IMG/VR virus record: IMGVR_UViG_3300012983_000032
Span: 1 to 29,792 of that record
Length of the DNA stretch: 29,792 bases
Reading direction: 5' to 3' (one strand)
DNA from: a virus
Lineage: Duplodnaviria > Heunggongvirae > Uroviricota > Caudoviricetes
In this document: piece by piece, positions 1 to 29,792 of the stretch
How positions within the stretch are numbered: position 1 is the stretch's first letter
Layout: each line of letters begins with the position of its first letter
The notes under the pieces: generated by a model
The model's input: the letters and a program-made list of their open reading frames with translations, nothing else
What the model was told of the DNA's origin: nothing
Databases searched by the model: none
Program-made: the position numbers and the translations under genes

Positions 1-1104
1 ATGAAAGAAGTTTCTTCTACATCATTACAACAAACTAGAAGGGATTGTGATAATGCTTTTATAAACTTTTTCAAATCAAATAATGGAAGTAGAAAAGGAA
101 AATCTGGATTTCCAAAGTTTAAATCTAAAAAAGACAATCACCAAAGTTATAGAGAACCAAATGTAAACGAAAATTGCAAGATTTTCTTTGAAAATCGTTT
201 AATTAAAATTCCAAAAGTAGGAAAAGTAATTTTCAAAGATAGGGATTTCCCTCAATGGTGGAGTCAAATAGAAAAGATTTGTTCAATGACAATTTCTAAA
301 AGTTGTAGTGGAAATTATTATGTATCAATTTTGTTTGAAATATCACCTTGTAATTACAGGGTTGAGAATAGAAAAGAGGCAATAGGGCTGGATTTTAGTC
401 CATCTGAAATGTATGTTTCTAGTGAAAACCAAACTGGAAAAGACTTCGGATATATTGCTCAAAAACAAGCCCATTCTAAAAAACTTAAAAAACTTCAAAG
501 AAGACTTGCTAGAAGGCAAATGGTGGCAGTTGAAAACTGCCCTATAAAAGTTTCTTCTAAAAATAGAGAGAAAGCGAGAATCAAACTGGCTCGGTTGGAA
601 GAACATATTGCAAATTCTAGAAAAGACTGGATTGAAAAGGAAAGTTTAAGACTAGTTCGTTCTTATGACAAAGTTGTAGTTGAAGACTTAAACTTGAAAG
701 GGATTTCAAAATTCTTGAGAAATGCCAAAAATATGAATGATACTTCTTGGTCAACATTTGTTTCAAGACTTCAAGCAAAAGGAAAAGATTACAACTGCAA
801 TGTAATCAAAGCAGATAGATATTTTCCATCTAGTCAACTTTGCTCTAAATGTGGATTTCAATATCACGATTTGAAACTTTCAGAGAGAAATTGGACTTGT
901 TGTAATTGTGGAACACATCACATTAGGGATGTGAATGCTGCAATCAATTTGAAAAATTATGTACCGTGGGAAGCACGGGAACTTAAGCCTGTGGAGAGTT
1001 CTAAGGTTGCAAACTTAGCAATGCTTGCTTTGCAAGCAACCGAACTCGATGAAGCAGGAAGCACTTTACAGGCGACTAAGTGCAAGAATCTGCCGAATCT
1101 TTAG
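1..1104 (+). CDS. tnpB: TnpB RNA-guided endonuclease (IS200/IS605 family), 5' part outside window (element A)
   Basis: RuvC motifs intact (IGLDFS, VVVEDL, RDVNAAIN), Zn finger CSKCG...CCNCG, roughly 90% identical by eye to the 6043-7413 protein. The Met at position 1 is internal by comparison with that copy. Confidence 0.95.
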   Translation: MKEVSSTSLQQTRRDCDNAFINFFKSNNGSRKGKSGFPKFKSKKDNHQSYREPNVNENCKIFFENRLIKIPKVGKVIFKDRDFPQWWSQIEKICSMTISKSCSGNYYVSILFEISPCNYRVENRKEAIGLDFSPSEMYVSSENQTGKDFGYIAQKQAHSKKLKKLQRRLARRQMVAVENCPIKVSSKNREKARIKLARLEEHIANSRKDWIEKESLRLVRSYDKVVVEDLNLKGISKFLRNAKNMNDTSWSTFVSRLQAKGKDYNCNVIKADRYFPSSQLCSKCGFQYHDLKLSERNWTCCNCGTHHIRDVNAAINLKNYVPWEARELKPVESSKVANLAMLALQATELDEAGSTLQATKCKNLPNL

Positions 1105-1121
1105 TTCGGCAGAGGCTTCAA
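1..1121 (+). mobile_element. IS200/IS605 (IS1341-like) element A, right part; right end TTCAA at 1117-1121
   Basis: GAAT (1086-1089) at the foot of subterminal hairpin TCTGCCGAA-tctttag-TTCGGCAGA (1089-1113), then GGCTTCAA. Similarity to element B stops exactly after TTCAA. Matches the IS608 right-end pattern (guide GAAT, cleavage site TCAA). Confidence 0.9.
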
Positions 1122-1141
1122 AAATTGAGAATATTGAGATG
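961..1141 (+). ncRNA. Predicted omegaRNA of element A (scaffold about 961-1121, guide about 1122-1141 AAATTGAGAATATTGAGATG)
   Basis: Overlaps the tnpB 3' end as known for TnpB omegaRNAs. Three stems covary with element B. The 5' boundary is approximate. Confidence 0.75.
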
Positions 1142-1193
1142 AATTTGGATTTAATTTTAGCTTTAAAGCCTTATTACTAATTGTATTAGACAT
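1122..1193 (-). pseudogene. tnpB: N-terminal fragment of a third tnpB (element C), MSNTISNKALKLKLNPNSSQYSQF, cut by element A
   Basis: ATG at 1193 with AAGGA RBS. Aligns with HKSLKLRIYPTEEQSQL of tnpB in element B. The leader is homologous to that of element B and equally long between the conserved CTAAACA and ATGTCT. Too short for the ORF track. Confidence 0.8.
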
Positions 1194-1222
1194 AATCAAA
1201 ACTATTCCTTTTGGTTGTGTTT

Positions 1223-1259
1223 AGAAGAAAGTCAGTATTTGCAGTACTGGCTTTTTTCG
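1223..1259. terminator. Bidirectional terminator-like hairpin inside the element C left end
   Basis: AAGAAA-GTCAGTAT-ttgca-GTACTGGC-TTTTTT; stem covaries with the copy at 7451-7470. Confidence 0.7.
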
Positions 1260-1297
1260 TTTATATAGTAATTAGTTGTTTTAAATCAAAAAGAACT

Positions 1298-1312
1298 GTT
1301 AATATAGTAATT
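1298..1312 (+). promoter_or_regulatory. Outward-facing GTTAATATA promoter-like motif in element C left end
   Basis: Same motif as at 7527 and upstream of several phage genes; resembles an extended -10 (TG-n-TAATAT). Confidence 0.5.
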
Positions 1313-1421
1313 ATGGCAATTCATATGCCACACTGAAGATGTGGCATTTTTCTTGCCATTTTTACATAAATGTACGTATTAAATTTATAAAGTTTCTTTT
1401 AGAGTATAAGGAAAAATTAGT

Positions 1422-1847
1422 ATGATAACAACTTTATTGGGAATATTGTTTATTGTGGTAGGTGTATATATTTGTATGAATAGTGGAAGGTCAGTTTTCT
1501 CAATTCTTAAAGAGTGTAAATCACTTAAAAGACAGTACCTATCTGCATTAGACGAATTGGCAAATAGAATCGAGTATGTAACTAATCATATCCCGGAAAA
1601 TGAAATGGAACAAATTCGTTTTTTGAAAATATCTGACGTTATTCAGAATAAAGAAAATAAGGCTATGTTAATATTAAAATTGTATAGTCTTTCTGACGCC
1701 ATTAGAATAGATAAAAAAAAGACACAGAAAAAAATTTGGTTTGACTACTACCCAATTAAGTTATTCTATTTCAAATATGGGAAGGCTCTGAAAGAAATAC
1801 CTGAATTACAAAAGGAGATACCTGAAAAAGATGTCATTTATGAATAA
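1422..1847 (+). CDS. Hypothetical membrane-anchored protein
   Basis: 141 aa ORF, AAGGA RBS, hydrophobic N-terminal helix (TTLLGILFIVVGVYICM). Confidence 0.7.
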   Translation: MITTLLGILFIVVGVYICMNSGRSVFSILKECKSLKRQYLSALDELANRIEYVTNHIPENEMEQIRFLKISDVIQNKENKAMLILKLYSLSDAIRIDKKKTQKKIWFDYYPIKLFYFKYGKALKEIPELQKEIPEKDVIYE

Positions 1848-3696
1848 GATTTATAGGGACACTGTTAGGTCACCTACTATTAATAATCCAATTACTAATA
1901 ATCCAATTACTTACAATTCTTCAGGTGATAATTTTGATATGGATAATTGGAGAATAGAAGCAATAAATCCTTGGATAAATATGGTATCAAATAATATGAA
2001 AATTGATAAACTTGACGACTATCAGATGAATTTTGAGGGCGTTAGTAATAATGCTACTCCTAAAACATCAAAAAAGGTTAAATTAAACATTACTCGTGAT
2101 ACTATCGCACTTTCTTTGGAAGTTTCCAAGAGAAGCGGTGTACCAGTATTATTTCTTTCAAATCCTGGTGAAGGTAAAACCACTGGGGTTATGACTTTCG
2201 GTAAGTATCATAAACTTCACGTTGAATTCCTTATGGGGTCACAATACACACAAGAAGACGTATTGGGATTTATGACAAATACTGGTAAAGAATATCTTGA
2301 AGTTAAAATTCCTGAGTGGTATTATCGTATTATGGAATATACAAAATATCATTGGGAAATTAAAGACGACCCAAATTTTGAATTAGGGTATACAGAACGT
2401 AAAAAACTTATAGATGAAAAAAAATTATATTTTGCATACAAAGATAAAAAATTGACAGAAGAACAACTCCTTGATATGGATATCCCTTTTAACAAAATTG
2501 ATATTGATGCAAGAGTTAAGGAAATTGATAAAGAACTTGAGGACAGATTTGTTTGGACTCCACCAAGAGGAACAATCCTATTTTTGGATGAACTTTCTGC
2601 CGCTGCACCTACAGTACAGGCTGCATTACTTAGGCTTTGTCATGAAAAGAAATTGAGAGGTAATAATTCTCTTCCAAAAGATTGTATTGTATGTGCAGCA
2701 GGTAACTTTAAAAGAAACTTACCTAGTTTTATGGAGATTATTGCACCAGAGTTAAATCGTTTCTGTATAATAAACTTACTTAGAGGTAATCATAATTCTA
2801 GATATGAAAATATCGGAAAAGATTTAGTTTTTGAGGCAACCCAAGACTTTTATGAAAATACTAATAATTTCCCAGAGTATAAAGACACTTTTGAGTTTTC
2901 TCAGTCTATGAAAACTAAGTTTTTAGAAAAGTATCGTAATGGTCTTATTAAATTATTTGAAGAATATTCTAAAACTGACTCTCCAAATGGAGTTTTGAAC
3001 CTAAGAAATACAAATTTTGACGGAATGTTTGATGGACTAGAAGAAGTTCCAGAAATTTCAAACTTCATATCTGTAAGAAGTATTTCTTATTTTGCAAGAG
3101 TACTACGTGCCCTTTGTGAACTTAGGATAACACCTTCATACCTTGATGACGCATATAAGAAATTTTCAGTAGGGCTTTTAGGACTTGGAACAAACTCTTG
3201 GGATAGTAAAGCGGACGATAGAGAATTACAGATTTCAACATATCAGAAGTCATTAAACTTTATGGTAGGTGATATCTTGTCAGAGTTTAATCATCCGTCT
3301 AAGGATAGTATTACTTTAAGTAATATGTCACATGGAGCCGCAACTAAAGCAGAAATTAAAAAGGGTTCATTAGCAGAAACTATTAATAATTTCATAAATG
3401 GTGATAATAAAGACATACAAGATATATTTAATAAAATTCAACAAAGGTTCCCTACTCACGCTGTATCTGCGTATAATGCAATGCAGACTGTTTTTTCTGG
3501 TCCTCTTTTAGATATTATCGACTGGCGAGCAGACTATGAGGCAGTAAAAATGTTGATAATGGTATTAGATAGTAATGTAGATAAAGAATACTTAGATATT
3601 TATACTAATAGTCTGAAAACAGTTTGTAATAATTACGAGTTTTATTATAATAGTAGTTTGGCATCTATAACTTTAAATGACTTAAAAGAGGTATAA
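1831..3696 (+). CDS. MoxR-like AAA+ ATPase
   Basis: Walker A SNPGEGKT, Walker B ILFLDELS followed by AAPTVQAALLRL, then AAGN and APELNRF; adjacent vWA gene. Exact start uncertain. Confidence 0.85.
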   Translation: MSFMNKIYRDTVRSPTINNPITNNPITYNSSGDNFDMDNWRIEAINPWINMVSNNMKIDKLDDYQMNFEGVSNNATPKTSKKVKLNITRDTIALSLEVSKRSGVPVLFLSNPGEGKTTGVMTFGKYHKLHVEFLMGSQYTQEDVLGFMTNTGKEYLEVKIPEWYYRIMEYTKYHWEIKDDPNFELGYTERKKLIDEKKLYFAYKDKKLTEEQLLDMDIPFNKIDIDARVKEIDKELEDRFVWTPPRGTILFLDELSAAAPTVQAALLRLCHEKKLRGNNSLPKDCIVCAAGNFKRNLPSFMEIIAPELNRFCIINLLRGNHNSRYENIGKDLVFEATQDFYENTNNFPEYKDTFEFSQSMKTKFLEKYRNGLIKLFEEYSKTDSPNGVLNLRNTNFDGMFDGLEEVPEISNFISVRSISYFARVLRALCELRITPSYLDDAYKKFSVGLLGLGTNSWDSKADDRELQISTYQKSLNFMVGDILSEFNHPSKDSITLSNMSHGAATKAEIKKGSLAETINNFINGDNKDIQDIFNKIQQRFPTHAVSAYNAMQTVFSGPLLDIIDWRADYEAVKMLIMVLDSNVDKEYLDIYTNSLKTVCNNYEFYYNSSLASITLNDLKEV

Positions 3697-3697
3697 T

Positions 3698-3949
3698 ATG
3701 CTTTATAATGTTTTATCACAAATTGAAAATACTGACGCAATTCTTAAAGGCTTAGACGAATATGAGTGGTTACAATATCATACTAAGGATAAAATTTTTG
3801 TGAAAAACTTAGTACCCATACCTTATGACAAAATAAAAGGAATTTTTGTACCTTTAACTTCTGAGGATAAGAATAATAATAAGACTGTAATGCTTACAGC
3901 TTTAACTGTAAAAGGATTCCAAAATTATATCGCTAAGTTAGAATCATGA
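3698..3949 (+). CDS. Hypothetical protein
   Basis: 83 aa, GAGG RBS, tightly coupled between the AAA+ and vWA genes. Confidence 0.7.
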   Translation: MLYNVLSQIENTDAILKGLDEYEWLQYHTKDKIFVKNLVPIPYDKIKGIFVPLTSEDKNNNKTVMLTALTVKGFQNYIAKLES

Positions 3950-5520
3950 CCAAAGAAGAAGTATTTGAAAAATTTAATGACACTATTTCTCATATACCTA
4001 ATATAAACTGGGTAAACTATGACACACAGATGGCAAAACTTGATACGTACTGTTGGAGATATATTCATTCAGATAATACGTCGTCTAAAAATTTAGCATA
4101 TATGTGTCGTAGTAAAGGGGAAACAGGAGTATACGAACTTTTTATTAATAAACTTATCCCTTTTGATATTAAAAATGCAACTGTTCTTCACGAAGTAGGT
4201 CACGCCGTTTTAGGTCATACTCTTTCTTGGAAAGCACAACAAGCAATAGGTATAGATAAAGTAAAAAGTCATTGGTCAACATTAAAAAATTATTTTAATA
4301 AAAAAGGTAAACCTATAAAATCCCCAACAGAAGAAATCTGTAAAAAGATTTATAATATGATATTAAACGTTGCTATGGACTTTGAAGTTAATAGTAAAAT
4401 GTTTGAACCTTTAGAATATAAATGGGCTCGTTTATTTTTCAATTTTGCATATATCTCTGTTATTCTACAAAATGACGAAAAAATTAAAAATGAAGAACTT
4501 GAAGATGTATTTAACTTTTTACAGGCACTTGACACTTTTAATGGGAATATAGACTTTTCTGCTGAAACTTTCCCTGAGTGGATTATGCCTTTCTGTTGGG
4601 CAGAAGATTATGGATTCCCAGATAGATTGTCTTATGGGCAATATATTGATTTAATTTTAATGAACCCTGATAAGTTCTTCCCAGAATTTAAAGATAAAGT
4701 TGGCAAAAAAGGATTTGATTTTACTGACGGCAATGATACTGACTCCATTAGTGAAGAAGAAATTGACGAGTTTATTACACAATATGGAGACTCCGACGAA
4801 GAAGAAATGGAAGTCCTAATGGATGACGAAAAAAAAGGTAAATATTCTTCACACGCAGATGGTGATAAAAAGTATGTAGAGTCCTCAGATTTTAGTAAAC
4901 TTGACCAAACAGAACTTGAAAATTTCTTATACAAGAATTGTTTTAATAAAAGTATAAAAGACACAAGAACTGACTATCTGTATAACTATAATAGATGTAA
5001 GTTTGGGGGAGATATACTAATCTCTAAACAAAATAAAGAAGAATTATGGCGACCAGGAAATATATTTTTATTGGTAGACTGTTCAGGCTCTATTGAAGAT
5101 ATTGTTATTGATATAGTGTTAAAAAGTGTTCCAAATGTTAGCAGAAAATGTGGTCCAAAATCTAGAGTTATTTGGTGGGATACTACCTGTCGAGGTGATT
5201 ACCCAATGTCAACTAGTAGAGTACCAAATAACTATGGTGGGGGTACAGAAATTGCACTTGGAATAGAATATATCAAAAAGAATTATTTACAATTTAATAA
5301 TGATAAACTTATAATCCTAAGTGATTATTATGATGATATTTCAAGTTGGTTAAGTGAAGTTTCAGACATAAAGTGTGATGTAATTGGTATATGTTGGGCA
5401 CAAAATAAATATGGTAAAGGAAGAGATTTTTTATACCATAGAGGATGGTATAATGACTCCAAGTCTACTATAGACACATTCTTAGATAAAGTTAAGACCA
5501 AATTTATAAGTATCGATTAA
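3946..5520 (+). CDS. Metallopeptidase-motif plus vWA domain protein (DUF2201-like), MoxR partner
   Basis: HEVGH (HExxH), NVAMDFEVN, acidic linker, MIDAS-like LLVDCSGSI and GGGTEI. Confidence 0.85.
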   Translation: MTKEEVFEKFNDTISHIPNINWVNYDTQMAKLDTYCWRYIHSDNTSSKNLAYMCRSKGETGVYELFINKLIPFDIKNATVLHEVGHAVLGHTLSWKAQQAIGIDKVKSHWSTLKNYFNKKGKPIKSPTEEICKKIYNMILNVAMDFEVNSKMFEPLEYKWARLFFNFAYISVILQNDEKIKNEELEDVFNFLQALDTFNGNIDFSAETFPEWIMPFCWAEDYGFPDRLSYGQYIDLILMNPDKFFPEFKDKVGKKGFDFTDGNDTDSISEEEIDEFITQYGDSDEEEMEVLMDDEKKGKYSSHADGDKKYVESSDFSKLDQTELENFLYKNCFNKSIKDTRTDYLYNYNRCKFGGDILISKQNKEELWRPGNIFLLVDCSGSIEDIVIDIVLKSVPNVSRKCGPKSRVIWWDTTCRGDYPMSTSRVPNNYGGGTEIALGIEYIKKNYLQFNNDKLIILSDYYDDISSWLSEVSDIKCDVIGICWAQNKYGKGRDFLYHRGWYNDSKSTIDTFLDKVKTKFISID

Positions 5521-5539
5521 TGGAGTTAATATATTAGGT

Positions 5540-6010
5540 ATGAAGTTATTAGGATTTTGTGATTGGTATTCAGAAATAGTAGACTACAAAGGTAAGCAAT
5601 TTGAAGTTCATTCTTTCTCAAAAGAATACGATATACTTAAGAAAAATGAAGAATGCAAAATTACCGCCGAAAAGCTTGAAGTAACAAGAATTAACGCATG
5701 GAAATTACTTGAAAAAGTCTTTCTCGAAAAAGGCTGGAAATTCCCAGGTAATGAGTATCAGGACTATCTTATACCTGTAATATTGGACGACGAGGGTATT
5801 ACTTGGAAAATATGTATCAGTCAAAGGTCTTGGGGTAATTTTATATATTTTCTAGAGTGCAAAAGAAAAGGTATTGAACCAAATGATGAAATGGGGTATA
5901 TGGATTGGTATATTCAGTATGGAAAAAACTATAATGAAAAGCCTAAATATCCTAAAAAAAATTGGATGTTAACAACCGTAAAATATGAAAGTGTAAACGA
6001 GGATATATGA
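5540..6010 (+). CDS. Hypothetical protein
   Basis: 156 aa ORF; GTTAATATA motif at 5525. Confidence 0.75.
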   Translation: MKLLGFCDWYSEIVDYKGKQFEVHSFSKEYDILKKNEECKITAEKLEVTRINAWKLLEKVFLEKGWKFPGNEYQDYLIPVILDDEGITWKICISQRSWGNFIYFLECKRKGIEPNDEMGYMDWYIQYGKNYNEKPKYPKKNWMLTTVKYESVNEDI

Positions 6011-6186
6011 TAGAAGTTAATATTGTTGAAGCCTGTCCTCGGCTAAAGACCGAGGACATTCCTACCACTAGTCGCCTGTGAGTGGTTTCCTGCTTCATCG
6101 AGTTCGGTTGCTTGCAAAGCAAGCATTGCTAAGTTTGCAACCTTAGAACTCTCCACAGGCTTAAGTTCCCGACCTTCCATCGGTAC
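6006..6186 (-). ncRNA. Predicted omegaRNA of element B (scaffold about 6186-6026, guide CAATATTAACTTCTATCATA)
   Basis: Homologous to the element A 3' region with compensatory stems. The guide is the flank after TTCAA. 5' boundary approximate. Confidence 0.75.
6007..6025 (+). pseudogene. Original first codons (MIEVNI-) of the gene interrupted by element B
   Basis: GAGGA RBS at 5999-6003, ATGA overlap with the upstream stop. Joining 6025 to 7595 gives in-frame MIEVNIDKRRPLTEFNLDN. Confidence 0.85.
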
Positions 6187-7413
6187 ATAGTTTTTCAAAT
6201 TGATTGCCGCATTTACATCACGAATGTGATGTGTTCCACAATTACGACAAGTCCAATTTCTCTCTGAAAGTTTCAAATCGTGATATTGAAATCCACATTT
6301 AGAGCAAAGTTGACTAGATGGAAAATATCTATCTGATTTGATTACGTTACAGTTGTAATCTTTTCCTTTTGATTGAAGTCTTGAAACAAATGTTGACCAA
6401 GAAGTGTCATTCATATTTTTGGCATTTCTTAGAAACTTGCTTATTCCTTTTAGGTTTAAGTCTTCAACTACAACTTTGTCATAAGAACGAACTAATCTTA
6501 AAGTTTCTTTCTCAATCCAATCCTTTCTGCTATTGACAATATGTTCTTCCAATCGAGCCAGCTTGGTTCTCGCTTTTTCTCGATTTTTAGAAGAAACTTT
6601 TCTAGAGCAGTTTTCAACTGCCACCATTTGTTTTCTAGCAAATCTTTTTTGAAGTTTTTTCAATTTTTTAGAATGAGCTTGTTTTTGAGCAATATATCCG
6701 AAATCCTTTCCAGTTTGGTTTTCACTAGAAACGTACATTTCAGATGGACTAAAATCCAATCCTATTGCTTCTTTTCTATTTTCAACCTTATAATTACAAG
6801 GTGATATTTTAAACAAAATTGATACATAATAATTTCCACTACAACTTTTAGAAATTGTCATTGAACATAATTTTTCTATTTGACCCCACCATTTAGGAAA
6901 AGCCCTATCTTTGAAAGTCACTTTTCCTACTTTTGGAATTTTTATTAAACGACTTTCAAAGAAAATTTTGCAATTTTCATTTACATTTGGTTCTCTATAT
7001 GATTGACGATTATCTTTTTTTGATTTAAACTTTGGAAATCCAGACTTTCCTTTTCTACTTCCATTATTTGATTTGAAAAAGTTTATAAAAGCTTGGTCAC
7101 AGTCTCTTCTAGATTGTTGTAAACTTGTTGAAGAAACTTCTTTCATATATGGATAAATTTCTTTCCACTCTTTTTCTGTTTTAGGCTTAAAGTTTTTATA
7201 GATATCTTTTGATTTTATTTCTCTTTCTTCTTTTGGGATAGGTAGAAGGTTATCGATGTAAAATTCGTTTCTTTCTTGCAAATGTTCATTGTATAGTTTT
7301 CTACAACAACCAAAAGTTTGATTTATGAGTTGAGACTGTTCTTCTGTAGGGTAAATTCTTAATTTAAGAGATTTATGTTGAATTATATAATTTTTGACTA
7401 ATTTATCAGACAT
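6043..7413 (-). CDS. tnpB: TnpB RNA-guided endonuclease, full length
   Basis: N-terminal KSLKLRIYPTEEQ..TFGCCRKLYN, intact RuvC D/E/D, Zn finger CSKCG...CRNCG. ATG 7413 with AAGGG RBS is preferred over TTG 7419. Confidence 0.96.
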   Translation of the reverse strand: MSDKLVKNYIIQHKSLKLRIYPTEEQSQLINQTFGCCRKLYNEHLQERNEFYIDNLLPIPKEEREIKSKDIYKNFKPKTEKEWKEIYPYMKEVSSTSLQQSRRDCDQAFINFFKSNNGSRKGKSGFPKFKSKKDNRQSYREPNVNENCKIFFESRLIKIPKVGKVTFKDRAFPKWWGQIEKLCSMTISKSCSGNYYVSILFKISPCNYKVENRKEAIGLDFSPSEMYVSSENQTGKDFGYIAQKQAHSKKLKKLQKRFARKQMVAVENCSRKVSSKNREKARTKLARLEEHIVNSRKDWIEKETLRLVRSYDKVVVEDLNLKGISKFLRNAKNMNDTSWSTFVSRLQSKGKDYNCNVIKSDRYFPSSQLCSKCGFQYHDLKLSERNWTCRNCGTHHIRDVNAAINLKNYVPMEGRELKPVESSKVANLAMLALQATELDEAGNHSQATSGRNVLGL

Positions 7414-7442
7414 TCGCAATACTACCCTTATTGTGTTTGTTT

Positions 7443-7478
7443 AGAAGAAAGCTAGGATTGCCGTCCTGGCTTTTTTCG
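7443..7478. terminator. Bidirectional terminator-like hairpin in element B left end
   Basis: AAGAAA-GCTAGGAT-tgcc-GTCCTGGC-TTTTTT; covaries with 1231-1251. Confidence 0.7.
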
Positions 7479-7526
7479 TTTCTATATAATTAGTTAGTAT
7501 AATTTAAAAAGACTCAAGTTTATATA

Positions 7527-7541
7527 GTTAATATAGTAATT
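7527..7541 (+). promoter_or_regulatory. Outward-facing GTTAATATA promoter-like motif in element B left end
   Basis: GTTAATATAGTAATT is conserved with element C and points into the interrupted gene. Confidence 0.5.
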
Positions 7542-7569
7542 ATGGCAATTCATATGCCACTCTAAAGAA

Positions 7570-8490
7570 GTGGCATTTTTCTTGCCATTTTTCTATAAAA
7601 GAAGACCTTTAACAGAATTTAATCTTGATAATATTAAAGAAGGTATAACTTTTATTCATAATGAGAATAAAGTTAAATTATTTGTAACCAACGGTTATAT
7701 TGATATTAAACCTAACCCAACTTCTGACTGGTGGAACGTTAATGCCTTTGATAAGTATTCAGACGAAATTTTAGGAGTTCTTAAAAAAGAGCTTTACAAA
7801 AATCCAAAAATTGTAAAAGTAGCTGAATCCCTTGGTAGTGGTGAAAAAGAATATTGGTACTTTGACACAGAACATAATAATTTATTTTATATCGATGACA
7901 AAGGTAAGTTACATTATCATACTGCAAAAGATAATATCTCATATGAACTTAAATTAGAAAGTGCATATGATAGGTTTCATATAAATCGTGAAATAATTAC
8001 TGAAGATTACCAACTTACCCCAGACGACCTTGAAGAATTAAAGGACACAGGCCTTGACCTTGAAATATTTAGAGTACATTTTATCCGCAAGTATAAAGGT
8101 CAATACAAGAATCGTGATATGGTTCGTTACCTTAAGTCTGACTTTATTTATAAGTACAAGTTCTTTTTCAAGTGTAAAAGATGTGGTAAAGAAACATTCC
8201 ATTGGCACAAACATATTCCTGGCGCAATGGTAGACTATTTTGGGCCATATTATTGTGAAGACTGTAAAGAAATTGCAGAGAAAGAAAAAAAGGAAGAGTA
8301 TGACAGAAAATACAATTTCGACCCGGAATTTAGAAAACAGGAAGACGAATTAAAAGAGTTTGCTAAAAGTATTAATATTATAAATGTACGTCCTCAAACG
8401 ACTTTTTCAAAACTATTTGAAGAAAGACCAATGGAACCACCAAGGGATGAACTATTTGCTACACATGAATTAAGATTCTGCAAGAATTAA
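7570..8490 (+). CDS. Body of the interrupted phage gene (CxxC...CxxC zinc-binding hypothetical protein); 7570-7594 is element-derived
   Basis: CKRC and CEDC motifs. Native sequence resumes at 7595. The only start upstream of the junction in this frame is GTG 7570, inside the element. Confidence 0.8.
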   Translation: MAFFLPFFYKRRPLTEFNLDNIKEGITFIHNENKVKLFVTNGYIDIKPNPTSDWWNVNAFDKYSDEILGVLKKELYKNPKIVKVAESLGSGEKEYWYFDTEHNNLFYIDDKGKLHYHTAKDNISYELKLESAYDRFHINREIITEDYQLTPDDLEELKDTGLDLEIFRVHFIRKYKGQYKNRDMVRYLKSDFIYKYKFFFKCKRCGKETFHWHKHIPGAMVDYFGPYYCEDCKEIAEKEKKEEYDRKYNFDPEFRKQEDELKEFAKSINIINVRPQTTFSKLFEERPMEPPRDELFATHELRFCKN

Positions 8491-8591
8491 GTTCTAATAC
8501 TATTCAAAAAAGAATGGTTCATTTTTCTAAAAAATTATAGAAAACTAGATTTCTGTGTTAATATAGTATTAGATGAAATTGGGGGTAAAAA

Positions 8592-9041
8592 ATGGATGAT
8601 TGGACACTTATGAAACCAATAAATGACTTATACGCATTACAGAGTAGAGTCATGAAAGTTGAAATGACGCTTGATGAATATATAACAAGTGGCAAAAAGA
8701 ATATTTTATCAGGAACAGATAATTTTGATAATTTATTTGCACGACTTGAAGAAGTTCATAATGGGAAAAGAGAATTTATTATGGATGGGGATGTCCTTCT
8801 TTCTGAAAAAAATACAAATTGTTCTTCATTGGAAGATGCAAAAGAATTTTGGAAAAATACAGTTATTGATATTACAAAAAATATCAAATCTCACATAGAT
8901 AATATTTCTAAAGTAAGTGATGATTTTTCAACATACCCTATATGGCTACAATTAAACTGTGAATTTCTAGTACAGAAATTCTACTCTTATCTTATTGAAT
9001 ATATAACAAAAGACCCTGATATCAGTGACATTTCTTTTTAA
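8592..9041 (+). CDS. Hypothetical protein
   Basis: 149 aa, GGGGG RBS-like sequence, GTTAATATA at 8557. Confidence 0.75.
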   Translation: MDDWTLMKPINDLYALQSRVMKVEMTLDEYITSGKKNILSGTDNFDNLFARLEEVHNGKREFIMDGDVLLSEKNTNCSSLEDAKEFWKNTVIDITKNIKSHIDNISKVSDDFSTYPIWLQLNCEFLVQKFYSYLIEYITKDPDISDISF

Positions 9042-9868
9042 GAAATAAAAAGTACGTTTCTTATATCGTCAAGTAATACTTCACGTAAGGTATTTTTTAT
9101 TCTTGACGCATTTGGGAAGAACTTCTCAGGTATTAATTCTTGTATATCAACAACTGAAAAAGCATTTTTATGTCCAACCCCACCAAAGACTGTTGATATA
9201 TAGTTAGACATTTTCAATGATATAGAATCACTTAATTGACAGCCATAAAACATAGAAAATAAATTATAACTAAATGCCCCTATCGTATATATAGCACAAG
9301 CTTCTTCATTAACTTGTTTTAAGATTTCTGTTATTGCATTTTCATTTAATTCTACATTATTAATATCACTGCTCAAATGTTTTGTTTTATCATATTTTTT
9401 AAGTATATCACAGAATAAAGCATCACTTCTTCGTATTAAATTTATATTTGACGAGTATTTTTCCAGAAAACTATAAAGGCCTTTTTCACCTAAACCACAA
9501 TTATCTAGAAAATAATTATATCTTTGTTTATTATCAATAAGTTGAGATTGTTCTATAGCATTATTCATTATTTGAATTGTATTTAGAAAAGAATCAACTG
9601 TATCACTTACGTTTCCTCGAAAAGTATCAAGTCCTTTATCATTTAAAACTCGTTGGATACTTTCATAACTGACACTAAATTTTTCTTTTGCTTCTTGTAT
9701 TTTATCTGAGGAAATTCTATTTAGATAATTTTTTAAATTTTTTAGGTCTTCTTCAGAAATCTTAATTAATCCCAATTCATTTGATTCACGATAGACCTCT
9801 TCAAAAAATTTTTCTTCTGCCCTTTTGTAAATCTGTTCAAATAATTTTGTGTATGTACTATCAGCCAT
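9038..9868 (-). CDS. Hypothetical protein, possibly virion-related
   Basis: Long ORF; ATG 9868 preferred over TTG 9874; ACTAATTG motif just upstream; follows the neck gene. Confidence 0.7.
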   Translation of the reverse strand: MADSTYTKLFEQIYKRAEEKFFEEVYRESNELGLIKISEEDLKNLKNYLNRISSDKIQEAKEKFSVSYESIQRVLNDKGLDTFRGNVSDTVDSFLNTIQIMNNAIEQSQLIDNKQRYNYFLDNCGLGEKGLYSFLEKYSSNINLIRRSDALFCDILKKYDKTKHLSSDINNVELNENAITEILKQVNEEACAIYTIGAFSYNLFSMFYGCQLSDSISLKMSNYISTVFGGVGHKNAFSVVDIQELIPEKFFPNASRIKNTLREVLLDDIRNVLFIS

Positions 9869-9942
9869 ATTCAATTAGTATGACAGATTTCATTTAAACT
9901 TTAAAAAACAACACTATTTATTGACAGAGCATTAATTAATAT

Positions 9943-11172
9943 CTAATTTAGATTTCCTCTCTTAATTGCTAACATCAATGCACTAGGGTCTTTACTCCAT
10001 ATATCGAGTACTTCTTTCTCTAGTGCGTCTGCACGGTTAGTATACAAAGAATAGTCAATTGGATTATTATCTCCTGGCTTAATTAAAGACCTTAACATAC
10101 CAATATTCCTAAGGGCATATGCAGTACAAAGTTTCCTTACTCTAGGTAACTGCCAATAGTCAATATGTTCAAATATCTTATCATAACATAGCCAATGGAT
10201 ATTTAATGAACCTGAAAGGCTTGAATATCCGTGAGCAAATCTTTTACCGTCAATAAATATATCTCTTTCATATTCACGACGGAAAACATTCATATATCCT
10301 TGTCTTGCAGCAAGACCCGTAAGTGCTGCACTCATAGCCTCATACCCTGACATACCAGTAAATCCTGGAACAGGTTTACGATAGGTTACACCGTTTCCGA
10401 AACCATAACCACCTGTACCCATTGCTCCAGTCCCCATCATTTCTGTTCTTAGGTAATTAAATGCACCAGCACCAAATGAACTAGACGGACCGCCAGTGGC
10501 ACCACCTAGAGTGATATATGGGATAGCCTTATATGCGACTGCAGTAGGATTATCCTTAAATCCGTGATATTCTACTTTCCACTCTTGATTTGAACCAACT
10601 GCACCAACAGCTTCGTCTATAATGATAGGGTAATATGCAAAGAATTGGTCTACAGCAGGTTTAATACAGATATCAATCATAATATCTTTATTATATTCAA
10701 GTTCTTCCTCTCTCAAGAAAGGAATACCTAATTCTGCCATAATAATATGATATTCTTCGTCAGATATGGATAATACAGAAGACTTTTGATTATTCCCAGA
10801 GAAAGGGATAAATGAATCAGATGTAGGTTCAGATTTATCTAGCTCAAGATATTCGTCCCTACTTAATATAACTTTAAAATTTGGAGAGTTTACACCCTGA
10901 TAAAATGTAACAACGTGTTCAACTGTTTCCTCAGTTGCAACAGTCCAATCTATATTATCAAATCCTTGTTCAGGGTTACTTGAGTATTCATATATACAAT
11001 ATATCAACGCATTGTTAATTGGACTACTAGGTTCGTTAACTTGGAAAATTGTGTCTTTTGCATAAAACTTTGTTTTATTTGTAGCCTTTATCTCACCAAA
11101 AGACACCCAAGTGTCATATATCTCTCTAGGGTTAGTTTTTCTTATACTTAATAAATAATTTAACTTATCCAT
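9943..11172 (-). CDS. Neck / head-tail connector protein, T4 gp13-like, with an N-terminal extension
   Basis: IIMAELGIPFLREEELEYNKDIMIDICIKPAVDQFFAYYP resembles the gp13-family LG-P...ID.CI..A.D.F..YH pattern as I recall it. Confidence 0.6.
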   Translation of the reverse strand: MDKLNYLLSIRKTNPREIYDTWVSFGEIKATNKTKFYAKDTIFQVNEPSSPINNALIYCIYEYSSNPEQGFDNIDWTVATEETVEHVVTFYQGVNSPNFKVILSRDEYLELDKSEPTSDSFIPFSGNNQKSSVLSISDEEYHIIMAELGIPFLREEELEYNKDIMIDICIKPAVDQFFAYYPIIIDEAVGAVGSNQEWKVEYHGFKDNPTAVAYKAIPYITLGGATGGPSSSFGAGAFNYLRTEMMGTGAMGTGGYGFGNGVTYRKPVPGFTGMSGYEAMSAALTGLAARQGYMNVFRREYERDIFIDGKRFAHGYSSLSGSLNIHWLCYDKIFEHIDYWQLPRVRKLCTAYALRNIGMLRSLIKPGDNNPIDYSLYTNRADALEKEVLDIWSKDPSALMLAIKRGNLN

Positions 11173-11185
11173 ATAATAAGTTAGT

Positions 11186-11419
11186 TTATTTAATTTCTTC
11201 GGATATTACTTTACCCTCAAAGTCTGAAACGTTTTTTAGTGTTTTTTCCAGGTCGGGCATTAGTATGAACTTATGCCCATTACTGCAGATAGTCATCTTA
11301 AACTCTACATTAACAGGTATACCCAACCTTGGAGATATGGTTTGTTTTGTTTCTATAGTTTCCCCCTCTTTAGGCACTTGTTTCCCACAGAAAGGGCATA
11401 ATACTAGTTCTTTATCCAT
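11186..11419 (-). CDS. Small zinc-ribbon protein
   Basis: CPFC ... CSNGH ligands, 77 aa. Confidence 0.7.
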   Translation of the reverse strand: MDKELVLCPFCGKQVPKEGETIETKQTISPRLGIPVNVEFKMTICSNGHKFILMPDLEKTLKNVSDFEGKVISEEIK

Positions 11420-12089
11420 TTTTTAATTTTAATTCTTTTAACTCCTTTATTTTCTTTTTCTTGAATAGAATTAACTCTAACTCACTTATCATTTCAGATG
11501 GTTTAAAGTACTGTTTAGAGTTATTATCTTCCAAATGCACAAACTTATTACCACTAAAGAAAGAGTCTGAACAATAATATCCCGAACAGAACGAGGCAGT
11601 ATTACCGTCAAAAGAAACTTTTTTATCAGGGATTATAAAACCTACGGGATGGTTAACGAAATGACTTCCTATCTCTTGGTAATTTATAGCCATCATATTA
11701 CATATAAGTGCCCACGGCTTATTTTTTTCATCAAGTATTTGAAATATTTTAAGTTTTTCAGAAAAAGGTGGATTACTTATAACAATGTCAAAGTCTTGAG
11801 TTTTTACTTTTTCAAAAAAGTTTCCAGTAAAATGCCCCTCACCGTCTTCGTCAATTAAGTGAGACCATACCAAATCTATATTATCATACATTTGAAAAAA
11901 CTTTACAAAAGAGCTCTTTTCTGTATCAAAAGGGCACCAAACTATAGGTTTTCTATTATTTTTTGAATACCACCTATTAAGCCAATCCTCGAAAAAAGGT
12001 TTAATTATCTCTACAAGACACATAGGTGTATAAAGCTCATCACTATCAAAATCATTACTTTTTGCGATATTATTAAATGTTGTTCCCAT
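11412..12089 (-). CDS. Phage-type amino (likely N6-adenine) DNA methyltransferase
   Basis: SDELYTP, IVWCPFD (SAM-binding), DIVISNPPFS (catalytic). GGAGG RBS favours ATG 12089. Confidence 0.85.
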   Translation of the reverse strand: MGTTFNNIAKSNDFDSDELYTPMCLVEIIKPFFEDWLNRWYSKNNRKPIVWCPFDTEKSSFVKFFQMYDNIDLVWSHLIDEDGEGHFTGNFFEKVKTQDFDIVISNPPFSEKLKIFQILDEKNKPWALICNMMAINYQEIGSHFVNHPVGFIIPDKKVSFDGNTASFCSGYYCSDSFFSGNKFVHLEDNNSKQYFKPSEMISELELILFKKKKIKELKELKLKNG

Positions 12090-12108
12090 TTTTACCTCCA
12101 AGAAATAC

Positions 12109-12426
12109 TTATTCTTTTGCAATTGGCTCAAAAATTTTATCTATCAATTTATCTGACTTAAATGGCAAAACAAATACATTATCACAAATATCTACTCTAT
12201 GATAAAATTCTTTACCATCTTCATCTTTTTCAATACAAGCATTATATCCGTCTTGTTCAAAAGAAGAAACTTGCCCATTAGAAGCAAACTCTACCAAATT
12301 AGCGGGTCTACCTTTAAGATAGGCATAAAAGTAAAATTCATTATCTCTTGTATTTTTTGCACATGCGATAGGGCAAGAAAGATAATCTGAAATAGACTGT
12401 ACAAGGTTTTCTAAGTTTTTAGTCAT
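12109..12426 (-). CDS. Hypothetical protein
   Basis: ORF with GGAG RBS before ATG 12426 (track start 12438). Confidence 0.65.
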   Translation of the reverse strand: MTKNLENLVQSISDYLSCPIACAKNTRDNEFYFYAYLKGRPANLVEFASNGQVSSFEQDGYNACIEKDEDGKEFYHRVDICDNVFVLPFKSDKLIDKIFEPIAKE

Positions 12427-12437
12427 ATATTTCTCCA

Positions 12438-14378
12438 TTATTTAGCAGGGAATATTACCGTATCACCCCAACGAATTTCTCCACTTTGCCAATTACTACT
12501 TGTGATTTCGTTCCAAGGAGCCAATAAATAATTGCCTTTAGAGTCAACTCCATATAAAGCATAACTATATTGAGGACCATTACCAAAATTGGTAAACCAC
12601 CAAGGATTACTGTCAGACTTTAGTTGTCTAATAAGACTTTCTCTAAAACAAAGTTTCATATAACTAGGAACACTGGTTAACCATGCGTCTGAGGCGGCAC
12701 CAGACTCTATAAGAAATCCATATCCACCACTATAGGTATAGTCATTTGGGAAAACTACATATCTGAAAGAAGACGCAGTAGCCCAATAACCACCAAGTTT
12801 CAAGTTTGGGTTAGTAATTTCGATATTACGTACTTGTGTAGCACCAAATACACCAATTGTAGAAGTGCCATATGCAGTACCATATATTTCTACAAGTTCA
12901 GGATTTAAATATATACTATCCATAAAAGAACATCCAGAAAATACGTTATTCCTAATAGCAGTAACACCTCTTGGCATATATAAGGTGTATAAAGAATTAC
13001 AGTCCATAAAGATTGTTGTATTCCATATTTTTGCGTCATTTGCAACTGTACAATTTGATAAGTCTAAAACTATCTGTTGGTCAGAGTCTTTACATACACT
13101 TGCAAACTTGTTCAAGTCTGCTAATGTTAAAACCAAACCATTCAATTTAATAACATTTGGGTCTCCGTCTTCACCTGTTGGTGGAAGGTTAGTGATAATG
13201 TCTGAGACCTCATCTGAGGGGTTCACGGAGTTAGTGTCATAATTACTAATATAATAGAATCTTACGGCACCACCTTCGGTACAAATATAAGTAGTTTTAG
13301 AGTATTCACTAGTATTTGCATATCTAAATACTGAATACCTCATCATATCTGAATTTATTTCTTCCCCAAGAATAGTTTCTTTATCTTTATCATAAAGTGT
13401 CACTGTTAAAGCCTTATTATCATTACTAGTAGTAGTAAAATATATAAGAGCAGTCTGTCCTCTTGGAATAGTCAACTCAATAAAGTTGTTTTGAGACATT
13501 CTCATTGAGTTTGCAATCTGTAAATACCCAATATTATTACCAAACTCACCTGGGCGAGCAGTACCACCAGTTGCAATATTAGACGCATGACCTGTTCTCA
13601 TAACAAGACCACCACCAAAATCAAATCCGTCATTAGAGACACCATTATTCCACCCACTTGGAATAGAAGTAAAATCCCATGATGAGAAAGCTGCCATATC
13701 TACAATAGTAGAAGCATAATCGGCATTGTCATTTACAATGTTTACCGATTCAAAAAAGTTATCATCATATTCTGTTGGTGGTAAATTTTCTTCTGGTCTA
13801 GTGTCAAACCCATGAAAATAAATTGTAGAATTTGCATCCTCATTAAGAAATTTTAAGCCATACCATGTTGTACCATTTTTATCTACAACTTGACAAAACC
13901 TTGCTTTGTCTTTTGAAGAACTACCACTTAAACTTCTTGAACCTGTATTTGATAAAGAAATATGATATGCAGAATTAATATTCTCCCCAACCTCAAAAAT
14001 ATCACCTGATATAGTTCCAGGAATATCTGAAATTTTTGAGAGAAGTAAAATTGTTTTTGTAGGGGATATTGTACCTAATACGATGTTACCATATTCACTT
14101 GGTGCGTCGTCATAAGGTTTAACTGTTATACCTTTTAAGTTAATAGAGTCTTTCAATGACACATTATCGTTGTCGTCAATTATAATATTTTTATTATCTG
14201 CCGTTGTTGTTATTTTTCTTAAAACATTAAGTACCTGATTGTTATCAGGGTCTGTAACAGAGTCTTTTATATATAAAATATTATTATCTGTATCAATAAC
14301 TGGGCTTCTATCTTTTAGATAGTCTTTAAGAAGACTTAAAGTTTTTTCTTCGCCACCTACAAAAAGTACTTGCTGCAT
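12438..14378 (-). CDS. Putative tail/receptor-binding protein with C-terminal BspA-type leucine-rich repeats
   Basis: N-terminal about 190 aa paralogous to 14390-14977; beta-rich middle; IVLDLSNCT and LYMPRGVTAIRNNVFSGCSFMDSIYLN fit LRR_5. The tail role is inference. Confidence 0.6.
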   Translation of the reverse strand: MQQVLFVGGEEKTLSLLKDYLKDRSPVIDTDNNILYIKDSVTDPDNNQVLNVLRKITTTADNKNIIIDDNDNVSLKDSINLKGITVKPYDDAPSEYGNIVLGTISPTKTILLLSKISDIPGTISGDIFEVGENINSAYHISLSNTGSRSLSGSSSKDKARFCQVVDKNGTTWYGLKFLNEDANSTIYFHGFDTRPEENLPPTEYDDNFFESVNIVNDNADYASTIVDMAAFSSWDFTSIPSGWNNGVSNDGFDFGGGLVMRTGHASNIATGGTARPGEFGNNIGYLQIANSMRMSQNNFIELTIPRGQTALIYFTTTSNDNKALTVTLYDKDKETILGEEINSDMMRYSVFRYANTSEYSKTTYICTEGGAVRFYYISNYDTNSVNPSDEVSDIITNLPPTGEDGDPNVIKLNGLVLTLADLNKFASVCKDSDQQIVLDLSNCTVANDAKIWNTTIFMDCNSLYTLYMPRGVTAIRNNVFSGCSFMDSIYLNPELVEIYGTAYGTSTIGVFGATQVRNIEITNPNLKLGGYWATASSFRYVVFPNDYTYSGGYGFLIESGAASDAWLTSVPSYMKLCFRESLIRQLKSDSNPWWFTNFGNGPQYSYALYGVDSKGNYLLAPWNEITSSNWQSGEIRWGDTVIFPAK

Positions 14379-14389
14379 ACTATTTTCCT

Positions 14390-14977
14390 CTACATAATTA
14401 TAAGTTGATTATCTAAATAATCCAAATTGTCAAGATTATATTCTCTTGAATCAAATCCTTGCAAAAATACATTTGCTGACTTTTCGTGAAAAAACTTAAT
14501 ACCAATATACTCTTGACCTAAATAAGACACTCTAATAATATCTTCTTTCTTATTAAATGAACTTGCACCAATAAGTTCATAATTTCCATTATTACTTATA
14601 CACAAATGGTAGGTGGCAGCAATATTTTCACCGATTACCTGAATAGTACCACCTATTGACCCCTTATCAGAGGACTTTAATATCAATAAAACTTGTTTAT
14701 TTGGAGAAATACTCCCTAGATATTTATTATAATAAAAGTTTGTATTATCAGAAGTAACTTTACATTCCTTAACGGATATATCGTCTTTCAAAGATATGAC
14801 TTTATCGGAAGATATACTAATATTGGTGCCTTCCCCTTTTGAGACTTTGTAAAAATTATCATTGTTTTTCAGATATAATTCGTTCTCAGACGGATAGAAA
14901 ATAAGGTTTCTATCTAATAAAAACCTTTTTAAAATGTCTTTAGGTATATCTGATGAGGGTATTAGTATTTCCTGCAT
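14390..14977 (-). CDS. Paralog of the N-terminal module of 12438-14378, putative virion protein
   Basis: Shared blocks SLKD.I, LG.ISP.K, GENI...YH, Y/W.G.KF, GFD.R; CTAATTA motif just before ATG. Confidence 0.7.
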   Translation of the reverse strand: MQEILIPSSDIPKDILKRFLLDRNLIFYPSENELYLKNNDNFYKVSKGEGTNISISSDKVISLKDDISVKECKVTSDNTNFYYNKYLGSISPNKQVLLILKSSDKGSIGGTIQVIGENIAATYHLCISNNGNYELIGASSFNKKEDIIRVSYLGQEYIGIKFFHEKSANVFLQGFDSREYNLDNLDYLDNQLIIM

Positions 14978-15004
14978 AATAATTAGCTATAACCTCCAAA
15001 TTTA

Positions 15005-15034
15005 AAATTACCAACCATTATTGGTTGGTAATTT
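15005..15034 (-). terminator. Perfect 13-bp hairpin after 15040-15288
   Basis: AAATTACCAACCA-ttat-TGGTTGGTAATTT; weak U-tract. Confidence 0.55.
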
Positions 15035-15039
15035 ATAAC

Positions 15040-15288
15040 TTATTTTGCCAAATAGTCTTTTGCAGACTCAAGAGAAGGGAATTCTTTAATTAATCCTTTA
15101 TTATAAGCTCTTGTAACAAAAAGGTCAATGTGTGAGTCTGGATTAGGATATTCATTCATCTTACCAGTTTGGTCTACAACATAATAACTTTTAATTGCAT
15201 GTTCATAAACCTTTTTATCTGGGTCAGCTTTAGAAATTTCACCTGCATAAATTGTATCAGGTTTTTCATCAACTACATAATATTTCAT
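15040..15288 (-). CDS. Hypothetical protein
   Basis: 82 aa, AAGGAG RBS. Confidence 0.75.
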   Translation of the reverse strand: MKYYVVDEKPDTIYAGEISKADPDKKVYEHAIKSYYVVDQTGKMNEYPNPDSHIDLFVTRAYNKGLIKEFPSLESAKDYLAK

Positions 15289-15316
15289 TGTTAAGTTCTC
15301 CTTAAAGATAATTTAA

Positions 15317-15727
15317 TTAATTAGTTTTTTCCCAGTAAATATAGTACTTATCTCTCAACTTGATATCAATATCAAAGTCTACAGGTAGAGTAAGTTTCAT
15401 TTCTGTGCTAACACCCTCGTAGTCATCATCACTAGACATATAATATGTTACAAGACCTAAACCTTTTTCAATAGAAATTCTATCAACTTTTACGTCACAG
15501 TCAGACCTATTATCAATAGGCTTATCAGACATAAATACCATATAATTTTTATTTATACTTAACCTTATTTCTTCTAAAGACGGCTTATGTCTAGAAATTT
15601 CTATTTTACCATTTTTAGTATTTGATATAAGACCCTCATCTGCCTGTTCCAAGTCTTCTAATATTAATTTTACTGTGTCACAAGAGCTAGTATAGTCTAC
15701 AACTACAGTTTTTCCCTTAAACTTCAT
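15317..15727 (-). CDS. Hypothetical protein
   Basis: 136 aa, GGAGG RBS. Confidence 0.8.
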   Translation of the reverse strand: MKFKGKTVVVDYTSSCDTVKLILEDLEQADEGLISNTKNGKIEISRHKPSLEEIRLSINKNYMVFMSDKPIDNRSDCDVKVDRISIEKGLGLVTYYMSSDDDYEGVSTEMKLTLPVDFDIDIKLRDKYYIYWEKTN

Positions 15728-15741
15728 TTTTCCTCCAATGT

Positions 15742-15764
15742 TTACTGACCCAAAAGGTCAGTAA
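15742..15764. other. Intergenic 9-bp hairpin after recA
   Basis: TTACTGACC-caaaa-GGTCAGTAA; no U-tract on the sense strand, so possibly an mRNA stability or processing hairpin. Confidence 0.45.
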
Positions 15765-15771
15765 TTTAATA

Positions 15772-17088
15772 TTAAAGTGGGATAACTGGAACGTCGTCGG
15801 CTGCTGCGGTATTTGCAGTATCTTCTGACTCCAATTTATCCTCTGCCAAAACCTTTTCGGCAGCCTTAGTTTCTTCTTCCTCAGAGTAATTTGTCTCTGC
15901 TTGTGCAGCTTTTAAGGCTTCTTCTGCAATCTCTTCTATTGATTTATTAGTATTTTTTGCAACTTCCTTAATATCGTCTTCCTCAGGATTATAATTATTA
16001 AGGTCAAGTTTATTTCCGTCCAAAAGAAGGGCATTAACTTTTGCTTTAAGTTCGTCATACTCTGTAGGGTGGGCTAATAACCAATTTACAAGGTTATCCC
16101 TACCTCTACATTTCATACCTTTTTCTTCCCAAGCAAAGTTTCCACCACCTTTAACTTCAATAAGTTCAAACTCAATGATAAAGTCAATATATTCAAGATT
16201 AGAATCAATACCTGAGTCAAACCAAAGAGTAAGTTCTGCATCTCTCCAAGGAGTACCTGTCTTATTCTTATAGTTTCTTACACGTAATTTAATACCTGCG
16301 TCCTTACCGTCTTTATTTTTTGCAGTATCAAGTTTTGTAATACGGTTACGAGTTGACGCATAGAACCTAATAGCCTTACCACCTGTTGTACTAGGAAGTT
16401 TAGCCATAATATTCATATTATCACGTTCCTGTGATACTACCAACATAGGTGTTAAATAGTTTCTTGCAAGAACATTGTATTTCTTATAAACCATTGCCAA
16501 TGCAGCCGCGTCTTTTGCACCGTTAAATCCTGTTGAACCAAAGTCTGACTCCAAATCCAAATTAGAACAAGCAGCAGCATCTGAGTCGAAAATAACACAA
16601 CATAAAGAACCTGACTTAACCATAGGCTCCAACATTGCAAAACCTTCTTCAAGAGTATCTGCCTGAATAAGTACGAAATGGTCGTCGTCAATCTTGAGTC
16701 CTAATCTTTGTGCAAAGTTAGGGTCAAATGTACCCTCATAGTCAAGATATGCTACAACTTGTTTGTCTTCATAGTCTTCACGAAACTTTTTAGCCTTATC
16801 TTTATCGTGTTTTACGTCTTCAAAGTATTTTGCCATACGTTCAATTTCTTTAGGCATTTTATCCTGCAACTGTCCTGCAATATAGGTATATACAGTTGAT
16901 TTACCAGAAGACTCTGGGCCAAAAGACTGATGAATACGGTCATAACTAAATCCCGAAAAAAGTCTAGTAAGTTGTGGTGAGTCCAAAATAATTTTATGGA
17001 TAAGAATGTTAGCATCTGCCTCTACTACTCCGTGTTTATACTTTGTAATAGCGTCGGCACGAGCTTTCTTGAAATCTTTTAATGACAT
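15772..17088 (-). CDS. recA: RecA/UvsX-like recombinase
   Basis: GPESSGKST Walker A, YLDYEGTFDP, VIFDSDAA, SQER, TGGKAIRFYASTR, KNKTGTPWR; acidic C-terminal tail. Confidence 0.93.
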   Translation of the reverse strand: MSLKDFKKARADAITKYKHGVVEADANILIHKIILDSPQLTRLFSGFSYDRIHQSFGPESSGKSTVYTYIAGQLQDKMPKEIERMAKYFEDVKHDKDKAKKFREDYEDKQVVAYLDYEGTFDPNFAQRLGLKIDDDHFVLIQADTLEEGFAMLEPMVKSGSLCCVIFDSDAAACSNLDLESDFGSTGFNGAKDAAALAMVYKKYNVLARNYLTPMLVVSQERDNMNIMAKLPSTTGGKAIRFYASTRNRITKLDTAKNKDGKDAGIKLRVRNYKNKTGTPWRDAELTLWFDSGIDSNLEYIDFIIEFELIEVKGGGNFAWEEKGMKCRGRDNLVNWLLAHPTEYDELKAKVNALLLDGNKLDLNNYNPEEDDIKEVAKNTNKSIEEIAEEALKAAQAETNYSEEEETKAAEKVLAEDKLESEDTANTAAADDVPVIPL

Positions 17089-17181
17089 TGTTTCTCCTTT
17101 TGTGTACTAAGACACTTAAATTAAAATATAGGCAATTCTAACGATTGCACATATTTAGTGAAATTCATAGAAATTGAAATT

Positions 17182-17577
17182 TTAGCCATACAAACTAATA
17201 TTATTTTCCGTAGAACTTCTTATTAACCTATTATCTTCGTCTAATCCGAAGTTTAATTTAATATTACCCAATTTATTATAAAGTTGGGTAAAACTATACC
17301 ATTGCCAATTTCCTTTTTTATCATCAGCATAGATATCTATTGTATCATGGGACAGATTGAAACAAGCGGTCTGCATAGGTTTTTCCATTGCATATATAGA
17401 AAAATACTGCAACATTTTATTCCCCTTAAACATTGCATTACCTACTGCCCACGAAGTATTAAAATAATATTCTACAAAGTCGTCAGCACTAGAAACGGGA
17501 CTTTCCATAATATCAATTAAAGTTATAAACCCATTTCCTTTTCTTTCCAAAACTTTTAATGCTTTATTGTAAGTCAT
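17182..17577 (-). CDS. Hypothetical protein
   Basis: 131 aa, GAGG RBS, overlaps the upstream MTase stop. Confidence 0.7.
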   Translation of the reverse strand: MTYNKALKVLERKGNGFITLIDIMESPVSSADDFVEYYFNTSWAVGNAMFKGNKMLQYFSIYAMEKPMQTACFNLSHDTIDIYADDKKGNWQWYSFTQLYNKLGNIKLNFGLDEDNRLIRSSTENNISLYG

Positions 17578-18373
17578 TTTGTTTCCTCAAATCTGCTTCA
17601 AGTACTATAGTATCTGCAAAATTATCAAACTTTACAAGAGGCAGTTCAGTAGAAAATCCCTCTGCCCTAAACCTATCTATGCAAGTATTAAAGTACTTTT
17701 CGTCCTTTTCAATTCCTATGAAATTACGGTTAAGTCTTGCACAAGCTACTCCCGCAGAACCACTACCCATACAACTATCAAGTACAGTATCTCCCTCATT
17801 TGTATACGTCTTTATAAAATATTCTGCAGCGGCTATTGGTTTTTGAGTAGGATGAACTGCAGATTTTTGTGTGTCCCACTTAAACTGAATTACGTCTCTT
17901 GGATATCTTTCAGTACTACCACCACCTGAAACGGAGTGTGTTTTACCATAATTTGTGCCGTCGGTGGAGTGTTTAGTAAATGTGTGAACTGGAGTATGAC
18001 CTGTAGTTTTTTGAGGATTATAGGTTGGTAATTTTTTGTAGAAAATTAAAACATTTTCATGGCATTTCATAGGCATACGTTTTGCATTAAGAAATCCCGT
18101 CCCTTTCGTTTTTTCTATAATCCACTCATATCTAAAGTTGTCAGGGTTACTCATAACCAACTGTGCAGAAAAAGGCATTTGACTCCAAAGAGCCACACAC
18201 CCATTATCTTTTAGTATACGGTTATATTCTGCCCATAAGGGTTCTAATGGAATAAGAATATCCCATATGTTTTGAGTTGTTGCATAAGGTAAGTCAGTAT
18301 ATATAAAGTCTACAGACTTATCTTTAATATCTTTCATTATTTTTAAGCAGTCACCATTATAAACTCTTAACAT
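17564..18373 (-). CDS. N4-cytosine/N6-adenine DNA methyltransferase, beta class
   Basis: GDCL, DLPY (motif IV), HPTQKP, VLDSCMGSGS (motif I), GIEKD. Confidence 0.93.
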   Translation of the reverse strand: MLRVYNGDCLKIMKDIKDKSVDFIYTDLPYATTQNIWDILIPLEPLWAEYNRILKDNGCVALWSQMPFSAQLVMSNPDNFRYEWIIEKTKGTGFLNAKRMPMKCHENVLIFYKKLPTYNPQKTTGHTPVHTFTKHSTDGTNYGKTHSVSGGGSTERYPRDVIQFKWDTQKSAVHPTQKPIAAAEYFIKTYTNEGDTVLDSCMGSGSAGVACARLNRNFIGIEKDEKYFNTCIDRFRAEGFSTELPLVKFDNFADTIVLEADLRKQNDLQ

Positions 18374-18374
18374 A

Positions 18375-18875
18375 CTATCTTCTCAATCCAAATGTAATTG
18401 ATTTTGTTCCGTCCTTTTTTATAAATTCCACTTTACCAATTTCACCCTCATCAATAAACTTATAAGTTTCGCCTTTATGGAATTCTTCAAACTCACTTTC
18501 TGGGAAAACAAAACAATCTCTATTAAGAGCATTACCTTGATGAATATTATAGTCAGGAACACCAAGTTTTGCCAATCTTTTTTTAGCAATAGGTACAATA
18601 TTTGCGTCAAGTTCAACCCCAAAAACTCTCTTAGGGTCGGCACCTGCAATAATTGCGGCTGCTAAAAGACCACCAGCCCCACAAGTTGGGTCAAGAATAG
18701 TATCTTCTTTATTAATACTATCAAACTTTTCCAACATTTGAATTGTTAAGGGAGCAGGAGTATAGAACTGACCCAATTTTTGACGTTCTTCTTTTGTTTT
18801 ACCAGCATATTGTTCTGCCTCAAACTCAGCATACTCTTCTTCAATTCTCTTTTTTTGTTCTTCTGTTAATTTCAT
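18375..18875 (-). CDS. N6-methyltransferase-like SAM-binding protein lacking the NPPY catalytic motif
   Basis: GQFYTP, ILDPTCGAGGLL, GVELD, GNAL present; no NPPY/F in 166 aa. Confidence 0.75.
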   Translation of the reverse strand: MKLTEEQKKRIEEEYAEFEAEQYAGKTKEERQKLGQFYTPAPLTIQMLEKFDSINKEDTILDPTCGAGGLLAAAIIAGADPKRVFGVELDANIVPIAKKRLAKLGVPDYNIHQGNALNRDCFVFPESEFEEFHKGETYKFIDEGEIGKVEFIKKDGTKSITFGLRR

Positions 18876-18898
18876 ATAGTATATATTAACCTCCTTTA

Positions 18899-18936
18899 AA
18901 AATCAAAAATGCCCTATTCCCTTAAAGGATAGGGCA
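18899..18936 (-). terminator. Intrinsic terminator after the dnaX-like gene
   Basis: TGCCCTAT...ATAGGGCA stem followed by TTTTTGATTTT on -. Confidence 0.7.
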
Positions 18937-18955
18937 GATATTTAAACTCAAAAAA

Positions 18956-20530
18956 CTAACGTCTGATAATCCTACGACCTACTGTAGGTGGTGTTGTTGA
19001 CTGAGCCTGTGGAGTAACATTTACAGTCTGCATATTATCAAAACTAAGTGCAGACGGTGTTGTAACTGAACTCTTTACCTCTGAGGCAGGCGTTTCTGCT
19101 ACAGTTGAACTAGGTTTTACAGTATTCTCTACAAAATGTGTTTTTGCAGGTGCAACAGTATTTGAAATATTACCCTTGCAGTAGTCTACTACCCTACAAA
19201 CCAAAAGTTTATAGTTAGATGGAGACAAGTTTTCAGTTTCTGCAAATTTAACATACTCGTCCCTCAAGTAAGGGAAGTTCTTATGACTTGCAACTGTTTT
19301 TGACTGTTCAATAAAGTAAGTATCCTCACTATCGTAGTAGTTAGCCTTACCGTCTTTTGGTTTAAGAATACTGAAACCAAAAATCTTTTCAAACTCAGCA
19401 TCTGCAGAATACCACTTTTCAATGGCTTCCTTATTATCTGGGTCGGCAAAGAACTTTTCAATAAATTCTTTCTTAGTTTTACCAATATAGTCTACACCAT
19501 ACTTTCCAACCAAAGATTTTTTTGTGTCTTCGTCGATAGTGTCCAAAATAGTTTTAGATTTCATTGGTTTTGGAATACGTCCAAACAAACGATAACTTTC
19601 TGCGTCAGAAATAACTTTGTATGTCAATGCAAAAAGACTTGCAATAGTATTACCATCACCACACATAAGAGTTTGGAAACTATCATCACAAAGGTCACCG
19701 TTAAGGAGTTCCAAAAGAATCTTATAAAACTCGGATTCATTTGTGAGATGGAAGTAATTTCTAATAGCTTCCTCAGAATACATTTCCATATCAATGCACT
19801 GTTCTAGCATTTGAATAGCATTTCTGTAACTTCCACCAGCACCTTTAGCAATTGCATATAATCCCTCACCCTTAAATGTTCGAGGAAGTTTACTCCAAAG
19901 ACCTTCACCGTCAAGAACGTCTTTCATATAGAACATCAACTCAGTTGGTTCTTCTGGGAGAAACATAAAACGCTGACATCTACCAAGAATTGATTTTGGA
20001 AGAGCAGTACCACCATTATCAGTCATAGTTGTCAAGATAACGTGGCAATGTTCTCTAGGTGCCTCAACAGATTTCAAAATCATTTTCTGAGCATCACCCT
20101 TGAACTCTTGTGCCTCTTCAATAATAACTACCTTTTCCTTGTTACCCAACATAGGCATTTTAAGGAAAGTTTCAAGTTCTTGACCAAAAAGTACATTCTG
20201 CTGCATACCAAGTTCGTCGGCTTTTTGTTTAATAACTGCTGGAACAATCTGTTTAACAGTACGGTTAAACTTCTCTTCCATAATTGCCTTACACTCAATA
20301 CACTCACAACAAGGTTCACCATTTGGACCTGGGTGTTCACACACCAACATCTGTGCAAGAATTTGTGCAATTGTAGTTTTACCACAACCTGTTTCACCAA
20401 TCATTGCAATTGCGGCAGGAAAGGGTTTCCCTTTTAGTCTGATATTTTTGAAATAAGTTTTTATTTCATTACAACCGTGAACCTGTTCAAGGGTTCTAGG
20501 TCTCTTAGAAATACTCCACTGTAACATCAC
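18956..20530 (-). CDS. dnaX: DNA polymerase III gamma/tau-like clamp loader ATPase
   Basis: N-terminal KRPRTLEQVHG, GETGCGKT, Zn module CEHP..PCCECIEC, KVVIIEEAQ, ILGRCQ (SRC-like), GSYRNA. Confidence 0.85.
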   Translation of the reverse strand: MMLQWSISKRPRTLEQVHGCNEIKTYFKNIRLKGKPFPAAIAMIGETGCGKTTIAQILAQMLVCEHPGPNGEPCCECIECKAIMEEKFNRTVKQIVPAVIKQKADELGMQQNVLFGQELETFLKMPMLGNKEKVVIIEEAQEFKGDAQKMILKSVEAPREHCHVILTTMTDNGGTALPKSILGRCQRFMFLPEEPTELMFYMKDVLDGEGLWSKLPRTFKGEGLYAIAKGAGGSYRNAIQMLEQCIDMEMYSEEAIRNYFHLTNESEFYKILLELLNGDLCDDSFQTLMCGDGNTIASLFALTYKVISDAESYRLFGRIPKPMKSKTILDTIDEDTKKSLVGKYGVDYIGKTKKEFIEKFFADPDNKEAIEKWYSADAEFEKIFGFSILKPKDGKANYYDSEDTYFIEQSKTVASHKNFPYLRDEYVKFAETENLSPSNYKLLVCRVVDYCKGNISNTVAPAKTHFVENTVKPSSTVAETPASEVKSSVTTPSALSFDNMQTVNVTPQAQSTTPPTVGRRIIRR

Positions 20531-21781
20531 TATACCTCTTTAATATATTTTGATAAATGTTTAATCAATTCCTCAGTGTCATACCAAGGGCACCTAATAG
20601 TACTCAATGGTTCTGTTACGAAATTTGCTGTGGCTTTCTCATAAAAGTCATAAACATAATAGAAGTCCCAACGTTTACCCATACCACTTGGTGAAATATT
20701 AAAATCCAACAGACCTTTTACAATTGCGTCACGAAGTTTAGAATTCTTGTTGAACTTTGAGTCACCCATTACACAAATACTATCTACAATAGTAGAACCA
20801 ATAGTACAAGATAATGAAACAGTGGCATATGGAGAAAGACCCATATCTACAATTGCTTTAGAAATCCAAGTTCCTACCATTGGTAAAAGGAAGTCTGACG
20901 CATGGAAAGGTTTAATGTAAGAACCACCACCACACTGGCACTGTGTATAAATTGGACCAGCAGACATATTATTAACTGCCAATTTGCGACCTGTCATTGA
21001 CGCGTCAGAATGGTAACCGTGGTTTACATAACGACCTGTACCATTTACTATAATTACAGGGTCTTTTGCTGCAACTGTCTTTTTAATAGTTGTGTAAGCG
21101 TGTTCCCCATAAGTATTAGTAGTAAGTTCTACCCATTCCTTGTAAAAGTTTTTTACAATATTATGAATTTCATTACATTTTGTATCTGCACAAGGAATTG
21201 CTACTGTTACGTGTTCAACAGAAATAGGTGTATATCCGTCATTTTTAACTTCAAGAGTAAATACTACCTTAATATCTGAACCCAAGTAAGTAGTTTGTTT
21301 TGCCTTTTTAAAAAGGAAATCACCAAAACTCTGGGCAAGAAACTTAGCTGCACCCTGCCCTGTTGGGGTCATAGAGTCATAACCTGAGAAGAAAAGACCT
21401 TGGTCATTCCAACCTGACTCTCCTTTCTTATCAGTTGTTGCCCTTGCAATATCAGGGGACTGAGCGTGAATTTTATTGATAATTTTTGTATCTTTTGCAA
21501 GATGTACTTGTTCTTTTGAAAACCTTAGTCTTTTATCGTCTGTATACCCACAGTCATTAAAAGACTCCTTTAAAACTTGTTTCAAGAACTTTTTATTAAG
21601 TTTAAGAGTTGTTTTTGCCTCACCACCAAAGATAATAGTGTCGTCACTAGCAAAAACTTCAATAGCCGCATGACTGTTTTCTTTGTCGTTATGCTGAATT
21701 CTGTTAATAAGATTTGCCGCAATCGAATCACACATGCGGTCAGGGATGACCCAAAGTTACGTATTCCGAACTTATGAGCAT
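20530..21781 (-). CDS. metK: S-adenosylmethionine synthetase, requiring a +1 frameshift at codon 13 (21745-21740)
   Basis: GGAGG RBS, ATG 21781, MLISSEYVTLGHP then TGA; the +1 frame continues DRMCDSI. Also GGE, QSPDIA, DQG, GSDIK, VNGTGRY, MTGRKL, GGGS. The ORF track misses the first 15 codons. Confidence 0.9.
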
Positions 21782-22204
21782 GAAAACCTCCTAAAGTATT
21801 ATAAATTTTTCAAAAAATCTGACATATATATTATATGATTTCATTTCTTTTGATGTAATTATATTAACATATTTACTTAAGAAAATATAACATCAAATTT
21901 TTCTTGTAAACTTATGAAATATTAACATTAATATTAAAAACACAAAATAAATTTGTGTTAATATATATTGGTCGGGATTTTGTCCTATAGAAATGCTATA
22001 TTATATGTAGTTGAAAAGAGTTGAGACACGTATCGGTTTAGTGGTTCAACTCCCACCATTACTTATAATTTTTTTGCCAAAATTGGCAAATTATCACATA
22101 AGTATATTAGCGAGTCAATAAAAATCCGAAAAACCTCAAGTTTTTCGGGATTTTATCCGATAAGTAGGCTATATTAAATATACAACATTTGGAGGTATTA
22201 AATT
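21782..22204. promoter_or_regulatory. Divergent control region between the - strand DNA metabolism block and the + strand sigma block
   Basis: About 420 nt non-coding and very AT-rich; GTTAATAT motifs in both directions; palindrome at 22073-22090; hairpin at 22121-22154. Confidence 0.6.
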
Positions 22205-22999
22205 ATGAACACTATTAACACAAACACAACAAACGTATCTGAAGAATACAAACTTCTCGTTGCAGTAAAGACTGGTACACCTGAAGAAAGAAAAAAGGCA
22301 CTTGACACTTTCTGGAAGAAATATCAACCTCTTATTTTCAAATTCAAAGGTCAACTTTTTAATATTGCAAAAGAAAATCATATTTCAAGAGACTATGTTG
22401 CTCCTCTTTTAGATGACTATGAATATGGTTTTGCAGAAGATTTTATGAACGCAGTTAACACACAAGACTTGGCACGTCTTGACCATTTGAAAGAAACTTG
22501 GTCAATTCATTATACTATGTCTGGTTACCTTAAACGTTACAATACAAAACTTATTGGTCATAGTGTAAAACTTCACAAAAATGAAATTTCGGGTGACAAG
22601 ATTTATTCAAATACTAAATCTGCTGGTGATGAAGATGGTGTTTCTTTGTTCGATACATATGAAGATAACTCATATAATCCTGAAAAAGTTTACAATCACA
22701 ATATGGAAAGTAAAATATTGAAAATGGCATTTAAAAAAGCTTATAAAAGATTTAATGACGTACAGAAATCTATTTGGGACACATCTATTCAAAATATTTC
22801 AGATAATTCTGTAAAAATTTTTGAAAGAGACTGGTATAAAGGTACATCAAATCGTGTAAATGCAAAGAAACATGAAGTTTCTAGTGCTCTTAGTCTTTCA
22901 ACAAAAGACTTGAATAGCAACCTCAGAACAATGAAACAGATTGTTTCTTCTGAAATCCGTCGTGCAAACAAAGAATTTAATGCTTCTGTTGTTTGGTAG
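22205..22999 (+). CDS. Sigma-70-like factor (regions 2 and 4)
   Basis: ALDTFWKKYQPLIFK (region 2-like), RFNDVQKSIW and EVSSALSLSTKDLNSNLRTMKQIV (region 4 HTH-like); GGAGG RBS. Confidence 0.65.
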   Translation: MNTINTNTTNVSEEYKLLVAVKTGTPEERKKALDTFWKKYQPLIFKFKGQLFNIAKENHISRDYVAPLLDDYEYGFAEDFMNAVNTQDLARLDHLKETWSIHYTMSGYLKRYNTKLIGHSVKLHKNEISGDKIYSNTKSAGDEDGVSLFDTYEDNSYNPEKVYNHNMESKILKMAFKKAYKRFNDVQKSIWDTSIQNISDNSVKIFERDWYKGTSNRVNAKKHEVSSALSLSTKDLNSNLRTMKQIVSSEIRRANKEFNASVVW

Positions 23000-23009
23000 G
23001 AGGCAGTAT

Positions 23010-23237
23010 ATGGCAAAATTTATCAGAACAATTATTAAAAAGTTTGAACCTAAAAAAGGTAAACTTACTTTTACTGAGGCAAAGGAATACTTCACAGGGA
23101 AAGAAATTTCCCCTCAAGAGTACCTTTACTATCGTGATGTTTTGATGAACTCAATGAAGAAACAGGACTACAAACACCTATTTGATTGTTTGAAACAAAA
23201 AACTAACTCTTCTGTATATGAGTTCAAAGAGGTATAA
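23010..23237 (+). CDS. Hypothetical protein
   Basis: GGAGG RBS before ATG 23010 (track start 22941 is upstream of it). Confidence 0.7.
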   Translation: MAKFIRTIIKKFEPKKGKLTFTEAKEYFTGKEISPQEYLYYRDVLMNSMKKQDYKHLFDCLKQKTNSSVYEFKEV

Positions 23238-23238
23238 T

Positions 23239-23598
23239 ATGAGTAGAAAGTCAATTTTTTTACTTTTGGCTGCCAGTTTTATATTTCTTATAGTACTTTG
23301 GGGTGGCATTGTGTTTCAAAAAGATAAAATTGTCATAGGCTTAATAGATATTGAATGTGATAATTGTGAGTATGAGCGTCTTGATAATAAAATAGAACCA
23401 TATTGTTCAAATTGTGGTAAACACTTCAAGGATTGTAAGGTAGACTTAAATTCTACAATTATAATATATTACTGCCCATTCTGTAAGGAAGTAGCTTCAA
23501 TCAGAGATACTTATTGTGGCCACTGTGGTGAAAGTCTTGAAGAAGTTAATGAAAGAGTCATTTCCAATCTAAAAAGTGATGAGTTAAAATATAAATAG
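23239..23598 (+). CDS. Membrane-anchored double zinc-ribbon protein
   Basis: N-terminal TM helix; CDNC, CSNCG, CPFC, CGHCG; GAGG RBS before ATG 23239. Confidence 0.75.
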   Translation: MSRKSIFLLLAASFIFLIVLWGGIVFQKDKIVIGLIDIECDNCEYERLDNKIEPYCSNCGKHFKDCKVDLNSTIIIYYCPFCKEVASIRDTYCGHCGESLEEVNERVISNLKSDELKYK

Positions 23599-23609
23599 GA
23601 GGAATAGAT

Positions 23610-23957
23610 ATGTACAAAGTAACACAGTCAGTTAAAATTGGTAATCTTAATGGCAAAGTTATTAAAGGTATCGGTAAAGGTACTTGGAATTTTGTTAAGA
23701 AAAAAGTATCAATGTTTTGTGTAATTACAAAGGTTTCTTACACTGTTGAATATGACAATAAGGATGCCTTTGAATCAGACAGACTAAACTTCCAAAATGA
23801 CTTTCTTAAAGGTTTGGCATCCATTGGATATGACGAGAATAATAAGAATTTCAAGTCTCTCAAAATTGAAATCTCTCTTCCAAAAGAAAAAGAAAACGAA
23901 CCAGAAGAAGAACCTATGACTTTTAAGAAATGGCAAGAAAGTAGAAAAAATAAATAG
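23610..23957 (+). CDS. Hypothetical protein
   Basis: 115 aa, GGAGG RBS. Confidence 0.8.
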   Translation: MYKVTQSVKIGNLNGKVIKGIGKGTWNFVKKKVSMFCVITKVSYTVEYDNKDAFESDRLNFQNDFLKGLASIGYDENNKNFKSLKIEISLPKEKENEPEEEPMTFKKWQESRKNK

Positions 23958-23973
23958 TTCCAACTTTAATTTC

Positions 23974-24003
23974 AAGACCTATGTAAATACATAGGTCTTT
24001 TTT
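23974..24003 (+). terminator. Intrinsic terminator
   Basis: AAGACCTATGTA/TACATAGGTCTT inverted repeat plus T-run. Confidence 0.8.
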
Positions 24004-24036
24004 ATAGTGAAGTACCTTTAATATACTAATTATATT

Positions 24037-25002
24037 ATGATTAGATTAACTGAAAATATTAAGAGTGACCTTGATAGATGGGATAAGATAGGATATATCA
24101 TTATTTCTGCAAGTATTTCTGCTACAGAAACTTTACCAAAACTAGACGCAGACGGCAATGAAATACCAGGTGAAGTAGAAACTGATGAAAATGGTGAACC
24201 AATTCATTATCTTACTGACCAATACATTCACTCACAAGAAGTAATTTATGGTGACGGCAAAGGTATGGATAATGGATATCGTACTAATACCCTTAAAAAA
24301 GAAATTCAACACAGTGGATTTAGCTTTAAAAGAGTTTGGGGTGTTTATATGGGGGACTCTGAAGACTCATTTATGATTTTCCCTATTAAAATGGTAAACG
24401 GTAAAATGGAAAAAGTCCCATTTGAAGAACTTTATGAATTTGGAAAAAAATTGGTAGGTGAGTTTACACAATATTCCGTTCACGTTCATAAACCAGGAAC
24501 AGGACACGGTGAAGTTACAAATGATAACTACAAAGGTGAAGAAGACGACCATTTTGAAAATACTAGACCGTCTACAGAAGAAGACGACTTTAGAACTTCA
24601 ACAGTAAATCCTAAAAAACCTTCTGCATTAGACCATAGTTTTTCTACAGATTATATTGACTCAGAAACTAACCATAAATTGATAGACCGTTCTTTTTTAG
24701 AGAGTCTATTTGCAGATATCTATGAAAAGGCATACCATGAAAATGTATGTGCTGGTACTGGTGCTGGCAGCATAAGTTCTTTTGCACCTGAACATATGAG
24801 AGGATTATATGTTGCTGGTTCTGGTGGTGGATATGGTCTTCAAACAGACGGTGGAAAAGTTGATAAAGACTCTACTCCAAGACCACAAAAAATTAAATAT
24901 GCTAAAGACTGTAAAGTAAAAGACGGTGAAAGCTATTTAATGAAAGAAAATGAATTAAATAAAGTTTTTGAAGAAATATTAAAAGTTTCAGATAACTGTT
25001 AA
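24037..25002 (+). CDS. DUF3293-like domain protein, possible internal head protein
   Basis: YIIISAS...LKKEIQHSGFSFKRVWGVY...EDSFMI...LYEFGKKL..EFTQYSV pattern; CTAATTA just before ATG. Confidence 0.5.
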   Translation: MIRLTENIKSDLDRWDKIGYIIISASISATETLPKLDADGNEIPGEVETDENGEPIHYLTDQYIHSQEVIYGDGKGMDNGYRTNTLKKEIQHSGFSFKRVWGVYMGDSEDSFMIFPIKMVNGKMEKVPFEELYEFGKKLVGEFTQYSVHVHKPGTGHGEVTNDNYKGEEDDHFENTRPSTEEDDFRTSTVNPKKPSALDHSFSTDYIDSETNHKLIDRSFLESLFADIYEKAYHENVCAGTGAGSISSFAPEHMRGLYVAGSGGGYGLQTDGGKVDKDSTPRPQKIKYAKDCKVKDGESYLMKENELNKVFEEILKVSDNC

Positions 25003-25080
25003 TATAATATATAGGTGAACTGTGTGATTTAGCTCCAACTTGCTGCACAGTTTTTAATTAAATGCTAAAAGGAGAATCTT

Positions 25081-25413
25081 ATGAGAGTAGATTTTTATGA
25101 GAACCGTGAAAAACTATTAAAAGACGGTGTATATTCTTTGTATGAAGATGACAAAATAATACTTTTCCAAAAAGGAAAAGGATATAAGCCTGAATATTTT
25201 CTTTTTGTTACTATAAAAAGTTCTAACGTCACAAAACCTATAAGTGCCCGTTTTTTTTCAGAAAAGTTCATTGACTATTGGAATGAATACCTGGCAGACG
25301 GGAATCAAAAGGAAGATATTAAACTTGAACTAGGTGTAGACTTTATTACACAAGAATCTTATGAAAAATGCTACAAAGAACATATCTGGCCATATACTGA
25401 ATTTTTCGGATAA
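25081..25413 (+). CDS. Hypothetical protein
   Basis: 110 aa, AAGGAG RBS, GTTAATATA at 24998. Confidence 0.8.
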   Translation: MRVDFYENREKLLKDGVYSLYEDDKIILFQKGKGYKPEYFLFVTIKSSNVTKPISARFFSEKFIDYWNEYLADGNQKEDIKLELGVDFITQESYEKCYKEHIWPYTEFFG

Positions 25414-25418
25414 TTCTT

Positions 25419-25447
25419 AAACCACCTTATATTAAAGGTGGTTTTTT
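25419..25447 (+). terminator. Intrinsic terminator
   Basis: AAACCACCTT-atatta-AAGGTGGTTT plus T-run. Confidence 0.8.
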
Positions 25448-25503
25448 CATACCAATACAACCTACGTCTGACCGAATAATTCTCTAATACATACTAATTA
25501 TTT

Positions 25504-26649
25504 ATGATTTTACAAGAAAAAAGATTAAAATTAAAAAGAGTAGAAGATATATTAATCGGGAAATTCGATATAAATAATGAGGGATTCAGGCATATAAAGT
25601 CTGTAGGTATTTTCAGTTCTCAGAGCCCAACAAATGCAAAGATAAATGGTTTATCTTTTAATGAATATATAGCCCAAAAAGGTCTTTCTGAGGAAGAGTG
25701 GAATGAAAAAGCATTAAGTGCTGCAAGGAAAGACTTGAAAAAATATCGTTTCCGTATAGTAGACGGACTTTATGAAGGGCATGAAAAAAGTTTTATAGTA
25801 TTAGATATAGAACGAGCAGAAATAGAAAGACTCAGTAGGAAGTTCTGGCAAGAGTCATATATGTTTATTAACCTAGTAGACAAAGTAAACAAAGATATCG
25901 GTTCAGGATTACACTTTGGACAAGACGCAAATGGTAATAATACTCCTAGTCTTACACGTAGAAACAGTGGTAATGAAGCAAGTAAAAATGTAGCTTACAT
26001 GGAAACTTGGATTCGTTCGAGTGACATTTTAGATAAAAATAACAGCAATGTTAATAACAAATATGAACTAATGGAAACTTCTTTTGGTATCAGCATCGAT
26101 AGCTCATATATGAAAGACCCGTCAAATCCTTCTAATGAAGATAAATTTAAATATCAAACAAGAGTTAGTCCTAATTTGGGATTCTCTGCTAAATATAAAA
26201 CATATGATGAAGAACCTTCCAACTTCATAGGCGACCCAATGAATCTTCAACCTAAAAATGAATCTAAGGAGATATTATCAATGTTCGAGAAAATCTATGA
26301 GAATTCAAATAATATAGAATATAAGAAAGGTTGGCAGATAGAAAGGAATAAAAATAATCCTAAAGCACTCCATCAATTATTTTCAAATGATAAAATAATT
26401 CATGGTATTGGTGCAGACTTGAATATCGGTATGGCAGAAAGTCTTGAGACTGCATATGACTTTGCCAGGATATTTAATGAATCTCACTCAGAAGAAGAGA
26501 AAATAAAGTTTGAAGAGGCAAGAATGTCAAAATATGAGATTCTTGAGACATTCAAGCAGTTCTTATTCCACGGTGATACAGACAATGTTCCACCACAGTT
26601 GGTAGACGCAATAAACTCTGTAATCCTAAACGGATATCTAAACTGTTAA
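25504..26649 (+). CDS. Second DUF3293-like domain protein
   Basis: VGIFSSQ...RKDLKKYRFRIVDGLYEGHEKSFIV...LSRKFWQESYM pattern; CTAATTA just before ATG. Confidence 0.5.
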   Translation: MILQEKRLKLKRVEDILIGKFDINNEGFRHIKSVGIFSSQSPTNAKINGLSFNEYIAQKGLSEEEWNEKALSAARKDLKKYRFRIVDGLYEGHEKSFIVLDIERAEIERLSRKFWQESYMFINLVDKVNKDIGSGLHFGQDANGNNTPSLTRRNSGNEASKNVAYMETWIRSSDILDKNNSNVNNKYELMETSFGISIDSSYMKDPSNPSNEDKFKYQTRVSPNLGFSAKYKTYDEEPSNFIGDPMNLQPKNESKEILSMFEKIYENSNNIEYKKGWQIERNKNNPKALHQLFSNDKIIHGIGADLNIGMAESLETAYDFARIFNESHSEEEKIKFEEARMSKYEILETFKQFLFHGDTDNVPPQLVDAINSVILNGYLNC

Positions 26650-26653
26650 CTTC

Positions 26654-26680
26654 AAAGGCTGGTAGAGACCAGCCTTTTTT
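26654..26680 (+). terminator. Intrinsic terminator
   Basis: AAAGGCTGGT-agag-ACCAGCCTTT plus T-run. Confidence 0.85.
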
Positions 26681-26787
26681 ATTTTTGTTAATATATTTCT
26701 ATACTCAAAACAAATAAACGTTCCCTAAGTGAACAAAAACTGAAAAACACGGAAGTGTTAATATCTATAGAGTATAGGAGAAATACA

Positions 26788-27981
26788 ATGATTAAATTTA
26801 AAATTAGCACTGACAACCTTAAAAGACTTTTGACTCTTGGTAATCAGGCAAAAGACTTAACAGCTACAACTAAACCTATCTTCTTTGTAGAAAAAGATAA
26901 ATTGGTTGTACGTCTCTACTCTCTTAAAAACTGTATGGAATACAGTGCAAATATCGAAACAGTTGAAGAAGACCCAGAATGTAATTTCTTTACAATGCCT
27001 CTTGTAGACTTTGGTACTACATTGGATAAGGTTTCATTATCTTGTACAAATGCACTTATTATTTCCGTTGAAAAAGAAGACAATAAGGTAACTTTTGAAA
27101 ATGCCGAGAATGGAACAAAGATTTCCCTTGTCATTTCAAATAGCCAGGTTTCTGATGAGGAAGTTGCCACAGCAATTACTATGATTCAAGATAACCTTAC
27201 AAATTATTTTAATAACTCAAGTGAAGTTAAAATTACACAGGAAGTTATTTCGTTCCTTGACACTGCACAAAAGTTTATGGGTATTACACTCCGTACAAAC
27301 TCTATTGCAGTAAATGGCAACACTGCAAAATACTTCGACTATACTGTAATTATGCAAAAAACTCTTGCTGAAGAAGTTACAGGGTCTGAAGACGTTTATC
27401 TTAGAAAACCTCTTACAGACTTCTTGAAACCTTTTGTTAAAGCAGGTGAAGGTATTGTTGTTAAATTAAACTCTGACTTCTCTCACGCATATATTGATGC
27501 TGTAAATTTTGGATTCAAGGCTATCTTATCATATAATGATACACCTACTTTTGAATTCCCTAGTGAAGAAGATATTCTTAATTTCAGACCAAAGAACAAT
27601 ATTGTTAGAGTTGAAGTAAAGAAAGACGAATTGTCTAAAGTATTTGGAATGTTTAACGGAACATTCAAAAACTCTAACTGGGAATGGAAACCTATTTCAA
27701 TTGCTACACCTTTGGCAAAACTTAATAGTGGTCTTATCTCTTGCCATCACGAAGACAAAACTGCTTCATGTGATACTGATTTGCACGTAAACGTTTTAGA
27801 AAACACTGAAACTTCTGACATTTCAAGTATCAATATCAGTTCGTCAGGTATTTCAGATATCTTGTCTATCATCAATGGGGAAAATGTTACAATTGAGTTT
27901 AACAATAATCCTAATGAACATATTTGGATTGTTTCTGAAACAGATAAACTTAAAGTATTAAGTGTTAAAGTAGAAGACTAA
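26788..27981 (+). CDS. dnaN: DNA polymerase III beta-type sliding clamp
   Basis: About 397 aa, three-domain size. MIKFKISTDNLKRLL and FPSEEDILNFRPKNNIVRVEVKKDELSKVF follow the DnaN pattern. AGGAG RBS before ATG 26788. A dnaX-like gene is in the same window. Confidence 0.65.
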   Translation: MIKFKISTDNLKRLLTLGNQAKDLTATTKPIFFVEKDKLVVRLYSLKNCMEYSANIETVEEDPECNFFTMPLVDFGTTLDKVSLSCTNALIISVEKEDNKVTFENAENGTKISLVISNSQVSDEEVATAITMIQDNLTNYFNNSSEVKITQEVISFLDTAQKFMGITLRTNSIAVNGNTAKYFDYTVIMQKTLAEEVTGSEDVYLRKPLTDFLKPFVKAGEGIVVKLNSDFSHAYIDAVNFGFKAILSYNDTPTFEFPSEEDILNFRPKNNIVRVEVKKDELSKVFGMFNGTFKNSNWEWKPISIATPLAKLNSGLISCHHEDKTASCDTDLHVNVLENTETSDISSINISSSGISDILSIINGENVTIEFNNNPNEHIWIVSETDKLKVLSVKVED

Positions 27982-28005
27982 TCTCATTTTTCATTATTAT
28001 ACTAT

Positions 28006-28033
28006 AATACCCTCTAAACATAGAGGGTATTTT
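28006..28033 (+). terminator. Intrinsic terminator
   Basis: AATACCCTCTA-aaca-TAGAGGGTATT plus TT. Confidence 0.8.
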
Positions 28034-28100
28034 AATTTGTGTTAATATATACTATATCTATAAGTTTGTATAGTTATTTAAACTATACATAGGGAGTATA

Positions 28101-28901
28101 ATGCCAAAAATTAAAAATAAACAGCCAAAAAGACAATTTTATGGTACTATTGAGGAAAAGCCACCTACAGAACAAAAGTTATTTGCTCTACAAGACCAAC
28201 TTTTTGCTGAAAGAAAGAAATATAAGAAAGCAATGGAGGTGTGGACAAAGAATCCAAGCAAATCAAAAAAGCCTATTGACGGTTCTTCCAAAATATGGTC
28301 GGAAATGCTAGAAATTTGTTTCAATTATTCCAAGTCAATGATATTAAAGAGGAATAAAGGAAATAAGTTTATGGAACCCGAAGACGTAGAAGATAAAGCG
28401 ATAGATGCTGCAATATCTTTTATGAACCAATTTTTAAAAAGAGAAGACTTTGAGGTAGGTGCGTCTTTTGCAGGATTAATTAAGTTCAAAATTGTTGAAA
28501 TCCTTTATAAAGGAAGAGAAGACTATCACGTAAGTCTTAATCAAATTATCTCTGACGACTCTAAAACTGAGTTAATTGATAGTTTGGGTGCGGGAAGATT
28601 ACAGTCTGTACTGTGTTCAAATATTAACAACCCAGAAGAAATGCTATTAAAGGAGACTCCTAAGGATATTATTCACGAAGTATTAGAAGAACTTGATGAA
28701 GAAATTGGACATGACTCTTTATTAGCTTTTAAGGTTAGATTATACTTAACAATAATTTTACGTTCACCAAAAACAAGACATATTAAAAGATTATTCCTTG
28801 AACATTGGGCAGAAGACTATAAAACTGAACAAGTCTTAGAGTCTACTATTCTTGAAATTTATAACAGAATGAGGGAGAGTTCTTACCGTGGATACATCTA
28901 A
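28101..28901 (+). CDS. Second sigma-like factor (region 2 only, gp55-like architecture)
   Basis: EDVEDKAIDAAISFM..FEVGASFAGLIKFKI..HVSLNQ resembles sigma regions 2.2-3; no clear region 4. Confidence 0.55.
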   Translation: MPKIKNKQPKRQFYGTIEEKPPTEQKLFALQDQLFAERKKYKKAMEVWTKNPSKSKKPIDGSSKIWSEMLEICFNYSKSMILKRNKGNKFMEPEDVEDKAIDAAISFMNQFLKREDFEVGASFAGLIKFKIVEILYKGREDYHVSLNQIISDDSKTELIDSLGAGRLQSVLCSNINNPEEMLLKETPKDIIHEVLEELDEEIGHDSLLAFKVRLYLTIILRSPKTRHIKRLFLEHWAEDYKTEQVLESTILEIYNRMRESSYRGYI

Positions 28902-29325
28902 TATAAAAAATCCTATCGATGCAAGAAGAGGATTAATGTTAACTTATATAGAGTTTGAAAACATTAAAGGTCACCTTGCTTATTGGGAAAAACAACCAAA
29001 TTATGAGATTTTAAGGAAGTGTGCAAACTTTGAGTTAACTAAAAAATATTTTATAGAGTGGACTCTGCAGTTCCTAAAACAATTCTACCCTAATACAAAA
29101 TATAAGGTTCTCGAATACAAAGAAGATGTAATAAAAGAGTCCTTAGCTACAAATGGTAGAGAAATTATGGACGATGATTATGACACTATTGCTTTCAAGT
29201 TTGAATCTGACCGTCCTGAACTTTATTTGTTGATTCAATCTGGACCAATTATCCTAGATGAATATAGATTTGATGCTTATGACGAGGGTCCTTTTATTCA
29301 TCCTGACTGGGGAGATATAAAATAA
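28888..29325 (+). CDS. Hypothetical protein
   Basis: 145 aa ORF overlapping the upstream stop; GTG start, exact start uncertain. Confidence 0.7.
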   Translation: MDTSNIKNPIDARRGLMLTYIEFENIKGHLAYWEKQPNYEILRKCANFELTKKYFIEWTLQFLKQFYPNTKYKVLEYKEDVIKESLATNGREIMDDDYDTIAFKFESDRPELYLLIQSGPIILDEYRFDAYDEGPFIHPDWGDIK

Positions 29326-29342
29326 TATTTGAATATATTCTA

Positions 29343-29380
29343 AAAAAGTATTGGTACTTAAAACTTTACCAATACTTTTT
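29343..29380. terminator. Bidirectional terminator between convergent genes
   Basis: AAAAAGTATTGGTA/TACCAATACTTTTT inverted repeat. Confidence 0.85.
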
Positions 29381-29387
29381 CAGATTT

Positions 29388-29792
29388 TTAGCCATTCACA
29401 TAATTAAATACAATTTGACAATCCGAAGGAACATATTTATTCCAATCGGAACCTTTAGAAATTGAGTTCCAATGTTCTTCCGTTCCTGTGTAGTTTATCG
29501 TTCTTAATTTTGTACAATTATAGAAAGCATATTTACCAATTTTAATAACACCATCTGGGATAGTTATACTTGTTAGACTTGAACAACTATAGAAAGCATT
29601 GTCATCAATAGAAGTTACACTATCTGGAATATCTATATTTTCAAGACTTGTACAATTTTGGAAAGCCTTCCTACCAATAGAAGTTACACTGTTTGGAATA
29701 GTTATACTTGTTAGACTTTTACAATAAGAGAAAACATGGTTACCAATAGAAGTTACACTTCCACTTCCAAAGTCTAAGTAAATTTTACAGTC
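29388..29792 (-). CDS. BspA-type leucine-rich repeat (LRR_5) protein, 3' part (start outside window)
   Basis: Manual translation: 23-aa repeats such as SLTSITIPNSVTSIGRKAFQNCT, ending YTGTEEHWNSI...VFNYVNG*. Absent from the ORF track. Confidence 0.92.
   Translation of the reverse strand, partial: DCKIYLDFGSGSVTSIGNHVFSYCKSLTSITIPNSVTSIGRKAFQNCTSLENIDIPDSVTSIDDNAFYSCSSLTSITIPDGVIKIGKYAFYNCTKLRTINYTGTEEHWNSISKGSDWNKYVPSDCQIVFNYVNG

Follow-up and report, generated by a model that had tools for sequence, protein, structure and literature searches.

A TnpB element of a large phage, probably inserted in a sister tnpB gene, with a predicted guide that matches intact copies of that gene

The persistence of TnpB nucleases is attributed to their cutting at the empty site of the transposon that encodes them. 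The guide of TnpB is derived from the flank of the right end, and its TAM is the target of the transposase (PMC13565253). Recent work on IS605 in multicopy or conjugative plasmids revealed a TnpB-driven gene drive, wherein the cutting of empty sites acts as a drive once the transposon is lodged in a second mobile element that is itself multicopy (Mears et al., bioRxiv 10.1101/2025.02.20.638934). The homing endonucleases of T-even phages, both free-standing and intron-encoded, cause marker exclusion in co-infection (PMC13565253, PMC2988022). Restorative and non-restorative homing are general concepts in the literature, as are nested mobile elements that act as drivers; no description of a TnpB element with a guide targeting a sister tnpB gene was found there. 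The locus studied here is such a case in nature: its parts appear to be intact, and the role of the "empty site" falls to the coding sequence of a sister TnpB transposon that circulates among related large phages.

The stretch of DNA analysed here, referred to as the window, comprises the first 29,792 nt of a linear IMG/VR virus record of 219,523 nt. The record has a GC content of 31.8% and an estimated completeness of about 70% (CheckV); its position 1 is a contig end and lies within tnpB A. A tblastn search with TnpB B as the query revealed three TnpB genes in the whole record, namely A, B, and D (Table 1). No Y1 TnpA gene was found anywhere in the 219 kb, and the opposite end of the record is without tnpB. 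A short right-end remnant lies near 67.8 kb of the record. The carrier of elements A and B, and of the fragment of a further element, C, is a large gut or rumen phage.

Table 1. Positions of the tnpB genes, element ends, TAMs, and guide-specifying flank, numbered from the first base of the record
Feature	Positions	Strand	Basis or remark
tnpB A, tblastn match	1-1101	+	tblastn with TnpB B
tnpB A, 3' 367 codons	1-1104	+	OrfB_IS605 and Cas12f1-like_TNB domains; record begins within the gene
3' part of the A omega-RNA/reRNA scaffold, and right end	960-1121	+	RAGATH-18 match, covariation, homology stop at TTCAA
Predicted guide-specifying flank of the A omega-RNA	1122-1141	+	antisense of tnpB C codons 18-24; 20/20 plus TTTAT in six intact C alleles
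tnpB C, first 24 codons, cut off by the A right end	1122-1193	-	24/24 aa identical to intact C proteins
Element C, complete left end and leader	1194-1365	-	nested hairpins, terminator-like stem, RBS; 86-94% identity to other left ends
TTTAT TAM where element C was inserted	1366-1370	-	TTTAT before the left end at ~12 independent sites
Element B, complete sister of A	6026-7594	-	90% nt and 91% aa identity to A; inserted after TTTAT (7599-7595)
tnpB B	7419-6046	-	tblastn with TnpB B
TTTAT in tnpB B, homologous to the A insertion site in C	7322-7326	+	adjoining 20 nt match the A guide at 12/20
tnpB D	43406-42051	-	tblastn with TnpB B; 46-48% aa identity

A sequence-only reading of the window had claimed that the right end of A stops at TTCAA and abuts, in antisense, the left end and first 24 codons of a different tnpB gene, so that the flank specifying the guide of A would be the antisense of a tnpB N-terminus. 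Direct reading confirmed these coordinates. The right end of A reads ...GGCTTCAA, with 1121 as its last base (TTCAA, 1117-1121), and it is followed by 20 nt (1122-1141) reading AAATTGAGAATATTGAGATG. On the minus strand, a frame starts with the ATG at 1193-1191; its 24 codons, MSNTISNKALKLKLNPNSSQYSQF, end exactly at 1122, and it extends 6 codons into A before a stop is reached. The flank corresponds to codons 18-24 of tnpB C in antisense, and intact C proteins share all 24 amino acids. The C fragment has 86-94% nucleotide identity to the left ends of B and of intact elements of the C family. The leader and left end of C make up 172 nt (1194-1365) and are preceded by TTTAT (1370-1366). Element C lies upstream of a large-phage gene. 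The proteins of C and A share about 42-44% identity, and the two elements agree in TAM and end architecture.

Both breakpoints of the A insertion are nucleotide-exact at TnpA cleavage positions, lying after TTCAA at the right end and after TTTAT in the target; beyond the right end of A lies the same C sequence that intact C has after this TTTAT. At this base composition, the chance of a TTTAT exactly adjoining the breakpoint in intact alleles is about 0.5% per position. Exact-protein look-ups of a neighbouring 141-aa ORF led to contigs of five samples, four from ENA and one from JGI, and the 45-nt junction, which joins unique sequence, was identical in all five of these assemblies, which argues against misassembly. 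It is thus very improbable that the A-C junction arose by something other than transposition, such as inversion, deletion, illegitimate recombination, or misassembly, with no remainder of C beyond A. That origin would be consistent with the observation that all five assemblies break, at various points, within A or its left end, short of the left junction, and with the clustered SNPs at contig ends inside tnpB, which suggest repeat-induced chimeric ends. A search of IMG/VR with the predicted 18-mer of the left junction gave chance matches only, and none of the N-terminally truncated C proteins found (the frameshifted copies P0039, P0067, and P0091, and the 5'-deleted P0116) adjoins A.

Two other accounts of the locus were rejected. 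An in-frame ATG at the start of the record raised the idea that the record had been trimmed at a called gene start; contig L032, an independent assembly that is 100% identical to the window over positions 1-6102, runs 310 nt beyond window position 1 with A intact, and the other assemblies break at various points in A. The C fragment is also not the inverted 5' end of A itself, as the real N-terminus of TnpB A, encoded by L032, is B-like and unlike C.

The intact counterparts of C were then identified in metagenomes. Scanning of JGI metagenome contigs with a 20-mer taken from the C fragment yielded five C-family elements; protein look-ups gave two further C-family loci. The intact C genes encode 428-441 aa and have the same first 24 residues, followed by I-K-F-F-G-C-E-R-F. 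The uninterrupted SQF-I-K allele that had been predicted from the window was found in six independent contigs (L018, L020, L022, L025, L055, and L056), some of which come from related large phages. On the strand of A, these six contigs read TTTAT followed by a 20/20 match to the guide, and their identity to the window from position 1122 spans 21-30 nt. This is, to the nucleotide, the empty site predicted by the nested-insertion model. In element B, the TTTAT at 7322-7326, at the SQ[L/F]-I-[N/K] position, adjoins a sequence that matches the guide at 12 of 20 positions, with seed mismatches at positions 1 and 3; B would be expected to escape cutting, as had been proposed.

A second class of C alleles carries F-L-K (TTC CTA/TTA AAA), has TTTAG or TTTAA instead of TTTAT, and has a mismatch at guide position 1. 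Such TAM-less alleles were found in L031 and in Logan contigs of runs X25 and X3, which are the closest relatives of the C left end in the window. Codon 24 is TTT both in the window and in the TAM-bearing alleles, and TTC in the TAM-less alleles. We infer that TTTAT was present in the C of this phage before the insertion. Among 28 close cluster representatives of the C family, L-K was found in 20 and I-K in 6; the predicted target allele (I-K) is a minority form, and most C relatives have L-K, which provides no TAM. The site of insertion (ATA-AAx) is not strongly conserved across tnpB genes, contrary to the earlier claim: A itself has TTTAA at this place, D has no TAM there, and I-K is limited to the 6 of 28 C representatives.

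C-family proteins are numerous (3,179 at E<1e-30) and are encoded on contigs of up to 361 kb. At five C loci (L020, L025, L031, L051, and L056), the flanks encode proteins that have homologues in this phage, among them a flagellin like that beside element D. Intact C targets are thus carried by related large phages, in which their insertion sites differ. The Logan contigs examined belong to relatives other than this phage and show intact C-like alleles. In the about 185,000 representative genomes of GTDB, neither the exact TAM plus guide nor a close C-family member was found, the relatives there having 43-46% identity. Exact-pattern scans of IMG/VR with a 27-mer and a 20-mer from C gave 0 matches, GenBank phages contained nothing matching window positions 1-4000, and of the words sampled from the locus, no sequencing run contained more than half. 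The search of related phages that had been proposed earlier yielded one part of what it was directed at, the uninterrupted C alleles, and not the other: scans of IMG/VR and JGI metagenome contigs with the C 20-mer revealed no second copy of C carrying A at another locus, and hence no sign of past homing.

The gene of TnpB A was recovered at full length from contig L032, which ends in the left end of A, 43 nt upstream of the A ATG, and encodes a protein of 456 aa at its positions 44-1414. A contig of 50-200 kb encoding exactly the same protein also exists. TnpB Pfam domains were found in the A and B proteins, and the genes called on L032 contain all three of HTH_OrfB, OrfB_IS605 (RuvC), and zinc-ribbon/TNB. 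Over its whole length, TnpB A matches the ISDra2 TnpB structures 8h1j and 8exa (E about 1e-47). The RuvC D/E/D residues and the zinc finger (CxxC...CxxC) are intact in A, B, D, and the members of the C family. Downstream, the A frame stops at 1104, and its stop codon lies in the loop of a terminal hairpin (1090-1112). A match to RAGATH-18 (RF03064) at 988-1060 has an E value of 5e-4, which is below the gathering threshold; sub-threshold matches were obtained in both A and B. In a comparison of six elements, the 3' 160 nt showed a conserved fold of 44 predicted pairs; compensatory changes were seen at 14 of these, and all scaffold pairs are retained in A. Both the nuclease and the scaffold of A appear to be intact.

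These features bear on whether A, although truly nested in C, is an inert fossil whose expression or activity in the phage has ceased; the match between its guide and its target would then be without consequence. The absence of TnpA from the record would be in line with a fossil, as would the leader of C, which would produce an RNA antisense to the A guide. An inert A is nonetheless unlikely, considering that its ORF is complete with the catalytic residues, that its scaffold pairs are all kept, and that A and B, which differ by 10% in nucleotide sequence, have both retained open frames and compensatory stems, suggesting that function has been under selection. Were A inactive, the locus would amount to an ordinary nested insertion.

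The ends of the family were compared using eight IMG/VR loci that encode 54-78% relatives of B. TTTAT plus 2 nt stands ahead of the left end at all eight loci. The right ends of A, B, and six relatives (8 elements) stop at TTCAA, beyond which the flanks are unrelated. TTTAT was found ahead of the left end at independent sites in B, C, and nine further loci (L009, L010, L011, L016, L020, L022, L025, L031, and L056), and likewise in the autonomous elements L059-L061. Subterminal hairpins are present at both the left and the right ends. Deletion of B (6026-7594) in silico restored a single open frame in a phage gene that is interrupted at its 5' end, indicating that the insertion was seamless and without target duplication. 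Two sister phage records (G001 and G002) contain autonomous elements with tnpA (Y1) and tnpB that share the TTTAT and the left-end layout and have a ...GTTCAA right end; the gene pool of these phages thus includes a matching transposase. The shared ends, TAM, and scaffold, together with the protein domains and the autonomous sister elements, place A, B, and C in the IS200/IS605 family; judged by these sequence features, they are TnpB elements of this family with TTTAT as their TAM.

The explanation that we consider likely is that A is a TTTAT-directed insertion in tnpB C, and that this position makes it a retention and homing nuclease for one class of C alleles. A would be a non-autonomous IS200/IS605-type TnpB transposon composed of a left end, the gene of the 456-aa RuvC nuclease, an omega-RNA scaffold overlapping the 3' end of this gene, and the TTCAA right end. 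A Y1 TnpA supplied in trans would have inserted it, antisense to tnpB C, directly 3' of a TTTAT that the codons for Ile25 and Lys26 (ATA AAx) provide. The DNA adjoining the right end would be transcribed as the guide of the omega-RNA; because the guide is taken from this flank, the RNP of A would be directed to TTTAT followed by C codons 18-24 in antisense, and so to any A-free copy of this C allele. Following the established mechanism of TnpB, the RNP would cut the restored C gene after excision of A, whereby A is retained, and it could also cut A-free copies of C in a co-infecting phage. A cut C copy may then be repaired from the C::A copy, resulting in homing or gene drive, or the genome concerned may simply be damaged. 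The insertion itself was most likely an ordinary TTTAT-directed event in a neutral, dispensable selfish element, which served as a harmless landing site where the insertion survived. The promoter of C would transcribe antisense across the guide of A, and this might interfere with it. The mechanism is known; the configuration is unusual and apparently still functional.

The sequence-only reading went further and regarded the locus as RNA-guided competition between TnpB elements. Its core, an IS200/IS605-type insertion 3' of TTTAT in tnpB C, stands, while the competition is an over-reading. The other sites of the A/B family that were examined lie outside tnpB, and most C relatives carry L-K without a TAM. 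The better-established way to frame the case is as homing, or gene drive, into copies of C (PMC13565253; bioRxiv 10.1101/2025.02.20.638934). In its strongest form, competition would mean that A evolved as a weapon between elements or phages and is kept in C because the cutting of intact C copies, or of competitor phages, brings a selective advantage. Exact targets do occur in related large phages, the nuclease and scaffold of A are intact, and there are precedents: competitors are excluded by phage homing endonucleases, and plasmids are protected by TnpB (PMC13565253; 10.1101/2025.02.20.638934). This is nevertheless quite improbable for a single instance: an intact C element contains only six TTTAT sites, the nested form was not found at further C loci, and five other distinct insertion sites of the A/B family were examined in addition to that of B, none of which is in a tnpB gene. 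The TAM-less L-K alleles that are common in the C family could be resistance alleles, but L-K may equally be the ancestral majority state, leucine being the family consensus near this position. Nothing separates an evolved weapon from neutral nesting.

A more far-reaching reading, which we consider rather unlikely, would extend the explanation of A as a retention and homing nuclease: A may use C as a portable homing site. A TnpA-independent cut at the I-K allele during co-infection would then copy A into C wherever C resides, and F-L-K would represent drive-resistance alleles. This reading is drawn from the presence of C elements at many loci in related large phages and their seeming absence from the ~185,000 bacterial representative genomes. 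If it is true, A would be a gene drive with another transposon as its vehicle. Exact TAM-plus-guide targets and TAM-less variant alleles are both present in nature, and the locus thus offers a cheap and concrete test system for RNA-guided homing between transposons or phages, consisting of a single nuclease with one guide and of three natural alleles as targets.

Similar to elements of the ISDra2/IS608 type (8h1j, 8exa; homing, PMC13565253), the elements described here have single-strand-type ends with subterminal hairpins, insert 3' of a 5-nt TAM without target duplication, end in TCAA on the right, and would take their guide from the right-end flank; the RuvC D/E/D nuclease of A is homologous to ISDra2 TnpB over its full length. 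They differ from ISDra2 and IS608 in being TnpA-less and carried by a large phage, and in that the targeted empty site would be the coding sequence of another TnpB element instead of host DNA. The TAM differs as well, being TTTAT in A, B, and C, TTGAT in ISDra2, and TTAC in IS608. As in the IS605 plasmid drive (10.1101/2025.02.20.638934), a nested IS would be reprogrammed to cut the IS-free copies of its carrier, and inheritance could be biased without TnpA; unlike in that system, the carrier here is another transposon, found at different loci in different phages, and the case is known from sequence alone. The homing endonucleases of T-even phages provide a further parallel, in that a phage-borne nuclease would act on the nuclease-free allele of a co-infecting relative, leading to conversion or exclusion. 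In contrast to these enzymes, A would recognize its target by a guide RNA and a TAM, and this target lies inside a mobile element rather than in a conserved phage gene.

The terminal hairpins at the right ends of the TnpB elements fall into discrete sequence types that cut across TnpB families, as seen in A and B and in the elements at four further loci (L020, L055, L022 and L010). Two C-family elements on metagenome contigs, L020 and L055, have a right-end stem identical to that of A, whereas the stem of the C-family contig L022, and also that of the IMG/VR locus L010, is identical to that of B; the TnpB proteins of the A/B family and the C family are only ~42% identical. This suggests that co-resident elements have exchanged end modules, or that the hairpins are constrained by shared TnpAs. 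The coordinates of the hairpins and of two other end features are listed in the table.

Features at the ends of TnpB elements in the window and in the whole phage record (G000)
Feature	Coordinates	Strand	Detail
Terminal right-end hairpin, element A	window 1090-1112		stem CTGCCGAA/TTCGGCAG
Terminal right-end hairpin, element B	window 6035-6057		stem GTCCTCGG/CCGAGGAC
Outward GTG from the left end of B	window 7570 (region 7570-7599)		in frame with the phage gene interrupted by B
Solo right-end remnant	G000 67823-67907	minus	outside the window

The solo right end, which is the leftover of another element, consists of the last ~17 TnpB codons, a degenerate terminal hairpin and ...GTATTCA. In two IMG/VR phage records (L011 and L012) the same element has identical left flanks and different right flanks, which points to rearrangement or recombination at its right end. 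At the left end of B, the ORF 7570-8490 stays open because the outward GTG is in frame with the interrupted phage gene; the equivalent GTG in the left end of C, at window 1341, meets a stop at 1381-1383.

When near-identical assemblies of the phage from other samples (L033, L034 and L037) were compared with the window (148-1015), nearly all the differences were clustered SNPs, located within tnpB A at the ends of their contigs. In every assembly of the phage, moreover, the sequence breaks off within element A or within its left end. These clusters and breaks likely reflect either chimeric contig ends induced by repeats or gene conversion between copies of tnpB.

The C-type TnpB lineage, sampled by five loci (L020, L031, L051, L055 and L056) and five proteins (P0011, P0018, P0037, P0060 and P0100), is plentiful in metagenomes from gut and rumen, where its contigs reach 361 kb and have a phage-like gene content. 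Among about 185,000 representative bacterial genomes no close member was found, and the lineage may be largely phage-resident. The intact C element of L020 carries 6 TTTAT sites in 1,540 nt (3.9/kb), less than half the density of the whole phage record (9.7/kb); the TAM may be depleted within the element.

Autonomous IS605-type elements (L059, L060 and L061) are present in the sister large-phage records G001 and G002, each with a 142-aa Y1 tnpA overlapping a 398-405-aa tnpB. Their TAM, TTTAT, is that of the TnpA-less elements A, B and C, and the architecture of their left and right ends is related to that of these three elements.

What the first reader, a model, noticed from the sequence alone, without database searches (positions are those of the whole stretch)
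7414..7594. Element left end is a phage-adapted expression cassette that may rescue the gene it interrupts
Seen in both left ends (1194-1365 and 7414-7594): a covarying bidirectional terminator; an inward CTAATTA motif facing tnpB; an outward GTTAATATAGTAATT directly followed by a 7-codon ORF (MAIHMPH-TGA vs MAIHMPL-TAA, stop kept in the hairpin loop); and a GTG 4 nt later. In element B this GTG is in frame with the interrupted gene and replaces MIEVNID with MAFFLPFFY. Both motifs also precede ordinary phage genes. Inference: the end stops antisense read-through, re-initiates transcription, and uses a leaderless mini-ORF to melt the hairpin and re-initiate translation. This would be a splicing-free way to make antisense insertions harmless, and it would tie tnpB to the phage transcription programme. 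The frame match alone has a 1-in-3 chance.
Basis: partly seen in the sequence, partly recalled or inferred. Interest (0 to 1): 0.8.

Follow-up and report, generated by a model that had tools for sequence, protein, structure and literature searches.

The report
TnpB transposon end with outward promoter
The left end of a small TnpB transposon in a giant gut or rumen phage holds a real terminator, the hairpin its transposase needs and an outward copy of the phage's own promoter, so it may restart transcription of interrupted genes, but the proposed mini-gene trick and reading-frame bias do not hold up.

Summary
The region is the left end (LE) of a non-autonomous IS200/IS605-type, tnpB-only element. 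I found 41 independent insertions of this family in viral and metagenome contigs, all next to the target TTTAT.

Supported:
- The terminator hairpin covaries strongly (21 of 21 full ends fold, at least 9 different stems).
- The outward GTTAATATA box, with an ATG 15 nt after its G, matches this phage's own promoter plus leaderless-gene layout. It is kept in most family members.
- Element A sits inside an operon whose four intact downstream genes have no other promoter box.
- Homologs confirm that element B, and a second element (L052), replace the first 7-8 codons of conserved genes with an in-frame LE start.

Not supported:
- The ATG, the loop stop and the GTG are all parts of the transposase-type DNA hairpin. 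The T and G of the ATG covary with their stem partners, and about 60% of the 41 sites have no ATG there.
- The frame match is expected 67% of the time from target sequence and codon use.
- Orientation is unbiased (14 against 18).
- Element A is out of frame.

No RNA data could be obtained. The scan had already noted the promoter box and the empty site in this genome. Verdict: a new variant of known kinds (IS200-type LE terminator, IS outward promoter).

The parts
6026..7594 (-). Element B: a non-autonomous IS200/IS605-type tnpB-only element of 1569 bp
   Evidence: Deleting it restores a 915-nt gene colinear with four homologs. The target TTTAT abuts the LE.
6043..7413 (-). tnpB gene (456 aa)
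   Evidence: Pfam HTH_OrfB_IS605, OrfB_IS605 and Cas12f1-like_TNB, all above their cut-offs.
6034..6058 (.). Right-end hairpin (9-bp stem, loop CTAAAGA). The right end begins with TTGAAGCC at 6026.
   Evidence: It has the same loop as the LE hairpin, and the stem differs between copies.
6087..6159 (-). Omega-RNA scaffold (RAGATH-18-like)
   Evidence: Rfam RF03064, 35.8 bits, E 6e-4, below the gathering score. The same hit occurs at 988-1060 on the plus strand.
7444..7477 (.). Bidirectional intrinsic-terminator-like hairpin lying between the inward promoter box and tnpB
   Evidence: Folds at -19.3 kcal/mol. Scored as a plus-strand terminator. 21 of 21 full LEs fold at -18 to -24 kcal/mol, with at least 9 different stems.
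7487..7493 (-). Inward CTAATTA box, a candidate tnpB promoter of the phage's second promoter-like class
   Evidence: 44 genome hits, 32 of them intergenic, several 9-13 nt before an ATG. The ATTAG core is nearly invariant in the family alignment.
7527..7535 (+). Outward GTTAATATA box (extended -10-like). This is the phage's main promoter box.
   Evidence: Present in 14 of 15 distinct sub-family-1 LEs, in L025 and in the autonomous element L078.
7542..7565 (+). Seven-codon mini-ORF (MAIHMPL, stop TAA). Read here as a by-product of the hairpin.
   Evidence: Its ATG lies in the outer stem and its stop in the loop. There is no ATG in sub-families 2 and 3.
7542..7588 (.). LE subterminal hairpin of the type bound by Y1 transposases. 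Outer stem 7542-7548 / 7582-7588, inner stem 7554-7561 / 7569-7576, loop CTAAAGA.
   Evidence: RNAalifold gives 14 pairs, 5 of them with compensatory changes. As RNA it folds at -19.6 kcal/mol.
7570..8490 (+). Frame opened by the LE GTG and fused to the interrupted 304-codon gene. The gene's own part starts at 7595.
7595..7599 (+). ATAAA, the complement of the TTTAT target (TAM) that abuts the LE
   Evidence: All 41 unique family insertions show it, or a one-base variant.
6007..6025 (+). Detached native start of the interrupted gene (MIEVNI + G), overlapping the stop of the upstream gene as ATGA
1194..1365 (-). LE of element A: terminator 1225-1259, CTAATTA 1275-1269, box 1298-1306, mini-ORF 1313-1336, GTG 1341
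1123..1193 (-). First ~24 codons of element A's tnpB, cut off by a nested plus-oriented element (1-1122)
1366..1424 (+). Last ~20 codons of a 92-codon gene that element A interrupts. They are read in the ATA-AAT phase, not the GTG frame.
   Evidence: tblastn of the L081 92-aa product gives residues 72-91 matching window 1363-1422 at 80% identity.

Best explanation
Positions 7414-7594 are the left end of a non-autonomous IS200/IS605-type (tnpB-only) transposon that lives in a clade of large gut or rumen phages.

Reading from the outside in, the left end contains:
1. The target TTTAT.
2. A two-tier hairpin of the kind Y1 (TnpA) transposases recognise on single-stranded DNA.
3. An outward extended -10-type box, GTTAATATA, identical to the phage's own main promoter box.
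4. An inward CTAATTA box of the phage's second promoter-like class, which probably drives tnpB.
5. A strong bidirectional intrinsic terminator between that box and tnpB.

Most likely mechanism (inferred, not shown). The terminator stops transcription that crosses the element, as in IS200, and may also attenuate tnpB. The outward promoter starts new transcripts that leave through the left end. Phage genes downstream of an antisense insertion therefore stay transcribed. This covers the four genes behind element A and the 5'-truncated gene behind element B.

The seven-codon ORF, its stop in the loop and the GTG are consequences of the hairpin sequence. The in-frame fusion in B follows mostly from the target sequence and codon usage. 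Translation of the truncated gene from the LE GTG or TTG is possible but unproven.
For: Family membership:
- tnpB domains above cut-off.
- An omega-RNA-like RAGATH-18 match.
- 41 unique insertions, all abutting ATAAA/TTTAT.
- LE and right-end hairpins share the loop CTAAAGA while their stems covary.
- A related phage record carries autonomous tnpA+tnpB elements with the same LE plan and target.

Terminator:
- 21 of 21 full LEs fold at -18 to -24 kcal/mol, with at least 9 different stem sequences.
- It is scored as terminator-like.
- IS200 has a bidirectional LE terminator that guards against impinging transcription (PMC4513863).

Outward promoter:
- TTAATATA has 69 of 102 hits in the 13% of the genome that is intergenic, oriented towards genes.
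- 12 real genes have their ATG 14-18 nt after the G of the box. In the LE the ATG is at 15 nt.
- The box is kept while its flanks vary, and it is present in L025 and in the autonomous L078.

Need for a restart:
- In the syntenic relative L081, the genes [92][141][616][83][524] lie in one operon with no box between 4786 and 9851.
- In the window, element A sits in the 92-codon gene. The only box ahead of the intact 141, 621, 83 and 524-aa genes is the LE's own, at 1298.

Tolerated 5' insertions:
- B is inserted at nt 19 of 915 and L052 at nt 22 of 345, both in conserved genes.
- Only 4.2% of candidate target sites lie in the first 30 nt of ORFs. This gives a nominal p of 0.005-0.016.

Phage residence:
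- 0 of 401 genomes of the family of a Treponema MAG hold the LE pattern.
- Bacterial MAG relatives at 50% identity have short LEs without a recognisable terminator hairpin (seen by eye).
Against: - There is no transcript, transcription-start or protein evidence.
- The inner LE hairpin (-10 kcal/mol) followed by TTTTTCTT is itself terminator-like for outward transcripts. Many of them may therefore end inside the element.
- In 18 of 32 sites the first flanking gene converges on the outward promoter. The box is therefore not selected only for driving neighbours.
- Some family members lack a recognisable box (sub-families 2 and 3).
- The terminator lies between the presumed tnpB promoter and tnpB, which is an odd place for a pure insulator.
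- Element C shares the terminator and the CTAATTA box but not the outer LE. This suggests these two parts belong to the tnpB leader.
- dN/dS of the interrupted gene is uninformative: 0.23-0.39 against 0.18-0.27 among homologs.
Confidence: 0.55

Rival explanations
1. Leaderless translation of the seven-codon ORF melts the LE hairpin, and ribosomes re-initiate at the GTG 4 nt after the stop. This yields a working protein with MAFFLPFFY in place of MIEVNID. The cassette would have been selected to make antisense, in-frame insertions harmless.
For: - The box-to-ATG spacing equals that of 12 real leaderless genes.
- The mini-ORF is kept in all 16 sub-family-1 sites.
- After the junction, the only in-frame start codons near the 5' end of the truncated gene are the LE GTG 7570 and TTG 7582.
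- Three homolog-verified genes (B, L052, L059) and one unverified ORF (L039) are fused in the GTG frame.
- A ribosome on the mini-ORF would also prevent the terminator-like inner hairpin from forming (inference).
Against: - The ATG, the stop and the GTG are each fixed by the DNA hairpin. The T and G of the ATG covary with partners (UA 18 / GC 12 and GC 20 / AU 11). The loop CTAAAGA is the same in right-end hairpins that have no ORF. The GTG is the 3' arm of the inner stem.
- 25 of 41 sites have no ATG.
- The AUG is paired in a fold of -19.6 kcal/mol, against -2.4 +/- 1.7 for real leaderless genes.
- The frame match is expected at 0.67. Getting 3 of 4 or 4 of 5 gives p = 0.6 or 0.48.
- Orientation is 14 against 18.
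- Element A is out of frame and truncates its gene.
- In L059 the fusion replaces a 30-residue hydrophobic N-terminus.
Confidence: 0.12
2. The outward box makes only a short RNA of about 40 nt that ends at the LE hairpin and T-run, or it acts on the transposon itself (control of excision or hairpin extrusion, or interference with incoming transcription). The interrupted genes are simply dispensable or are being lost, and nothing is rescued.
For: - The inner hairpin plus TTTTTCTT is scored as a plus-strand terminator (-10 kcal/mol).
- The box is also conserved where the flanking gene converges on it (18 of 32 sites) and in an autonomous element.
- IS10, IS30, IS1999 and IS200 carry outward promoters that make regulatory antisense RNAs (PMC9330008; PMC4513863).
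- Element A truncates a 92-codon gene, and a relative has lost most of the 156-codon gene, so accessory genes in this region are expendable.
Against: - The four genes behind element A are intact, the 141-aa one being 93% identical to its L081 homolog, and they have no other promoter box.
- Two insertions within the first 22 nt of conserved genes are unlikely if position were neutral (p about 0.005-0.016).
- The outward transcript is not antisense to tnpB mRNA, because the inward box lies on the inner side of it.
Confidence: 0.25
3. The GTTAATATA and CTAATTA matches in the LE are inactive. They are AT-rich sequence kept for transposase or other DNA-level reasons, and they resemble phage promoters by chance.
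For: - The LE is AT-rich, and the box is nearly palindromic.
- In L078 the reverse strand of the box overlaps a thrice-repeated inward motif, TAACTAA(A)T.
- Several sub-family-3 LEs carry only weak variants.
Against: - The exact 9-mer occurs 59 times in 219.5 kb, mostly in front of genes.
- It is conserved in the LE while its flanks and the 6-nt spacer vary.
- It sits at the same 15-nt distance from an ATG as in real leaderless genes.
Confidence: 0.08

Closest known systems
IS200 left end (Salmonella and other enterobacteria)
   Same: It belongs to the IS200/IS605 family. [quoted passage not shown]
   Different: - In IS200 the terminator is the outermost hairpin (nt 12-34) and the transposase transcript starts after it. 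Here a separate transposase-type hairpin is outermost, and the terminator lies between the presumed tnpB promoter and tnpB.
- The IS200 outward RNA is antisense to the transposase leader. Here the outward box lies outside the tnpB transcript and points into the flank.
- The cargo here is tnpB, not tnpA.
IS608 / ISDra2-type IS200/IS605 elements and IS1341-group tnpB-only elements
   Same: - Subterminal hairpins at both ends.
- No inverted terminal repeats.
- Insertion 3' of a fixed short target (here TTTAT), which also serves as the TnpB TAM.
- Omega-RNA at the right end.
- Mobilisation in trans by a Y1 TnpA (tnpA+tnpB relatives found in a sister phage).
   Different: The left end is longer (181 bp). 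It carries a covarying terminator and two boxes that match the resident phage's promoter classes. The family was found only in viral or metagenome contigs, not in the 401 genomes searched in the family of a Treponema MAG.
Complete outward-directed promoters of insertion sequences (for example IS10 Pout, ISAba1, ISEcp1, IS1237)
   Same: A promoter inside the element's end reads through the end into neighbouring genes and can keep or switch them on (PMC9330008).
   Different: - Those cases are DDE-type IS elements in bacterial chromosomes or plasmids, and they were shown by experiment.
- The element here is a peel-and-paste TnpB element in a phage.
- Its promoter is of the phage's own extended -10 / leaderless type and is paired with an upstream terminator.
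- Nothing has been shown experimentally.
IStrons (group I intron fused to IS605/IS607-type elements)
   Same: They are tnpB-carrying IS200/IS605 relatives that lessen the harm of inserting into genes (PMC4227781; 10.1101/2023.11.20.567912).
   Different: IStrons insert in the sense orientation and splice themselves out of the mRNA. Here no intron family matches (Rfam at E<=1 over 1-9000), the insertions are antisense, and any relief would come from restarting transcription rather than restoring the mRNA.
Extended -10 promoters with leaderless mRNAs
   Same: The motif T-R-T-G-n-TAATAT is followed 6-8 nt later by the ATG, which is the layout of 12 genes of this phage.
   Different: In the LE the would-be 5' AUG is buried in a hairpin of -19.6 kcal/mol, and the ORF has only 7 codons.

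Membership tests
IS200/IS605 family, tnpB-only (IS1341-group-like) element | Encodes TnpB (OrfB_IS605 with a RuvC-like domain and a zinc-finger/TNB domain) | tested here: met
   Pfam PF12323, PF01385 and PF07282, all above their cut-offs.
IS200/IS605 family, tnpB-only (IS1341-group-like) element | Subterminal imperfect hairpins at both ends, and no terminal inverted repeats | tested here: met
   LE hairpin at 7542-7588 and right-end hairpin at 6034-6058 share the loop CTAAAGA. Compensatory changes are seen across 34 LEs and 22 right ends.
IS200/IS605 family, tnpB-only (IS1341-group-like) element | Insertion 3' of a fixed 4-5 nt target, without target duplication | tested here: met
   TTTAT abuts the LE at 41 unique sites. 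The exact empty site was restored for B and 14 others.
IS200/IS605 family, tnpB-only (IS1341-group-like) element | A Y1 (HUH) TnpA, in cis or available in trans | tested here: inconclusive
   There is no PF01797 hit in the 219.5-kb record, which is 70% complete. Two tnpA+tnpB elements with the same LE plan occur in a related phage record.
IS200/IS605 family, tnpB-only (IS1341-group-like) element | Omega-RNA overlapping the tnpB 3' end and the right end | tested here: inconclusive
   RAGATH-18 scores 35.8 bits, below the gathering score of 44.9, with E 6e-4, in both copies.
Intrinsic (rho-independent) terminator | A G+C-containing stem-loop followed by a U-tract and conserved as a structure | tested here: met
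   Folds at -19.3 kcal/mol and is followed by TTTTTTCG. On the other strand it is followed by TTTCTTCT. 21 of 21 family members fold, with at least 9 stem sequences.
Intrinsic (rho-independent) terminator | Termination of transcripts in vivo or in vitro | not testable with these tools
   No RNA data were available.
[quoted passage not shown] | A promoter consensus inside the end, oriented outward | tested here: met
   GTTAATATA at 7527 and 1298 equals the phage's gene-oriented box.
[quoted passage not shown] | Transcripts that start there and extend into the flanking gene | not testable with these tools
The inner hairpin plus T-run may stop them.
Leaderless mRNA / functional upstream mini-ORF | A 5'-terminal AUG that is accessible, and an ORF conserved as coding sequence | tested here: not met
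   The AUG is paired in a fold of -19.6 kcal/mol, against -2.4 +/- 1.7 for real leaderless genes. There is no ATG in 25 of 41 sites, and its bases covary as stem partners.
IStron | A group I intron ribozyme at the element's 5' side | tested here: not met
   No intron family was found among the Rfam matches at E<=1 over window 1-9000.

The most novel reading that the evidence does not exclude
A phage-resident lineage of TnpB transposons has turned its left end into an 'insulate and restart' module. The module would consist of a terminator that ends the interrupted operon's transcript, a copy of the phage's own leaderless-type promoter that restarts it, and start codons in the transposase hairpin. 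Translation of the mini-ORF would open the hairpin, which is also terminator-like, and allow the start codons to be used. Antisense insertions into operons and into the first codons of genes would then stay viable. This would be a splicing-free counterpart of IStrons.
Probability: 0.15. Interest if true: 0.75.

Novelty: new variant of a known kind. Interest (0 to 1): 0.45.

Why it matters
If the outward promoter works, it would explain how a TnpB element can sit inside the operons of a giant phage, and even in the first codons of conserved genes, without silencing what lies downstream. It would also show an IS200/IS605 end that has taken up the promoter grammar of its viral host.

This gives a concrete, testable case of how selfish RNA-guided-nuclease elements lower their cost to a phage. 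It also gives a compact natural part (terminator, promoter, leaderless start) from an uncultivated phage-host system.

The negative results matter too. The frame match, the loop stop codon and the GTG need no adaptive explanation.

Tried and rejected
- **RNA evidence.** No expression data exist here.
- **Searches that found nothing.**
  - Megablast of 5400-8600 against phage records gave no match.
  - Pattern-based searches in viral contigs found no relatives of the interrupted gene or of the 621-aa ATPase.
  - PHROGs and Pfam gave no family for the interrupted gene.
- **RNAalifold on the 34-sequence alignment.** It missed the terminator because of indels in the alignment. I therefore folded each copy separately.
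- **Antisense orientation bias.** Rejected: 14 co-directional against 18 convergent first flanking ORFs, p = 0.6.
- **Frame bias.** Rejected: sense-strand ATAAA is read as xAT-AAA in 702 of 1041 cases in this genome, so the observed 3 of 4 or 4 of 5 is as expected.
- **Element A as an intergenic insertion.** This was my first reading and I rejected it. Synteny with L081 shows that A cuts a 92-codon gene at about codon 72.
- **Outward promoter and ATG as relics of a divergent tnpA.** Not supported. The autonomous relatives have tnpA co-directional with tnpB. L023 and L024 do carry a divergent leaderless RHH gene at that position.
- **Decay of the interrupted gene.** dN/dS is only slightly higher than among homologs. 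This is inconclusive, because a recent insertion would look the same.
- **Host-genome copies.** The LE pattern was absent from 401 sampled genomes in the family of a Treponema MAG. This means "not found in those searched", not proof of absence.
Full report
**Setting**

The window is the first 29.8 kb of a 219.5-kb IMG/VR virus record with 32% G+C, judged 70% complete. Earlier notes of this scan describe it as part of a phage of roughly 425 kb that probably infects Treponema. I did not test that.

Element B is a 1569-bp insertion at 6026-7594. Its tnpB gene (6043-7413, minus strand) carries all three TnpB Pfam domains. A RAGATH-18-like omega-RNA scaffold lies at its 3' end. The record holds no Y1 transposase.

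The 'left end A' (1194-1365) belongs to a second minus-oriented copy. Only about 24 codons of its tnpB remain, because a third, plus-oriented copy (1-1122, TnpB 91% identical to B's) is nested in it.

**Observation**

- the hairpin with flanking A and T runs (7444-7477 and 1225-1259);
- CTAATTA facing tnpB;
- GTTAATATAGTAATT directly followed by ATG;
- seven codons ending in a stop in the hairpin loop;
- a GTG four bases later.

Eight homologs of the interrupted gene (304-314 aa) start MIKVIIDKRRPLTEF or similar. The window gene therefore natively began MIEVNID|KRRPLTEF. Removing 6026-7594 gives a 915-nt gene of exactly the length of four homologs, whose DNA reads ATT GAT AAA AGA at the site.

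**What the outer hairpin is**

A degenerate pattern for the hairpin found 37 metagenome loci and 11 viral loci. Together with A and B these make 41 different insertion sites.
- All abut ATAAA, that is TTTAT on the element's top strand.
- The structure has two tiers: an outer stem, TTCAT, an inner stem, the loop CTAAAGA, the inner stem, TTTTC and the outer stem.
- Five of its 14 pairs show compensatory double changes.
- The right-end hairpins carry the same loop on different, covarying stems.
- A related phage record carries two autonomous tnpA+tnpB elements with the same left-end plan and target.

This is the anatomy of an IS200/IS605 end recognised by a Y1 transposase. That it is bound by TnpA is an inference.

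The mini-ORF is built entirely from this structure:
- Its ATG is the first three bases of the outer stem.
- Its stop is the TAA or TGA of the conserved loop.
- The GTG is the 3' arm of the inner stem.

The T and G of the ATG change together with their partners (UA 18 / GC 12 and GC 20 / AU 11). Sub-family 2 has GTG or GTA there, and sub-family 3 (18 sites) has AGAGCC or similar with no ATG.

**Terminator**

In all 21 full-length left ends, the segment after TTTAGAA folds into a hairpin of 14-16 bp (-18 to -24 kcal/mol). At least nine different core sequences are seen, always flanked by an A-rich run and TTTTTTCG. The consensus scan calls it terminator-like on the plus strand, and the other strand ends in TTTCTTCT.

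IS200 has a comparable bidirectional left-end terminator that 'protects against impinging transcription' (PMC4513863).

There are two differences here. The hairpin lies between the CTAATTA box and tnpB. It also travels with tnpB in element C (42-43 kb), which shares this inner part but not the outer left end. It may therefore also act on the tnpB leader.

**Promoter boxes**

*GTTAATATA.*
- TTAATATA occurs 102 times in the record, 69 of them in the 13% that my crude gene call leaves intergenic. Almost all of these point at a gene, often preceded by TRTG.
- Of the 59 exact GTTAATATA sites, 12 have an ATG 14-18 nt after the G that opens a frame of at least 50 codons. These are leaderless-type genes.
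- In the left end the ATG is at 15 nt.
- The box is present in 14 of 15 distinct sub-family-1 ends while its flanks and the six-base spacer vary. Variants such as TGTTAATAT and TGCTAATTT occur in sub-family 3. The exact box occurs in L025 and in the autonomous L078.

*CTAATTA.* It has 44 hits, 32 of them intergenic, and several lie 9-13 nt before an ATG. Its core is nearly invariant in the family alignment.

The pattern was not found in 401 genomes of the family of a Treponema MAG. The nearest bacterial MAG relatives (50% TnpB identity) have short left ends without a recognisable terminator hairpin (seen by eye).

Both motifs are therefore real elements of this phage's promoter grammar and are conserved parts of this phage-borne left end. 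That they fire is an inference.

**Does the end rescue genes? Evidence for**

1. *A restart is needed behind element A.* In the syntenic relative L081, the genes of 92, 141, 616, 83 and 524 codons form one operon with no promoter box between 4786 and 9851. In the window, element A cuts the 92-codon gene at about codon 72. The only box ahead of the intact 141, 621, 83 and 524-codon genes is the left end's own, just downstream of its terminator.
2. *Insertions at the very start of conserved genes survive.* Two conserved genes carry antisense insertions within their first 22 nt: B, and L052, whose 15 homologs start MEKIIHINKNFGQ. Only 4.2% of candidate target sites lie that close to a start. This gives a nominal p of 0.005 for the reconstructed sites, or 0.016 when A, L059 and L039 are included.
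3. *The only nearby starts are in the left end.* After the junction in B, the only in-frame start codons near the 5' end are the left end's GTG and TTG.

**Does the end rescue genes? Evidence against**

1. *The frame match is expected.* The target's TAA closes one frame. In this genome's ORFs, ATAAA is read as xAT-AAA in 702 of 1041 cases. The usual 25-nt distance from the GTG to the boundary therefore matches the gene's frame 67% of the time. Three of four homolog-verified cases match (B, L052, L059 yes; A no), or four of five with L039. This is what chance gives.
2. *There is no orientation bias.* The first ORF beyond the left end is co-directional in 14 sites and convergent in 18.
3. *Most insertions avoid gene bodies anyway.* Of 15 reconstructed empty sites, 7 are intergenic and 3 use the target's TAA as a gene's stop codon. 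This is the usual survival pattern of insertions at gene edges.
4. *The outward RNA is highly structured.* As RNA, the first 47 nt of the outward transcript fold at -19.6 kcal/mol with the AUG paired. The 12 real leaderless genes fold at -2.4 +/- 1.7 kcal/mol, with a minimum of -5.5. The inner hairpin plus TTTTTCTT is itself terminator-like.
5. *Not every fusion looks functional.* In L059 the fusion would replace a 30-residue hydrophobic N-terminus, and element A simply truncates its gene.
6. *Selection on the interrupted gene is uninformative.* dN/dS is 0.23-0.39 against 0.18-0.27 among homologs.

**Reading**

The region is an IS200/IS605-type left end. Besides its transposase hairpin, it carries an IS200-like terminator and a divergent pair of boxes that match the resident phage's two promoter-like classes.

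The end stops transcription that crosses the element and probably starts new outward transcription, which would keep downstream phage genes expressed. I put this at about 0.55.

The mini-ORF re-initiation mechanism, and selection for in-frame antisense insertion, are not supported by the family survey (about 0.12). The main rival is that outward transcripts end at the hairpin or serve the element only (about 0.25).

**Comparison and novelty**

- Outward promoters in IS ends, and an outward RNA in IS200, are well known (PMC9330008; PMC4513863).
- IStrons solve the harm problem by splicing (PMC4227781). No intron is present here.
- I found no paper describing an IS200/IS605 or TnpB element whose end carries its host phage's promoter. 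The library is limited.

I class this as a new variant of known kinds. Earlier notes of this scan had already described the GTTAATATA box, the CTAATTA box, the nested element and the empty site in this genome. I re-derived these points independently.

**Limits**

- Gene calls were crude: longest ORFs of at least 70 codons.
- The family sample was ascertained with a pattern that fixes the inner stem, so its invariance is not evidence.
- The number of in-gene insertions is small, so the p-values are rough.
- No expression data could be obtained.

Noticed in passing
L081:9880-9935 (logan SRR13180945_1358), homologous to window 5540-6010: The syntenic relative has lost most of the 156-codon gene. 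In its place it carries a footprint of about 55 nt: TTTAT, half of a family LE hairpin in the opposite orientation, and a right-end-like ...GGTTCAA terminus. The same small region has therefore been hit by this transposon family more than once.
   Followed up: partly
L023 and L024, just upstream of tnpB: Relatives with 51% TnpB identity carry a divergent 53-codon ribbon-helix-helix gene (Pfam RHH_5 and Arc) between tnpB and the LE hairpin. The gene is apparently leaderless (TTGCAA-17-TATTAT, then ATG 6 nt later). Its stop codon is the TAA of the hairpin loop.
   Followed up: partly
L078 and L080 (record of L020, IMGVR_UViG_3300020079_000007): A related 188.7-kb phage record holds two autonomous IS605-type elements: a 142-aa Y1 tnpA followed by a co-directional tnpB. 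They have the same two-tier LE hairpin, the loop CTAAAGA and the TTTAT target. They are candidate sources of the transposase that moves the tnpB-only copies.
   Followed up: partly
L012/L034, L041 (first site), L042, L046: These are tnpB-less miniature derivatives. The LE hairpin is joined within about 150-250 nt to antisense omega-RNA and right-end sequence (MITE or PATE-like copies of the family).
   Followed up: no
window 1363-1424: Element A is not intergenic. It cuts the homolog of a 92-codon gene at about codon 72, and the last 20 codons (INVRIKFIKFLLEYKEKLV) survive next to the LE. The 5' part lies beyond the start of the contig.
   Followed up: yes
window 6043-6049: The tnpB stop codon (TAG on the minus strand) lies in the loop of the right-end hairpin. 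It is the mirror image of the 'stop in the loop' at the LE, because both loops read CTAAAGA.
   Followed up: no
G000:C1:43400-43500 (element C): The third tnpB copy (50% identity) shares with A and B the leader block GGTTGTGTTTAGAAG, a covarying hairpin and CTAATTAGTTAGTA, but not the outward box or the LE hairpin. The terminator and the inward box thus seem to travel with tnpB.
   Followed up: partly
window 5525-5542: The 156-codon gene upstream of element B is itself of the leaderless type (GTTAATATA, ATG at 15 nt). The GGAG at 5522-5525 lies 14 nt before the ATG.
   Followed up: no

Follow-up and report, generated by a model that had tools for sequence, protein, structure and literature searches.

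A one-base insertion in a phage metK gene beside a homing-endonuclease remnant, possibly protective and probably overcome by +1 frameshifting

The window (the whole stretch of DNA analysed, 29,792 nt) belongs to a tailed phage of the Caudoviricetes (IMG/VR record IMGVR_UViG_3300012983_000032), whose 219.5 kb record is about 70% complete and carries 39 tRNAs and a tmRNA; the sequencing runs that hold the stretch are animal gut samples, and runs matching just a minor fraction of its words were left out when the habitat was read. Its minus strand carries metK, encoding a methionine adenosyltransferase in two overlapping frames, whose stop adjoins the start of the next gene. Two DNA methyltransferase genes further downstream are likely users of SAM. 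Upstream of metK lies the remnant of a homing-endonuclease gene, missed in an earlier sequence-only reading of this DNA. The features are:

17564-18373, minus strand: DNA methyltransferase, downstream of metK
18375-18875, minus strand: DNA methyltransferase, downstream of metK
18956-20530, minus strand: clamp-loader-like ATPase, downstream of metK
20530-21744, minus strand: metK +1 frame, from Pro13 to the C-terminus of a 416-aa methionine adenosyltransferase
21707-21781, minus strand: 74-nt tract plus the extra C, probable co-conversion tract, identical in all shifted and the nearest intact alleles
21733-21735, minus strand: ATG of Met16, 4 nt past the TGA, possible reinitiation site and the start chosen by gene callers (401-402 aa)
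21739-21745, minus strand: CCC-TGA-C, putative +1 shift site, CCT-GAC in intact relatives
21740-21781, minus strand: metK frame 0, 13 codons (MLISSEYVTLGHP) plus TGA, covering His12 and the first beta-strand (model residues 2-8)
21749-21752, minus strand: weak GGGT, 3 nt ahead of CCC
21782-21877, minus strand: remnant, 3' end of a free-standing DUF7487 endonuclease gene
21787-21792, minus strand: ribosome-binding site AGGAGG, part of the endonuclease-type upstream sequence
21860-21869, minus strand: TGTTAATATA box within the remnant, probable phage promoter for metK

From the ATG at 21781 frame 0 runs into CCC-TGA-C, with the TGA at 21742-21740 and the C next, and the extra C falls within the run 21743-21745. 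The +1 frame reads PDRMCDSI from 21744 and stays open as far as the TAG at 20530, and the slipped product is an exact MetK that keeps all 96 positions found to be invariant or nearly so in an alignment of 36 family sequences. The strong ribosome-binding site and start codon described in the sequence-only reading are indeed present, as is its central observation that a +1 slip rebuilds the GHPD motif. By Pfam the joined product is a methionine adenosyltransferase; in a profile search against solved structures its best match is the Campylobacter jejuni enzyme 4LE5 (E 1e-61, 26% identity), and a model of an intact relative (pLDDT 90) superimposes on 4LE5 with a TM score of 0.81. The two share the three-domain MAT fold and most active-site motifs, with GHPD, QSPD, (G/N)DQG and GRK all present in the phage protein, but differ in the GGG..K...K.D motif, where K290 is kept and the second Lys is Ala294. 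This Ala is invariant across the phage family, intact members included, and substrate or activity may differ in this family.

An insertion that can be undone so exactly is rare. Among all single-base insertions into an intact metK allele, 14/3745 give a stop right after a re-pairable codon together with the exact protein, and within the first 60 nt only 1/175 does so. Homopolymer extensions are commoner than other indels, but of the allele's 254 runs only about 7 qualify. The placement of CCC-TGA-C thus exceeds chance expectation. CCC followed by a stop had been cited in the sequence-only reading as a known shift site in phage genes, and the literature bears this out: the Listeria phages PSA, A118 and A500 use a CCC_UGA +1 shift in tsh, and shifting at CCC_UGA reaches 15% in E. 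coli pheL and 1.9% in Salmonella (PMC5009743). Shift-prone decoding of CCC is a property of tRNA-Pro(UGG), whose +1 shifts are suppressed by m1G37 (PMC4519876). The phage's only tRNA-Pro has the UGG anticodon, with G37, and CCC makes up 47/1614 (2.9%) of the Pro codons in its genome. The GGGT does lie at prfB-like spacing, as had been pointed out, but is not a special stimulator since the intact alleles L003 and L121 share it. No 3' stimulatory structure stood out at the shift site (z = 0.15), and a sigma-70 promoter scan scored no better than shuffles. With no strong stimulator found, shift efficiency may be only a few percent. The record's 38-tRNA array with the tmRNA (tag DANSYEDSYAMAA) occupies 172253-187110.

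Contigs from three runs of three studies (X5, X6 and the RNA run X8) cross the metK site with no gap there; X8 is a contig, from which level and strand of transcription cannot be read. Together with 23 related loci these contigs rule out an assembly error as the source of the extra C. No close relatives were found in IMG/VR or GTDB genomes, and the close metK relatives were drawn from JGI, ENA and Logan contigs. All 23 loci fetched behind short-form MetK proteins (L004-L019 and L114-L120, L114 being the same contig as L004) read CAT-CCC-TGA, and they fall into two lineages about 80% identical in protein. The conservation of CCC-TGA among relatives, raised in the sequence-only reading, is partial, as the intact alleles L001, L003 and L121-123 have a continuous ORF and read CAT-CCT-GAC; the L003 protein shares about 99% identity with those of shifted alleles. 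The nearest protein cluster (cluster 1, 103 members) is a mix of intact proteins of 416-417 aa and proteins of 401-402 aa that start at Met16, while in cluster 3, about 80% identical to cluster 1, all 13 full-length members are of the short form and the extra C is present in all three haplotypes checked. The C accordingly varies within cluster 1, is universal among the cluster 3 members sampled and is missing from most of the family. Every shifted allele of the window's metK family has ATG at codon 16. The window's own metK is a recombinant, of cluster 3 type over about codons 1-115 and nearer to cluster 1 for the remainder, and the RNA contig X8 changes to a divergent type below 21345.

Three shifted haplotypes of cluster 3 give dN/dS of 0.08-0.13 at dS of 0.09-0.12 (p below 1e-8). 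Their polymorphic codons (38 synonymous, 14 non-synonymous) are scattered over the whole gene, and in the 13 cluster 3 proteins only 1/21 variable residues strikes a conserved position (p = 0.036). Pairwise dN/dS values among L004-L013 (Nd = 0) were set aside, these loci having been fetched by identical protein. A dN/dS of about 0.1 in an all-shifted cluster suggests that the product is probably made. The downstream frame is thus under purifying selection in shifted alleles, with the caveat that recombination could have placed a dead 5' end on older diversity dating from an intact period; this alternative is limited by the lack of any intact cluster 3 member among those seen and by the shared endonuclease remnant, which is itself 1-5% diverged and carries an indel. 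Recent inactivation, which the sequence-only reading had considered equally possible, is unlikely. Since the C is heritable, the downstream frame is constrained and the site is of a kind known to be shift-prone (PMC5009743), metK is most likely read through a +1 slip at CCC-UGA-C. We hold with good confidence that full-length MetK is produced by shifting, whatever the driver, and +1 frameshifting would then make the protein on which selection acts. His12, Asp14 and Arg15 of MetK are catalytic residues, and a protein begun at Met16 has none of them and is without the first strand.

In L004 a 387-aa DUF7487 gene lies directly ahead of metK. Its product matches PHROG homing endonucleases (E 1.5e-27) and carries an invariant PD-F...E-x-K motif, and language-model features of its C-terminal part resemble TnsA-like nucleases; a Foldseek structure search with the endonuclease model returned weak nuclease matches only (E 0.013 or worse, none below 0.001). 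The window's remnant is 85% identical to the L004 gene over the aligned 204 nt, and the stretch upstream of metK in cluster 3 is the same DUF7487 3' end, with 1-5% divergence plus an indel within the cluster. The whole gene is found in L004 and L114-116 and the remnant in the window and cluster 3. The box within the remnant has 46 copies in the genome where about 3 are expected. Promoters embedded in endonuclease genes of T4 favour retention of those genes (PMC2988022). Alleles with an empty upstream region have TGGAGG in a different context where the window has AGGAGG. Genes of the DUF7487 family are common in these phages, and the record holds an additional DUF7487-like gene at 109916-110953 and partial matches inside the tRNA array at 178190-178600 and 181404-181715.

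The extra C is present in every sampled locus with the endonuclease gene or its remnant (all 5 haplotype groups; Fisher p = 0.26, a non-significant association resting on few haplotypes at loci picked by protein state), and all intact metK loci are empty upstream, with neither gene nor remnant. Many loci are empty and yet shifted (L005-L017). The shared tract consists of the first 74 nt of metK with the extra C in its middle, in lineages that otherwise differ at dS of about 0.65. Free-standing endonucleases convert their cut site in more cases than their own gene is passed on (PMC2988022), so that a short identical tract without the nuclease gene is the pattern they leave. IS605/TnpB or other inserts occur at or near the intergenic spot of the endonuclease gene, about 45 nt before the ATG, in L006, L007, L008, L014 and L015 (upstream of metK).

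Two further groups of phages carry a broken metK that could be undone in a similar manner:

L020-L025, at about 2885-2897 in L020: sister-clade T11 run, beside a second DUF7487 endonuclease
L124:2604-2628 and L126-L128 (the same contigs as L129-131 and L141): shifted metK of a second phage family, AGAGGA 3 nt upstream

In the sister clade, about 60% identical, an 11-T run directly past the invariant NDQG breaks metK into parts of 137 + 295 aa, and a DUF7487 gene of 41% identity lies upstream; the pairing of endonuclease records with split-MetK records by equal contig sizes is circumstantial only. All 9 N-terminal fragments have the ending predicted for T11 and none has that for T10, and one such fragment is present on 86 contigs. 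The 3' halves have pN/pS of 0.06-0.14 in 5/6 pairs, the remaining pair having just two changes, and their variants spare conserved residues (p = 1e-4). Runs of at least 9 T are prone to transcriptional slippage (PMC5009743), and the T11 gene is probably read through such slippage or a -1 shift. Among intact proteins of this clade Pro13 is replaced by Ser or Ala in 7/42, as would be expected if the GHPD site were under attack. Intact genes with an altered GHPD (GHSD, GHAD or SHPD; P0009-P0011, P0017, L026-L028, L132, L140, L142 and L158) are possibly other escapes from cleavage.

In the second, unrelated family four IMG/VR contigs read GGA-CAT-CCC-TGA-C at the same GHPD codon. The AGAGGA also occurs in intact relatives of that family, and the family has no Met at the position corresponding to Met16. 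A progressively eroded insert lies upstream in 3/4 contigs, with a weak homing-endonuclease match in one (E 0.0012), and 10 synonymous and 2 non-synonymous codon differences separate L129 from L130. The shared tract in this family could reflect codon bias, since the intact L143 has the same upstream codons. A further candidate, L125, was rejected as a chance pattern match. Of the other metK loci, nearly all from IMG/VR, 154/158 are intact and without the extra C. The shifted pattern at the other invariant Pro-Asp (QSPD) gave 43 matches, none of them metK, which argues that the effect is specific to GHPD among the invariant Pro-Asp pairs.

The explanation we favour, at somewhat better than even confidence, is that the extra C is an insertion that protects metK from the nuclease encoded next to it, with +1 frameshifting making up for the broken frame. 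It builds on what was observed directly, namely the extra C and its spread, its co-occurrence with the endonuclease gene or remnant among the loci sampled, the tract and the selection. A DUF7487 endonuclease would have settled some 30 nt ahead of metK, together with a promoter box and ribosome-binding site of its own, and we infer that it cuts endonuclease-free phage DNA, most likely in or near the invariant GHPD codons. The added C, by turning CCT-GAC into CCC-TGA-C, would spoil the cut site. Peptidyl-tRNA-Pro waiting at the weak UGA-C stop would re-pair from CCC to CCU, so that a fraction of ribosomes yields exact MetK; this slip we infer from the selection on the downstream frame and the known behaviour of CCC-UGA. 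Break repair may then have copied the C into other phages along with a short tract, the nuclease gene sometimes coming with it and sometimes not. In the window's lineage that gene would later have been lost except for its 3' end, which holds the promoter, while the C stayed. A working SAM synthetase of lower output, supplying the phage methyltransferases, is the likely outcome. More tentatively, and with somewhat less than even confidence, we propose that homing has repeatedly targeted invariant metK codons, and that insertions of one or two bases that can be undone in translation or transcription evolved as immunity against an adjacent endonuclease in several unrelated lineages (CCC-TGA-C at GHPD on two or more occasions in phages, and T11 after NDQG in the sister clade).

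Other readings of the same observations have to be weighed. The C may have inactivated a dispensable gene and spread by co-conversion or drift, the conserved 3' part being recombined from intact alleles. Its polymorphism among alleles about 99% identical, the mosaic nature of the metK genes and the ease of a CC to CCC mutation all fit such hitchhiking, and the host presumably has a metK of its own. We consider it unlikely, however, as there are no intact alleles among the 13 full-length cluster 3 members, where dN/dS is about 0.1; there is no second lesion in the shifted alleles examined (picked as full-length ORFs); and the lesion is one of the rare exactly recodable ones, recurring at the same codon in a second family. 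A product begun at Met16 and kept for a non-catalytic role or for operon translation is highly improbable: the ATG at codon 16 in all shifted alleles of the window's family and the abutment of the metK stop on the next start would suit it, but the other active-site residues are conserved in a protein that would have lost its first strand, His12, Asp14 and Arg15, the second family has no Met there, and translational coupling alone would not constrain missense changes.

Two alternatives accept the shift but explain it otherwise. The sequence-only reading had suggested control by SAM, in which low SAM would leave less m1G37 on tRNA-Pro, increase shifting and so raise MetK, or a variant acting through the level of RF2. 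The suppression of tRNA-Pro(UGG) shifts on CCC by m1G37 (PMC4519876), the single phage tRNA-Pro, the rarity of CCC and the recurrence of the site in the SAM-making gene of another family speak for it, but the C is missing from near-identical intact alleles and from 154/158 other metK loci, the sister clade is split by a T run with no tRNA-Pro involved, and there is no dedicated stimulator; if the site does respond to SAM, that could be incidental. Searches for trmD and release-factor genes came up empty in the roughly 70%-complete record. With most of the family unshifted the suggestion is unsupported, and we judge it somewhat less likely than an inactivated, hitchhiking gene; the endonuclease remnant explains the origin and spread of the C better than SAM or RF2 control. 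A selective or neutral reduction of MetK output, with leaky lesions kept and the endonuclease beside them by coincidence at an insertion hotspot, would account for the many shifted alleles with no nuclease, for the IS605/TnpB elements received at the same intergenic spot and for the general abundance of DUF7487 genes. We rate this lower still, given the short stretch of identity with the C at its centre despite 20% protein divergence between lineages, the position of both splits at invariant motifs, each next to a DUF7487 gene, and the Pro13 to Ser or Ala changes in 7/42 intact sister-clade proteins.

The protective insertion that we favour works like T4 mobA/gene 60 (10.1101/2022.08.31.505936; PMC5009743) without belonging to that element, as nuclease, gene and recoding signal all differ. 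In both a free-standing endonuclease adjoins a conserved gene, and a frame-breaking insert at an invariant codon has to be undone in translation and outlasts decay of the nuclease. The T4 insert, reported to block nicking (10.1101/2022.08.31.505936), is a 50-nt bypassed sequence and its nuclease is of the HNH type, whereas that of metK is a single nucleotide that would be overcome by a +1 shift, with no hairpin or known nascent-peptide signal, next to a DUF7487 protein with a PD-(D/E)xK-like motif; the target here is metK, which is not otherwise split, and the protection is putative. The Listeria tsh and pheL sites (PMC5009743) share the P-site codon and stop, a low-GC genome and the rarity of CCC, but lie at gene ends and give an extended second product or are incidental, whereas the shift in metK is at codon 13 and is needed for the full-length enzyme. 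A threat-escaping indel tolerated through low-level shifting also recalls the 'savior' indel of herpesvirus thymidine kinase (PMC5009743), although the threat there is a drug and for metK would be a competing phage's nuclease acting on DNA. No report of a frameshifted phage metK was found in the open-access literature searched.

The best-known comparison is prfB, in which RF2 is made through a programmed +1 frameshift at CUU-UGA-C. Both shifts lie early in the gene, at a re-pairable P-site codon followed by a weak UGA-C stop, and both are needed for the full product; metK has only GGGT where prfB has a strong internal Shine-Dalgarno, 3 nt ahead of the slipping codon, its shift is not fixed across orthologues, and feedback by the product lacks sequence support.

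The origins of programmed frameshifts have mostly been argued from old, fixed cases. Shifted and unshifted metK alleles one base apart coexist here, with and without the suspected driver, which makes both origin and cost directly testable. Databases list the shifted genes as N-truncated proteins of 401-402 aa or split proteins of 137+295 aa, seemingly dead. For recoding that confers immunity to a nuclease, just one close precedent was found, the bypass in T4 gene 60, and metK would be a one-base and apparently recurrent version of it. If the explanation is true, SAM synthesis in these phages would depend on a tRNA-Pro slip that SAM-dependent m1G37 could modulate as a by-product, and a programmed frameshift would have been caught arising from conflict with a selfish element while still polymorphic.
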